Notes under the pieces: generated by a model
What the model was told of the DNA's origin: nothing
Databases searched by the model: none
What the model saw: only the letters and a program-made list of their open reading frames with translations
Source of the DNA: Eledone cirrhosa
Lineage: Eukaryota
Direction: 5' to 3'
NCBI GenBank assembly: GCA_964016885.1
Contig: OZ024742.1
Span: 204,042,001-204,106,000, forward strand
DNA: 64,000 nt
In this document: positions 1-64,000 of the stretch, in pieces
Layout: each line of letters begins with the position of its first letter
Position numbering within the stretch: the stretch's first letter is position 1
Made by a program: the position numbers and the translations under genes

Positions 1-85
1 GTATGTGTGTGTATGTGTGTGTATGTGTGTGTATGTGTATGTGAGTATGTATATGTGTGTGTATGTATCTGTATGTGTATGTGTT
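1..85. repeat. GT/GTAT compound microsatellite
   Basis: Tandem gtatgtgtgt units read directly. Confidence 0.9.
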
Positions 86-159
86 GTTTCTATACCGTAC
101 TGCGGCAAAAGCCACCGTATAGTTTTGCATAACTGGATAGCGACCAAATAGTAGATTGG

Positions 160-525
160 CGATGGCGGTGGGGATAGTGGTGGCGTTGGTGGGGGGGGGG
201 GTTATGTGGGGGGGATTATGGTGGGGATATGGTAGAGATAGTGGTGGGCATGGGGGTGGAGGTTATGGTGGGGATGGTGTTTGAGATGGGGTGGGGAGTT
301 TGGTGGGGATGATGGTGAGGATGTTGGTGGAGGTTGTGGTGGGAGTTGTGGTGGAGGTGGTGGTGGAGGTGATGTGGGGTTGACGGTGGTGGTTTTGATG
401 GTGATGGAGGTAGATGTGGTGGTGGTGGTGGTGGTGTTAAAGATGATGATGATGGTGATGATGACGATGGTTATGATGGTGGTGGTGAAGACCATGATAA
501 GGAGATTAATGATGATGATGATATC

Positions 526-555
<30 letters not shown>
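160..555. repeat. Low-complexity (GGT)n/(GAT)n tract
   Basis: Degenerate ggt/gat trinucleotide repeats. The ORFs over it are poly-I/T/P/M artefacts. Confidence 0.85.
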
Positions 556-556
<1 letters not shown>

Positions 557-569
557 GTGTTAAGGTGGG

Positions 570-740
570 TATTACGAGAATCATGTAAAATATGATTTTG
601 AGGCGAGAATCTCATGATATATGGTATTGAGGTGAGAATTAGGTGATGCCTGGCGTTGATGCGAGAATCCCACAATATATGGTTTTGAACGAGAATCTCG
701 TGATACAATGTTTTGGAGCGGGAATCACGTAATATATGTG
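570..740. repeat. Degenerate ~29-bp minisatellite
   Basis: gagaatc/ggaatc recurs at about 576, 605, 633, 663, 691 and 720, mostly followed by ...atatg(g/a)tttt. Confidence 0.65.
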
Positions 741-793
741 ACACGCAAGAGATTCAAAATGTTAATAATGTATGTCTTGCACAATAAACGGTA

Positions 794-796
<3 letters not shown>

Positions 797-860
<64 letters not shown>
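797..860. repeat. (AT)n microsatellite at the 3' end of the Penelope-like element
   Basis: Pure AT run. Confidence 0.95.
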
Positions 861-862
<2 letters not shown>

Positions 863-964
863 CAAAGAACAAAGAAAGTGTGGAAAAATTTGAACAGGGA
901 CAAAACAGAGAGGCAGTACAACGAATGTTTATTAATTTCACGCTCTGGAGACTGGGGTGTTGGT

Positions 965-1008
965 GGGGGACGACGTTTCGGGCATAAGCCCTTCCTCAGG
1001 TGAGAAGT
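965..1008 (-). ncRNA. Hammerhead-ribozyme-like core in the Penelope terminal region
   Basis: The minus strand reads CTGAGGA-a-gggc-ttat-gccc-GAAAC-gtcgtc, giving both catalytic boxes and stem II. Stems I and III are not resolved by eye. Minimal hammerheads are established features of Penelope pLTRs. Confidence 0.65.
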
Positions 1009-2445
1009 GTGTGGGAACAGAGTTCAAAGGGTGTGTAGGGGAGTGGTGGAGAGACATATAGCGAAAGGAAACGGTGCGAATGAAAAAATAAAAAATAAAG
1101 ATAAAAATAAAAATAAAGCATGATCAAAATAAACTGAAATTAAAAGGGGGTTAAACAGGTGGTGGAAGGGTGTGGGGTGTGTAGGGGTGGTGGCGGGTGG
1201 AGTGGGGAGAAGGAGACGGGGTGTCCGAGCGGGGAGGGCTGAAGGTGGTGTGTGTGTGTAGGTGTGCGTGTGTGTGTGTATGTGAAAGTAAGGGTTGGGG
1301 GAAGAACGGGGTTGCATGTTCAGGAAGAGGTGTGTGTGTGGGGGGGGGGGCGTCGGAGTGTCTGTGCGTGTGTGGATAGAGGGGTGGGGGGAGAGGAATC
1401 AGGAGGCTGAGGGTGTAAATATGTGGTGGAAAGCACGTGTGTGGGGGTTTAAGCGTGTTGTGGGTGTAGGTGGCGTGTGGAGAAAAACATTTTTTTGGGG
1501 TGTGTGGGTGAGTTATATAGGTGCTTACGTAAGAGGATGGTTGAAAAGTTGGTAAATTCCGAAGATGTTTAGTGGATTGGTTGTTGGTCAATTTCTGCGT
1601 GTGGGTATTCCATGAAGCGATGGTCGGAAGAGGAGAGATGTGGGGTGCGGGCGCAACAGGAAGTGGTCAGCAGTGGGAGTGCTGTGGTCTGTTTGTGCTG
1701 GGAGGTGGTCAGAGGGCATAGCAGCAGTAGGTGGAATGATAAAGGGGCGAGGATGGGTAGGTGTGAAAGTTGGAGTGAGGAGGGTGTGTGTGTGTGTATT
1801 AGTTAGTGTGGAGTGAGTGTGGAGCGAGGGTGTGGGTGGAGCGGGGAGAGAAGGGTGTGTGTGGTTCTATGGAGGGAGTGTGGTGTACTGGTGTGTGTGT
1901 AGTTTGATGAAGAGGTGTTAGTGGGTGTTAGTATACGGGAGGTGGGGGGGGGGGTTGAATTCAGGTGTGAGTGGGGGTTAGTGGTGGTAGGGTGTGTAGA
2001 GTTGGTGGTGTACGAGGGTGTGTGGGTACGTGTGCGTGGGGTTGGGGGTGTTAGTGATGTTAGTTGCGTGTGGGGTGGGTGGTGTAAGTGGGTGCGTGTG
2101 TTCGTGTGCTTGGGGTTAGGGGGTGTTAGTGAGGTTAGTTGCGGGGTGGTGTGATGAGGTGTGGGGTGAGAGGTATGGGGGTGAGGGTTAGTGGTGATAG
2201 TAGGGTGTGTGTTTAGTGTGAGCGCGTGTATATATGTGCCGGTGGGTGTGTGCGTGTGATAAGGAGGGGGGAGGAGGAGAAGAGGGGAGGGAAGGGATGT
2301 TAGTATGTTAGTTGGGGAAGGGTGGTCAGATGAGGGGTGGAGTGGAGGTGTTAGTATTGTTAGTTGTGGGGTGGGCGGTGAAAAGGAGGAGTGTGTTAGT
2401 AGTGTTAGTGGGGGATAAGTGTGGGGGGAGGGGGGCGGTCGAAGG

Positions 2446-4345
2446 CTAAAGGAATAAGGGTGGGGAGTTCAGGCCGGGGGGAGTGTGGGTCTGTAAGATG
2501 AAGATAGTTCGTTGTTCGACCGTAAGGCGATTGGCGGGTGTTCCGTGGCACTGGCGTAGGCCACAGACTGTGAGATGGCGTGCGGAATGTCCAGGGCCAC
2601 CAAAGTGGCGGGCGATGGGGGAACTGCCCCCGAGACGAATATCCCGGAGGTGCTCCGTGACTCGGTCCGCCAGGCGACGTCCCGTCTGTCCGACATAAGT
2701 CGCGCTGCACTCCGTGCAGCGAAGTCCGTAGACTAGGTTGGAGGAGGTGCAGCGGAAGGTATGCCGGACCGAGAGAGAGTGGCCGTTGGGACCCTGGAAG
2801 GTGGTGGTGTTGGTGATGTGGGGACAGGTGTTGCAGCGGGGCCTAGAACAGGGAAAGGAACCGGGGGGAAACAGAGCGTGGGTTGGGGGGTAGGGAGCTG
2901 TGGACGAGGAGGGTGCGGAGATTGCGTGCGCGTTTGAAGGAGGGGAGTGGTGAGGTTGGGAAGATGTGGGAGGTGGAGGGGTCGGACTGGAGGCGTCGGA
3001 AGAGGCGGCGGATGGTGCGGTGGAGGGGTAAGGTGGAGGGGTGGTAGGTGATGGGGAAGGGGAGACGGTGGGTGGGTGTGCGGTGGCGTGGGGTGAGGGT
3101 GGTGGAGCGGGGGACAGCACGGGCGCGGGTGAGAGCGGTGTGGACGAGAGAGGGGGGGTAACCTCTGCGGATGAAATGGCTGATTAGGGAAAGGGCCTGG
3201 GACTCGAAGTCAGCATCACGGCTACAGAGGCGGCGGATCCTGAGAAGTTGGGAGTAGGGAATGGAGTGTTTAGTGTGGGTGGGGTGGGAAGAGGTGAAGT
3301 CGAGGTAAGAGTGGGAAGAGGTGGGTTTGAAGAAGGCGGAGGTGACGAGGGAGTGGTGGGAGGGGCCGAAGGCGACGGAGATGTCTAAGAAGTGGACGTG
3401 GGTGGTGGAGATAGAGGTGGTGAAGTGGAGGGAGGGGTGGAAGGAGCAGAAGAAGGAGAGAAAGGAGTCGAGCTGTTCTCGGGTGAGGGTCGTGGCTCCG
3501 ATACAGTCGTCAATGTAACAACCGAACAGTTCGGGCGTGGGGCCGGTGTACTGGGCAAAGATTTGGGCCTCAACATGGCCAACAAAAAGGTTGGCATAGT
3601 TCGGGCCCATTCTTGTACCCATGGCTACCCCCGTGACCTGTTGGTAAAACTCACCCGAGAAGGAGAAACAATTCAGGGTGAGGACCAGCTCGGCGAGGCG
3701 AAGGAGGGTGGGGGTGGAGGGAATGGGGGAGGGGTGAAGGTCGAGGTAGTGTTTGAGGGCGCGAAGGCCGTCGGCGTGGGGGATGACTGTATAGAGGGAC
3801 TTGATGTCTAGGGTGAAGAGGAAGGGCTGTGGGCCGGGTGGATAGGTGAAGGAGTCGAAAAGGCGCAGGGCGTGGTTGGTGTCGGAGATGTGGGAGGGGA
3901 GGGTGGTGACAAGGGGGGCGAGGAGGGAGTCGAGAAAGGCGGAGATGAGTTCGGTGGGGCAGTTGCAAGCGGAGACGATGGGGCGGCCGGGGTTGTCGGG
4001 TTTGTGGAGTTTGGGGAGGAAGTAGATGGTGGGGGTGCGGGGGTGCGGACGATGAGGTGGGAAGCGGTGGGGGGAGGAGGGAGGAGGCGATAAGGTCTTT
4101 GATGGTGGAGGAGACTTGTTGTTGGTAGAGGGGGGTGGGATCGGAGGGTAGAGGGCGGTAAAAGAGGGGGTTACAGAGCTGCCTGAGGGCTTCGGCCGTG
4201 TAGAGGTCCGCGCCCACACCACTACGGCGCCTCCCTTGTCCGCCGGTTTGATGACGATGTCATCTCGGCTACGGAGGGAGCGGAGAGCGAGGAGTTCGCC
4301 CCGTGAGATATTGTACCGTTTGGAACGGTGGCGGAAGTCGAAACG

Positions 4346-4347
<2 letters not shown>
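2446..4347 (-). pseudogene. Penelope-like RT-GIY-YIG polyprotein ORF, frameshifted
   Basis: ORF 2843-4222 (RT) and ORF 2446-3120 (Zn linker and GIY-YIG) are in different frames, and there are further shifts near 4050-4210. Confidence 0.88.

Positions 4348-4414
<67 letters not shown>
4348..4414. repeat. (AT)n microsatellite at the 5' junction of the Penelope-like element
   Basis: Pure AT run. Confidence 0.95.
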
Positions 4415-4417
<3 letters not shown>

Positions 4418-4627
4418 TGTATGTTTGTGAGCGTGTGTGTGTATATGTATAAATAAATAAGAAACGAGAGGATAAGTCCCGAATAGATATATTAGAACTT
4501 ATGTTATTTCAAAGTATTAAGTACGCGGAATGATGGGTGGTGCAGTGGTTTCCTTCACAGTATTTATTACTACTTGTGATTGTTAAGGCAACAAAAATGT
4601 GAACAGAGCAAACCTTAAGATCAAATA

Positions 4628-4805
4628 ATTGTTTCTACTTATGGCACAAGGCCAGCAATTACCCAGTGCATTATTGGTACTTTATTTTATCGACCCCGTA
4701 AGGATGAAAGGCAAAATTAACCTCGGCGGGATTTGAACTCAGTCCGTAAAGGGACGTAACTGTGCTGCAAAGCATGGCGTCCGACCCTCTACCGATACTG
4801 CCAAT
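4628..4805 (-). mobile_element. tRNA-derived SINE (Meta/MESC-like core)
   Basis: The minus strand has an A-box-like tggcagtatcggtaga, a B box gagttcaaatccc, a core gcctttcatccttacggggtcgataaaataaagtacc and a tail gtagaaacaattatt. Four other copies occur in this window. Confidence 0.85.
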
Positions 4806-4809
4806 AAAT

Positions 4810-4924
4810 AATTGTTTCTACTGTTGGCACAAGGCCAGCAATTACCCAATGCATTACTGGTACTTTATTCTATCGACCCCGGAAGGGTGAAAGGCAAAGT
4901 TAACCTCGGCGGGAACTGCCAATA
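4810..4924 (-). mobile_element. Second tandem copy of the same SINE, internally deleted
   Basis: Same tail and core as 4628-4805, then a jump from cctcggcggga to actgccaat. Confidence 0.8.
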
Positions 4925-4964
4925 AATAATGTTTAACGTACAGTCAAACCTGTGTATGTTATAA

Positions 4965-5425
4965 TAGACGAAATAGATAATATTTAGAGTGTGAATTAAC
5001 ATGAGATAAACTTAGATAATATCTAGAGTGTGATTTAACATGATTTAATATGAGGTAAGATGAGATAATATTTAGAGTGTATCTTAACATGAGATGAAGT
5101 GAGATGATATTTATAGTGTGACTTAGCATGAGATAAAGTTAGGTATCTAGAGTGTGAATTATCATGATAAAGTTAGATAATATTTAGAGAGTCACTTGAC
5201 CTGAGATAAGATGTGATAATATTTAGAGTGTAACTTAACATGAGATAAGATGTGATAATATTTAGAACTTGACTTAACATAAGATATGATATGATTATAT
5301 TTAGAACTTGACTTAACATAAGATATGATGTGATAATATCTCGAGTGTAACTTAACATGAGATAAGGTGAGATAATATATAGAGTGTAACTTAACATTAG
5401 ATAAGATGTGTTAATATCTAGTGTA
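4965..5425. repeat. Degenerate ~39-bp minisatellite
   Basis: A unit like gtgataatatttagagtgtaacttaacatgagataagat repeats about 11-12 times. Confidence 0.85.
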
Positions 5426-5849
5426 AGGTGTGCTGTGTTTGTTCTTAAAGGAAGCTTAAAGACAGCCTGGTTATTATTACTACTGATAAACACATACCAT
5501 TATCATTATGTGTTTACCATTAAGTCAGGACTGTCTATCGTCTGTGATTATCTGAAAACCAAAGGTTATTATTGATTGAGAAGATTATTGATTAGTTATG
5601 ATGATAAACAGCAAGTGATGGCGGCGGCGGCGGCGGTGGTGTTGGTGGTGTTGGTGGTGGTGGTGGTAGCGGTGGTGCAGAAAGGTTAAGCTGTGTTGAG
5701 AGAGTGGCGGTGGCAATGGAGACGGTGGTGGACTGAATTTAATTCTTTCGACATATGCCTTGTAGAATCTATTCTACGGTTTTACTAAGCAACGCAGTAG
5801 CAGACTGGACAAGACACATAGGTGAACAGTTATATAATACATATATACG

Positions 5850-6365
<516 letters not shown>

Positions 6366-6604
6366 ATATATATATATATGCTCGGTATATGTGCGTGTGT
6401 ATATATATACCGAGCTAGACAAGTGGACATTGACAGATACTTAGATAGACAGACAGACAAAACGAATAAGCAGACTCAAATACATTCTCTCACGTGCATT
6501 TAGTTGTGTGTCCGTATATGTGTATGTGCGTGTCTATGTGCATGCGCGTGTGTGTCAGTGTATTTTTTTGTTTGTGTATGTGCATATACATGTGTGTGGG
6601 TTTG

Positions 6605-6915
6605 TTTACGTGTCTGTTCGCTTCGCAATCATTAGGTCTCGTGTTCGATCCCAGGGCATGGCATGCAAGACAAGTGTCATTTACCATAACCTCAGGTCGA
6701 CTTATGCATTCTAAGCGACATCAAATAAGAGGTGACTGTGTCAAAGCCCGTCGAATGGACTGTACCTGTAATACAGTCTGTCACACCCTGTGTCACGTTG
6801 AATCTGCCTGAAAATTACGTTAAGAGTACACGTGTTTGTGGAATGCTCAGCCACTTACACCAAATTTCGTGAGCAGGCTGTTCTGTTGCTCGAATAACTC
6901 ATAGTCGAAACGGAA
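6605..6915 (+). mobile_element. Old degenerate tRNA-derived SINE-like repeat
   Basis: It has a B-box-like gttcgatcc at about 6642. The 3' part (tgtcacgttgaatctgcctgaaaattacgttaagagtacacgtg...ctcagccactt...gagcaggctgttc) resembles an abundant octopus repeat as I recall it, which is unverified. Confidence 0.55.
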
Positions 6916-7079
6916 CATATGGAATTGGAATGGACCTTCGATAAACGGAACAGCTTTTTCATGAAATTAAAGTGTAAGTGATTAAATAAATATCCCACTG
7001 ACACGTGTACCGTTAGCGTGATAATGTTTGACAAAGCTGGCGCTGAAAAGGAAAACAAATTAACTGTGATTTGACTTAC

Positions 7080-7627
7080 CTAGGATAGGTGTCGCATTAG
7101 AATCAGGTGTGTTTTCAGCAACGAGTAATTCAAGAACGTAAAGTGTGAGAAACACGGTAAGTCCTATAGCAATTTTTTCTCCACAATGACAGGGAAGCAG
7201 GAACGAAGCTAAGGTCATCACACATAACATCAGAGTCGGTGCAATGACAATATAATCGTAGTACAAAGACTTCCGGTCAATCTCGATTGTGAAGTGAATC
7301 ATGGGATGCCATCCGTCGCCAGGACAGCAATCACTGTCGGCTGCCACACGAGAAAGACTCACGTTGAGCAGTACAAATTCGCTGTTCTCAACGTATTTCG
7401 ATAGATCCGGTTTACTGGGTTCATTAAACAGGTTTAGCTGTTCTCCGTCGTACACCCATGACCCGAAACGGACAGTACATTGTTGACTATCATACGGAAA
7501 GTAGGTGACGTCCACTGAGCATGAAGATTTTATCATTAAGGGTACCATCCAACGGACTCTTCCTGACGGCTTGATCATTATTTTGCTTCCGGTCACGTTC
7601 ACATAACCAGCGTTGTTTTCTGATGCC
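7080..7627 (-). CDS. Internal coding exon of a nicotinic acetylcholine receptor-like (Cys-loop) cation channel subunit, from the ligand-binding domain to the M2-M3 loop
   Basis: It encodes a Cys-loop CSVDVTYFPYDSQQC, loop B FGSWVYDG, vicinal CC, pre-M1 RKSLYY, M1, a GEK filter, M2 and PDSNATPILG. The acceptor is ctctattccacag| at 7628-7630 and the donor is G|gtaagt at 7079-7074. Confidence 0.95.
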
Positions 7628-7841
7628 CTGTGGAATAGAGATCATGAAATATAGTAATACTGTGATATTATATACATTGCAAGCTTACATTAGAATATTC
7701 TAAATATTAGAAGATCATAGGCAGGAATGTATTATGTGGTGAACAGTAAACTATATGAGGTTATATAGATAGGTGTCCATGTATTTGCGATCATTATCAC
7801 AGTCACGTTCAAAATATTTAATCTGAAGGTATCAATAGAAA

Positions 7842-7935
7842 CTAACCTAGTATCTACCAACTTAGTAGATTCAACAATTAATCTAACCTAACCTAGTATC
7901 CGCCAACTTAGTAGATTCAATAAGGAACCTAACCT
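7842..7935. repeat. Tandem duplication (~45-50 bp) with ctaacct motifs
   Basis: ctaacctagtatc..ccaacttagtagattcaa occurs twice. Confidence 0.7.
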
Positions 7936-8544
7936 CAGATTCCTACAATCTAACAACTAACGCTTAAATTTCAACCATCGATATAAACGTATTAAACAAA
8001 TACTCATAGTTCCATGAACACGTATAAGTAATGTTTGTTCCGATGAAGCAACATTTCACTGAGCCAATAACAATTAAAATTCAGACACTTGATTGTACTT
8101 ATTTCTAAAATACAATATCATAATTGTCATTCACAAAAAAACAACAACTGTATCGCAACAAGTGAAATAACACTTGGTCCAATCCAACATTCAGTGTGAA
8201 TGTCATAACCTGCGCAGTGAAATAATAACTTTTTTTCAATAAAAAAAATATTCCAATTAAATCAAGTTATATATATATAATAATTAAAAAAATGAAGTTA
8301 TATATAAATGGAATAGAATGAAACGAAATTTCATATTGACAAGCTAATAGGAAATATTCGCCTTAAACCGTTTGCTCACAATTATTCACTCAATGAGAGC
8401 AAAACTTATCTCAGAGTGCTAATCAAGTGTATAAACGTAATGTAGCATTTGCACTTTATGTTTCTGCTGATGCAGCAAGCTTCTTCGATTAGTGCAATCT
8501 GCAACTTGCCGAATACAGTGGCTGCATTATATATATATATATAT

Positions 8545-8647
8545 AGGAAAAAGTCATACTTTTTTCTACTTCCCACTTTACTACCCTAAGTATTGAGTAC
8601 TCTGGTGCGTTATGGTCCATCTGGTTCCTTACCACAATTCCTTTGTT
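8545..8647 (+). mobile_element. Second, shorter copy of the Penelope-like terminal fragment in (AT)n
   Basis: tactaccctaagtattgagtactctggtgcgttatggtccatctggttccttaccacaattccttt is identical to about 6297-6362, and AT runs flank both sides. Confidence 0.65.
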
Positions 8648-9064
8648 ATATATATATATATATATATTATATACATACATACACACACACATACATACAT
8701 ACGCACACATACATACAGATGCGAGACAAACCAAAACAGAAACACAAGCTCTCCATCTCAAGTTTACTTTTGTTATCAACTTTACCGTGTTATTTACTTT
8801 ACCGTGTTATTTACTTTACCGTGAAACCGGTAAAGTAAATAAATAAATATTCTTAAAATACTCCAGTTGAATTTTCAATTTATTTTCCTGATACTTTCCC
8901 CCGTGGGGTGACATCTCGTTTTAAAAAAATCTCATTTTGTTATATGTGTGTGTGTGTGTCAAGACTAAACCAGTACTAAACTAGTTAGACCATTTATTTA
9001 ACAGAGGACATGATATTGAGATAGCTGTCGAAATGACAAGAGCTCAACCATCGGGCCCCGACTC

Positions 9065-9107
<43 letters not shown>

Positions 9108-9164
9108 CGCGTGTGTGTGCGTGTGTGTCAACTATATACAAAGGGACGGAAGGTGAATAATTAG

Positions 9165-9167
<3 letters not shown>

Positions 9168-9232
<65 letters not shown>
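9168..9232. repeat. (AG)n microsatellite
   Basis: Read directly. Confidence 0.95.
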
Positions 9233-9235
<3 letters not shown>

Positions 9236-9608
9236 GAGTCATATAAGAGAAGCGCACTGAATAACAAAACAGATTTCTGTTCTCTTTCAATTTATGAGAA
9301 AAATCAGTTCATCAAAGGAAAGCAGTTCTCATACAAACTATGGAGTCTTTGATTCTAAAACACTTAGGTAGTTAATAACGAGTCTTTGATACAAAATGCA
9401 GGTTAGTAAGGAAATATCTAAATATTCATGAGACAATTACTGTACTTCAAAGAATTTTAAAAACAATTGAAGAATTTTCAAGAAATTCCAACAATACTCT
9501 AACAGAGGTAAAGTAATGTTTCGAAGTTTGGACTTGTTTTGATGGCGACACTGCGAAATATATTCATTTGTAGAATTCAACAGAATTCAAAGAATCTTTC
9601 ACACACAC

Positions 9609-9667
<59 letters not shown>

Positions 9668-9871
9668 TTGTTCTTATGATGTAGGTCGGTAGAGCTTATC
9701 TTCATATTGTATTTTTGTTTTCAACGCTCTGATGATTCCTGCCCCATGGTAGCGAATAAAAATTGATTGATGTTATAAGCGCTCCCTGTTTTCTCTTACT
9801 ATATATATGTATATGTATGTAAGTATGCACACGCATATACAAACATGCACACATGCATATATACATACATA

Positions 9872-12800
9872 GGAAGTATCGAAGACAAATAACAAGGAAA
9901 GTAATCAAACTTTATTCAGTTGTAGCTACAGAAGAAACCAAAATTATAAATCGCATTTCTCTTGGAGTTGCGAACTTAATAATGATTTATTTAATTGTTA
10001 TAAAATGGCAAAAAACAATCCCTTCATTGGCTATATGAATAGAATGAAGCTACCCTGGGACGAAATGCACCCAGAGCTAAATTATTTCACAGCGAAACAA
10101 TTACGCCAACAAGCGGCGTTTGTTGAACGTAAATATAAGATAAATATTATTAATTGTATGTCCCCCACAACAAACATGGAATCAACAACACGTGCTACAG
10201 GTCGCCATGCTACTAGACTTCCTAGCAGCCAGGTCGAACAGCGCCTTGAAACAACTATGCCTGTAAGAAACTTGACACCATCTGTACCATCTAAGTCTAC
10301 CTCAAATTCTAGGGAAAACACTATCGATAAAAATAATAATCGAAGAAATAATAATAATAACCGAATAAATGTGACACCAAGTGTACCATCCGAGTCTACC
10401 TCGACTGTTGTGGAAAATACTATCGATAATGATAATCAAAAGTATAAACAATTGAAAATTTCCCTCAACGAAATCTTCCAGCGAGAAATAAACTCATGTA
10501 TAAATATCTCTCTGGCTGAACGTGTTAAAATGACAATGGTGAATAAAAAACCAAATAATGAAATACTACGTATTATTGACGAAATAGGGGATGAATATTT
10601 ACGACGGATAAAAACCCCAACATTTTGGCAAATCAACGCCTATTTATAAGCCTTAGCAATGACAGTGAAGCATTATCTTGGTGATAGCAGAGATATTAAC
10701 AAGAACAAAACACCACCAAAAATACCATCATATATAACTAAAATAGACAAAAAGAGTGCTGACCTACGAAAAAGCATAGGATATGTGACAATGCTCCTTA
10801 CATGCAAACAAACACAAAAAAAACCTCACTCCTCACCAACAAAGAGTGAAAAATAAAATAGAGACGATGTTTGGTAACAGTAGAACCAGAACTCTACAAT
10901 ATAAGCTGATCACCCTCAAACAAGAATTGAGAGCTGTTATCGAAAAACGCCGATACCTGAAGAAGGTAGATGAGAGAAAAGTGCTTAATAAAAGATTCAG
11001 ACGAAACCAAACATCAGTCTATAGAGATATGAAGGGCAAAATAATAAGTGTCACTTGGGTCCCATCCCAGAAAGACATAGATTCCTTTTGGAGAAAAATA
11101 TGGGGTGAAAAGAAAAATGTCAACCAAGATGCAGTGTGGCTAAGAGAAATCCGAAAGAACTATTGCTCCTACACTACAACAAAAACATACGAAATAAGTG
11201 AGGGTACCCTTGAGACTGTGATAGGAAAACTCCAGGAAGAGACATGATTGTCGGCTACTGGTACAAAAAACTAATATTCTATCGGAGGTATCTTACTGGC
11301 CTCTACCAACAAGTTTTTAAGGGAGATACAATTATACCAGAATGGTTGACATTAGCACAAACGTTACTGGTCCCCAAGAACAAAGACACCCACTTGGCAA
11401 AAAACTACCGAGCCATTGCATTCCAGAACCTGATGTATAAGATGTATACAGCCTGCCTGAACCTATTCCTCCAAGATCACTGTGAAAATAATAACATCAT
11501 CACAGACGAACAAGCAGCTGGAAAGAAAGGGGTTTGGGGATGTGCTAATCAACAAAACTGCGATGTCGGAGGTGCGACAACTTAGGAGGAATATGACTAC
11601 AGTCTGGCTGGACTACAGGAAAGCTTTCAATTCTGTTCCCCACTCTTGGATGATAGAGGCCCTCCAACTTGCTAAAGTCCAAGACATTATTGTCAGAGCC
11701 ATAGAGAGGCTGTCTTCTTCTTGGGCTACTATCCTAAGGTTAAGGACAGAGAGGGGGGACTCTATTTTCACTGATAAAATAAAATATTTCAGGGGGACAG
11801 TCTCTCTGTGATATTATTCATTTTGTCATTAAACCTCTTGTCCTTTCTGCTCAAGAAATGTGAGTGATACATCATTGTCTCACAGGAGGACAGAAATACG
11901 AACCTAACCCATAACTTCTTTGTGGACGATCTGAAACTCTATGCCAAGAACATGGATGGGATGAAGAAAAATCTTGACCTGGTTACAACGTTCTCAAAGG
12001 ATATAGGAATGGAGTTTGTCCAAGATAAATGCTCATACATGACTGTAAAGCGGGGAAAAACAACAACCCAATCTAGCAACATTGTCATCAATGGCCTAAC
12101 TGTTTCACCGATATGAGGACTGCTACAGATACCTGGGGATAGATGAGAACATATCCTATAATGATATCTGTAATAAAGAACGCGTAACCAGGGAATACTA
12201 TACCCGATTAAGAAAGATCTGGTCATCGGAACTCTCTGCGCAAAACAAAACAGTGGCTCACAACGTGTTTGCTGTGCCTGTCCTAACACCAACGTTTGGA
12301 ATACTCAATTGGACGATAGACGAAATCCGAGCAGTTGATGTTGGAACTCGAAAAATACTGAACAACACCGGAAACTTCCACATCAACAGTGACATAGACC
12401 GCCTTTACTTGAAACGTAAGCAGGGAGGCAGAGGCCTAACGTCAGTCCAGACAACATTTGAATGTCGCATCATATCTCTCCGACAACATCTACGAACCTC
12501 GAAGCGTAGTAGCCCGTTTCTCGAGCAAGTCTATCTGCATGAAACAGATAAGATCATGAGAGTTGGGAAGGAACTCCTTGAGAGATATTCCCTGTGTGAT
12601 AATCAAAAACTCACACCCAGGGATGTCGCTCAGCAGTATCGCACTGAATCCATGGATGAAAAACTGCATGCCTATCAGCAAAAAATCATGCATGGATATG
12701 TTGCCAGGAAACTCCAGAATGAGAGTAATATAGATAAGGAAAGTAGTCTATCTTGGACCAACAACCGCTATATTGGCTCCCACTTTGAAGGATACGCTTT

Positions 12801-13667
12801 TGCAATCCAGGAAGGAGATTAGCACGAAATACTTGATTCACAAAAGAGATAGGGATGCAGGCAAAACACCTAGATGTGATAACAAGTGCAGACTCTGCAG
12901 AACTAACATCGAGGATATCACCCATGTCATCAGCAGCTGTCCAAAGAGGTCATCGCGGTACTATCTACCTATGGGGTATGACGTACAATGCAGTTCGTAA
13001 AAAAGATAGCCCCGATAATAAACACATTAAAAGCTACAACAATGTGGAAGACATCCATGTACATAATATGAAAGAGTACTGGTGGAATTTTCCAGTAAAA
13101 ACTCCAATAAAATGCAGGCATAAAAGACCAGATATTATGATATGGGACAGGGAGAAGAAAACATGCACAGTAGTGGAAATTAACTGCCCAGCAGATGCCA
13201 ATATAATATCAAAGATCTGTGAAAAGGAGAATATTTATGCAGATACTCCACCCTGATTACACCTTCAGATTTATGCCTGTGATAATTGGGGCACTGGGAT
13301 ATGTTAGTAACTGTCTCAATACAAATCTTGAGAAGCTAGGCTTCACAGGAACAGAAAGAACACAACTAGTTAGGAAATTACAAGTACAATCCATTAATGG
13401 AACAGTAAAAATATGTAAAACATTCCAAAAATGTTGCATAAAATAACTGCATATACACATGTACAGATACAAAGCATATACACAAGCACACATACAACTC
13501 AAAACATACACATCCACACATACAATAACATCCATATCTACACATACATGCATACATATCTTCCTAGTTGATGTTGTATAAATTCCAATGAGAGAGTCTT
13601 GTGTCTATGTTAGAAACCGACTCTCTCTCTATTGGTAAAACTTTGTGAAATTATAAAACCAGAAGTC
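9872..13667 (+). mobile_element. R4/Dong-like non-LTR retrotransposon (RT, CCHC, restriction-like endonuclease), near full length and decayed, in (CATA)n
   Basis: Fragmented ORFs from 10005 to 13446 give GYMNRMK..W, KNYRAI, WLDYRKAFNSVPHSW, FFVDDLKLYA, DIDRLYLKRKQGGRGL, CRLCRTNIEDITHVISSC and RPDIMIWD..VVEINCP. The flanks are atacatacata and (CATA)n. Confidence 0.88.
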
Positions 13668-13702
13668 CATACATACATACATACATACATACATACATAC
13701 AT

Positions 13703-14310
13703 GGTGGCTGCCAACTTGTTTTCGAGTACGGCCACTACTTTATATCCATGTAGGAGAACCCCTACCGATGCCCTGAACGAGTGTGACTTTTTAGTCCAGC
13801 CAGCGACTTGAAAACTCTGGTACAAACACTACACTTGTGACAATTATTGACACATAGTGCTGGGCCCATGGTACCATGTGACGACAAGGGGAAGAGAGAT
13901 CTCCAGATATAAAGCAATGCCTGTGCCGTAAAGCTTTTATAGTGAGCAAAGGCACTGCACAAAGCCAGTCCCACTCTCTTAACCAAGATGATATTTATCA
14001 AAAAGAAGAACAAGTCAACATCATTGGATACCATCAGGGTTGCAGGTGTTATATCAGAGTTTTCCTTCTCCTAGAATTCTGCATTGACAAAGGCTAAGGG
14101 GTCATCTCTCCCGGTGATTTTGGATGGCCATTGACTCTTAAGAGTTCCTTTTCCCTTTGACAGGTTTTGTTTTTAGTCCTGCAGGATGTCCTAAGTCACC
14201 CTCCTCACCACGAAACCTTGATGGGGTTGCCAGTTTAGTCGCCAACGACCCGACCATGTGACAGGCTGTACTGGGATACATGTTACCAGTAGCACCAACT
14301 GGTGAACTGA
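13703..14310 (-). mobile_element. Short non-autonomous RTE-derived element (5' UTR-like part fused to the ORF C-terminus and 3' UTR), copy 1
   Basis: The minus strand carries an RTE 5'-UTR-like motif ctaggagaaggaaaactctga and a terminal C2H2 HKCSVCTRVFKSLAGLKSHTRS followed by a short 3' UTR and (GTAT)n. There is no RT or endonuclease. Confidence 0.7.
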
Positions 14311-14332
14311 CATACATACATACATCCATACA

Positions 14333-14859
14333 TGGTGGCTGCCAACTCGTTTTCGAGTACGGCCACTACTTTATATCCATGTAGGAGAACCCCTACCGAT
14401 GCGCTGAACGAGTGTGACTTTTTAGTCCAGCCTGCGACATGAAAACTCTGGTACAAACACTACACTTGTGACAATTATTGACACATAGTGCTGGGCCCAT
14501 GGTACCATGTGACGACAAGTGCACAAGTGCACAGAGATCTCCAGATATAAAGCAATGCCTGTGCCGTGAAGCTTTTATAGTGAGCAAAGGCACTGCACAA
14601 AGCCAGTCCCACTCTCTTAACCAAGATGATATTTACCAAAAAGAAGAACAAGTCAACATCATTGGATACCATCAGGGTTGCAGGTGTTATATCAGAGTTT
14701 TCCTTCTCCTAGAATTCTGCCTTGAGGGGTCATTGGCTAAGGGGTCATCTCTCCCGGTGATTTTGGATGGCCATTGACTCTTAAGAGCTCCTTTGCCCTT
14801 TGACAGGTTTTATTTTTAGTCCTTCAGGATGTCCGAAGTCACCCTCCTCACCAAGAAAC
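14333..14859 (-). mobile_element. Copy 2 of the RTE-derived element, 5'-truncated, tandem to copy 1
   Basis: Near-identical to 13703-14218, with (CATA)n on both sides. Confidence 0.75.
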
Positions 14860-15104
14860 ATACATACATACAAACAGACAAATTTTTGTTTATTTGCCAC
14901 GAGGGCACAAAAGAAAGGGACATGTACATGGGGGGGGGGGGGTTACATATAAGTCGAGTAAGAAAAATGTAATAAATAGAATTGTAACAAGAAGGTCCTC
15001 AAGAGGGAGGGGTCGTTTTGGGGTCACACACACCCCCGAAAAAAAATGTGCGACCCTTCTCCACGGGAGCACAAAGAGAGGGTGCCCCATTCTTCCTTTT
15101 CCAC

Positions 15105-18100
15105 CTACAGGCTGAGGTAGAGAGAAGGCCCATTCACACGGGCCATTCTCGCAACTTTCACCCACCTTTCATAAAACTGGCTGGAGTGAAGCACCTCTCT
15201 CCCCATCCTGATCTTTCTTCCGAAATGGTATCGGAAGAAAAGGACCAGTTGTTGGCCGGAAAGAAGGTGTCCGACCTCAGCCCTTTTAGACGCGTCCACC
15301 ATATAACCTTTTTACCATGGCTATTACACATAGGAAGACCGTCTCTCCTTCATTTTTGAAGGGGGGAGGCGGCTTGATCGTTACAATGGACTCGGTGGTC
15401 AACCTAATTGGTCCCACCCGCGACAGCAGTTGTTCGACATAGCCCCACAGATCGGAAACGCCCGGGCAGTGCACCAATGCGTGCGCGACGGTTTCCTCGT
15501 CGCGCACGCATCTGGGACAGATCTTTTTCGAGGGGTCCTTACTCGGGCGCCCGTGTCTGTAGAGCTTATCCCGAACGGGCAGAGCCCCTCGGTAGCACTG
15601 CCAGGCCAAGGACTTCTGGAAGTTGTCCATAGGTCCCGGGCCGAAAGTCCTACCGAATAGACTGTCCAGTTCGTCCTCCTCCATGCCTAGGGTTTCTCCG
15701 ATGGCGTCGTCGCACCTGCTAACCACCAGCCCTCTATAGAATGACGAGGTGGAGTCTCCACCGATAGCCGGGTCCGCCTGCCAGAGAGCCGTGAGCGCCT
15801 GGGCACACTCGGTGTGCCAGTCGCCCAGTTTTCTCGGTCTTTGCTTCACCCAGGACTGCAGCTCGGTGAGCGAGACGAGCCTCGGGAAGGCTCGCCTCAC
15901 AAACGGGGCCCACACCAGTTGACCGGTGAGGAATACCTGGAAGTGCCTTAGCCTCAATGCGTGTTTACGCATTTTTAGCCACTGAATCCCCAGCCCTCCT
16001 TTCAAAGGGTGTTGACAGCAGATGGATCTCCTCACCAGAGGAGACCTCTTCTTCCAAAGGAAATAAAAGAGAGCGGGCTCCATTTTGGCGAGGATCTCAC
16101 CCGGGCAAGGTACGACAGTCAAGCGGTAATAGATGACGGACGCTATGTAAGCGTTCGCCACCTCCGCCCGACCTTTCAGGGATAGTTTGCACTCGGCCCA
16201 CTTCTGGGTCAGTGCAAACACCCTATTCGTCACCTCACCCCAGTTTTTCTCCACCTGGAGGTCTGGTCCGAATCAGACCCCAAGCAACTTCACCGGGCCC
16301 TCCGTCCACCGTCCGACGGTTCAGCTTAGCCCCTGTCAACCTTTCGTACTCCTCCAGTAAGGTGCCGATTGCCTCGATTTCCGCGGTGGTCGACACCATT
16401 ACTATTACGTCATCGGCGTAGGCCGACACCGCTTTGCGCAATCCCGGTTCCAAAGGGATGCCCTGCAACAACTCCAACTTCCGCAGTAGTGGCTCGAGAG
16501 CCAATACATACAGAAGGGAGGAGAGAGGGCACCCCTGTCGGATGGAGCGGGTGATTTCGAACGGCTCCGAGAGGTAGCCGTTCACCTTGACTCTAGAGCA
16601 GGTTGTCGTGGATGGACCTGGACGAGATAGCGCATGTCTGCGCATCTCCCACCAGGCCCCCCACGACAAGCGCCAACCTCTTCGCTAACACCTTGGCCAA
16701 ACACTTTAACTCTGCATTTAGCAGAGTTATGGGCCTAAAATTACTAATGTCATCCCCCTTGTTCTCGTCCTTCCTCACTAGCGAGACTACGCCCTTGGTC
16801 ACAGAACAAGGAATTCTCCCGTTCTGTTGCCAGTTGCAGTAGACCGCCTCGAGGAGATCGGGGAACAAGTCCGGCATATTAATATATAGTTCGTAGGGCA
16901 GACCATCGAGTCCTGGAGATTTGCGTTTGCCGCATAGGCTCAGCACGTCCCCTATTTCAGCAGCTGAGATCGGCCCGTCGCAGGACCTCGCCTCCTTGTC
17001 CGAAAGACGCGGCAGGCCGTCGAGGTGTGGACCGAAATCCACATCTCCATCCGGCCCCCGCCCCTACCGAACAATCGGGCAAAGTGCCTTTGAAAGGTCT
17101 CGCACATTTGCTTAGGTTCAAGGATCACCCGTCCATCCTGGTCTCGCAAAGACCGGATAGTGGATCTAATGCCACTTTTGGCTTCTGTCACGCGGGCCCA
17201 GCTAACAGCTTTGGTTCCCTCGTTTCCCAGAGCACGTATTTTGCTTCGGATAACGCAGCCTTCGTGTTTCGCGTCGAAGAACTGGTTCAAGACCGTTCTC
17301 GACGCTTGCACTCTGGCCACGTTGCCGCTTCTCATTGCCTCTTCAACATTAACTACCAACTCCCTTTCCTTCCTATTTCTATCTGAGGCTAACTCCTTAC
17401 TAACTCCTATTGAAACTACTCTAATCTCTCTTTTTAGAGAGCCCCACCACCTGGTGTTGACGATGGCGCCCGTCAACCGCTCCTTAACTAAGGTTCTAAT
17501 CCGGTCCCTGTAAGCTCTACTTGCCGGTAAGGACAAGTTGAGCTTCCAGTAACCGGGTCCCTGCCTATGCGTTCTATCAAGGTGGACTACGCAGGTCACT
17601 AACTTGTGGTCTGAATAGCCCACCATGAGCATTTCTGGACAACTTAAAAAGTCCCTATCCTTAATTCTAACGAAGAACCTATCTAGGTACGATCTAGATT
17701 GACCACTGTTATTTGACCAAGTTCAGGTTGGCACAGTCGAAAAATCTAGTCGATATCTATCGGCCAGGTCGAATCGGCCGATTAACACCTTGAGGCTGTT
17801 ACACCCCCCTCTATCCTATCGGGACATGCCCCTACATAGTCCCAACGTGCATCTAGGATACCATTCCAGTCCCCTACTAAAAGCAAGGAGCGGGACGTCC
17901 CTAGAAAAGTCTCCAGACGATGGAAGAAGTCCGACTGCATTTCCCCAAAAGGGGCGTATACGGCGACAAGCCTAAAAGCTTCGCCTTCACCACTGCCAAG
18001 GTCCAGAACCACGAGTCGACCCTCCGGGTCCAAGTGTACTGTCTGTGTAGCGAGACCCAGGTGTTTTTGTAGCAGAACGACAACCCCACCCCCACCTCCG

Positions 18101-18291
18101 GGCTCACAGAGAGATGCGTGCATCTCAAAGACATCAATGGTGGGGGCTAGTTGTAGCACGCTGCTGATCCGGGCCTCGCAAATAACCATCACATTTATAC
18201 ATTGTGACCTGAGGTCATTTATAAGTTTAGCTTGCTTCCAAGGTGAGCCCAGGCCACGCGTATTTAGACAACCTACTCTTAACACAGCCAT
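15105..18291 (-). pseudogene. Tx1-like family A ORF2 (APE-RT), with frameshifts and internal deletions
   Basis: ORF pieces are 17782-18291, 16952-17632, 16593-17042, 16235-16669, 15286-16254 and 15105-15302. The DQSKAFDRV segment seen in elements B and C is missing at about 16595. Confidence 0.88.
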
Positions 18292-18314
18292 GTTGGTGGT
18301 AAAGAAAGAGGCAC

Positions 18315-20104
18315 TTACCTCTCTGCGTCCCGGGGTCCGGGCTGCTCAGTTTCCATGGGGGTGGTGGAGGGGTTGTTGGGTAGGGTGGTGGTTTGTGGTG
18401 GTGTGGGGGTATTAGTGTGTGGAGGGGTTGGGGTGTTTGGAATTGTGTCGGTGTTTGAGGAGCGGAGGGGAAAACCTTTCAGGAGGACGCGGTTGAGTGG
18501 CCTGGTGCAGGGTGGCCCCACGTCCTCGGGGTAAATGTTTTTCAATGTTTTGAAATTGTTAAGTGGGACTTTCACCATTTTCAGGTTAGGGAGTCCCATT
18601 GCCATTGCAAAATTCGGCCCTTCGGTTTGTACCGAAGGGTTGTTGTCTATTTTTTCTGTTAAGTTTTTATTGTTTTTGTTTATGTATGTGTATCGTTTTT
18701 GTGTTGTGTTTGTTTTTGCTTGTTGTTCTTGAGTGAGCTTGCGTTTTGTTGTCTGTTTTGTGTTGTCAGGTGGGATTATTTTTGTTTGTGTGGTGTGTGT
18801 ACGTTTTTTCCTTTTCACTTTTTGGAAGGGAGCCCCCTCGTCTTCCGAGGATATGAGCTCCTCTTCCGTATTGGAGGGGAGGGGTATATTTCCAGGTTGT
18901 GTATGAACTGCGTGTGTTTTTGTATTTGTGTTCTGTGGGGAGGGGCTGGGTGGGACCGTGTTTTGGGTTGTTTTCTTGAGCTGTTGTTGATGTTGTTGTT
19001 GTGGTGGTGGTGGTGGAGGTGGTGTTATTGGTTTTTGTTGTCGTTGTGGTGGTGATGGTAGTGTATATTGTTGCTTTTGCGGTGGTGGTGCTTGTTGTTT
19101 TTGTTGTTGTGGTTTTTGTAGCAGTGGTTTTTGTGTTGTTAGTAGAGGGCAGGCAATCCTCAGGTGACCTCTGCCAGCGCAGTTGTAACATGAGGGCCTC
19201 CTGCCTTCCACCGTAATATTAATAAAGGTTTGACCATCCAGTAGGACTCGGTCGGGTATTCCGGCGATTCTCTCAGGTGTCATCTGTAAGAGAACCTCCA
19301 GACTTTTCCCCCCGAACAGTCCACTGGTGGACTCCCCTGTGGATATTAGGATGTCCTTTTCTAGGTCTGTGAATCCTGTCAGGACGGACCAGATGTTTAC
19401 TTCTGGCATTGAGCTCCACATTATTAGTCTTTGTGTTCTTCCTTTATATGTGGGGAAGAAGGTGTATTGTGGTGACACTATAGGTGCCACCGAGCATTTT
19501 TGAGCCAGCATTTCGTCCTTCATTCGGACCATAATGCTGGCATACAGCTTTCCTCTTTCAATAAAGAGTATGTCTTTTTTTATGTCTTTCAGAACCAGCT
19601 CAATTTGACTTTCTGTTAATTGAGCTGGATTTCTTGTTGCGTTGGATATAGTCCTGAAGGTTATGGTATTCCTATATACCTGTTGACGAACTTCTTCTGG
19701 GGAGTTGATCGTAAAAGAACCATCCTCCCCAAAAGATACGTATTTTCTGGCATTTAGCAAGTTCTGCTTAGCGTTTGTAATGTCTATGGGCTTGTATTCA
19801 ATAGCTTTCCTGACCGCTTGGGCAAAAGAAACTTTGCTGTGTCTTTGTTGCTTTCGCTTCGTTCATTGTTGCTTGTTGTTGCAATGTTGTTGGTTTCATC
19901 TTTTGTGGTGTTTATTTCCTTGTTATTTTTATCAAAATTTAGGTTTTCACTCGTATTAACAGTCTTTTTTCCATTCGAGAGGAGGGGTTGTTCAACAGTT
20001 TGAATTGTTGTTCCCTCTTTCTCGCTTTTTTTGGTTAGCTTCCAATATGGCTTCCTCGTTTTCAATGATATCGATAAACATTTTGAATTAAATATTTTTT
20101 TCAC
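18315..20104 (-). pseudogene. Tx1-like family A ORF1 (zinc knuckle, Q/P/T-rich), one frameshift near 19790
   Basis: ORFs 19784-20104 and 18315-19760, with VEGRRPSCYNC..GH...C. Confidence 0.8.
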
Positions 20105-20258
20105 CCCAAAAGGGGCGAAAATATATTTACCCTACGTCTACAGTCCCAGGCGAGGGGTTAGAGTCAACAATAGTAAAACAATTTAAATAATACACTCACA
20201 AATAACCAAGTAAAGATTCAAAATCGAAGAGCCGATGTGTAAGACGTCTACTATCAAC

Positions 20259-20345
20259 GACAGACAGACAGATAGACAGGCAGACAGACAGATATACAGA
20301 CAGAAAAAACAGACAAACGAACTGACAGACATTAATATTGACAGA
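20259..20345. repeat. (GACA)n degenerate microsatellite
   Basis: Read directly. It abuts the 5' end of Tx1-like element A. Confidence 0.85.
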
Positions 20346-20671
20346 CAAATATTGTTTGTGAATAAAAATTGGAAATTTATTGACTTTGTTATAAAAACCG
20401 TGGAAATAAACAGTATTAACTTATATTTTACATGCTATATACATTATATAGAGTACATTGAACTGACTATACACATTTGTAGAGAAGAGAAACAAAAGAC
20501 TTGAGGATGTTAAACAGATAAAAAAAAGCGTAAAACTGTTTCCAATTAAAGTGGTGTTGATATATAACCGATAATATATCAATGAAAGCTTAAAGTGACG
20601 ATTGTGGCAAATACTAATACTACTAATAATAATAATAATGATAATGATGATGATGGTGGTGGTGTTGATAA

Positions 20672-20915
20672 TGGTTTCTTTATTGGCCACAAGGGCTAAC
20701 ATGAAGAAAAACATTACAGACGGCACAAAATGGGTTTTGGCTGTGCGATAAAGGTTATAACAAGAAAATAGAAATGTGTAAAAACAAATTAAAACATTCA
20801 AACAAAAATTCCCCAATAGTGGGGGAACCTCCGAGGGTCACTTGTGGCAAAAACCACACAAAAGACCACGGCTACCCAGACCACCAGCGCAAGCGCCCTC
20901 CCTCAGTCTACAGGC
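20672..20915 (-). mobile_element. 3'-UTR fragment of a related Tx1-like family
   Basis: It shares tttctttatt..ccacaaggg, aattccccaatag..ggggga and gaccaccagcgcaag.gccctc with the 3' UTRs of elements B and C. Confidence 0.75.
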
Positions 20916-20947
20916 GCTGGTGTTAATAATGATGATGATGGTGGTGG

Positions 20948-21035
20948 TTTCCGATTTAGGCACAAGGTCAACAATATTTTGTTTGGGGGGGGGGGAGTCG
21001 AATAAATCGACCCCCGGCTAGTTCCTGGTACTTTA
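20948..21035 (-). mobile_element. SINE 3' fragment
   Basis: ggcacaaggtcaacaat...aaatcgacccc...ctggtactttat is similar to the SINE tail. Confidence 0.5.
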
Positions 21036-21107
21036 TAACAATAGTGATAATGATGATAATGATGATGATGACAATGATGGTGAAGATGTTAATAATAATA
21101 ATAATAA

Positions 21108-21293
21108 TTGATTCTACTTTAGGCACAAGGCCAGCAATTACCCAGTGCATTACTGGTGCTTTATTTTATCGACCCCGTAAGGATGAAAGACAAAGTCAAC
21201 CTCAGCGGGATTTCAACTCAGATCGTAAAGGGACGTAACTATGCTGGAAAGCATGGCGTCCGACCCTCTACCGATACTGCCAATCCACCGCCC
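21108..21293 (-). mobile_element. Full-length tRNA-derived SINE in (TAA)n
   Basis: The head is gggcggtggattggcagtatcggtag, with the same core and tail as 4628-4805. Confidence 0.88.
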
Positions 21294-21295
21294 TC

Positions 21296-21326
<31 letters not shown>

Positions 21327-21332
21327 AATAAT

Positions 21333-24300
21333 GCTTTCTTTATTAACCACAAGGGTTTACATAAAGTAGATATTAAGGACAGTACAGGACAATACAGGAC
21401 GGTACAAATGGGAATTTCTGCGTGTAAAAAAAAACAGAGGATGTAATAAAAAATAACAATGAAAAATTCCCCATTAGGGGGGAGACTTCCGAGGGACATT
21501 TGTGGAGAAATCCCATTAAAAAGCCACAGTGACCCTGACCACCAGCGCAAGTGCCCTCTCCCAGTTTTCCACCTTTAATTTACAGACACATACTCAGAGT
21601 AGGCCCATTCACTCGGGCCATTCTTGCTTCTCTCACCCATCTTTCAACAAAATGCTGGGAAGAGAGCACTTCCCTCTCTACCCTGATTTTCCTTTTCAAA
21701 TGAAATTTGAAAAAGTTAATCAGGGCATCACCGAAGAGGTAAGTGCTCGTCTTCAGCCCTTTCAAACGTGTCCACCATACTACCTCTTTCGCCATGGCCA
21801 CCAGACAGATAAAAACTGCCAGCCCTTCCCGTCTAAAGGAAGAGGGCGGGGCAATCCTCACGATGGACTCAGCTGATAGCTGGATCCGTCCTACACGTGA
21901 CAGCAGGTGTTCGACATAAACCCACAAATCAGAAATGCTCGGACACTGGACAACTGCGTGCAGGGCGGTTCGTCGCCCTGCGCGCATCTAGGACATGCCC
22001 GACTGGCGGCACCTCCATGCCTGTACAATTTATCCCGAACTGCCAAAGCTCCTCAGTAGCACTGCCAGGCCAGGGATTTCTGGAAGTTGTCCATAGGCCC
22101 TGGCCCGAAAGTCCTTCCGAAGAGATTGGCTAGTTGATTTTCGTCGACGCCTAGAGTTTCTCCAAGTACGTCGTCGCTCTTCCCCTCCACTAATCCTCTA
22201 TAGAACGCCAAGGTGGAGTTTCCACCGATCACATTGCCCGATTGGTCGAGGGCTGTGAGCGCCTGAAGACATTCCAGTCTCCAAGCGCTCCCTCTCGGTC
22301 TTCGCTTGACCCAGGACTGCAGCTCCGTCAAGGAGACGAGCTGGGGAAAAACGTGTCTCGCAAACGGCGACCACACCTGATCACCGTCGAGGAAGAGGTG
22401 GAGATGTCGTAGCCTGAGCGCGTGTCTGCGCATCATCAGCCACGGCATGCCCAGCCCTCCACGTAGCGGGTGTTGACAGCAGATGAACCGCCTGACCATC
22501 GGAGCGCGTCCCTTCCACAAAAAGCGAAAGAGCAAACGCTCCAGCGCAGTCAGGCGGGGCTTAGGACAAGGTACGACGGTCAGGCGGTAGTAGATGACGG
22601 ACGCGATGTACGCGTTGGCCACCTCCGCTCGAACTTTAAGGGATAGCTTCCTCTCCGCCCATTTCTGGGTGAGAGAAGCCACCCAGCTCGTCACCTCGTT
22701 CCAGATTTTGTCTGTCTGGAGGTCCGGACCGAAACAGACCCCTAGCAATTTAACAGGTCCGTCCGTCCAGCGCCCGACGACGCTGTTGGGTGGCATGGAC
22801 CTGCCTCTCCAGGTGCTGAGCTGCAGGCCCACTGACTTTTCCTTGTTGATCATTGCTCCTGTCACCGCTTCGTATTCTCTTAGTGTAGTGCCGATCGCCT
22901 CGATGTGTTTGGCGTTCGATACCACTACGGTGACATCGTCCGCATATGCTGACACGGATCTTCCGCATCCTAATTCGCGCGGGAACCCCCTCAACGTCTC
23001 CAGTTTGTGCAGTAATGGCTCGAGAGTCAATACGTACAAGAGGGACGAGAAGGGACATCCTTGGCGGATCGAGCACATGATGTTGAACGGTTCCGAAAGG
23101 TGACCGTTCACTCTCACCACAGAGCAGATGTCGCTGTGCATGGCAGCGATCCAGCCTCTGAAGACGGGCCCAAAGCCAGCCGCCCTCAGCACTGCCGCTA
23201 GGTAACGATGGTCGACCCTATCAAAAGCTTTCGACTGATCTAAATTGATCAAGGACCCACCCGTGCCAGGTTCCCTAGCTAACCTCTCTACGATGTATCG
23301 CATGAGGTGGAGGTTTTCGTGGATGGATCTGTCGGGAATGGCACACGTCTGCGCCTCTCCCACCAGACCACCAACGACAAGCGCCATCCTCTTTGCTAGC
23401 ACCTTGTCCAAAATCTTGAACTCTCTGTTTAGCAGAGTTATGGGCCTGAAATTATCTATGTTATCACCCTTGTTCGGATGCTTTCTCAGCAGCGCCACAG
23501 CTCCTCGGCTCACAGAGCTGGGAATTCTCCCGTTCTGTTGCCAGTTGCAGTAGACGTCCGCCAAGAGGCCTCCGAACAAGTCTGGCATCTCTACGTAAAT
23601 TCATAGGGCAGACCATCCAAACCAGGCGATTTACCCCTTGTGCAGCAAGTCATTGCCTCCCGTACTTCAGTGGCCGAGAGCCGCGGCAGTCTGTCGGGGT
23701 AGACACTAAAGTCCATCCCTCGATCCGGCCCGCCGCTGCTCGCGAACAGCTGTGCGAAGTGTCGTTGTAAAGCTTCACACATTTGCCCGGGATCGAGTAG
23801 CATGCGCCCGTCGTGGTCCACCAAAGACCGGATCGTGGTTTGTTGCCACGACGCGCCTCCACCACTCGGGCCCATTGAACGGCTTTCGTCCCCTCGTGTC
23901 TGAGAGCACGCACCCTAGCTCTGACAGCGCAGCCTTCGTGCTTTGCATTGAAGAATTGGTCAAGGGCCAATTTCGCCGCAAGTACGTCGGTCGCGATGCC
24001 TTTGCTAAGCGCCTCGTCTAATTTTCTAACTAATTCTCCCTCTGCTCTATTTTTCTCTATTGCTAAAGCCTTACTAAACCTAATGGACTCTATTCTAATT
24101 GCTCTTTTCAGAGCAAACCACCACTTGTTGACGATGGCCCCCGTCAACACCCGCTTAACTAGTTCGCTAATCCGGTCTCTGTAGGCCTTGCGCGCTGGTA
24201 AGGACGCGTTTAGCTTCCAGTAGCCGGGTTCTCGTCTATAAAGCCTATCTATGTCAAGCACACATATCACGATTTTGTGGTCCGTGTAGCTGACTATCTT

Positions 24301-27300
24301 GAATTGTGGACAGCCTATGCTAAACCTATCTATTTCCCTACAAAATACTCTATCTAGATATGATCTGGATGACCCTATGCGATTTGTCCAAGTCCACATT
24401 GGCACATTCGGGAAATCCATTCGGTACCTGTCAGACAGTTCAAAACGTCTGAGCAGGTTGGTGAGACTCTTGCACCCTCCTCTCCTATCCGCTAATCCCA
24501 CACAGTCCCAGCGTGCATCTAAGATCCCATTCCAGTCACCCACTAACACTAAAGAGCGGGACGTTCCAAAAAGTTCTCCAGACGCCGGAAGAAATCAGGC
24601 CGCCCTGCTCCTTTCGGGGCATAGACGGCTACTAGCCTGAAAGCTTGCCCGTCTCCGCTGGTCACGTCCAGCACCACCAACTTACCTTCTGGGTCCAGGA
24701 ACATGGCCCGTATGGCGAGATCCAAACCTCTCCGAAAAATCACAGCAACTCCTCCCCCGATCCCGGACGGCTGGGAGATCCGTACACATCGTAGCCGCCG
24801 AAGATCGGTGCGAAGGCCCGTGCTTCGGAGATTCTGGTCTCGCTGATGGCCACTACATCTATGTTTAGTGACCTGAGGTCGTTGAGCAGGTGGCCCTGCT
24901 TCCATGACGACCCCAAGCCACGCACATTTATGCTGCCTATTCTGAGTGTAGGTCATGTTGAAATGGAGTGGAAAAAGATGGGAAAGACCACTTACCTTAC
25001 TTCTCGTAGAGGAAGGACGGTTTCTCCATCCTTTTCACGGCTTGTGGCCTCCTCCGGAAGGATGTCCTTATAAATCCTCCTGGAGAGTGCTTGTCGGAAG
25101 TCTCCGATGTCTTTGGGAATTTTTTGTTTTAGTGTCATGTACGTTTTCTGTGTGATGCGAGTGATTTGTATGTGTGGAGGTGGTGTGAACTTTTGGGTTG
25201 TTGTATAGTCTTTTTCTGTGATGCTGGTGTTGTGTTGGATGTAGTGTAATAATTGGTTGTTGTTCAAATATAATGCTGTGTAGTGTGTATCGTTTTGGTT
25301 GTTTTGTTTTGTTTGTGTTTGTTGTGGGTTTGTTTCTGTTTCGCTTTTTGGTTACTTTTGTGGTGTAGGTGATGGTGGTGTTGGGGTTAATGATGGTAAT
25401 GGTGTTCGTGTTTGGGGTGATGGGGTTGGTGATGCTGGTGTGGATGGTGGCATATCTGTCCTAACTTTTTTGTTTGATAGTTTATTTGTTTCCCTCTGTA
25501 TTTTGTTTTTGGAGGGGGAAAGAAGAGAATCTTTTCTTTTTGGTTTCTTTTTTTCTTTTTTCCTGATACCGTTTCCCACTCCTCGTCGTTACAATCTGTC
25601 TCCAGTTGTGATAGGCCGGGGCGTGGAAAATCCTCCACAGGCGTTAGTTTTGGTTGTGGCGTGGTTGATGGTGTAGGCGCTGGTGCTAGTTCTGGCGCGT
25701 TGGGCGGTGGTGGTGTTGGTTTTGTTACTGTTGTTGGGGTTGTTGCTGTTACAGTTGCTACAGTTGTTGCTGCCATCTCTGCTGCTGGTGGTGTTGATGG
25801 TTGAGTCACCTGGGTGGGTAGGAGAGGTGGCCTCAACCTTATAGCCTGACGGCAGAAAGCCCTTAGGTGGGTTCCTTCACCACAAACGACACATCTAGGC
25901 CTTCTGCCCTCGACAATTACGGTGAGGTGGCTGCTGTCAGTGAGGTCTATTACCTCTGGGATCTCCTCAATGCTTTTTTGATCCGCTTGGATCAGGAGCT
26001 CCATCCCAGATCCGGACCAGTTCTCCTGCTTTTCTTTCGCTATTTCGATTATCTTGGTGTTGGCTTCGATGCCGGCGAGGACGGCAGCTATTAGCCAGGG
26101 AATTTCGATGGCCGGTGGAACGTGGGTCACCCTGATCTTTACGAGTCTCTGGCCACAATAGCTTGGGACGAGTGTGAAGTCGTCACTTCTTAATGGGGCC
26201 ATGGAGTGTTCTCTAGCCTCCTGTGGTGTTTCAAAGAACACATCCACGGTTCCATACTTCTGCCCACGTCTGATGTAGGGTTTTTTTGCCCACACATGTC
26301 CCAAAGCTTTTTTGATTTGGGACTCGGATGCCCGTTCCACTCGGCGCGATTTTATATTAATTGTTCGATAAGACACGGTGCATAGGCGCCGATGCTCCAT
26401 TTTGTTAGATGTGTGTGGGGGGGGGGGTGAGACTGACTCTGTACCCATCTTTCTTTACCATTTTGTTTGGCTTCCTCTAATTTCTCCTGAGTTACCTGAA
26501 ATGCTTCGCACTGTTTTGCTACTCTGGCAAAACTCAGGGTGGTTTTCTTAATGTCATTGTTGCTGTTGTTGTTATCGTTATTTTTGTTATTATTAATTTT
26601 AGTTTCGCGGTGAATTGGCAGTATCGGTAGAGGGTTGGATTATGCTTTCCAGCATAGTTAAGTCCCTTTACGATCTGAGTTCAATTCCCGCCGAGGTTAA
26701 CTTTGCCTTTCATCCTTACGGGGTCGATAAAATAAAGTACCAGTAATGTACTGGGATAATTGCTGGCCTTGTGCCAAAAAGTAGAAACAATTATTAATTT
26801 TAGTTTCAGTTGTGGTGGTGGTGGCGTGAGTGGTGTTCGGTGTGGAAGAGTTCATTTTGGTTGAATTCATTTCGATATCACGAGTTAATTTATTTTTTTT
26901 CCTTTTGTTTCTGTTGTCGCGGTGGTGTTGGGGGTGGTTGTTGTCTCGGTGGTGGTGGTGGTGGCGGCTTTAACACCTGCAGTCATTGGTAATGGCGGGA
27001 AATGAATGTCTGCCTGAGACAAATTTAAAATATTGCTACTGCTTATATTTTTTTAGTGTTGGCAAGCGTAGTAATATTTACAATGGTTGTGTCGGTGTGA
27101 GGTGTTAGTTTGTGAGAAAGGAGTGACTCTGAGTCAGCCATGATGTTTCAAAAAAAATTTTTTGTTTGATAATTATAAAAGTTTAAATTTTGGGCTCAAG
27201 GCCCCAATCATTTTGGGTGTCCTTTTCAGATAACAATGTATGTGCACTTATATACAATTAACAATAAAATTTTCCATGAATGGCAATTTTGAACAACTAA

Positions 27301-27354
27301 AAATAACAAACCTTTGCGGAGCTCACGATGATACGATTTACTACGTAGGTCACC
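21333..27354 (-). mobile_element. Tx1/L1-like LINE, family B copy 1, full length and decayed, in (AAT)n
   Basis: ORF1 has CVVCGEGTHLRAFC. ORF2 is APE-RT (NLDQSKAFDRVDH, QGCP, AYADD) with a premature stop at 22053 and frameshifts. (AAT)n lies on both ends, and it is highly similar to 31329-37227. Confidence 0.93.
26607..26790 (+). mobile_element. SINE inserted in ORF1 of Tx1-like element B, with a ~17-bp target-site duplication
   Basis: ttattaattttagtttc occurs at 26590-26606 and 26791-26807. The empty site is present in element C at about 36652-36668. Confidence 0.9.

Positions 27355-27420
<66 letters not shown>
27355..27420. repeat. (AAT)n microsatellite
   Basis: Pure run. Confidence 0.95.
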
Positions 27421-27421
<1 letters not shown>

Positions 27422-27722
27422 GGAGAAAATTAACCGATACCAGGACCTAAAGTGGGAGGTGAAAAGGATTTGTAACTGCCATGAAGTCAAAGTGATCCCG
27501 ATTGTCATAGGCGCACTGGGGACTATCTCCAAAAGTTTCCAGGGATGGTTAAAGAAAATCGGCCCCTTCACGCTTTTTGGAACACTTCAAAAGGCATGCT
27601 TGCTTGGAACAGCAAGAACCCTCCGATACGTCCTGAATATCTGAGGCTGCAGGTAGTGGCTTGATATTCATTCCAACGGACTTTCCAGTTAACCAACATC
27701 AATGACTGAGATTCAAGGAATA
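27421..27722 (+). mobile_element. 3' fragment of R4/Dong-like family 2
   Basis: VIPIVIGALGTISK..LLGTARTLRYVLNI* and the 3' UTR match 30940-31235. Confidence 0.88.
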
Positions 27723-27771
27723 ACAACAATAATAATAATAATAATAATGATAATAATAATAATAATAATAA

Positions 27772-28557
27772 TTATATCAGCACAAGATCAGTGTCTGCCA
27801 ACAAAAAATTACCAAGCCAACATAATAAAAAATGGATGCAGCCCATTATGCCGTATATGCAAAAAACAACCAGAGACCATTGACCATATAATTTCAATGT
27901 GCAGTCCTATAGCTCCAACCGAATACCTAAACAGGCATGACATAGCTGCACAATACATACATTGGATAATGTGTAAGCATTTTGACCTGCCCCATCAAAA
28001 GATTGGTGGGAGCATCAACCACCTCCCATACTTGAAAAAGATCACATCTCAATCTTGTGGAACTTTAGCATCCAAACAGACCGAAAAATAGATGCAAATA
28101 GACCTGATATAATATTGAAGGACTTTAAAAAGAGGGTATGCCTGCTAATTGATATGTCTGTTCCAATAGACAAGAATGTATCTATAAAAACATTTGAAAA
28201 ATTGAGCAAGTATAAGGACCTGGAGATAGAAATTGGAAAAATGTGGAAATTGAGAACTAAAACAATACCAAAACATAGGCGCTCTGGGAATGATACCTAA
28301 GGGGTCTAATGATTACTTATCGCAAATACCAGGAAACCCGCGCATAGGAGAAATACAAAAGATAGTACTAATGGGAACTGCCCATATACTAAGGAAGATT
28401 CTGTCAATATAAGTACATCACAAGTCTAAACACTAAAGATGCATGTGTGAGTATGTATGTTCTTTCTTGAACATGGCGGACCTTGTTGTCTCTTGAGGTC
28501 ACTGGTTGTGACTTGGTGATAACTCGTATGAACATAAAGCAAGATAAATGCAACTGT
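27772..28557 (+). mobile_element. 3' fragment of a third R4/Dong-like family (CCHC + RLE)
   Basis: AQDQCLPTKNY, CRICKKQPETIDHIISMC, RHD and RPDIIL..LIDMSVP..K..KY, with (TAA)n on both sides. Confidence 0.88.
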
Positions 28558-28574
28558 AATAATAATAATAATAA

Positions 28575-31235
28575 TGACATTGGAAAGTTTGAGTCCCTAC
28601 TGAATGGGACACTAAAAAACATAGACACTAAAAATAGACTGGAAATAAAGTACAAAACTAGGAGGAAAAAGCAAAATATTATCATAGAGGAACTAAAGCA
28701 ACGCATTATAGCAAAGAGTGCAAAAAGTAGGCTATACGAGAGCAGAGTCAGTCAGTATAGACAGAACCGCATGTTTGACAACAACCAGAAGATGCTGTTT
28801 GGACAGCTTGAAGGGAAAGAAAGAGGCAACGACTTGATCCCTGAGGCGGAACAAACTAAGATATTCTGGAGAGGAATATGGGAGCAGGATGTTAAACATA
28901 ATGACCAGGCAGTGTGGATTGAGACAGTACAAAAGGAGATTAGTGAACAGGCACACCAACAAACTGATTTGAGTATCACAGTTGAAACTCTTAAGGGGCA
29001 GGCCAAAAAACTAACCAACTGGAAATCACCAGGGCCAGATGGTGTGCAGAGGTATTGGATTAAAAATATAACATCCCTCCACTCGAAACTGACAACCATG
29101 TTCAATGACTGCTTGATGTCAGGTAAGGTACCAGAGTGGTTAACAAAAGGTACCACAGTTCTGGTAATGAAAGTCCGAATCAAGGGTAATGATGTTACCA
29201 ACTATAGACCTATCACATGTCTGTCCGTAATGTGGAAACTGTTGACAAGCATTATGTCTGAGGAAATCTACCATCACCTCCACACAGACAAGTTGTTACC
29301 GGATGAACAGAAAGGACGCCGAAAGAAGTCCCGTGGTACAAAGGACCAGTTACTTAGTGATAATATGGTGATGAGGAATTGCAAGAGGAGACACACTGGT
29401 CTTGCCATGGGATGGATAGACTACAAAAAGGCATTTGACATGGTGCCTCATTCTTGGATCACCAAAAGCCTAGAGATCTTCGGGGTGGCAGATAACATCA
29501 GACAGTTGTTGGGCAAAAGTATGAAGTCCTGGAAAACAGAGTTAACATCAGCTGGAGAATCCTTGGGACGCGTGAAGATCAAGAGAGGTATCTTCCAGGG
29601 AGATAGTCTGTCCCCTCTGTTGTTTGTCCTTGCCCTGATGCCCCTGACCATTATACTGCGAAAAGTGAGAGCAGGATACAAGTTGGGAAAGGGAGAGCTT
29701 ACCATCAATCACCTCCTCTTCATGGACGATCTTAAGCTCTTCGGAAAGAGTGAGAAGGAGTTGGATGTGCTTGTTGACACTGTCCGTATTTTCAGCAATG
29801 ATATATGTATGCAATTTGGTATTAGTAAGTGTGGAGTCATTGTGATGAAGAGGGGTAAATTGAGCAGAAGTAACGGAATCCAGGTACCAACAGGTGAGAT
29901 GATAAAGGAAATTGACTCTGAAGAAGGATACAAGTATTTGGGTGTTCTGGAGGCTGATGACATCAAGAACAAAAAATGAAGGAATTGTTAAGATCTGAAT
30001 ACATTCGGAGAGTAAGGAGCGTATTAAAGTCACATCTGAACAGTAGGAATGCCATAAGTTCAGTAAATTCCCGAGCTGTGTCTATTATTAGGTACAGTGC
30101 GGGAATTCTGAGATGGAATGTTGCTGAACAAAAAAAAAATGGATAGGAAGACTAGGAAGCTATTGACTATATACAACATGTTCCACAAGAGGAGTGATGT
30201 CGATAGACTCTACTTAAGGAGATCTGAAGGTGGAAGAGGTCTTATTAGCATAGAGGACTGTGTTCAGATGGAGAAAAACAACCTACACAAATACGTGACT
30301 GATAGTAAGGAGCCAATGCTGAGAATTGTACTGAAGGAAAGGACAATAGACCAGGGGACGTCCAAGGAGGAAATAACATCAAGGAGAAAGAGCAGCCTTC
30401 AGGAAAAATCCCTTCATAGTACCTTCTTTGAGAAAACTGAATTCAGAGATCCACAGATATGGAACTGGTTGAAAAGAGGACACCTTAAAAAGGCTACAGA
30501 AGGAATGCTAATGGCTGCGCAAGAGCAGGTCCTCAAAACGAAGTGGCTGAAACACCATATTTACAAGGAGGAGGCTAGCCCACTGTGTAGGATCTGTGGA
30601 GAGAGAGAGGAGACTGTGGATCACATTGTATCCGAGTGTAAACACCTAGCCCAGACTCACTATAAAGGCTGGAGACATGATGTGATGGGCAGGGTGATCC
30701 ACTGGCACCTATGCAAAGTAAACAATTTACGACATTCTGAGAAGTGGTATGAGCATAAGCCAGAGTCGGTGATAGAAAACGATCAGGTGAAGGTGCTGTG
30801 GGATTTTAGAATACAAACGGACAAGAAACTGGAACACAATAGACCTGACCTGGTGGTTTTGGACAAGGAAAAAAGATAGTGCCTGATTGTGGATGTGGCC
30901 TGCCCATTCGACACGAGAGGGCAAGAGAAGGAGAGGAAGAAAATTAACCGATACCAGGACTTTAACTGGGAGGTGAAAAGGATTAGGAACTGCTATGAAG
31001 TCAAAGTGGTCCCGATTGTCATAGGCGCACTAGGTACTATCTCAAAAAGTTTCCAGGGATGGTTAAAGAAAATTGGCCCCTTCACGCTTTTTGGAGCGCT
31101 TCAAAAGGCATGCTTGCCGGGAACAGCAAGAACCCTCCGATACGTCCTGAATATCTGAGGCTGCAGTTAGTGGCTTGATATTCATTTCAACAAACTTTCC
31201 AGTTAAATAACATCAATGACTGATACTCAAAGAAC
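28575..31235 (+). mobile_element. R4/Dong-like non-LTR retrotransposon family 2, 5'-truncated, in (TAA)n
   Basis: WKSPGPDG, NYRPITCL, WIDYKKAFDMVPHSW, GIFQGDSLSPLLF, HLLFMDDLKLF, YKYLG, CRICGEREETVDHIVSEC and RPDLVVLD..DVACP. It has a short 3' UTR followed by (TAA)n. Confidence 0.93.

Positions 31236-31328
<93 letters not shown>
31236..31328. repeat. (AAT)n microsatellite shared by the tail-to-tail Dong-like and Tx1-like elements
   Basis: Pure run of about 31 units. Confidence 0.95.
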
Positions 31329-31329
<1 letters not shown>

Positions 31330-31571
31330 TTTTCTTTATTAACCACAAGGGTTCACATAAAGTAGACATTAAGGACAGTACAGGACAATACAGGACGGTA
31401 CAAATGGGCATTTCTGCGTGTAAAAAAACAGAGGTTGAAATAAAATAACAAAGAAAAATTCCCCAATAGGGGGGAGACTTCCAAGGGACATTTGTGGAGA
31501 AAGCCCATTAAAAGACCACAGTGGCCCTGACCACCAGGGCAAGTGCCCTCTCCCAGTTTTCCACATTTAAT

Positions 31572-34500
31572 TTACAGACACATACTCAGAGAAGGCCCAT
31601 TCATTCGGGCCATACTTGCTTCTCTCACCCATCTTTCAACAAAATGCTGGGAAGAGAGCACTTCCCTCTCTACCCTGATTTTCCTTTTCAAACGAAATTT
31701 GAAAAAGTTAATCAGGGCATCACCGAAGAGGTAAGTGCTCGTCTTCAGCCCTTTCAAACGTGTCCACCATACTATCTCTTTCGCCATGGCCACCAGACAG
31801 ATAAAAACTGCCTGCCCTTCCCGGCTAAAGGAAGGGGGCGGGGCAATCCTCACGATGGACTCAGCTGATAGCTGGATCCGTCCTACACGTGACAGCAGGT
31901 GTTCGACATAAACCCACAAGTCAGCAATGCTCGGACACTGGACGAGTGCGTGCAGGACGGTTTCGTCGCCCTGCGCGCATCTCGGACATGCCCGGCTGAC
32001 GGCACCTCCATGCCTGTAGAGTTTATCCCGAACTGGCAAAGCTCCTCGGTAGCACTGCCAGGCCAGGGATTTCTGGAAGTTGTCCATAGGCCCCGGCCCG
32101 AAAGTCCTTCCGAAGAGATTGGCTAGTTGATTTTCGTCGACGCCTAGAGTTTCTCCAAGTACGTCGTCGCTCTTCCCCTCCACTAATCCCCTATAGAACG
32201 CCAAGGTGGAGTTTCCACCGATCACATTGCCCGATTGGTCGAGGGCTGTGAGCGCCTGAAGACATTCCAGTCTCCAAGCGCTCCCTCTCGGTCTTCGCTT
32301 GACCCAGGACTGCAGCTCCGTCAAGGAGACGAGCTGGGGAAAAACGTGTCTCGCAAACGGCGACCACACCTGATCACCGTCGAGGAAGAGGTGGAGATGT
32401 CGTAGCCTGAGCGCGTGTCTGCGCATCATCAGCCACGGCATGCCCAGCCCTCCACGTAGCGGGTGTTGACAGCAGATGGACCGCCTGACCATCGGAGCGC
32501 GTCCCTTCCACAAGAAGCGAAAGAGCAAACGCTCCAGCGCAGTCAGGCGGGGCTTAGGACAAGCTACGACGGTCAGGCGGTAGTAGATGACGGATGCGAT
32601 GTACGCATTCGCAACCTCCGCTCGACCTTTCAGGGATAGCTTCCTCTCGGCGCATTTCTGGGTGAGAGAAGCCACTCTGCTCGTCACCTCGTCCCAGTTT
32701 TTGTCCGTCTGGAGGTCTGGACCGAACCAGACCCCTAGCAATTTAACGGGTCCGTCCGTCCAGCGCCCGACGACGCTGTTGGACGGCATGGACCTGCCTC
32801 TCCAGGTGCTGAGCTGCAGGCCCACTGACTTTTCCTGGTTGATCATTGCTCCTGTCACCGCTTCGTATTCTCTTAGTGTAGTGCCGATCGCCCTCGATGT
32901 GTTTGGCGTTCGACACCACTACGGTGACATCGTCGGCATATGCTGACACGGATCTTCCGCATCCTAGTTCGCCCGGGACCCCCCTCAACGTCTCCAGTTT
33001 GTGCAGTAATGGCTCGAGAGTCAATACGTACAATAGGGACGAGAGGGGACATCCTTGGCGGGCCGAGCGCATGATGTTGAACGGTTCCGAAAGGTGACCG
33101 TTCACTCTCACTACAGAGCAGATGTCGCTTGCATGGCAGCGATCCAGCCTCTGAAAACGGGCCCAAAGCCAGCCGCCCTCAGGACTGCCGCTAGGTAACG
33201 ATGGTCGACCCTATCGAAGGCTTTCGACTGATCTAAATTGATCAAAGACCCACCCGTGCCAGGTTCCCTAGCTACCCTCTCTACGATGTATCGCATGATG
33301 TGGAGGTTGTCGTTGATGGATCTGTCGGGAATGGCGCATGTCTGTGCCTCTCCCACCAGACCACCAACAACTAGCGCCAACCTCTTTGCTAGCACCTTGG
33401 CCAAAATCTTGAACTCTGTGTTTAGCAGAGTTATGGGCTTAAAATTATCTATGTTATCCCCCTTGTTCGGATCCTTTCTCAGCAGCGCCACCGCTCCTCG
33501 GCTCACAGAGCTGGGAATTCTCCCGTTCTGTTGCCAGTTGCAGTAGACGTCCGCCAAGAGGCCTCCGAACAAGTTTGGCATTTGTACGTAAAGTTCATAG
33601 GGCAGACCATCCAAACCAGGCGATTTACCCCTTGTGCAACTAGTCATTGCATCCCGTACTTCAGCGGTTGTTATCGGCTTTTCGCAACACTCCGCCTCAG
33701 TGGCCGAAAGCCGCGGCAGTCCGTCGAGGTAGACACTAAAGTCCATCCCTTGATCCGGCCCGCCACTGCCCCCGAACAGTTGAGCGAAGTGTCGCTGAAA
33801 AGCTTCACACATTTGCCCGGGATCGAGTAGCATGCGCCCGTCGTGGTCCACCAAAGACCGGATCGTGGCTTTGTTGCCACGACGCGCCTCCGCCACTCGG
33901 GCCCATTGAACGGCTTTCGTCCCCTCGTGTCTGAGAGCACGCACCCTAGCTCTGACAACGCAGCCTTCGTGCTTTGCATTGAAGAATTGGTCAAGGGCCA
34001 ATTTCGCCGCAAGTACGTCGGTCGCGATGCTTTTGCTAAGCGCCTCATCTAATTTTCTAACTAATTCTCCCTCTGCTCTATTTTTCTCTATTGCTAAAGT
34101 CTTTCTAAACCTAATGGACTTTATTCTAATTGCTCTTTTCAGAGCAAACCACCACTTGTTGTTGACGATGGCCCCCGTCAACGCCCGCTTAACTAGTTCG
34201 CTAATCCGGTCTCTGTAGGCCTTGCGCGCTGGTAAGGACGCGTTTAGCTTCCAGTAGCCGGGTCCTTGTCTATGAAGCCTATCTAAGTCAAGCACACAGA
34301 TCACGAATTTGTGGTCGTGTAGCTGACTATCTTGAATTGTGGACAGCCTATGCTAGACCTATCTATTTTCCTACAAAATACTCTATCTAGATATGATCTG
34401 GATGACCCTATGTGATTTGTCCAAGTCCACATTGGTACATTCGGGAAATCCATTCGGTACCTGTCAGACAGTTCAAAACGTCTGAGCAGGTTGGTGAGAC

Positions 34501-34990
34501 TCTTGCACCCTCCTTCCCTATCCACTAATCCCACACAATCCCAGCGTGTATCTAAGATCCCGTTCCAGTCGCCCACTAACACTAAAGAGCGGGACGTTCC
34601 AAGAAAGGTCTCCAGACGCCGGAAGAAATCGGGCCGCCCTGCTCCTGTCGGGGCATAGACGGCCACTAACCTGAAAGCTTGCCCGTCTCCGCTGGTCACG
34701 TCCAGCACCACCAACTTACCTTCTGGGTCCAGGAAGATGGCCCGTATGGCAAGATCCAAACCTCTCCGAAAAAGCACAGCAACTCCTCCCCCCGATCCCG
34801 GACGGCTGGGAGATGAGTACACATCGTAGCCGCCGAAGATCGGTGCGAAAGCCTGTGCTTCGGAGATTCTGGTCTCGCTGATGGCCACTACATCTATGTT
34901 TAGTGACCTGAGGTCGTTGAGCAGGTGGCCCTGCTTCCATGACGACCCCAAGCCACGCGCATTTATGCTGCCTATTCTGAGTGAGGTCAT
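31572..34990 (-). pseudogene. Element C ORF2 (APE endonuclease, RT, C-terminal Zn finger), with small frameshifts
   Basis: ORFs 34301-34990, 33111-34304, 32743-33111 and 31572-32858 tile a complete protein. Confidence 0.9.
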
Positions 34991-35024
34991 GTTGAAAAGG
35001 AGTGGAAAAGATGGGAAAGACCAC

Positions 35025-37019
35025 TTACCTTACTTCTCGTAGGGGAAGGACGGTTTTTCCATCCTTTTCACTGCTTGTGGCCTCCTCAGGAAAGATGTCC
35101 TTATAAATCCTCCTGGAGAGTGCTTGTCGGAAGTCTCCGATGTCTTTGGGGAATTTTTGTTTTAGTGTCATGTACGTTTTCTGTGTGATGCGAGTGATTT
35201 GTATGTGTGGAGGTGGTGTGAATTTTGGGGTTGTTGTGTAGTCTTTTTCTGTAATGCTGGTGTTGTGTTGGATGTAGTGTAATAATTGCTTGTTGTTCAA
35301 ATTTAATGCTGTGTAGTGTGTATCGTTTTGGTTGTTTTGTTTTGTTTGCGTTTGTTGTGGGTTTGTTTCTGTTTCGCATTTTGGTGACTTTTGTGGTGTA
35401 GGTGATGGTGGTGTTGGGGTTAATGATGGTGATGGTGTTGGTGTTTGGGTTGATGGGGTTGGTGATGCTGGTGTGGATGGTGGCATATCTGTCCTAACTT
35501 TTTTGTTTCTTAATTTATTTGTTTCCCTCTGTATTTTGTTTTTGGCGGGGGAAGGAAGAGAATTTTTTCTGTTTTGGTTTCTTTTTTTTTTTTTCCGGAT
35601 ATCGTTTCCCACTCCTCGTCGTCACAATCTGTCTCCAGTTGTGATAGGCCGGGGAGTGGAAAATCCTCCACAGCCGTTAGTTTTGGTTGTGGCGTGGTGG
35701 ATGGTGTAGGCGCTGGTGCTAGTTCTGAAGCGTTGGGTGGTGGTGGTGTTGGTTTTGCTGGTGGTGGTGGTGGTGTTGGTTTTGCTACTGTTGCTGGGGT
35801 TGTTGCTGTTATAGTTGCTTCTGTTGTTGCTGCTACAGTTGTTGCTGCCATCTCTGCTACTGGTGGTGTTGATGGTTGTGTCACTGGGGTGGGTAGGAGA
35901 GGTGGCCTCAACCTTTTAGCCTGACGGCAGAAAGCCCTTAGGTGGGTTCCTTCACCACAAACGACACACCTAGGTCTTCTGCCCTCGACAATTACCGTGA
36001 GGTGGCTGCCGTCAGTGAGGTCTATTACCTCTGGGATCTCCTCAATGCTTTTTTGGTCCGCTTGGATCAGGAGCTCCATCCCAGATCCGGACCAGTTTTC
36101 CTGCTTTTCTTTTGCTATTGCTATTATTTTCGTGTTGGCTTCGATGCCGGCGAGGACGGCCGCTATTAGCCAGGGAATTTCGATGGCCGGTGGAACGTGG
36201 GTCACCCTGATCTTTACGAGTCTCTGGCCACAATAGCTTGGGACGAGTGTGAAGTCGTCACTTTTTAATGGGGCCATGGAGTGTTCTCTAGCCTCCTCTG
36301 GTGTTTCAAAGAACACGTCCACGGTTCCATACTTTTTCCCACGTCTGATGTGGGTTTTTCTTGCCCACACATGTCCCAAAGCTTTTTTGATTTGGGACTC
36401 GGATGCCTGTTCCACTCGGCGCGATTTTACATTTATTGTTCTATACGACACGGTGCATAGGCGCCGATGCTCCATTTTATTAGGTGGGGGGGTGGGGGTG
36501 AGGCTGACCCTGTACCCATCTTTCTTTACCATTTGTTTGGCATTTTCTAAATCTTCCTGAGTTACCGTAAATGCTTCGAATTGTTTGCTACTCTGGCGAA
36601 ACTGAGGGGGGGGGGGTTATAATGTCATTGTTGTTGTTGTTGCTATCGTTAATATTAATTTTAGTTTCAGTTGTGGTGGTGGTGACGTCAGTCGTCTTTG
36701 GTGGGGAAGAGTCCATTTTGCTTGATTTCATTTCGACATCACGAGTTAATTTATTTTTTTCTTCTTTTGTTTCTGTTGTCGCGGTGGTGGTGGTGGTTGT
36801 GGTTGTCGCGGTGGTGGTGGTGGTGGAGGCTTTAACACCTGCAGTCATTGGTAATGGCGAGAAATGAATGTCTGCCTGAGACAAATTTAAAATATTGCTA
36901 CTGCTTATATTTTTTTTTGTGTTGGCAAACGTAGTAACATTTACAATGCTGGTGTCGGTGTGAGCTGTTATTTTGTGAGGAAGGCTTTCAGCTGCTTCGT
37001 GCAGAGGTGAAGTAGCCAT
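35025..37019 (-). pseudogene. Element C ORF1 (CCHC knuckle, T/P-rich), frameshifted at or near homopolymer runs
   Basis: ORFs 36588-37019, 35510-36532 and 35025-35612. Confidence 0.82.
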
Positions 37020-37248
37020 TTTTCTTCAAAGAAATTTTTTGATAATAATAAAAGCTAAAATTTTGGGCACAAGGCCCCAATCTTTTTGGGTGTCCTTTTC
37101 GGAAAACAATGTATGTGTGCTTATAAACAGTTAGCAATAAAATTTTCCATAAATGGCAATTTTTAACAAACGGAAATAACAAACCTTTGCGGAGCTCACG
37201 ATGATACGATTTACTACGTAGGTCGCCAATAATAATAATAATAATAAT

Positions 37249-37400
37249 GATTTCATTTATTAGCCGCAAGGGCCGAGATGTAGTGGACAATACAAAGACA
37301 GGGACAGTGGGGGTTTACAATGAGGTCGAGTAAAAGTGCACAATGGCAAGACTAATTTAACAATTTTATAAAAATATAAAATAAACTATGCATAAATATA
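37249..37400 (-). mobile_element. 3'-terminal fragment of another Tx1-like element
   Basis: tttattagccgcaagggc...ggggttta...gtcgagtaa resembles the 3' ends of elements A and B, and it follows (AAT)n. Confidence 0.55.
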
Positions 37401-37407
37401 ACAAAAT

Positions 37408-37597
37408 AATTGTTTCTACTTTTGGCACAAGGCCAGCAATTACCCAGTACCTTACTGGTACTTTATTTTATCGACCCCGTAAGGATGAAAGGCAAAGTTA
37501 ACCTCGGCGTGATTTGAACTCAGAATGGCAAGGGGCGTAACTCTATGCGTCAAAGAATGGCGTCCGAGCCTCTACCGATACTGCCAATCCACCGCCC
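37408..37597 (-). mobile_element. Full-length tRNA-derived SINE with a probable aacaaaataat target-site duplication
   Basis: Same head, core and tail as the other copies. aacaaaataat occurs at 37400-37410 and 37600-37610. Confidence 0.88.
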
Positions 37598-37614
37598 TAA
37601 ACAAAATAATAATA

Positions 37615-37781
37615 GAAGATTAGTCCAGCCCCGCTTTTTGGAACACTTTAAAAGGCATGCTTGCTGGGAACAGCAAGAACCCTCAGATACGTCCTGAATA
37701 TCTGAGGCTGCAGGTAGCCGCTTGATATTCATTTCAACAACTTTCCAGTTAAATAACATCAATGACTGAGACTCAAAGAAC
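37615..37781 (+). mobile_element. Short 3' fragment of R4/Dong-like family 2
   Basis: It matches about 31085-31235 and ends gactcaaagaac(aat)n. Confidence 0.85.
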
Positions 37782-37899
37782 AATAATAATAAACAATAAT
37801 AATTTGAAGATCAATAAGAAAAATTTATTAAGTAAAAATCAAATCAATAAAATAATAAATAATAACAAAATAGACTATTGAATAAGTAACAATTAGTTA

Positions 37900-38222
37900 C
37901 TATGTGTTAGGCTGTGTGAGTGTGTTTGTATGTTTCGTGTGTGTGGTTTGTATGAGGTGTGTGTGTGAGTGTGTTTGTTGTGTGTGTCGTGTGTGAAGTG
38001 TGTGTCTGAATGTCTGTTTGTGTGGTGTTTGTGCGTATGTAAATTATGCCTGTGGTGTGAGTAAGTGCATGTGTGTGTTGTGTGGGTGTGTGTATGTGTA
38101 GTGTGTGTCTGTCGGAGTATGTTTGGGTGTGATATGTCTACAGAGTATGTGACTGAGGTGAATGTGTATGTGTGTGTGTGTGTGTGTGTATGTGTCTGTG
38201 TGTGTATGTGTGTGTGTGTGTG
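37900..38222. repeat. Degenerate (GT)n tract
   Basis: Read directly. Confidence 0.85.
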
Positions 38223-38269
38223 AATACACCAAAGAAGCTTTCGTTTTTTGAAGAGTTGTGAAAAAATCA

Positions 38270-41200
38270 AGTTATAACGAGGAGACATACACAATATGTA
38301 GACTATAGCTGTGTTACAACAGTTATAACGAGCTGATATATACTATATGTAGACTCTAGCTGTGTTACAACAGTTATAACGAGGAGATATATACTATATG
38401 TAGACTATAGCTGTGTTACAATAGTTATAACGAGGTGATATATAATATGTAGACTATAGCTGTGTTACAACAGTTAAAATGAGATGATATATACTATATG
38501 TAGACTATAGCTGTGTTACAATAGTTATAATGAGTTGATATATACTATATGTAGAATATAGCTGTGTTACAACAGTCAGTTATGACGAGGTAATATATAT
38601 AATATGTAGACTATAGCTATGTTACAACAGTTATAACGAGGTAATATATACTATATGTAGACTATAGCTCTGTTACTACAGTTATAACGAGGTGTAATAT
38701 ACTATATGTAGACTATAGCTATATTACAACTGTTATAACGAGGTGTAATATACTATATGTAGACTATAGCTGTGTTACAATAGTTATAACGAGGTGTAAT
38801 ATACTATATGGAGACTATAGCTATGTTACAACTGTTATAACGAGGTGATATATACTATATGTAGACTATAGCTATGTTACAACAGTTATAAAGAGGTGTA
38901 ATATACTATATATAGACTATAGCTGGGTTACAATAGTTATAACGAGGTGATATATAATATGTAGACTATAGCTGTGTTACAATTGTTATAATGAGGTGAT
39001 ATATACTATATGTAGACTACAGCGGTGTTACAATAGTTATAACGAGGTGATATATAATATGTCGACTATAGCTGTGTTACAATAGTTATAATGAGTTGAT
39101 ATATACTATATGTAGACTACAGCTGTGTTACAACAGTTATAACGAGATGATATATACTATATGTAGACTATAGCTGTGTTACAATAGTTATAACGAGGTG
39201 TAATATACTATATGGAGACTATAGCTATGTTACAACTGTTATAAAGAGGTGTAATATACTATATATAGACTATAGCTGTGTTACAATTGTTATAACGAGG
39301 TGATATATAATATGTAGACTATAGCTGTGTTACAATAGTTATAATGAGGTGATATATACTATATGTAGACTACAGCGGTGTTACAATAGTTATATCGAGG
39401 TGATATATAATATGTAGACTATAGCTGTGTTACAATAGTTATAATGAGTTGATATATACTATATGTAGACTACAGCTGTGTTACAACAGTTATAACGAGA
39501 TGATATATAATATGTAGACAATAGCTGTGTTACAACTGTCATAACGAGGTGATATATACAATATGTAGACTATAGCTGTGTTACAACAGTTATGACGAGG
39601 TGTAATATACTATATGTAGACTATAGCTATGTTACAACTGCTATAACGAGGTGATAAATACTATATGTAGACTATAGCTGTGTTACAACAGTTATAACGA
39701 CGTGATATATACTATATGTAGACTCTAGCTGTGTTAAAACTGCTATAACGAAGTGATATATACAATGTGTATACTATAGCTGTGTTACAACAGTTATGAC
39801 GAGGTGTAATATACTATATGTAGACTATAGCTATGTTACAACTGCTATAACGAGGTGATATATACTATATGTAGACTATAGCTGTGTTACAACTGCTATA
39901 ACGAGGTGATATATACTATATGTAGACTATAGCTATGTTACAACTGCTATAACGAGGTGATATATACTATATGTAGACTATAGCTATGTTACAACAGTTA
40001 TAACGAGGTGTTATATACTATATGTAGAGTATAGCTATGTTACAATAGTTATAATGAGGTGATATATACTATATGTAGACTATAGCTGTGTTATAACAGT
40101 TATAACGAGGTGATGTATACTATATCTATACTATAGCTATGTTATAACAGTTATAACGAGGTGATGTATACTATATATAGAATATAGCTGTGTTACAACA
40201 GTTATAACGTGGTGTAATATACTACATGTAGACTATAGCGGTGTTACAATAGTTATAACGAGGTGATATATAATATGTAGACTATAGCTGTGTTACAACT
40301 GTCATAACGAGGTGATATATACTATATGTAGACTATAGCTATGTTACAACAGTTATAATGAGGTGATATATACTATATTTAGACTAAAGCTCTGCTACAA
40401 CAGATATAAAGAGGTTATATATACTATATGTAGACTATAGCTATGTTACAACTGTTATAACGAGGTGTAATATACTATATGTAGACTATAGCTGTGTTAC
40501 AACAGTTGTAACGAGGTGATATATACTATATGTAGACTATAGCTATGTTACAACAGTTATAATGAGGTGATATATACTATATCTATACTATAGCTGTGTT
40601 ACAACAGTTATAACGAGGTGACATATACTATATGTAGACTATAGCTGTGTTACAACAGTTATAATGAGGTGATATATACTATATGTAGACTATAGCTGTG
40701 TTACAACTGTTATAACGAGGTGATAAATACTATATGTAGACTATAGCTGTGTTACAACAGTTATAACGAGGAGATATATACTATATGTAGACTATAGCTG
40801 TGTTACAATAGTTATAACGAGGTGATATATAATATGTAGACTATAGCTGTGTTACAACAGTTAAAATGAGATGATATATACTATATGTAGACTATAGCTG
40901 TGTTACAATAGTTATAATGAGTTGATATATACTATATGTAGAATATAGCTGTGTTACAACAGTCAGTTATGACGAGGTAATATATATAATATGTAGACTA
41001 TAGCTATGTTACAACAGTTATAACGAGGTAATATATACTATATGTAGACTATAGCTCTGTTACTACAGTTATAACGAGGTGTAATATACTATATGTAGAC
41101 TATAGCTATGTTACAACTGTTATAACGAGGTGTAATATACTATATGTAGACTATAGCTGTGTTACAATAGTTATAACGAGGTGTAATATACTATATGGAG

Positions 41201-44200
41201 ACTATAGCTATGTTACAACTGTTATAACGAGGTGATATATACTATATGTAGACTATAGCTATGTTACAACAGTTATAAAGAGGTGTAATATACTATATAT
41301 AGACTATAGCTGGGTTACAATAGTTATAACGAGGTGATATATAATATGTAGACTATAGCTGTGTTACAATTGTTATAATGAGGTGATATATACTATATGT
41401 AGACTACAGCGGTGTTACAATAGTTATAACGAGGTGATATATAATATGTCGACTATAGCTGTGTTACAATAGTTATAATGAGTTGATATATACTATATGT
41501 AGACTACAGCTGTGTTACAACAGTTATAACGAGATGATATATACTATATGTAGACTATAGCTGTGTTACAATAGTTATAACGAGGTGTAATATACTATAT
41601 GGAGACTATAGCTATGTTACAACTGTTATAAAGAGGTGTAATATACTATATATAGACTATAGCTGTGTTACAATTGTTATAACGAGGTGATATATAATAT
41701 GTAGACTATAGCTGTGTTACAATAGTTATAATGAGGTGATATATACTATATGTAGACTACAGCGGTGTTACAATAGTTATATCGAGGTGATATATAATAT
41801 GTAGACTATAGCTGTGTTACAATAGTTATAATGAGTTGATATATACTATATGTAGACTACAGCTGTGTTACAACAGTTATAACGAGATGATATATAATAT
41901 GTAGACAATAGCTGTGTTACAACTGTCATAACGAGGTGATATATACAATATGTAGACTATAGCTGTGTTACAACAGTTATGACGAGGTGTAATATACTAT
42001 ATGTAGACTATAGCTATGTTACAACTGCTATAACGAGGTGATAAATACTATATGTAGACTATAGCTGTGTTACAACAGTTATAACGACGTGATATATACT
42101 ATATGTAGACTCTAGCTGTGTTAAAACTGCTATAACGAAGTGATATATACAATGTGTATACTATAGCTGTGTTACAACAGTTATGACGAGGTGTAATATA
42201 CTATATGTAGACTATAGCTATGTTACAACTGCTATAACGAGGTGATATATACTATATGTAGACTATAGCTGTGTTACAACTGCTATAACGAGGTGATATA
42301 TACTATATGTAGACTATAGCTATGTTACAACTGCTATAACGAGGTGATATATACTATATGTAGACTATAGCTATGTTACAACAGTTATAACGAGGTGTTA
42401 TATACTATATGTAGAGTATAGCTATGTTACAATAGTTATAATGAGGTGATATATACTATATGTAGACTATAGCTGTGTTATAACAGTTATAACGAGGTGA
42501 TGTATACTATATCTATACTATAGCTATGTTACAACAGTTATAACGAGGTGATGTATACTATATATAGAATATAGCTGTGTTACAACAGTTATAACGTGGT
42601 GTAATATACTACATGTAGACTATAGCGGTGTTACAATAGTTATAACGAGGTGATATATAATATGTAGACTATAGCTGTGTTACAACTGTCATAACGAGGT
42701 GATATATACTATATGTAGACTATAGCTATGTTACAACAGTTATAATGAGGTGATATATACTATATTTAGACTAAAGCTCTGCTACAACAGATATAAAGAG
42801 GTTATATATACTATATGTAGACTATAGCTATGTTACAACTGTTATAACGAGGTGTAATATACTATATGTAGACTATAGCTGTGTTACAACAGTTGTAACG
42901 AGGTGCTATATACTATATGTAGACTATAGCTATGTTACAACAGTTATAATGAGGTGATATATACTATATCTATACTATAGCTGTGTTACAACAGTTATAA
43001 CGAGGTGACATATACTATATGTAGACTATAGCTGTGTTACAACAGTTATAATGAGGTGATATATACTATATGTAGACTATAGCTGTGTTACAACTGTTAT
43101 AACGAGGTGATAAATACTATATGTAGACTATAGCTGTGTTACAACAGTTATAATGAGGTGATATATACTATATGTAGACTATAGCTGTGTTACAACTGTT
43201 ATAACGAGGTGATATATACTATATCTATACTATAGCTGTGTTGCAACTGTTATATCGAGGTGATATATACTATATGTAGACTATAGCCGTGTTACAATAG
43301 TTATAATGAGTTGATATATACTATATGTACACTATAGCTGTGTTACAACAGTCAGTTACGACGAGGTAATAAATATAATATGTAGACTATAGCTATGTTA
43401 CAACAGTTGTAGCGAGGTAATATATACTATATGTAGACTCTAGCTGTGTTACAACAGTTATAGCGAGGTATTATATACTATATGTAGACTATAGCTGTGT
43501 TACAACAGTTATAACGAGGTGATATATGCGATATGTAGACTATAGCTATGATAAAACTGTTATAACGAGGTGATATATACTATATGTAGAATATAGGTAT
43601 CTTGCAACACGTATAACGAGGTGTAATATACTATATGTAGACTATAGCTGTGTTACAATAGTTATAACGAGGTGATATATAATATGTAGAGTATAGCTGT
43701 GTTACAACTGTCATAACGAGGTGATATATACTATATGTAGAATATAGCCATGTTACAACAGTTATAATGAAGTGATATATACAATATTTAGACTAAAGCT
43801 GTGTTACAACAGTTATAGTGAGATGATATATGCTATATGTAGACTATAGCCATGTTACAAGAGTTATAACGAGCTGATATATAATATGTAGACTATAGCT
43901 GTGTTACAACTGTTATAACGAGGTGATATATACTATATGTAGACTATAGCTGTGTTACAACAGTTATATGGAGGTGTAATATACTATATGTAGACTATAC
44001 TTTTTTTTACAATAGTTATAACGAGATGATATATAATATGTAGACTATAGCTGTGTTACAACACTTATAACGAGATGATGTATACTATATGTAGACTATA
44101 GCCGTGTTACAACAGTTATAACGAGGTGATATATATTATATGTAGACTCTATCTGTGTTACAACTGCTATAACGAGGTGATATATACAATATGTAGACTA

Positions 44201-47200
44201 TAGCTATGTTACAACAGTTATAACGAGGTGTAATATACTATATGTAGACTATAGCTGTGTTACAATAGTTATAACGAGGTGATATATAATATGTAGAGTA
44301 TAGCTGTGTTACACCTGTCATAACGAGGTGATATATACTATATGTAGAATATAGCTATGTTACAACAGTTATAATGAGGTGATATATACTATATTTAGAC
44401 TAAAGCTGTGTTGCAACAGTTATAAAAAGGTGATATATGCTATATGTAGACTATAGCCATGTTACAACAGTTATAACGAGGTGATATATGCTCTATGTAG
44501 ACTATAGTTGTGTTACAATAGTTATAACGAGGTGATATATAATATGTAGACTATAGCTGTCTTACAACTGTTATAACGAGGTGGTATATACTATATGTAG
44601 ACTATAGCTGTGTTACAACAGTTATATGCAGGTGTAATATACTATATGTAGACTCTAGTTGTGTTACAACTGGTATAACGAGTTGATATATACAATATGT
44701 AGACTATAGCAGTGTTACAACTGCTATAAAGAGGTGATAGATACTATATGTAGACTATAGCTGTGTTACAACAGTTATAACGATGTGATATATATTATAT
44801 GTAGTCTCTAGCTGTGTTACAACTGCTATAACGAGGTGATATATACAATATGTAGACTATACCTGTGTTACAACAGTTATGACGAAGTGTAATATACTAT
44901 ATGTAGACAATAGCTATGTTACAACTGCTATAACGAGGTGATATATACTATATATATAGACTATAGCTACGTTACAACAGTTATAACGAGGTGTAATATA
45001 CTATATGTAGACTATCGATATATGTTACAATAGTTATAATGAGGTGATATATACTATATGTAGAATATAGCTGTTTTCTAACAGTTATAACAAGGTGATA
45101 TATAATATATCTATACTATAGCTATGTTACAACAGTTATAACAAGGTGATGTATATTATATATAGAATATATCTGGGTTACAACAGTTATAACAAGGTGT
45201 AATATACTATATGTAGACTATAGCTATGTTACAATAGCTATAACGAGGTGATATATAATATGTAGAATATAGCTGTGTTACAACAATTATAACGAGGTGA
45301 TATATACTATATCTATACTATAGCTGTGTTACAACTGTTAAAACGAGGTGATATATACTATATGTAGACTATAGCTATGTTACAATAGTTATAATGAGGT
45401 GATATATACTATATTTAGACTAAAGCTCTGTTACAACCGTTATAAAGAGGTGATATATACTATATGTAGATTATAGCTAAGTTACAACTGTTATAACGGG
45501 GTGTAATATACACTATGTAGATTATAGCCATGTTACAACTGTTATAACGAGGTGTAATATACTATATGTAGACTATAGCTATGTTACAACAGTTATAACG
45601 AGGTTATATATACTATATGTAGACTATAGCTGTGTTACAATAGCTATAACGAGGTGATATATACTATATCTATTCAATAGCTGTGTTACAACAGTTATGA
45701 GGCGGTGTAATATACTATATGTAGACTATAGCTATGTTACAACTGCTGTAACGAGGTGATATATACTATATATAGCCTATAACTATATTACAACAGTTAT
45801 AACGAGGTGTAATATACTATATGTCGACTATAGCTATGTTACAATAGTTATAATGAGGTGATATATACTATATGTAGAATATAGCTGTGTCACAACAGTT
45901 ATAACGAGGTGATATATACTATATCTATAATATAGCTATGTTACAACAGTTATAAGAAGGTGATGTATACTGTATGTAGAATATAGCTGTGTTACAACAG
46001 TTATAACGAGGTGTAATATACTATATGTAGACTATAGCTGTGTTACAATAGTTATAACGAGGTGATATATAATATGAAGACTATAGCTGTGTTACAACAG
46101 TTATAGCGAGGTGTAATATACTATATCTATACTATAGCTGTGTTACAACAGTTATAACGAGGTGATATATACTATATGTAGACTATAGCTGTGTAACAAC
46201 AATTATAACGAGGTGATATATACTATATCTATACTATAGCTGTGTTACAACAGTTATAACGAGGTGATATATACTATATCTATACTATAGCTGTGTTATA
46301 ACAGTTATAACGAGGTGATATATACTATATCTAGACTATAGCTGTGTTACAATAGTTATAATGAGGTGATATATACTATATGTATATTATAGTTGTGTTA
46401 TAATTGTTATAACGAGGTGATATATACTCTATCTATACTATAGCTGTGTTGCAACTGTTATAACGAGGTGATATATACTACATGTAGACAATAGCTGTGT
46501 TACAATAGTTATGACGAAATTATATATACTATATGTATACTATAGCTGTGTTACAACAGTTATAACGAGGTGATATATACTATATGTAGACTATAGCTGT
46601 CTTACAATAGCTATAACGAGGTGATATATAATATGTAGATTATAGCTGTGTTACAACAGTTATGACGAGCTGTAATATACTATATGTAGACTATAGCTAT
46701 GTTACAACAGTTATAACGAGGTGATATATACTATATGTAGACTCTAGCTATGTTACAACAGTTATAACGAGGTGTAATATACTATATGTAGAGTATAGCT
46801 ATGTTATAATAGTTATAATGAGGTGATATATACTATGTAGACTATATCTGTGTTACAACAGTTATAATGAGGTGATATATACTATATGTAGACTATAGCT
46901 GTGTTATAACTGTTATAACGAGGTGATATATACTATATCTATACTATAGCTGTGTTGCAACTGTTATATCGAGGTGATATATACTATATGTAAACTATAG
47001 TTGTGTTACAATAGTTATAATGTGTTGATATATACTATATGTAGACTATAGCTGTGTTACAACAGTCAGTTATGACGAGGTAATATATATAATATGTAGA
47101 CTATAGCTATGTTACAACAGTCATAACGAGGTAATATATACTATTTAGACTCTAGCTGTGTTACAACAGTTATAACGAGGTGTAATATACTATATGTAGA

Positions 47201-50200
47201 CTATAGCTGTGTTACAACTGTTATAACGAGGTGATATATATTATATGTAGAATGTAGCTATGTTACAACTGTTATAACGAGGTGATGTATACTATATGTA
47301 GAATATAGCTATCTTACAATAGTTATAACGAGGTGTAATATACTATATCTATACTATAGCTATGTTACAATAGTTATAATGAGGTGATATATACTATATG
47401 TAGACTATAGCTGTGTTACAACAGTTATAACGAGGTGATATATACTATATGTAGACTATAGTTATGTTACAACTGTTATAACGAGGTGATATATACTATA
47501 TGTAGAATATAGCTATCTTACAACAGTTATAACGAGGTGTAATATACTATATGTAGACTATAGCTGTGTTACAATAGTTATAACGAGGTGATATATAATA
47601 TGTAGACTATAGCTGTGCCACAACTGTCATAACGAGGTGATATATAATATATGTAGAATATAGCTATGTTACATCAGTTATAATGAGGTGATATATACAA
47701 TATTTAGACTAAAGCAGTGTTACAACAGCTATAGAGAGGTGATATATGCTATATGTAGACTATAGCCATGTTACAAAAGTTATAACGAGGTGATATATAA
47801 TATGTAGACTATAGCCGTGTTACAACTGTTATAACGAGGTGATATATACTATATGTAGATAATAGCCGTGTTACAACAGTTATATGGAGGTGTAATATAC
47901 TATATGTAGACTATAGCTATGTTACAATAGTTATAATGAGGTGATATATATTATATGTAGAATATAGCTGTGTTACAACAGTTATAACGAGGTGATATAT
48001 ACTATATGTACAAGATAGCTATGTTACAACAGTTATAATGAGGTGATATATACTATATTTAGACTAAAGCTGTGTTACAACAGTTGTAAAAAGGTGATAT
48101 ATGCTATATGTAGACTATAGCCATGTTACAACAGTTATAACGAGGTGATATATGCTATATGTAGACTATAGTTGTGTTACAATAGTTATAACGAGGTGAT
48201 ATATAATATGTAGACTATAGCTGTGTTACAACAGTTATAACGAGTTGATGTATACTATATGTAGAATATAGCTGTGTTACAACAGTTATAACGAGGTGAT
48301 ATATACTATATGTACACTCTAGCTGTGTTACAACTGGTATAACGAGTTGATATATACAATATGTAGACTATAGCTGTGTTACAACAGATATGACGAGGTG
48401 TAATATACTATATGTAGACTATAGCTATGTTACAACTGCTATAACGAGGTGATAGATACTATATGTAGACTATAGCTGTGTTACAACAGTTATAACGAGG
48501 CGATATATATTATATGTAGACTCTAGCTGTGTTACAACTGCTATAACGAGGTGATATATATAATATGTAGACTATAGCTGTGTTACAACAGTTAGGACGA
48601 GGTGTAATATACTATATGTAGACTATCGCTATGTTACAATAGTTATAATGAGGTGATATATATTATATGTAGAATATAGCTGTGTTCCAACCGTTATAAC
48701 GAGGTGATATATACGATATCTATAATATAGCTATGTTACAACAGTTATAACAAGGTGATGTATACTATATGTAGAATATAGCTGTGTTACAACAGTTATA
48801 ACGAGATGTAATTTACTATATGTAGACTACGGCTATGTTATAACAGTTATAACGAGGTGATATATAATATGTAGACTATAGCTGTGTTACAACAATTATA
48901 ACGAGGTGATATATACTATATCTATACTATAGCTGTGTTACAACAGTTATAACGAGGTGATATATACTATATGTAGACTCTAGCTGTGTTACAACAGTTA
49001 TAATGAGGTGATATATACTATATGTAGACTATAGCTATGTTACAACTGTCATAGCGAGGCGATATATACTATATGTAGACTATAGCTATGTTACAACAGT
49101 TATAATGAGGTGATATATATTATATTTAGACCAAATCTCTGTTACAACCGTTATAAAGAGGTGATATATACTATATGTAGACTATAGCTATGTTACAACT
49201 CTTATAACGAGGTGTAATATACCATATGTAGACTATAGCTATGTTACAACTGTTATAACGAGGTGATATATACCATATGTAGTCTATAGCTATGTTACAA
49301 CAGTTATAACGAGGTGATATATACCATATGGAGACTATAGCTATATTAAAACAGTTATAACGAGGTGATATATACTACATGTAGACTATAGCTGTGTTAC
49401 AATAGTTATAACGAGATGATATATACTATATCTATAATATAGCTGTGTTACAACAGTTATAACGAGGTGATATATACTATATGTAGACTATAGCTGTGTT
49501 ACAACAGTTATAACGAGGTGATATATACTATATGTAGATTATAGCTGTCTTACAATAGCTATAACGAGGTGATTTATAATATGTAGACTATAGCTGTGTT
49601 ACAATAATTATAACGAGGTGATATATACTATATCTATACTATAGCTGTGTTACAACAGTTTTAACGAGGTGATATATACTATATGTAGACTCTAGCTGTG
49701 TTACAACAGTTATAATGAGGTGATATGTACTATATGTAGACAATAGTTGTGTTACAACTTTTATAACGAGGTGTTAATTACTATATGTAGACTATAGCTA
49801 TGTTACAACTGTCATAGGGAGGCGATATATACTATATGTAGACTATAGCTATGTTACAACAGTTATAATGAGGTGTTATATACTATATTTAGACCAAATC
49901 TCTGTTACAACCATTATAAAGAGGTGATATATACTATATGTAGACTATAGCTGTGTTACAACAGTTATAACGAGGTGATATATACTATATGTAGATTATA
50001 GCTATGTTACAATAGCTATAACGAGGTGATTTATAATATGTAGACTATAGCTCTGTTACAACTGTTATAACGAGGTGATATATACTATATATAGACTATA
50101 GCTATGTTACAACAGTTATTACGAGGTGTAATATATTATATGTAGACTATAGCTATGTTACAATAGTTATAACGAGGTGATATATAATATGTAGTGTATA

Positions 50201-53200
50201 GCTATGTTACAACTGTCATAACGAGGTGATATCTACTATATGTAGAATATAGCTATGTTACAACAGTTATAATGAGGTGATATATAGTATATTTAGATTA
50301 AAGCTGTGTTACAACAGTTATAAAGAGGTGATATATGCTATATGTAGACTATAGCCATGTTACAACAGTTATAACGAGGTGATATATGCTATTTGTAGAC
50401 TATAGCAGCGTTACAATAGTTATAATGAGGTGATATATACTATATGTAGATTCTAGCTGTGTTACAACAGTTCTAACTAGGTGATATATACTATATGTAG
50501 ACTATAGCTGTGTTACAACAGTTATAATGAGGTATAATATACTATATGTAGACTATAGTTGTGTTACAATAGTTATAACGAGGTGATATATAATATGTAG
50601 ACTATAGCTGCGTTACAACTGTTATAACGAGGTGATATATACTATATCTATAATATAGCTATGTTACAACAGTTATAAGAAGGTGATGTATACTATATGT
50701 AGAATATAGCTGTGTTACAACAGTTATAACGAGGTGTAATATACTATATGTAGACTATAGCTGTGTTACAATAGTTATAACGAGGTGATATATAATATGT
50801 AGACTATAGCTGTGATACAACAGTTATAACGAGGTGTAATATACTATATGTAGACTACAGCTATGTTATAACAGTTATAACGAGGTGATATATAATATGC
50901 AGACTATAGCTGTGTTACAATAATTATAACGATGTGATATATACTATATCTATACTATAGCTGTGTTACAACAGTTATAACGAGGTGATATGTTCTATAT
51001 GTAGACTCTAGCTGTGTTACAACAGTTATAATGAGGTGATATGTACTATATGTAGACAATAGTTGTGTTACAACTTTTATAACGAGGTGTTATTTACTAT
51101 ATGTAGACTATAGCTATGTTACAACTGTCATAGCGAGGCGATATATACTATATGTAGACTATAGCTATGTTACAACTGTTATAATGAGGTGATATGTACT
51201 ATATGTAGACAATAGTTGTGTTACAACTTTTATAACGAGGTGTTAATTACCAAATCTCTGTTACAACCGTTATAAAGAGGTGATATATACTATATGTAGA
51301 CTATAGCTATGTTACAACTGTTATAACGAGGTGTAATATACCATATGTAGACTAGAGCTATGTTACAACTGTTATAACGAGGTGATATATACCATATGTA
51401 GTTTATAGCTATGTTACAACAGTTATAACGAGCTGATATATACCATATGTAGACTAAAGCTCTGTTACAACATTTATAACGAGGTGATATGTATTATATG
51501 TAGACTCTAGCTGTGTTACAACTGCTATAACGAGGTGATATATACATTATGTAGACTATAGCTGTGTTACAACAGTTATGACGAGGTGTAATATACTATA
51601 TCTAGACTATAGCTATGTTACAATAGTTATAATGAGGTGATATACTATATGTAGAAAATAGCTGTGTTACAACAGTTATAACGAGGTGATATATACTATA
51701 TCTATACTATAGCTATGTTACAACAGTTATAAGAAGGTGATGTATACTGTATGTAGAATATAGCTGTGTTACAACAGTTATAACGAGGTGTAATATACTC
51801 TATGTAGACTATAGCTGTGTTACAATAGTTATAACGAGGTGTAATATACTATATCTATACTATAGCTGTGTTACAACTGTTATAACGAGGTGTAATATAC
51901 TATATGTAGACTATAGCTATGTTACAACTGTTATAACGAGGTGATATATACTATATGTAGACTATAGCTATGTTACAACAGTTATAACGAGAGGATATAT
52001 ACTATATGTAGACTATAGCTGTGTTACAACAGTTATAACGAGGTGATATATACTATATGTAGATTATAGCTGTCTTACAATAGCTATAACGAGGTGATTT
52101 ATAATATGTAGACTATAGCTGTGTTACAACTGTTATAACGAGGTGATATATACTATATGTAGACTATAGCTATGTTACAACAGTTATTACGAGGTGTAAT
52201 ATTTTATATGTAGACTATAGCTATGTTACAATAGTTATAACGAGGTGATATATAATATGTAGTGTATAGCTATGTTACAACTTTCATAACGAGGTGATAT
52301 ATACTATATGTAGAATATAGCTATGTTACAACAGTTATAATGAGGTGATATATACTATATTTAGACTAAAGCTGTGTTACAACAGTTATAAAGAGGTGAT
52401 ATATGCTATATGTAGACAATAGCCATGTTACAACAGTTATAACGAGGTGATATATGCTATTTGTAGACTATAGCAGCGTTATAATAGTTATAATGAGGTG
52501 ATATATACTATATGTAGACTCTAGCTGTGTTACAACAGTTATAACTAGGTGATATATACTATATGTAGACTATAGCTGTGTTACAACAGTTATAATGAGG
52601 TATAATATACTATATGTAGACTATAGTTGTGTTACAATAGTTATAACGAGGTGATATATAATATGTAGACTATAGCTGTGTTACAACTGTTATAACGAGG
52701 TGATATATACTATATGCAGACTATAGCTGTGTTACAACAGTTATATGGAGGTGTAATGTACTATATCTAGACTATAGTTGTGTTACAATAGTTATAACGA
52801 GGTGATATATAATATGTAGACTATAGCTGTGTTACAACAGTTATAACGAGGTGATGTATACTATATGTAGAATATAGCTGTGTTACAACAGTTATAACGA
52901 GGTGATATATACTATATGTAGACTCTAGCTGTGTTACAACTGGTATAACGAGTTGATATATAGAATATGTAGACTATAGCTGTGTTACAACAATTATGAT
53001 GAGGTCTAATATATTATATGTAGACTATAGCTATGTTACAACTGCTATAACGAGGTGATAGGTACTATATGTAGACTATAGCTGTGTTACAACATTTATA
53101 ACGAGTTGATATATATTATATGTAGACTCTAGTTGTGTTACAACTGCTATAACGAGGTGATATATACAATATGTAGACTATAGCTGTGTTACAACAGTTG

Positions 53201-56200
53201 TGACGGGGTGATATATACTATATGTAGAATATAGCTGTGTTACAACAGTTATAACGAGGTGATATATACTCTATCTATACTATAGCTATGTTACTACAGT
53301 TATAAGAAGGTGATGTATACTGTATGTAGAATATAGCTGTGTTACAACAGTGATAACGAGGTGTAATATACTATATGTAGACTATAGCTGTGTTACAATA
53401 GTTATAACGAGGTGATATATAATATGAAGACTATAGCTGTGTTACAACAGTTATAACGAGGTGTAATATACTATATCTATACTATAGCTGTGTTACAACT
53501 GTTATAACGAGGTGTAATATACTATATGTAGACTATAGCTATGTTACAACAGTTATAACGAGAGGATATATACTATATGTAGACTATAGCTGTGTTACAA
53601 CAATTATAACGAGGTGATATATACTATATGTAGACTATAGTTGTGTTACAATTGTTATAACGAGGTGATATATACTCTATATATACTATAGCTGTGTTGC
53701 AACTGTTATAACGAGGTGATGTATACTACATGTAGACTATAGCTGTGTTACAATAGTTACAACGAGATGATATATACTATATCTATACTATAGATGTGTT
53801 ACAACAGTTATAACTAGGTGATATATACTATATCTAAACTATAGCTGTCTTACAATAGCTATAACGAGGTGATATATAATATGTAGATTATAGCTCTGTT
53901 ACAACCGTTATGACGAGGTGTAATATACTATATGTAGACTATAGCTATGTTACAACAGTTATAACAAGTTGAAATAATGCTATATGTAGATTATAGCTGC
54001 GTTACAATAGTTATAATGAGGTATAATATTCTATATGTAGAATATAGCTATGTTACAACAGTTATAACGAGGTGTAATATAATATATGTAAACTATAGCT
54101 ATGTTACAATAGTTATAACGAGGTGATATATACTATATGTAGACTATAGCTATGTTACAACAGTTATAACGAGGTGTAATCTACTATATGTAGATTATAG
54201 CTGTGTTACAATAGGTATAACGAGTTGATATAAAATATGTAGACTATAGCTGTGTTACAACTGTCATAACGAGGAGATATATACTATATGTAGACTATAG
54301 CTGTGTTACAACAGTTATATGGAGGTTTAATATACTGTATGTAGACTATAGTTGTGTTACAATAGTTATGACGAGGTGCAATATACTATATGTAGACAAT
54401 AGCTATGTTACAACTGCTATAACGAGATGATAGATACTATATGTAGACTATAGCTGTGTTACAACAGTTATAACGGGGTAATGTATACTATATGTAGAAT
54501 ATAGCTTTGTTACAACAGTTATAACGAACTGATATATACTATATGTAGACTCTAGCTGTGTTACAACTGGTATAACGAGTTGAAATATACAATATTTCGA
54601 CTATAGCTGTGTTACGACAGTTATGACGAGTTGTAATATATTATATGTAGACTATAGCTGTGTTACAACTGCTATAACGAGGTGATAGATACTATATGTA
54701 GACTATAGCTGTGTTACAACAATTATAACGAGGTGATATATACTATATCTATACTATAGCTGTGTTACAACAGTTATAACGAGGTTATATATACTCTATG
54801 AAGACTATAGGTGTGTTACAATTGTTATAACGAGGTGATATATACTATATGTAGACGATAGCTGTGTTACAACAGTTTCAACGAGGTGATATATACTATA
54901 TGTAGACTATAGCTGTCTTACAATAGCTATAACGAGGTGATATATATTATATGTAGAATATAGCTGTGTTACAACAGTTATAACGAGGTGATATATACTA
55001 TATCTATAATATAGGTATGTTACAACAGTTATAAGAAGGTGATGTATACTATATGTAGAATATAGCTGTGTTACAACAGTTATAACGAGGTATAATATAC
55101 TATATGTAGACTATAGCTGTGTTACAATAGTTATAACGAGCTGATATATAATATGTAGACTATAGCTGTGTTACAACAGTTATAACGAGGTGTAATATAC
55201 TATATCTATACAATAGCTGTGTTACAACTGTTATAACGAGGTGTAATATACTATATGTAGATTATATCTATGTTACAACTGTTATAACGAGGTGATATAT
55301 AATATATGTAGTCTATAGCTGTGTTACAACAATTATAACGAGGTGATATATACTATATCTATACTATAGCTGTGTTACAACAGTTATAACGAGGTGATAT
55401 ATACTCTATGTAGACTATAGCTGTGTTACAACAGTTATAATGAGGTGATATATACTATATGTAGGCTATAGGTGTGTTACAATTGATATAACGAGGTGAT
55501 ATATACTATATGTAGACGATAGCTGTGTTACAACAGTTTCAACGAGGTGATATATACTATATGTAGACTATAGCTGTCTTATAATAGCTATAACGAGGTG
55601 ATATATACTATATGTAGGCTATAGGTATGTTACAACTGTTATAACGAGGTGATATATACTATATGTAGACTATAGCTGTGTTACAACAGTTATAATGAGG
55701 TGATATATACTATATATATACAATAGCTGTGTTACAACTGTTATAACGAGGTGTAATATACTATATGTAGACTATAGCTATGTTACAACAGTTATAAAGA
55801 GGGGATATATGCTATATGTAGACTATAGCTATGTTACAACAGTTATAACAAGGTGATATATGCTATATGTAGAATATAGCTGTGTTACAATAGTTATAAC
55901 GAGGTGTAATATACTATATGTAGACTATAGCTATGTTTAAACTGCTATAACGATGTGATATATACTATATGTACACTATTTGCTATGTTACAACAGTTAT
56001 AAAGAGGTGTAATATACTATATGTAGACTATAGCTGTGTTACAACTGTTATAACGAGGTGATATATACTATATGTAGACTATAGCTATGTTGCAACAGTC
56101 ATAACGAGGTGATATATAATATGTAGACTATAGCTGTGTTACAACAGTTATAACGAGGTGTAATATACTATATGTAGACTATAGCTATGTTACAACTGTT

Positions 56201-59200
56201 ATAACGAGGTGATATATACTATATGTAGACTATAGCTGTGTTACAACTGTCATAACGAGGTGATATATACTATATCTATACTATAGCTATGTTACAACTG
56301 TTATAACGAGGTGACATATACTATATGTAGACTATAGCTATGTTACAATAGCTATAACGAGGTGATATATAATATGTAGACTATAGCTGTGTTACAATAG
56401 TTATAACGAGATTATATATACTATATGTAGACTATAGCTCTGTTACAACTGCTATAACGAGGTGATATATACTATATATAGACTATAGCTATGTTACAAC
56501 AGTTATAACGAGGTGATATATAATATGTAGACTATAGCTATGTTACAACAGATATAACGAGGTGTAATATACTATATCTATACTATAGCTGTGTTACAAC
56601 TGTTATAACGAGGTGTAATATACTATATGTAGACTATAGCTATGTTACAACTGTTATAACGAGGTGATATATACTATATGTAGACAATAGCTATGTTACA
56701 ACAGTTATAACGAGGTGTTATATACTATATGTAGACTAAAGTTGTGTTACAATAGTTATAACGAGGTGATATATATAATATGTAGACTATAGCTATGTTA
56801 CAATAGTTATAACGAGGTAATATATACTATATGTAGACTCTAGCTGTGTTACAACAGTTACAACGAGGTGATATATACTATATGTAGACTATAGCTGTGT
56901 TACAACAGTTATAATGAGGTATAATATACTATATGTAGACTATAGCTGTGTTACAACAATTATAACGAGGTGTAATATACTATATGTAGACTATAGCTAT
57001 GTTACAACTGATATAACGAGGTGATATATACTATATGTAGAATATAGCTGTGTTACAACAGTTATAACGAGGTGTAATCTACTATATGTAGATTATAGCT
57101 GTGTTACAATAGGTATAACGAGTTGATATAAAATATGTAGACTATAGCTGTGTTACAACTGTCATAACGAGGAGATATATACTATATGTAGAATATAGCT
57201 ATGTTCCAACAGTTATAACGAGGTGATATATGCTATATGTAGACTATAGCTGTGTTACAATAGTTATAATGAGGTGATATATACTATATGTAGACTATAG
57301 CTGTGTTACAACAGTTATAATGTGGTATAATATACTATATGTAGACTATAGTTGTGTTACAATAGTTATAACGAGGTGATATATAATATGTAGTCTATAG
57401 CTGTTTTACAACTGTTATAACGAGGTGATATATACTATATGTAGACTATAGCTGTGTTACAACAGTTATATGGAGGTTTAATATACTGTATGTAGACTAT
57501 AGTTGTGTTACAATAGTTATGACGAGGTGTAATATACTATATGTAGACAATATCTATGTTACAACTGCTATAACGAGGTGATAGATACTACATGTAGACT
57601 ATAGCTGTGTTACAACTGTTATAACGGGGTAATGTATACTATATGTAGAATATAGTTTTGTTACAACAGTTATAACGAGCTGATATATACTATATGTAGA
57701 CTCTAGCTGTGTTACAACTGGTATAACGAGTTGAAATATACAATATTTCGACTATAGCTGTGTTACGACAGTTATGACGAGTTGTAATATATTATATGTA
57801 GACTATAGCTATGTTACAACTGCTATAACGATGTGATAGATACTATATGTAGACTATAGCTGTGTTACAACAATTATAACGAGGTGATATATACTATATC
57901 TATACTATAGCTGTGTTACAACAGTTATAACGAGGTGATATATACTCTATCTAGACTATAGCTGTGTTACAACAGTTATAATGAGGTGATATATACTATA
58001 TGTAGGCTATAGGTGTGTTACAATTGTTATAACGAGGTGATATATACTATATGTAGACGATAGCTGTGTTACAACAGTTTCAACGAGGTGATATATACTA
58101 TATGTAGACTATAGCTGTCTTACAATAGCTATAACGAGGTGATATATATTATATGCAGAATATAGCTGTGTTACAACAGTTATAACGAGGTGATATATAC
58201 TATATCTATAATATAGCTATGTTACAACAGTTATAAGAAGGTGATGTATACTATATGTAGAATATAGCTGTGTTACAACAGTTATAACGAGGTATAATAT
58301 TCTATATGTAGACTATAGCTGTGTTACAATAGTTATAACGAGCTGATATATAATATGTAGACTATAGCTGTGTTACAACAGTTATAACGAGGTGTAATAT
58401 ACTATATCTATACAATAGCTGTGTTACAACTGTTATACCGAGGTGATATATACTATATGTAGACTATAGCTGTGTTACAACAGTTATAATGAGGTGATAT
58501 ATACTATATATATACAATAGCTGTGTTACAACTGTTATAACGAGGTGTAATATACTATATGTGGACTATAGCTGTGTTACAACAGTTATAAAGAGGGGAT
58601 ATATGCTATATGTAGACTATAGCTATGTTACAACAGTTATAACAAGGTGATATATGCTATATGTAGACTATAGCTGTGTTACAATAGTTATAACGAGGTG
58701 TAATATACTATATGTAGACTATAGCTATGTTTAAACTGCTATAACGATGTGATATATACTATATGTACACTATTTGCTATGTTACAACAGTTATAAAGAG
58801 GTGTAATATACTATATGTAGACTATAGCTGTGTTACAACTGTTATAACGAGGTGATATATACTATATGTAGACTATAGCTATGTTGCAACAGTCATAACG
58901 AGGTGATATATACTATATCTATACTATAGCTATGTTACAACTGTTATAACGAGGTGACATATACTATATGTAGACTATAGCTATGTTACAACAGTTATAA
59001 CGAGGTGATATATAATATGTAGACTATAGCTATGTTACAACAGTTATAACGAGGTGTAATATACTATATCTATACTATAGCTGTGTTACAACTGTTATAA
59101 CGAGGTGTAATATACTATATGTAGACTATAGCTATGTTACAACTGTTATAACGAGGTGATATATACTATATGTAGACAATAGCTATGTTACAACAGTTAT

Positions 59201-62200
59201 AACGAGGTGTTATATACTATATGTAGACTAAAGTTGTGTTACAATAGTTATAACGAGGTGATATATATAATATGTAGACTATAGCTATGTTACAATAGTT
59301 ATAACGAGGTAATATATACTATATGTAGACACTAGCTGTGTTACAACAGTTACAACGAGGTGATATATACTATATGTAGACTATAGCTGTGTTACAACAG
59401 TTATAATGAGGTATAATATACTATATGTAGACTATAGCTGTGTTACAACAATTATAACGAGGTGTAATATACTATATGTAGACTATAGCTATGTTACAAC
59501 TGATATAACGAGGTTATATATACTATATGTAGAATATAGCTGTGTTACAACAGTTATAACGAGGTATAATATACTATATGTAGACTATAGCTGTGTTACA
59601 ATAGTTATAACGAGCTGATATATAATATGTAGACTATAGCTGTGTTACAACAGTTATAACGAGGTGTAATATACTATATCTATACAATAGCTGTGTTACA
59701 ACTGTTATAACGAGGTGTAATATACTATATGTAGATTATATCTATGTTACAACTGTTATAACGAGGTGATATATAATATATGTAGTCTATAGCTGTGTTA
59801 CAACAATTATAACGAGGTGATATATACTATATCTATACTATAGCTGTGTTACAACAGTTATAACGAGGTGATATATACTCTATGTAGACTATAGCTGTGT
59901 TACAACAGTTATAATGAGGTGATATATACTATATGTAGGCTATAGGTGTGTTACAATTGTTATAACGAGGTGATATATACTATATGTAGACGATAGCTGT
60001 GTTACAACAGTTTCAACGAGGTGATATATACTATATGTAGACTATAGCTGTCTTATAATAGCTATAACGAGGTGATATATACTATATGTAGGCTATAGGT
60101 GTGTTACAACTGTTATAACGAGGTGATATATACTATATGTAGACTATAGCTGTGTTACAACAGTTATAATGAGGTGATATATACTATATATATACAATAG
60201 CTGTGTTACAACTGTTATAACGAGGTGTAATATACTATATGTAGACTATAGCTATGTTACAACAGTTATAAAGAGGGGATATATGCTATATGTAGACTAT
60301 AGCTATGTTACAACAGTTATAACAAGGTGATATATGCTATATGTAGAATATAGCTGTGTTACAATAGTTATAACGAGGTGTAATATACTATATGTAGACT
60401 ATAGCTATGTTTAAACTGCTATAACGATGTGATATATACTATATGTACACTATTTGCTATGTTACAACAGTTATAAAGAGGTGTAATATACTATATGTAG
60501 ACTATAGCTGTGTTACAACTGTTATAACGAGGTGATATATACTATATGTAGACTATAGCTATGTTGCAACAGTCATAACGAGGTGATATATAATATGTAG
60601 ACTATAGCTGTGTTACAACAGTTATAACGAGGTGTAATATACTATATGTAGACTATAGCTATGTTACAACTGTTATAACGAGGTGATATATACTATATGT
60701 AGACTATAGCTGTGTTACAACTGTCATAACGAGGTGATATATACTATATCTATACTATAGCTATGTTACAACTGTTATAACGAGGTGACATATACTATAT
60801 GTAGACTATAGCTATGTTACAATAGCTATAACGAGGTGATATATAATATGTAGACTATAGCTGTGTTACAATAGTTATAACGAGATTATATATACTATAT
60901 GTAGACTATAGCTCTGTTACAACTGCTATAACGAGGTGATATATACTATATATAGACTATAGCTATGTTACAACAGTTATAACGAGGTGATATATAATAT
61001 GTAGACTATAGCTATGTTACAACAGATATAACGAGGTGTAATATACTATATCTATACTATAGCTGTGTTACAACTGTTATAACGAGGTGTAATATACTAT
61101 ATGTAGACTATAGCTATGTTACAACTGTTATAACGAGGTGATATATACTATATGTAGACAATAGCTATGTTACAACAGTTATAACGAGGTGTTATATACT
61201 ATATGTAGACTAAAGTTGTGTTACAATAGTTATAACGAGGTGATATATATAATATGTAGACTATAGCTATGTTACAATAGTTATAACGAGGTAATATATA
61301 CTATATGTAGACTCTAGCTGTGTTACAACAGTTACAACGAGGTGATATATACTATATGTAGACTATAGCTGTGTTACAACAGTTATAATGAGGTATAATA
61401 TACTATATGTAGACTATAGCTGTGTTACAACAATTATAACGAGGTGTAATATACTATATGTAGACTATAGCTATGTTACAACTGATATAACGAGGTGATA
61501 TATACTATATGTAGAATATAGCTGTGTTACAACAGTTATAACGAGGTGTAATCTACTATATGTAGATTATAGCTGTGTTACAATAGGTATAACGAGTTGA
61601 TATAAAATATGTAGACTATAGCTGTGTTACAACTGTCATAACGAGGAGATATATACTATATGTAGAATATAGCTATGTTCCAACAGTTATAACGAGGTGA
61701 TATATGCTATATGTAGACTATAGCTGTGTTACAATAGTTATAATGAGGTGATATATACTATATGTAGACTATAGCTGTGTTACAACAGTTATAATGTGGT
61801 ATAATATACTATATGTAGACTATAGTTGTGTTACAATAGTTATAACGAGGTGATATATAATATGTAGTCTATAGCTGTTTTACAACTGTTATAACGAGGT
61901 GATATATACTATATGTAGACTATAGCTGTGTTACAACAGTTATATGGAGGTTTAATATACTGTATGTAGACTATAGTTGTGTTACAATAGTTATGACGAG
62001 GTGTAATATACTATATGTAGACAATATCTATGTTACAACTGCTATAACGAGGTGATAGATACTACATGTAGACTATAGCTGTGTTACAACTGTTATAACG
62101 GGGTAATGTATACTATATGTAGAATATAGTTTTGTTACAACAGTTATAACGAGCTGATATATACTATATGTAGACTCTAGCTGTGTTACAACTGGTATAA

Positions 62201-64000
62201 CGAGTTGAAATATACAATATTTCGACTATAGCTGTGTTACGACAGTTATGACGAGTTGTAATATATTATATGTAGACTATAGCTATGTTACAACTGCTAT
62301 AACGATGTGATAGATACTATATGTAGACTATAGCTGTGTTACAACAATTATAACGAGGTGATATATACTATATCTATACTATAGCTGTGTTACAACAGTT
62401 ATAACGAGGTGATATATACTCTATCTAGACTATAGCTGTGTTACAACAGTTATAATGAGGTGATATATACTATATGTAGGCTATAGGTGTGTTACAATTG
62501 TTATAACGAGGTGATATATACTATATGTAGACGATAGCTGTGTTACAACAGTTTCAACGAGGTGATATATACTATATGTAGACTATAGCTGTCTTACAAT
62601 AGCTATAACGAGGTGATATATATTATATGCAGAATATAGCTGTGTTACAACAGTTATAACGAGGTGATATATACTATATCTATAATATAGCTATGTTACA
62701 ACAGTTATAAGAAGGTGATGTATACTATATGTAGAATATAGCTGTGTTACAACAGTTATAACGAGGTATAATATTCTATATGTAGACTATAGCTGTGTTA
62801 CAATAGTTATAACGAGCTGATATATAATATGTAGACTATAGCTGTGTTACAACAGTTATAACGAGGTGTAATATACTATATCTATACAATAGCTGTGTTA
62901 CAACTGTTATACCGAGGTGATATATACTATATGTAGACTATAGCTGTGTTACAACAGTTATAATGAGGTGATATATACTATATATATACAATAGCTGTGT
63001 TACAACTGTTATAACGAGGTGTAATATACTATATGTGGACTATAGCTGTGTTACAACAGTTATAAAGAGGGGATATATGCTATATGTAGACTATAGCTAT
63101 GTTACAACAGTTATAACAAGGTGATATATGCTATATGTAGACTATAGCTGTGTTACAATAGTTATAACGAGGTGTAATATACTATATGTAGACTATAGCT
63201 ATGTTTAAACTGCTATAACGATGTGATATATACTATATGTACACTATTTGCTATGTTACAACAGTTATAAAGAGGTGTAATATACTATATGTAGACTATA
63301 GCTGTGTTACAACTGTTATAACGAGGTGATATATACTATATGTAGACTATAGCTATGTTGCAACAGTCATAACGAGGTGATATATACTATATCTATACTA
63401 TAGCTATGTTACAACTGTTATAACGAGGTGACATATACTATATGTAGACTATAGCTATGTTACAACAGTTATAACGAGGTGATATATAATATGTAGACTA
63501 TAGCTATGTTACAACAGTTATAACGAGGTGTAATATACTATATCTATACTATAGCTGTGTTACAACTGTTATAACGAGGTGTAATATACTATATGTAGAC
63601 TATAGCTATGTTACAACTGTTATAACGAGGTGATATATACTATATGTAGACAATAGCTATGTTACAACAGTTATAACGAGGTGTTATATACTATATGTAG
63701 ACTAAAGTTGTGTTACAATAGTTATAACGAGGTTATATATATAATATGTAGACTATAGCTATGTTACAATAGTTATAACGAGGTAATATATACTATATGT
63801 AGACACTAGCTGTGTTACAACAGTTACAACGAGGTGATATATACTATATGTAGACTATAGCTGTGTTACAACAGTTATAATGAGGTATAATATACTATAT
63901 GTAGACTATAGCTGTGTTACAACAATTATAACGAGGTGTAATATACTATATGTAGACTATAGCTATGTTACAACTGATATAACGAGGTTATATATACTAT
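38270..64000. repeat. Tandem satellite array with a 51-bp monomer (49- and 55-bp variants), roughly 500 copies, running off the window end
   Basis: The consensus is gtagactatagctgtgttacaacagttataacgaggtgatatatactatat. Monomers start at 38298, 38349 and 38400. Confidence 0.98.

What the first reader, a model, noticed from the sequence alone, without database searches (positions are those of the whole stretch)
34977..35030. ORF1 stop codon embedded in a perfect splice donor: a possible intron fusing ORF1 to ORF2 in a Tx1-like LINE
Seen in sequence: on the minus strand ORF1 ends ...GAA GTA AG|GTAAGT, where the TAA stop is part of the donor. A pyrimidine tract (tctttcccatcttttccactccttttc) follows, then the ORF2 ATG, then ctcactcAG|A ATA GGC AGC. 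Removing 34977-35028 (52 nt) deletes the stop and joins ORF1 in frame to the APE domain (...EVR-IGSINARGLG). Established: L1/Tx1 ORF2 is normally thought to be made from an unspliced bicistronic RNA by termination-reinitiation. Inference: this may be a splicing switch for an ORF1-ORF2 fusion, a donor used with a distal acceptor to give an ORF1-only RNA, or a U1-binding regulatory element. The 52-nt length is short for an intron, so it may not be spliced.
Basis: partly seen in the sequence, partly recalled or inferred. Interest (0 to 1): 0.8.

Follow-up and report, generated by a model that had tools for sequence, protein, structure and literature searches.

The report
Lone splice donor between LINE genes
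In a whole clade of LINE retrotransposons in this genome, a near-perfect splice-donor motif stays at the border between the two genes in all three reading frames, so it is likely a docking site for the U1 splicing particle that regulates the RNA, while the proposed 52-base gene-fusing intron finds no support.

Summary
The sequence is as described: AG|GTAAGT with TAA at 35027-35025, pyrimidine spacer, ATG at 34990, AG at 34978-34977; both cuts are phase 2. The fusion intron is not supported: 0 intronless copies against 2,374 unspliced ones; the 'acceptor' AG is the Arg5 codon of ORF2, is YAG in 7 of 16 lineages and lies 41-67 nt away; in phase-1 and phase-0 lineages the join is out of frame. 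The donor itself looks selected: positions -1 to +6 are kept in 15-16 of 16 lineages (+4: 12 A, 3 G, 1 T), with ORF2 61-97% identical to family A, unrelated flanks, and ORF1 crossing it in three frames (R-stop, G-K-stop, V-S-K...). None of 69 outgroup L1/Tx1 loci has such a donor. No RNA run was available. Best reading (0.4): a lone, partly masked U1 site protecting the full-length RNA; main rival (0.27): a distant acceptor giving an ORF1-only mRNA, as in Copia gag.

The parts
31329..37227 (-). Full-length but frameshifted L1/Tx1-like LINE copy (family A in this report), between two (ATT)n runs
   Evidence: 5' and 3' ends; ORF2 relative P0001 has Exo_endo_phos, RVT_1 and zf-RVT and matches human L1 ORF2p at E 1e-51
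35025..37019 (-). ORF1 (CCHC-knuckle protein), two frameshifts near 36600 and 35597, ends ...LREVR-TAA
   Evidence: tblastn against the intact ORF1 of L049; alignment with CCHC motif
35023..35031 (-). Conserved splice-donor motif AAG|GTAAGT (cut between 35029 and 35028); TAA stop at 35027-35025 in this family
34991..35022 (-). Pyrimidine-rich spacer (81% C+T) ending in CAAC before the ORF2 ATG; predicted to pair with the donor
34988..34990 (-). ORF2 start codon in a conserved (C)CAAC-ATG-G context
   Evidence: ATG-anchored counts over 16 lineages (ATG was part of the search pattern, the context was not)
34976..34978 (-).
31572..34990 (-). ORF2 (APE endonuclease, RT, zf-RVT), frameshifts near 34316, 33129 and 32891
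34714..34722 (-). Second donor-like site AAG|GTAAGT inside APE (Glu-Gly-Lys codons), not conserved; internal control
31414..31440 (-). Best-scoring candidate acceptor of families A, A' and D: T-rich tract plus CAG in the 3' UTR, 73 nt before AATAAA
   Evidence: a home-made matrix, no RNA support
31335..31340 (-). AATAAA polyadenylation signal, followed by the (ATT)n tail 31328-31236
24990..24998 (-). Same donor in the second family-A copy of the window (93% identical)
18313..18321 (-). Same donor (GAG|GTAAGT) in the family-B copy, about 70% identical in ORF2, with an unrelated ORF1 tail and a 27-nt spacer

Best explanation
The motif is a splice-donor sequence conserved at the ORF1/ORF2 border of this LINE clade, and it likely works as a lone U1 snRNP docking site rather than as the start of an intron. 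Shown: it is kept while flanks, spacer length, stop codon and ORF1 frame change; retrotransposed copies are unspliced; ORF2 keeps its own ATG in a conserved context. Predicted: the pyrimidine spacer folds back on the donor and lowers its access. Inferred: U1 bound here would suppress cleavage and polyadenylation at the AATAAA/ATTAAA hexamers in the A-rich end of ORF1, so that full-length two-gene RNA is made, as the major donor does in HIV-1 and foamy virus and the gag donor in the Copia element EVD; ORF2 would then be made by ordinary termination-reinitiation.
For: Conservation: 16 lineages, -1 G 15/16, +1 to +3 16/16, +4 A12/G3/T1, +5 G 15/16, +6 T 15/16, flanking columns at most 12/16; against 155 four-fold ORF2 columns (17% invariant over 11 lineages) the four positions not forced by a phase-2 stop give P about 0.003. 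Frame independence: phase 2 in A, A', D, B, B2, J, K; phase 1 (G-K-stop) in C, C2, E4 and most other E copies; phase 0 in E1, with open ORF1s in L049, L203, L285, L288. Lineages beyond A and B were found with queries that did not contain the donor. Outgroup: 0 of 69 reach 8/9 and 3 of 69 reach 7/9, against 13 of 16 at 7/9 or more. ORF1 relatives from other records end ...PPDQGK and ...PPEGKS (Argonauta hians), as a phase-1 donor would give (protein only). No partner: no spliced copies, no acceptor common to all families. Poly(A) hexamers within 500 nt upstream in 9 of 13 lineages. [quoted passage not shown]
Against: No RNA data at all, so neither U1 binding nor early polyadenylation is shown. 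The upstream hexamers were not tested against ORF1's A-rich composition and are missing within 500 nt in C, D, K and G. Masking by the spacer exceeds spacer shuffles in only 1 of 16 lineages (C, z 4.5), so it may be a by-product of pyrimidine richness. C2, K and M score only 5-6 of 9; seven lineages (F, G, H, I, J, K, M) rest on single old copies. The lineages share ancestry and the P value treats columns as independent. Families A, A' and D do have a strong 3' UTR acceptor, which favours the splicing rival.
Confidence: 0.4

Rival explanations
1. The donor is used at a regulated rate with a distant acceptor (3' UTR of the element, or downstream sequence in tandem arrays), removing ORF2 and giving an ORF1-only mRNA that supplies excess ORF1 protein, like the spliced gag RNA of Copia elements.
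For: The donor sits at or up to 9 codons before the ORF1 stop in every lineage with a known frame. In A, A' and D the best-scoring acceptor of the whole element lies in the 3' UTR, 72-73 nt before AATAAA, and in A, A' and one of two D copies the join adds 20 codons and stops before the signal; E1 and E2 also have their best acceptor in the 3' UTR. Such an RNA lacks ORF2 and a conserved 3' UTR hairpin-like block (CCCC-TAT-TGGGG), so it might not be copied into the genome. Precedent PMC5580714.
Against: No good 3' UTR acceptor in the young E4 and B2 families and one of two C copies; five lineages had no 3' end to test. All 31 family-A exon ends followed by A were examined and none joins the 3' UTR. 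T-rich 3' UTRs give acceptor-like scores by composition; the matrix was home-made.
Confidence: 0.27
2. The conserved block (GG-TAAGT, pyrimidine spacer, CCAAC-ATG) is a translation signal for termination and reinitiation at ORF2, and its likeness to a donor is incidental.
For: It always overlaps or just precedes the ORF1 stop and lies 27-53 nt before a conserved ATG context; several lineages read TAAGTAA or TAAGTGA, stops in two frames; L1 and SART1 use termination-reinitiation with local signals (PMC5972666 passages).
Against: The motif does not keep a fixed position relative to the stop codon (phase 0, 1, 2); its variants (GTAGGT, GTAATT, GTATGT, -2 A/G/C) follow recalled donor tolerances; A, B, F, H and J have no second stop; no TURBS-like UGGGA was sought systematically.
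Confidence: 0.15
3. The motif arose by chance in the clade's ancestor and has simply been inherited, helped by the stop codon and by Gly-Lys or Arg codons at the ORF1 end.
For: All lineages are related; 17% of four-fold columns are also invariant over 11 lineages; a second perfect donor exists in APE by codon accident; outgroup L1/Tx1 elements manage without one.
Against: Flanks on both sides are unrelated, spacer length varies from 27 to 53 nt, the ORF1 frame changed at least three times on the tree while the motif stayed, and the APE site does decay (3/9 in B and B2). The four donor-less E copies do not form a clade, so no donor-less active lineage was seen.
Confidence: 0.12
4. One reading: a 52-nt intron is removed and an ORF1-ORF2 fusion protein is made.
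For: In-frame in phase-2 families; the Arg5 AG is the first AG after the donor in 9 of 16 lineages.
Against: 0 intronless copies against 2,374 unspliced, whereas spliced copies are about 1.8% of full-length human L1 (PMC5860796 passage), which would be about 43 here; none among 14 B and 23 C variant hits; out of frame in C, C2, E and G; AAG or GAG instead of YAG in 9 of 16; 41-42 nt in B; conserved ATG context inside the supposed intron; no ORF1-ORF2 full fusion among 150 ORF1 relatives.
Confidence: 0.03

Closest known systems
Ty1/Copia spliced gag RNA (Arabidopsis EVD; Oberlin et al. 2017, PMC5580714, abstract and sections 6 and 8 read)
   Same: A conserved canonical donor at the border between the structural and the enzyme genes of a retrotransposon; U1 binding there also blocks premature termination of the full-length RNA.
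   Different: EVD is an LTR element with one long frame and a mapped, conserved acceptor; splicing creates the gag stop. Here it is a two-ORF LINE, ORF1 has its own stop, no acceptor is conserved and no RNA was seen.
Retroviral major splice donor suppressing polyadenylation (HIV-1, foamy virus; Schrom et al. 2013, PMC3694450, abstract and passages read)
   Same: A donor acting through U1 binding without splicing, with access set by RNA structure.
   Different: Those donors are near the 5' end, guard a defined LTR poly(A) site and are also used for splicing; here the donor is mid-element and the guarded site is only inferred.
Human L1 splice sites, SpORF2 and SpIREs (PMC5860796, PMC2896524, passages read)
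   Same: A LINE RNA with functional donors; spliced forms can be copied into the genome, which is the basis of the retrocopy test used here.
   Different: In the passages read the L1 donors lie in the 5' UTR and remove ORF1 or promoter parts; none is described at the ORF1 stop. No spliced copies were found here.
Tx1 clade LINEs with microsatellite targets (Kibi, Koshi; Kojima 2015, PMC4494074, passages read)
   Same: APE-RT element with CCHC ORF1, found at microsatellites.
   Different: Targets here are (ATT)n for A, C, E and (TCTG)n or (TCTA)n for B; no donor at the ORF border is mentioned in the passages read.

Membership tests
L1/Tx1 group of non-LTR retrotransposons | ORF2 with N-terminal APE endonuclease, RT and C-terminal zinc-binding domain, closest to L1 ORF2p | tested here: met
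   Pfam Exo_endo_phos, RVT_1, zf-RVT; human L1 ORF2p E 1e-51 against R2 E 1e-19
L1/Tx1 group of non-LTR retrotransposons | Separate ORF1 with zinc knuckle, 3' AATAAA and simple-repeat tail, 5' truncation | tested here: met
   CCHC invariant in six ORF1s (Pfam zf-CCHC just under cut-off); tails; depth falling from 3' to 5' in run X1
Tx1 clade proper (as against L1 clade) | RT phylogeny groups with Tx1, Keno, Kibi, Koshi | not testable with these tools
   No named Tx1 reference sequences were held; the label Tx1-like rests on microsatellite targeting and on L1-Tx1 families reported in Octopus vulgaris (PMC13282606 table passage)
Tx1 clade proper (as against L1 clade) | Target sequence preference | tested here: inconclusive
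   Most inspected ends abut (ATT)n or (TCTG)n/(TCTA)n runs, but tail and target were not separated and not counted against background
U2-type spliceosomal intron (52 nt) | Donor matching U1 | tested here: met
   8 of 9 against the recalled consensus CAG|GTAAGT; the host nAChR exon in the window ends in the same AG|GTAAGT
U2-type spliceosomal intron (52 nt) | YAG acceptor directly after the pyrimidine tract, conserved with the donor and the frame | tested here: not met
   YAG in 7 of 16, ATG plus four codons between tract and AG, frame broken in phase-0 and phase-1 lineages
U2-type spliceosomal intron (52 nt) | Removal seen in RNA or in retrotransposed copies | tested here: not met
   Retrocopies: 0 against 2,374. 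RNA itself could not be tested
U2-type spliceosomal intron (52 nt) | Length above the species' minimum intron size | not testable with these tools
   No annotation of G000; one paper search was not followed into the texts
Copia-type spliced structural-gene mRNA | Conserved donor at the end of the structural gene | tested here: met
Copia-type spliced structural-gene mRNA | Conserved acceptor and short transcript end | tested here: inconclusive
   3' UTR acceptor best in A, A', D, E1, E2, one C copy; absent in E4, B2
Splicing-independent U1 site (retroviral major-donor type) | U1-dependent suppression of a nearby poly(A) site | not testable with these tools
   Needs RNA ends and U1 perturbation; only hexamer positions were listed

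The most novel reading that the evidence does not exclude
An octopod LINE clade has evolved a U1-operated switch at its ORF1/ORF2 border: a hairpin-gated donor that decides between full-length genomic RNA and an ORF1-only mRNA (by a 3.6-kb intron that drops ORF2, or by letting an early poly(A) site fire). That would be a retrovirus- or Copia-like way of setting the ORF1:ORF2 ratio in a LINE, where it is thought to be set only by translation.
Probability: 0.3. Interest if true: 0.8.

Novelty: new variant of a known kind. Interest (0 to 1): 0.55.

Why it matters
How LINEs make much ORF1 and little ORF2 protein from one RNA, and keep that RNA unspliced and uncut, is still open. Splice sites in LINE RNA are usually seen as harmful accidents. 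Here one has been kept by a clade with thousands of young copies through several frame changes, which gives a defined 9-nt element to test. It also means several thousand strong donors (2,374 exact family-A copies alone) are scattered through this genome and could splice into host transcripts; an Octopus sinensis gene model ends a LINE-derived segment exactly at the second donor.

Tried and rejected
No RNA holder listed; the six runs are of unknown kind and kept as contigs. Laying X1, X4, X5, X6 on the element (15 of 1,146 joints shown) and X1, X2, X5, X6 on the junction (15 of 28 joints, 24 of 366 loose ends shown) showed no joint or loose end at the donor among the rows shown; X1 has a DNA-like 3'-to-5' gradient. 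This is not evidence on splicing. One copy (L183) has a 346-nt deletion starting at the donor, but it ends after GG, not AG (93 of 110 sites read GGAGACGG, 1 reads GGAGACAG), is out of frame and has microhomology: rejected as a splice. A hit with foreign sequence after the donor (L371) is a 24-nt patch with no ORF1 upstream. Two family-E copies truncated at the same base 39 nt before the donor suggested an ORF2-only transcript; only 2 of the first 100 listed of 924 hits show it: rejected. Read-through of the stop into ORF2: the offset differs between A and B, not in frame. A donor-less active subfamily: four decayed E copies are scattered on the tree. A conserved hairpin: seen in folds but significant in 1 of 16; the recurring variants in family C's 3' arm keep pairing by wobble, which transitions often do anyway. 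An acceptor-like site about 2,520 nt downstream in most families is AAG in a Phe-Leu-Trp-Lys coding block: not pursued. Word-indexed search for ORF1 relatives found nothing. Upstream exons of the host nAChR gene were not found by motif. Earlier-findings look-ups returned nothing. Dropped rows: E3 representative failed the script's ATG test and L221 (old, no ORF1 upstream, no clear donor) was left out of the 16; 11 of 80 outgroup loci lacked the ORF2 start and were not scored.

Full report
Observation. The window holds three related minus-strand LINE copies: family A at 31.3-37.2 kb and 21.3-27.3 kb (93% identical) and family B at 14.9-19.9 kb (about 70%). Both cuts are phase 2. The AG is the first two bases of the AGA codon for Arg5 of ORF2 (MTSLRIG). 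This copy carries two frameshifts in ORF1 and three in ORF2. Other natural copies have open frames: ORF2 of 1,139 residues with APE, RT and zf-RVT domains, closest to human L1 ORF2p, and ORF1 of about 600-665 residues with a CCHC knuckle. Named relatives come from Octopus species and Argonauta, so the host is probably an octopod (inference).

Test of the 52-nt intron by retrocopies. A fused RNA would carry ORF2 and should be copied into the genome; spliced copies are about 1.8% of full-length human L1 (PMC5860796, passage). The genome has 2,374 exact matches to the unspliced family-A junction. All 54 places where the same 14-nt exon end is followed by a base other than G were read: 50 are element copies with point changes or small indels, 4 are not elements; the 31 followed by A include no intronless copy and no join to the 3' UTR. 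All 33 with G then non-T: 32 point changes or small indels, 1 deletion of 346 nt ending after GG. The 23 listed with GT then non-A: 20 point changes or small indels, 2 inversions, 1 non-element patch. Families B and C: 14 of 14 and 23 of 23 variant hits are unspliced. The last three patterns ended in a non-A letter and so miss roughly a quarter of cases; exon ends followed by GTA were not enumerated. Upper bound for intronless copies is about 0.13%.

Test across lineages. Searches anchored on the ORF2 start or on an APE peptide, not on the donor, uncovered further families. Among stored loci a donor-like motif was found in 52 of 54 B, 19 of 20 C, 11 of 15 E and 5 of 5 D junctions (about half of the B loci came from a query containing the donor, and the family-A count there is biased by my own selection of donor variants). 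Sixteen lineage representatives (labels mine) were compared. Spacers run from 27 to 53 nt and are 71-81% pyrimidine; the ATG context is C12/A13/A13/C12 of 16 at -4 to -1. Donor columns: -1 G 15, +1 G 16, +2 T 16, +3 A 16, +4 A 12 G 3 T 1, +5 G 15, +6 T 15; upstream columns -15 to -4 reach at most 11 and downstream columns at most 12. Four-fold identity between the main clades is about 0.45-0.55, ORF2 identity to A is 61-97%. Over 11 lineages with long ORF2, 27 of 155 four-fold columns are invariant, giving P about 0.003 for the four positions not forced by a phase-2 stop (columns treated as independent, so a rough figure).

The decisive point is the frame. ORF1 has a conserved block near its end that fixes the frame. 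In A, A', D, B, B2, J and K the donor is phase 2 and TAA or TAG is the stop. In C, C2, E4 and most other E copies it is phase 1: ORF1 reads Gly-Lys (or Gly-Arg) through the motif and stops at TGA or TAA beginning at +6. In E1 it is phase 0 and ORF1 runs on for nine codons. Open ORF1s confirm this for A (L049), C (L203), E4 (L285) and B2 (L288). Frames for F, G, H, I and M rest on single decayed copies and are tentative. So the motif is kept as nucleotides, not as a stop codon, and the fusion is not kept: in phase-1 and phase-0 lineages the join to Arg5 is out of frame. The Arg5 AG is YAG in 7 of 16, lies 41-67 nt from the donor, and was partly required by my search pattern.

Controls. Of 80 distant L1/Tx1-like loci from metagenome contigs (22-34% identity), 69 had the ORF2 start; none scores 8 of 9 and three score 7 of 9 within 100 nt upstream (some are near-duplicates), against 13 of 16 at 7 or more here. 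A second 8/9 donor in family A's APE region falls to 3/9 in B and B2, showing what a codon-made donor does. The host nAChR exon at 7627-7080 ends in the same AG|GTAAGT. A profile search with six ORF1s returned 150 listed relatives; of seven reaching the C-terminal block, two end in ...PPDQGK and ...PPEGKS, the latter from Argonauta hians, which fits a phase-1 donor outside this genome but is seen only as protein. None is a full ORF1-ORF2 fusion; one 176-residue fragment has pieces of both, joined far from this site.

What the donor could do. No RNA run was listed and contigs of unknown kind gave no usable answer. A scan with a home-made acceptor matrix found the best site in the 3' UTR for A, A', D, E1, E2 and one of two C copies, but not for E4, B2, B, K or E3. 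Folding predicts the spacer pairs with the donor in all 16 lineages (opening cost 5-14 kcal/mol), beyond spacer shuffles only in C, where a 9-bp stem covers the whole donor. AATAAA or ATTAAA lies within 500 nt upstream in 9 of 13 lineages, not tested against composition. I put about 0.7 on the motif being a selected U1 site, split 0.4 for a splicing-independent role and 0.27 for an ORF1-only spliced mRNA, with 0.03 for the fusion, 0.15 for a translation signal and 0.12 for inheritance without function. Shown: conservation, frame independence, unspliced retrocopies, own ATG for ORF2. Inferred: U1 binding, masking, any effect on RNA ends.

Literature. Nearest precedents are the Copia element EVD, where a conserved donor makes a gag-only RNA and U1 binding also prevents early termination (PMC5580714, abstract, sections 6 and 8), and retroviral major donors that suppress polyadenylation without splicing (PMC3694450, abstract and passages). 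Human L1 splicing (PMC5860796, PMC2896524), TART transcripts (PMC1636488), reinitiation (PMC5972666), Tx1 targets (PMC4494074) and octopus LINEs (PMC13282606, PMC9115989, neither with any hit for 'splic') were read as passages only. Nine searches listed no paper on a conserved donor at the ORF1/ORF2 border of a LINE; most listed papers were seen as titles and abstract openings only, the library lacks most subscription journals and Repbase Reports, and no supplements were read. The U1 consensus and donor tolerances are recalled.

Verdict. The feature is real and more than chance, the proposed fusion intron is very unlikely, and the conserved lone donor is a new variant of a known kind of control, so far without RNA evidence. 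Interest 0.55.

Noticed in passing
window 31236-31328, 21296-21332, 27355-27420, 37228-37250; L033, L042, L044, L050, L284, L285: Families A, C and E sit at (ATT)n runs and often form head-to-tail arrays of mixed families about 5.9 kb apart; family B ends in (TCTG)n or (TCTA)n runs. Looks like microsatellite targeting as in Kibi and Koshi.
   Followed up: partly
window 34714-34722; protein P0003 residues 41-101: An Octopus sinensis 'tectonic-3-like' RefSeq model contains a 61-residue APE piece of this clade that ends exactly at the second donor (Asp-Pro-Glu), suggesting exonisation or a gene-prediction artefact.
   Followed up: partly
window 7080-7627 (-): Exon of a host nicotinic-receptor-like ion channel gene (Neur_chan_LBD and Neur_chan_memb); upstream exons not found in the window, so the LINE copies may lie in an intron in sense orientation.
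   Followed up: partly
window 38270-64000: A 51-bp satellite array of about 506 copies, 86% matches, running off the window end.
   Followed up: no
window 2446-4498 (-): Penelope-like element: RT followed by a GIY-YIG-like frame (weak Pfam hits).
   Followed up: no
window 28471-30879 (+) and 9873-12822 (+): Another LINE family (RT plus zf-RVT, about 24% identical to ORF2 here) inserted between the family-A copies on the opposite strand; its 3' ends often abut these elements in other loci.
   Followed up: no
3' UTRs, e.g. window 31455-31470 (-): A CCCC-TAT-TGGGG hairpin-like block and TGTGG..AATAAA are shared by families A, C, E and B-like copies although the rest of the 3' UTR differs; candidate ORF2p recognition signal.
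   Followed up: no
L131, L146, L160, L239 (family A'): A' carries the family-C ORF1 tail without its donor, then about 12 extra codons and a donor again (ACG|GTAAGT), as if the ORF1 end was extended and the donor kept at the new end.
   Followed up: partly
G000:C4:167572065 and G000:C12:27057050: Two copies invert a few bases after the donor, typical 5' inversions.
   Followed up: no
proteins P0083, P0097, P0131: Distant unnamed ORF1 relatives share the C-terminal 'FP.DVG' block, an ORF1 domain with no Pfam match.
   Followed up: no
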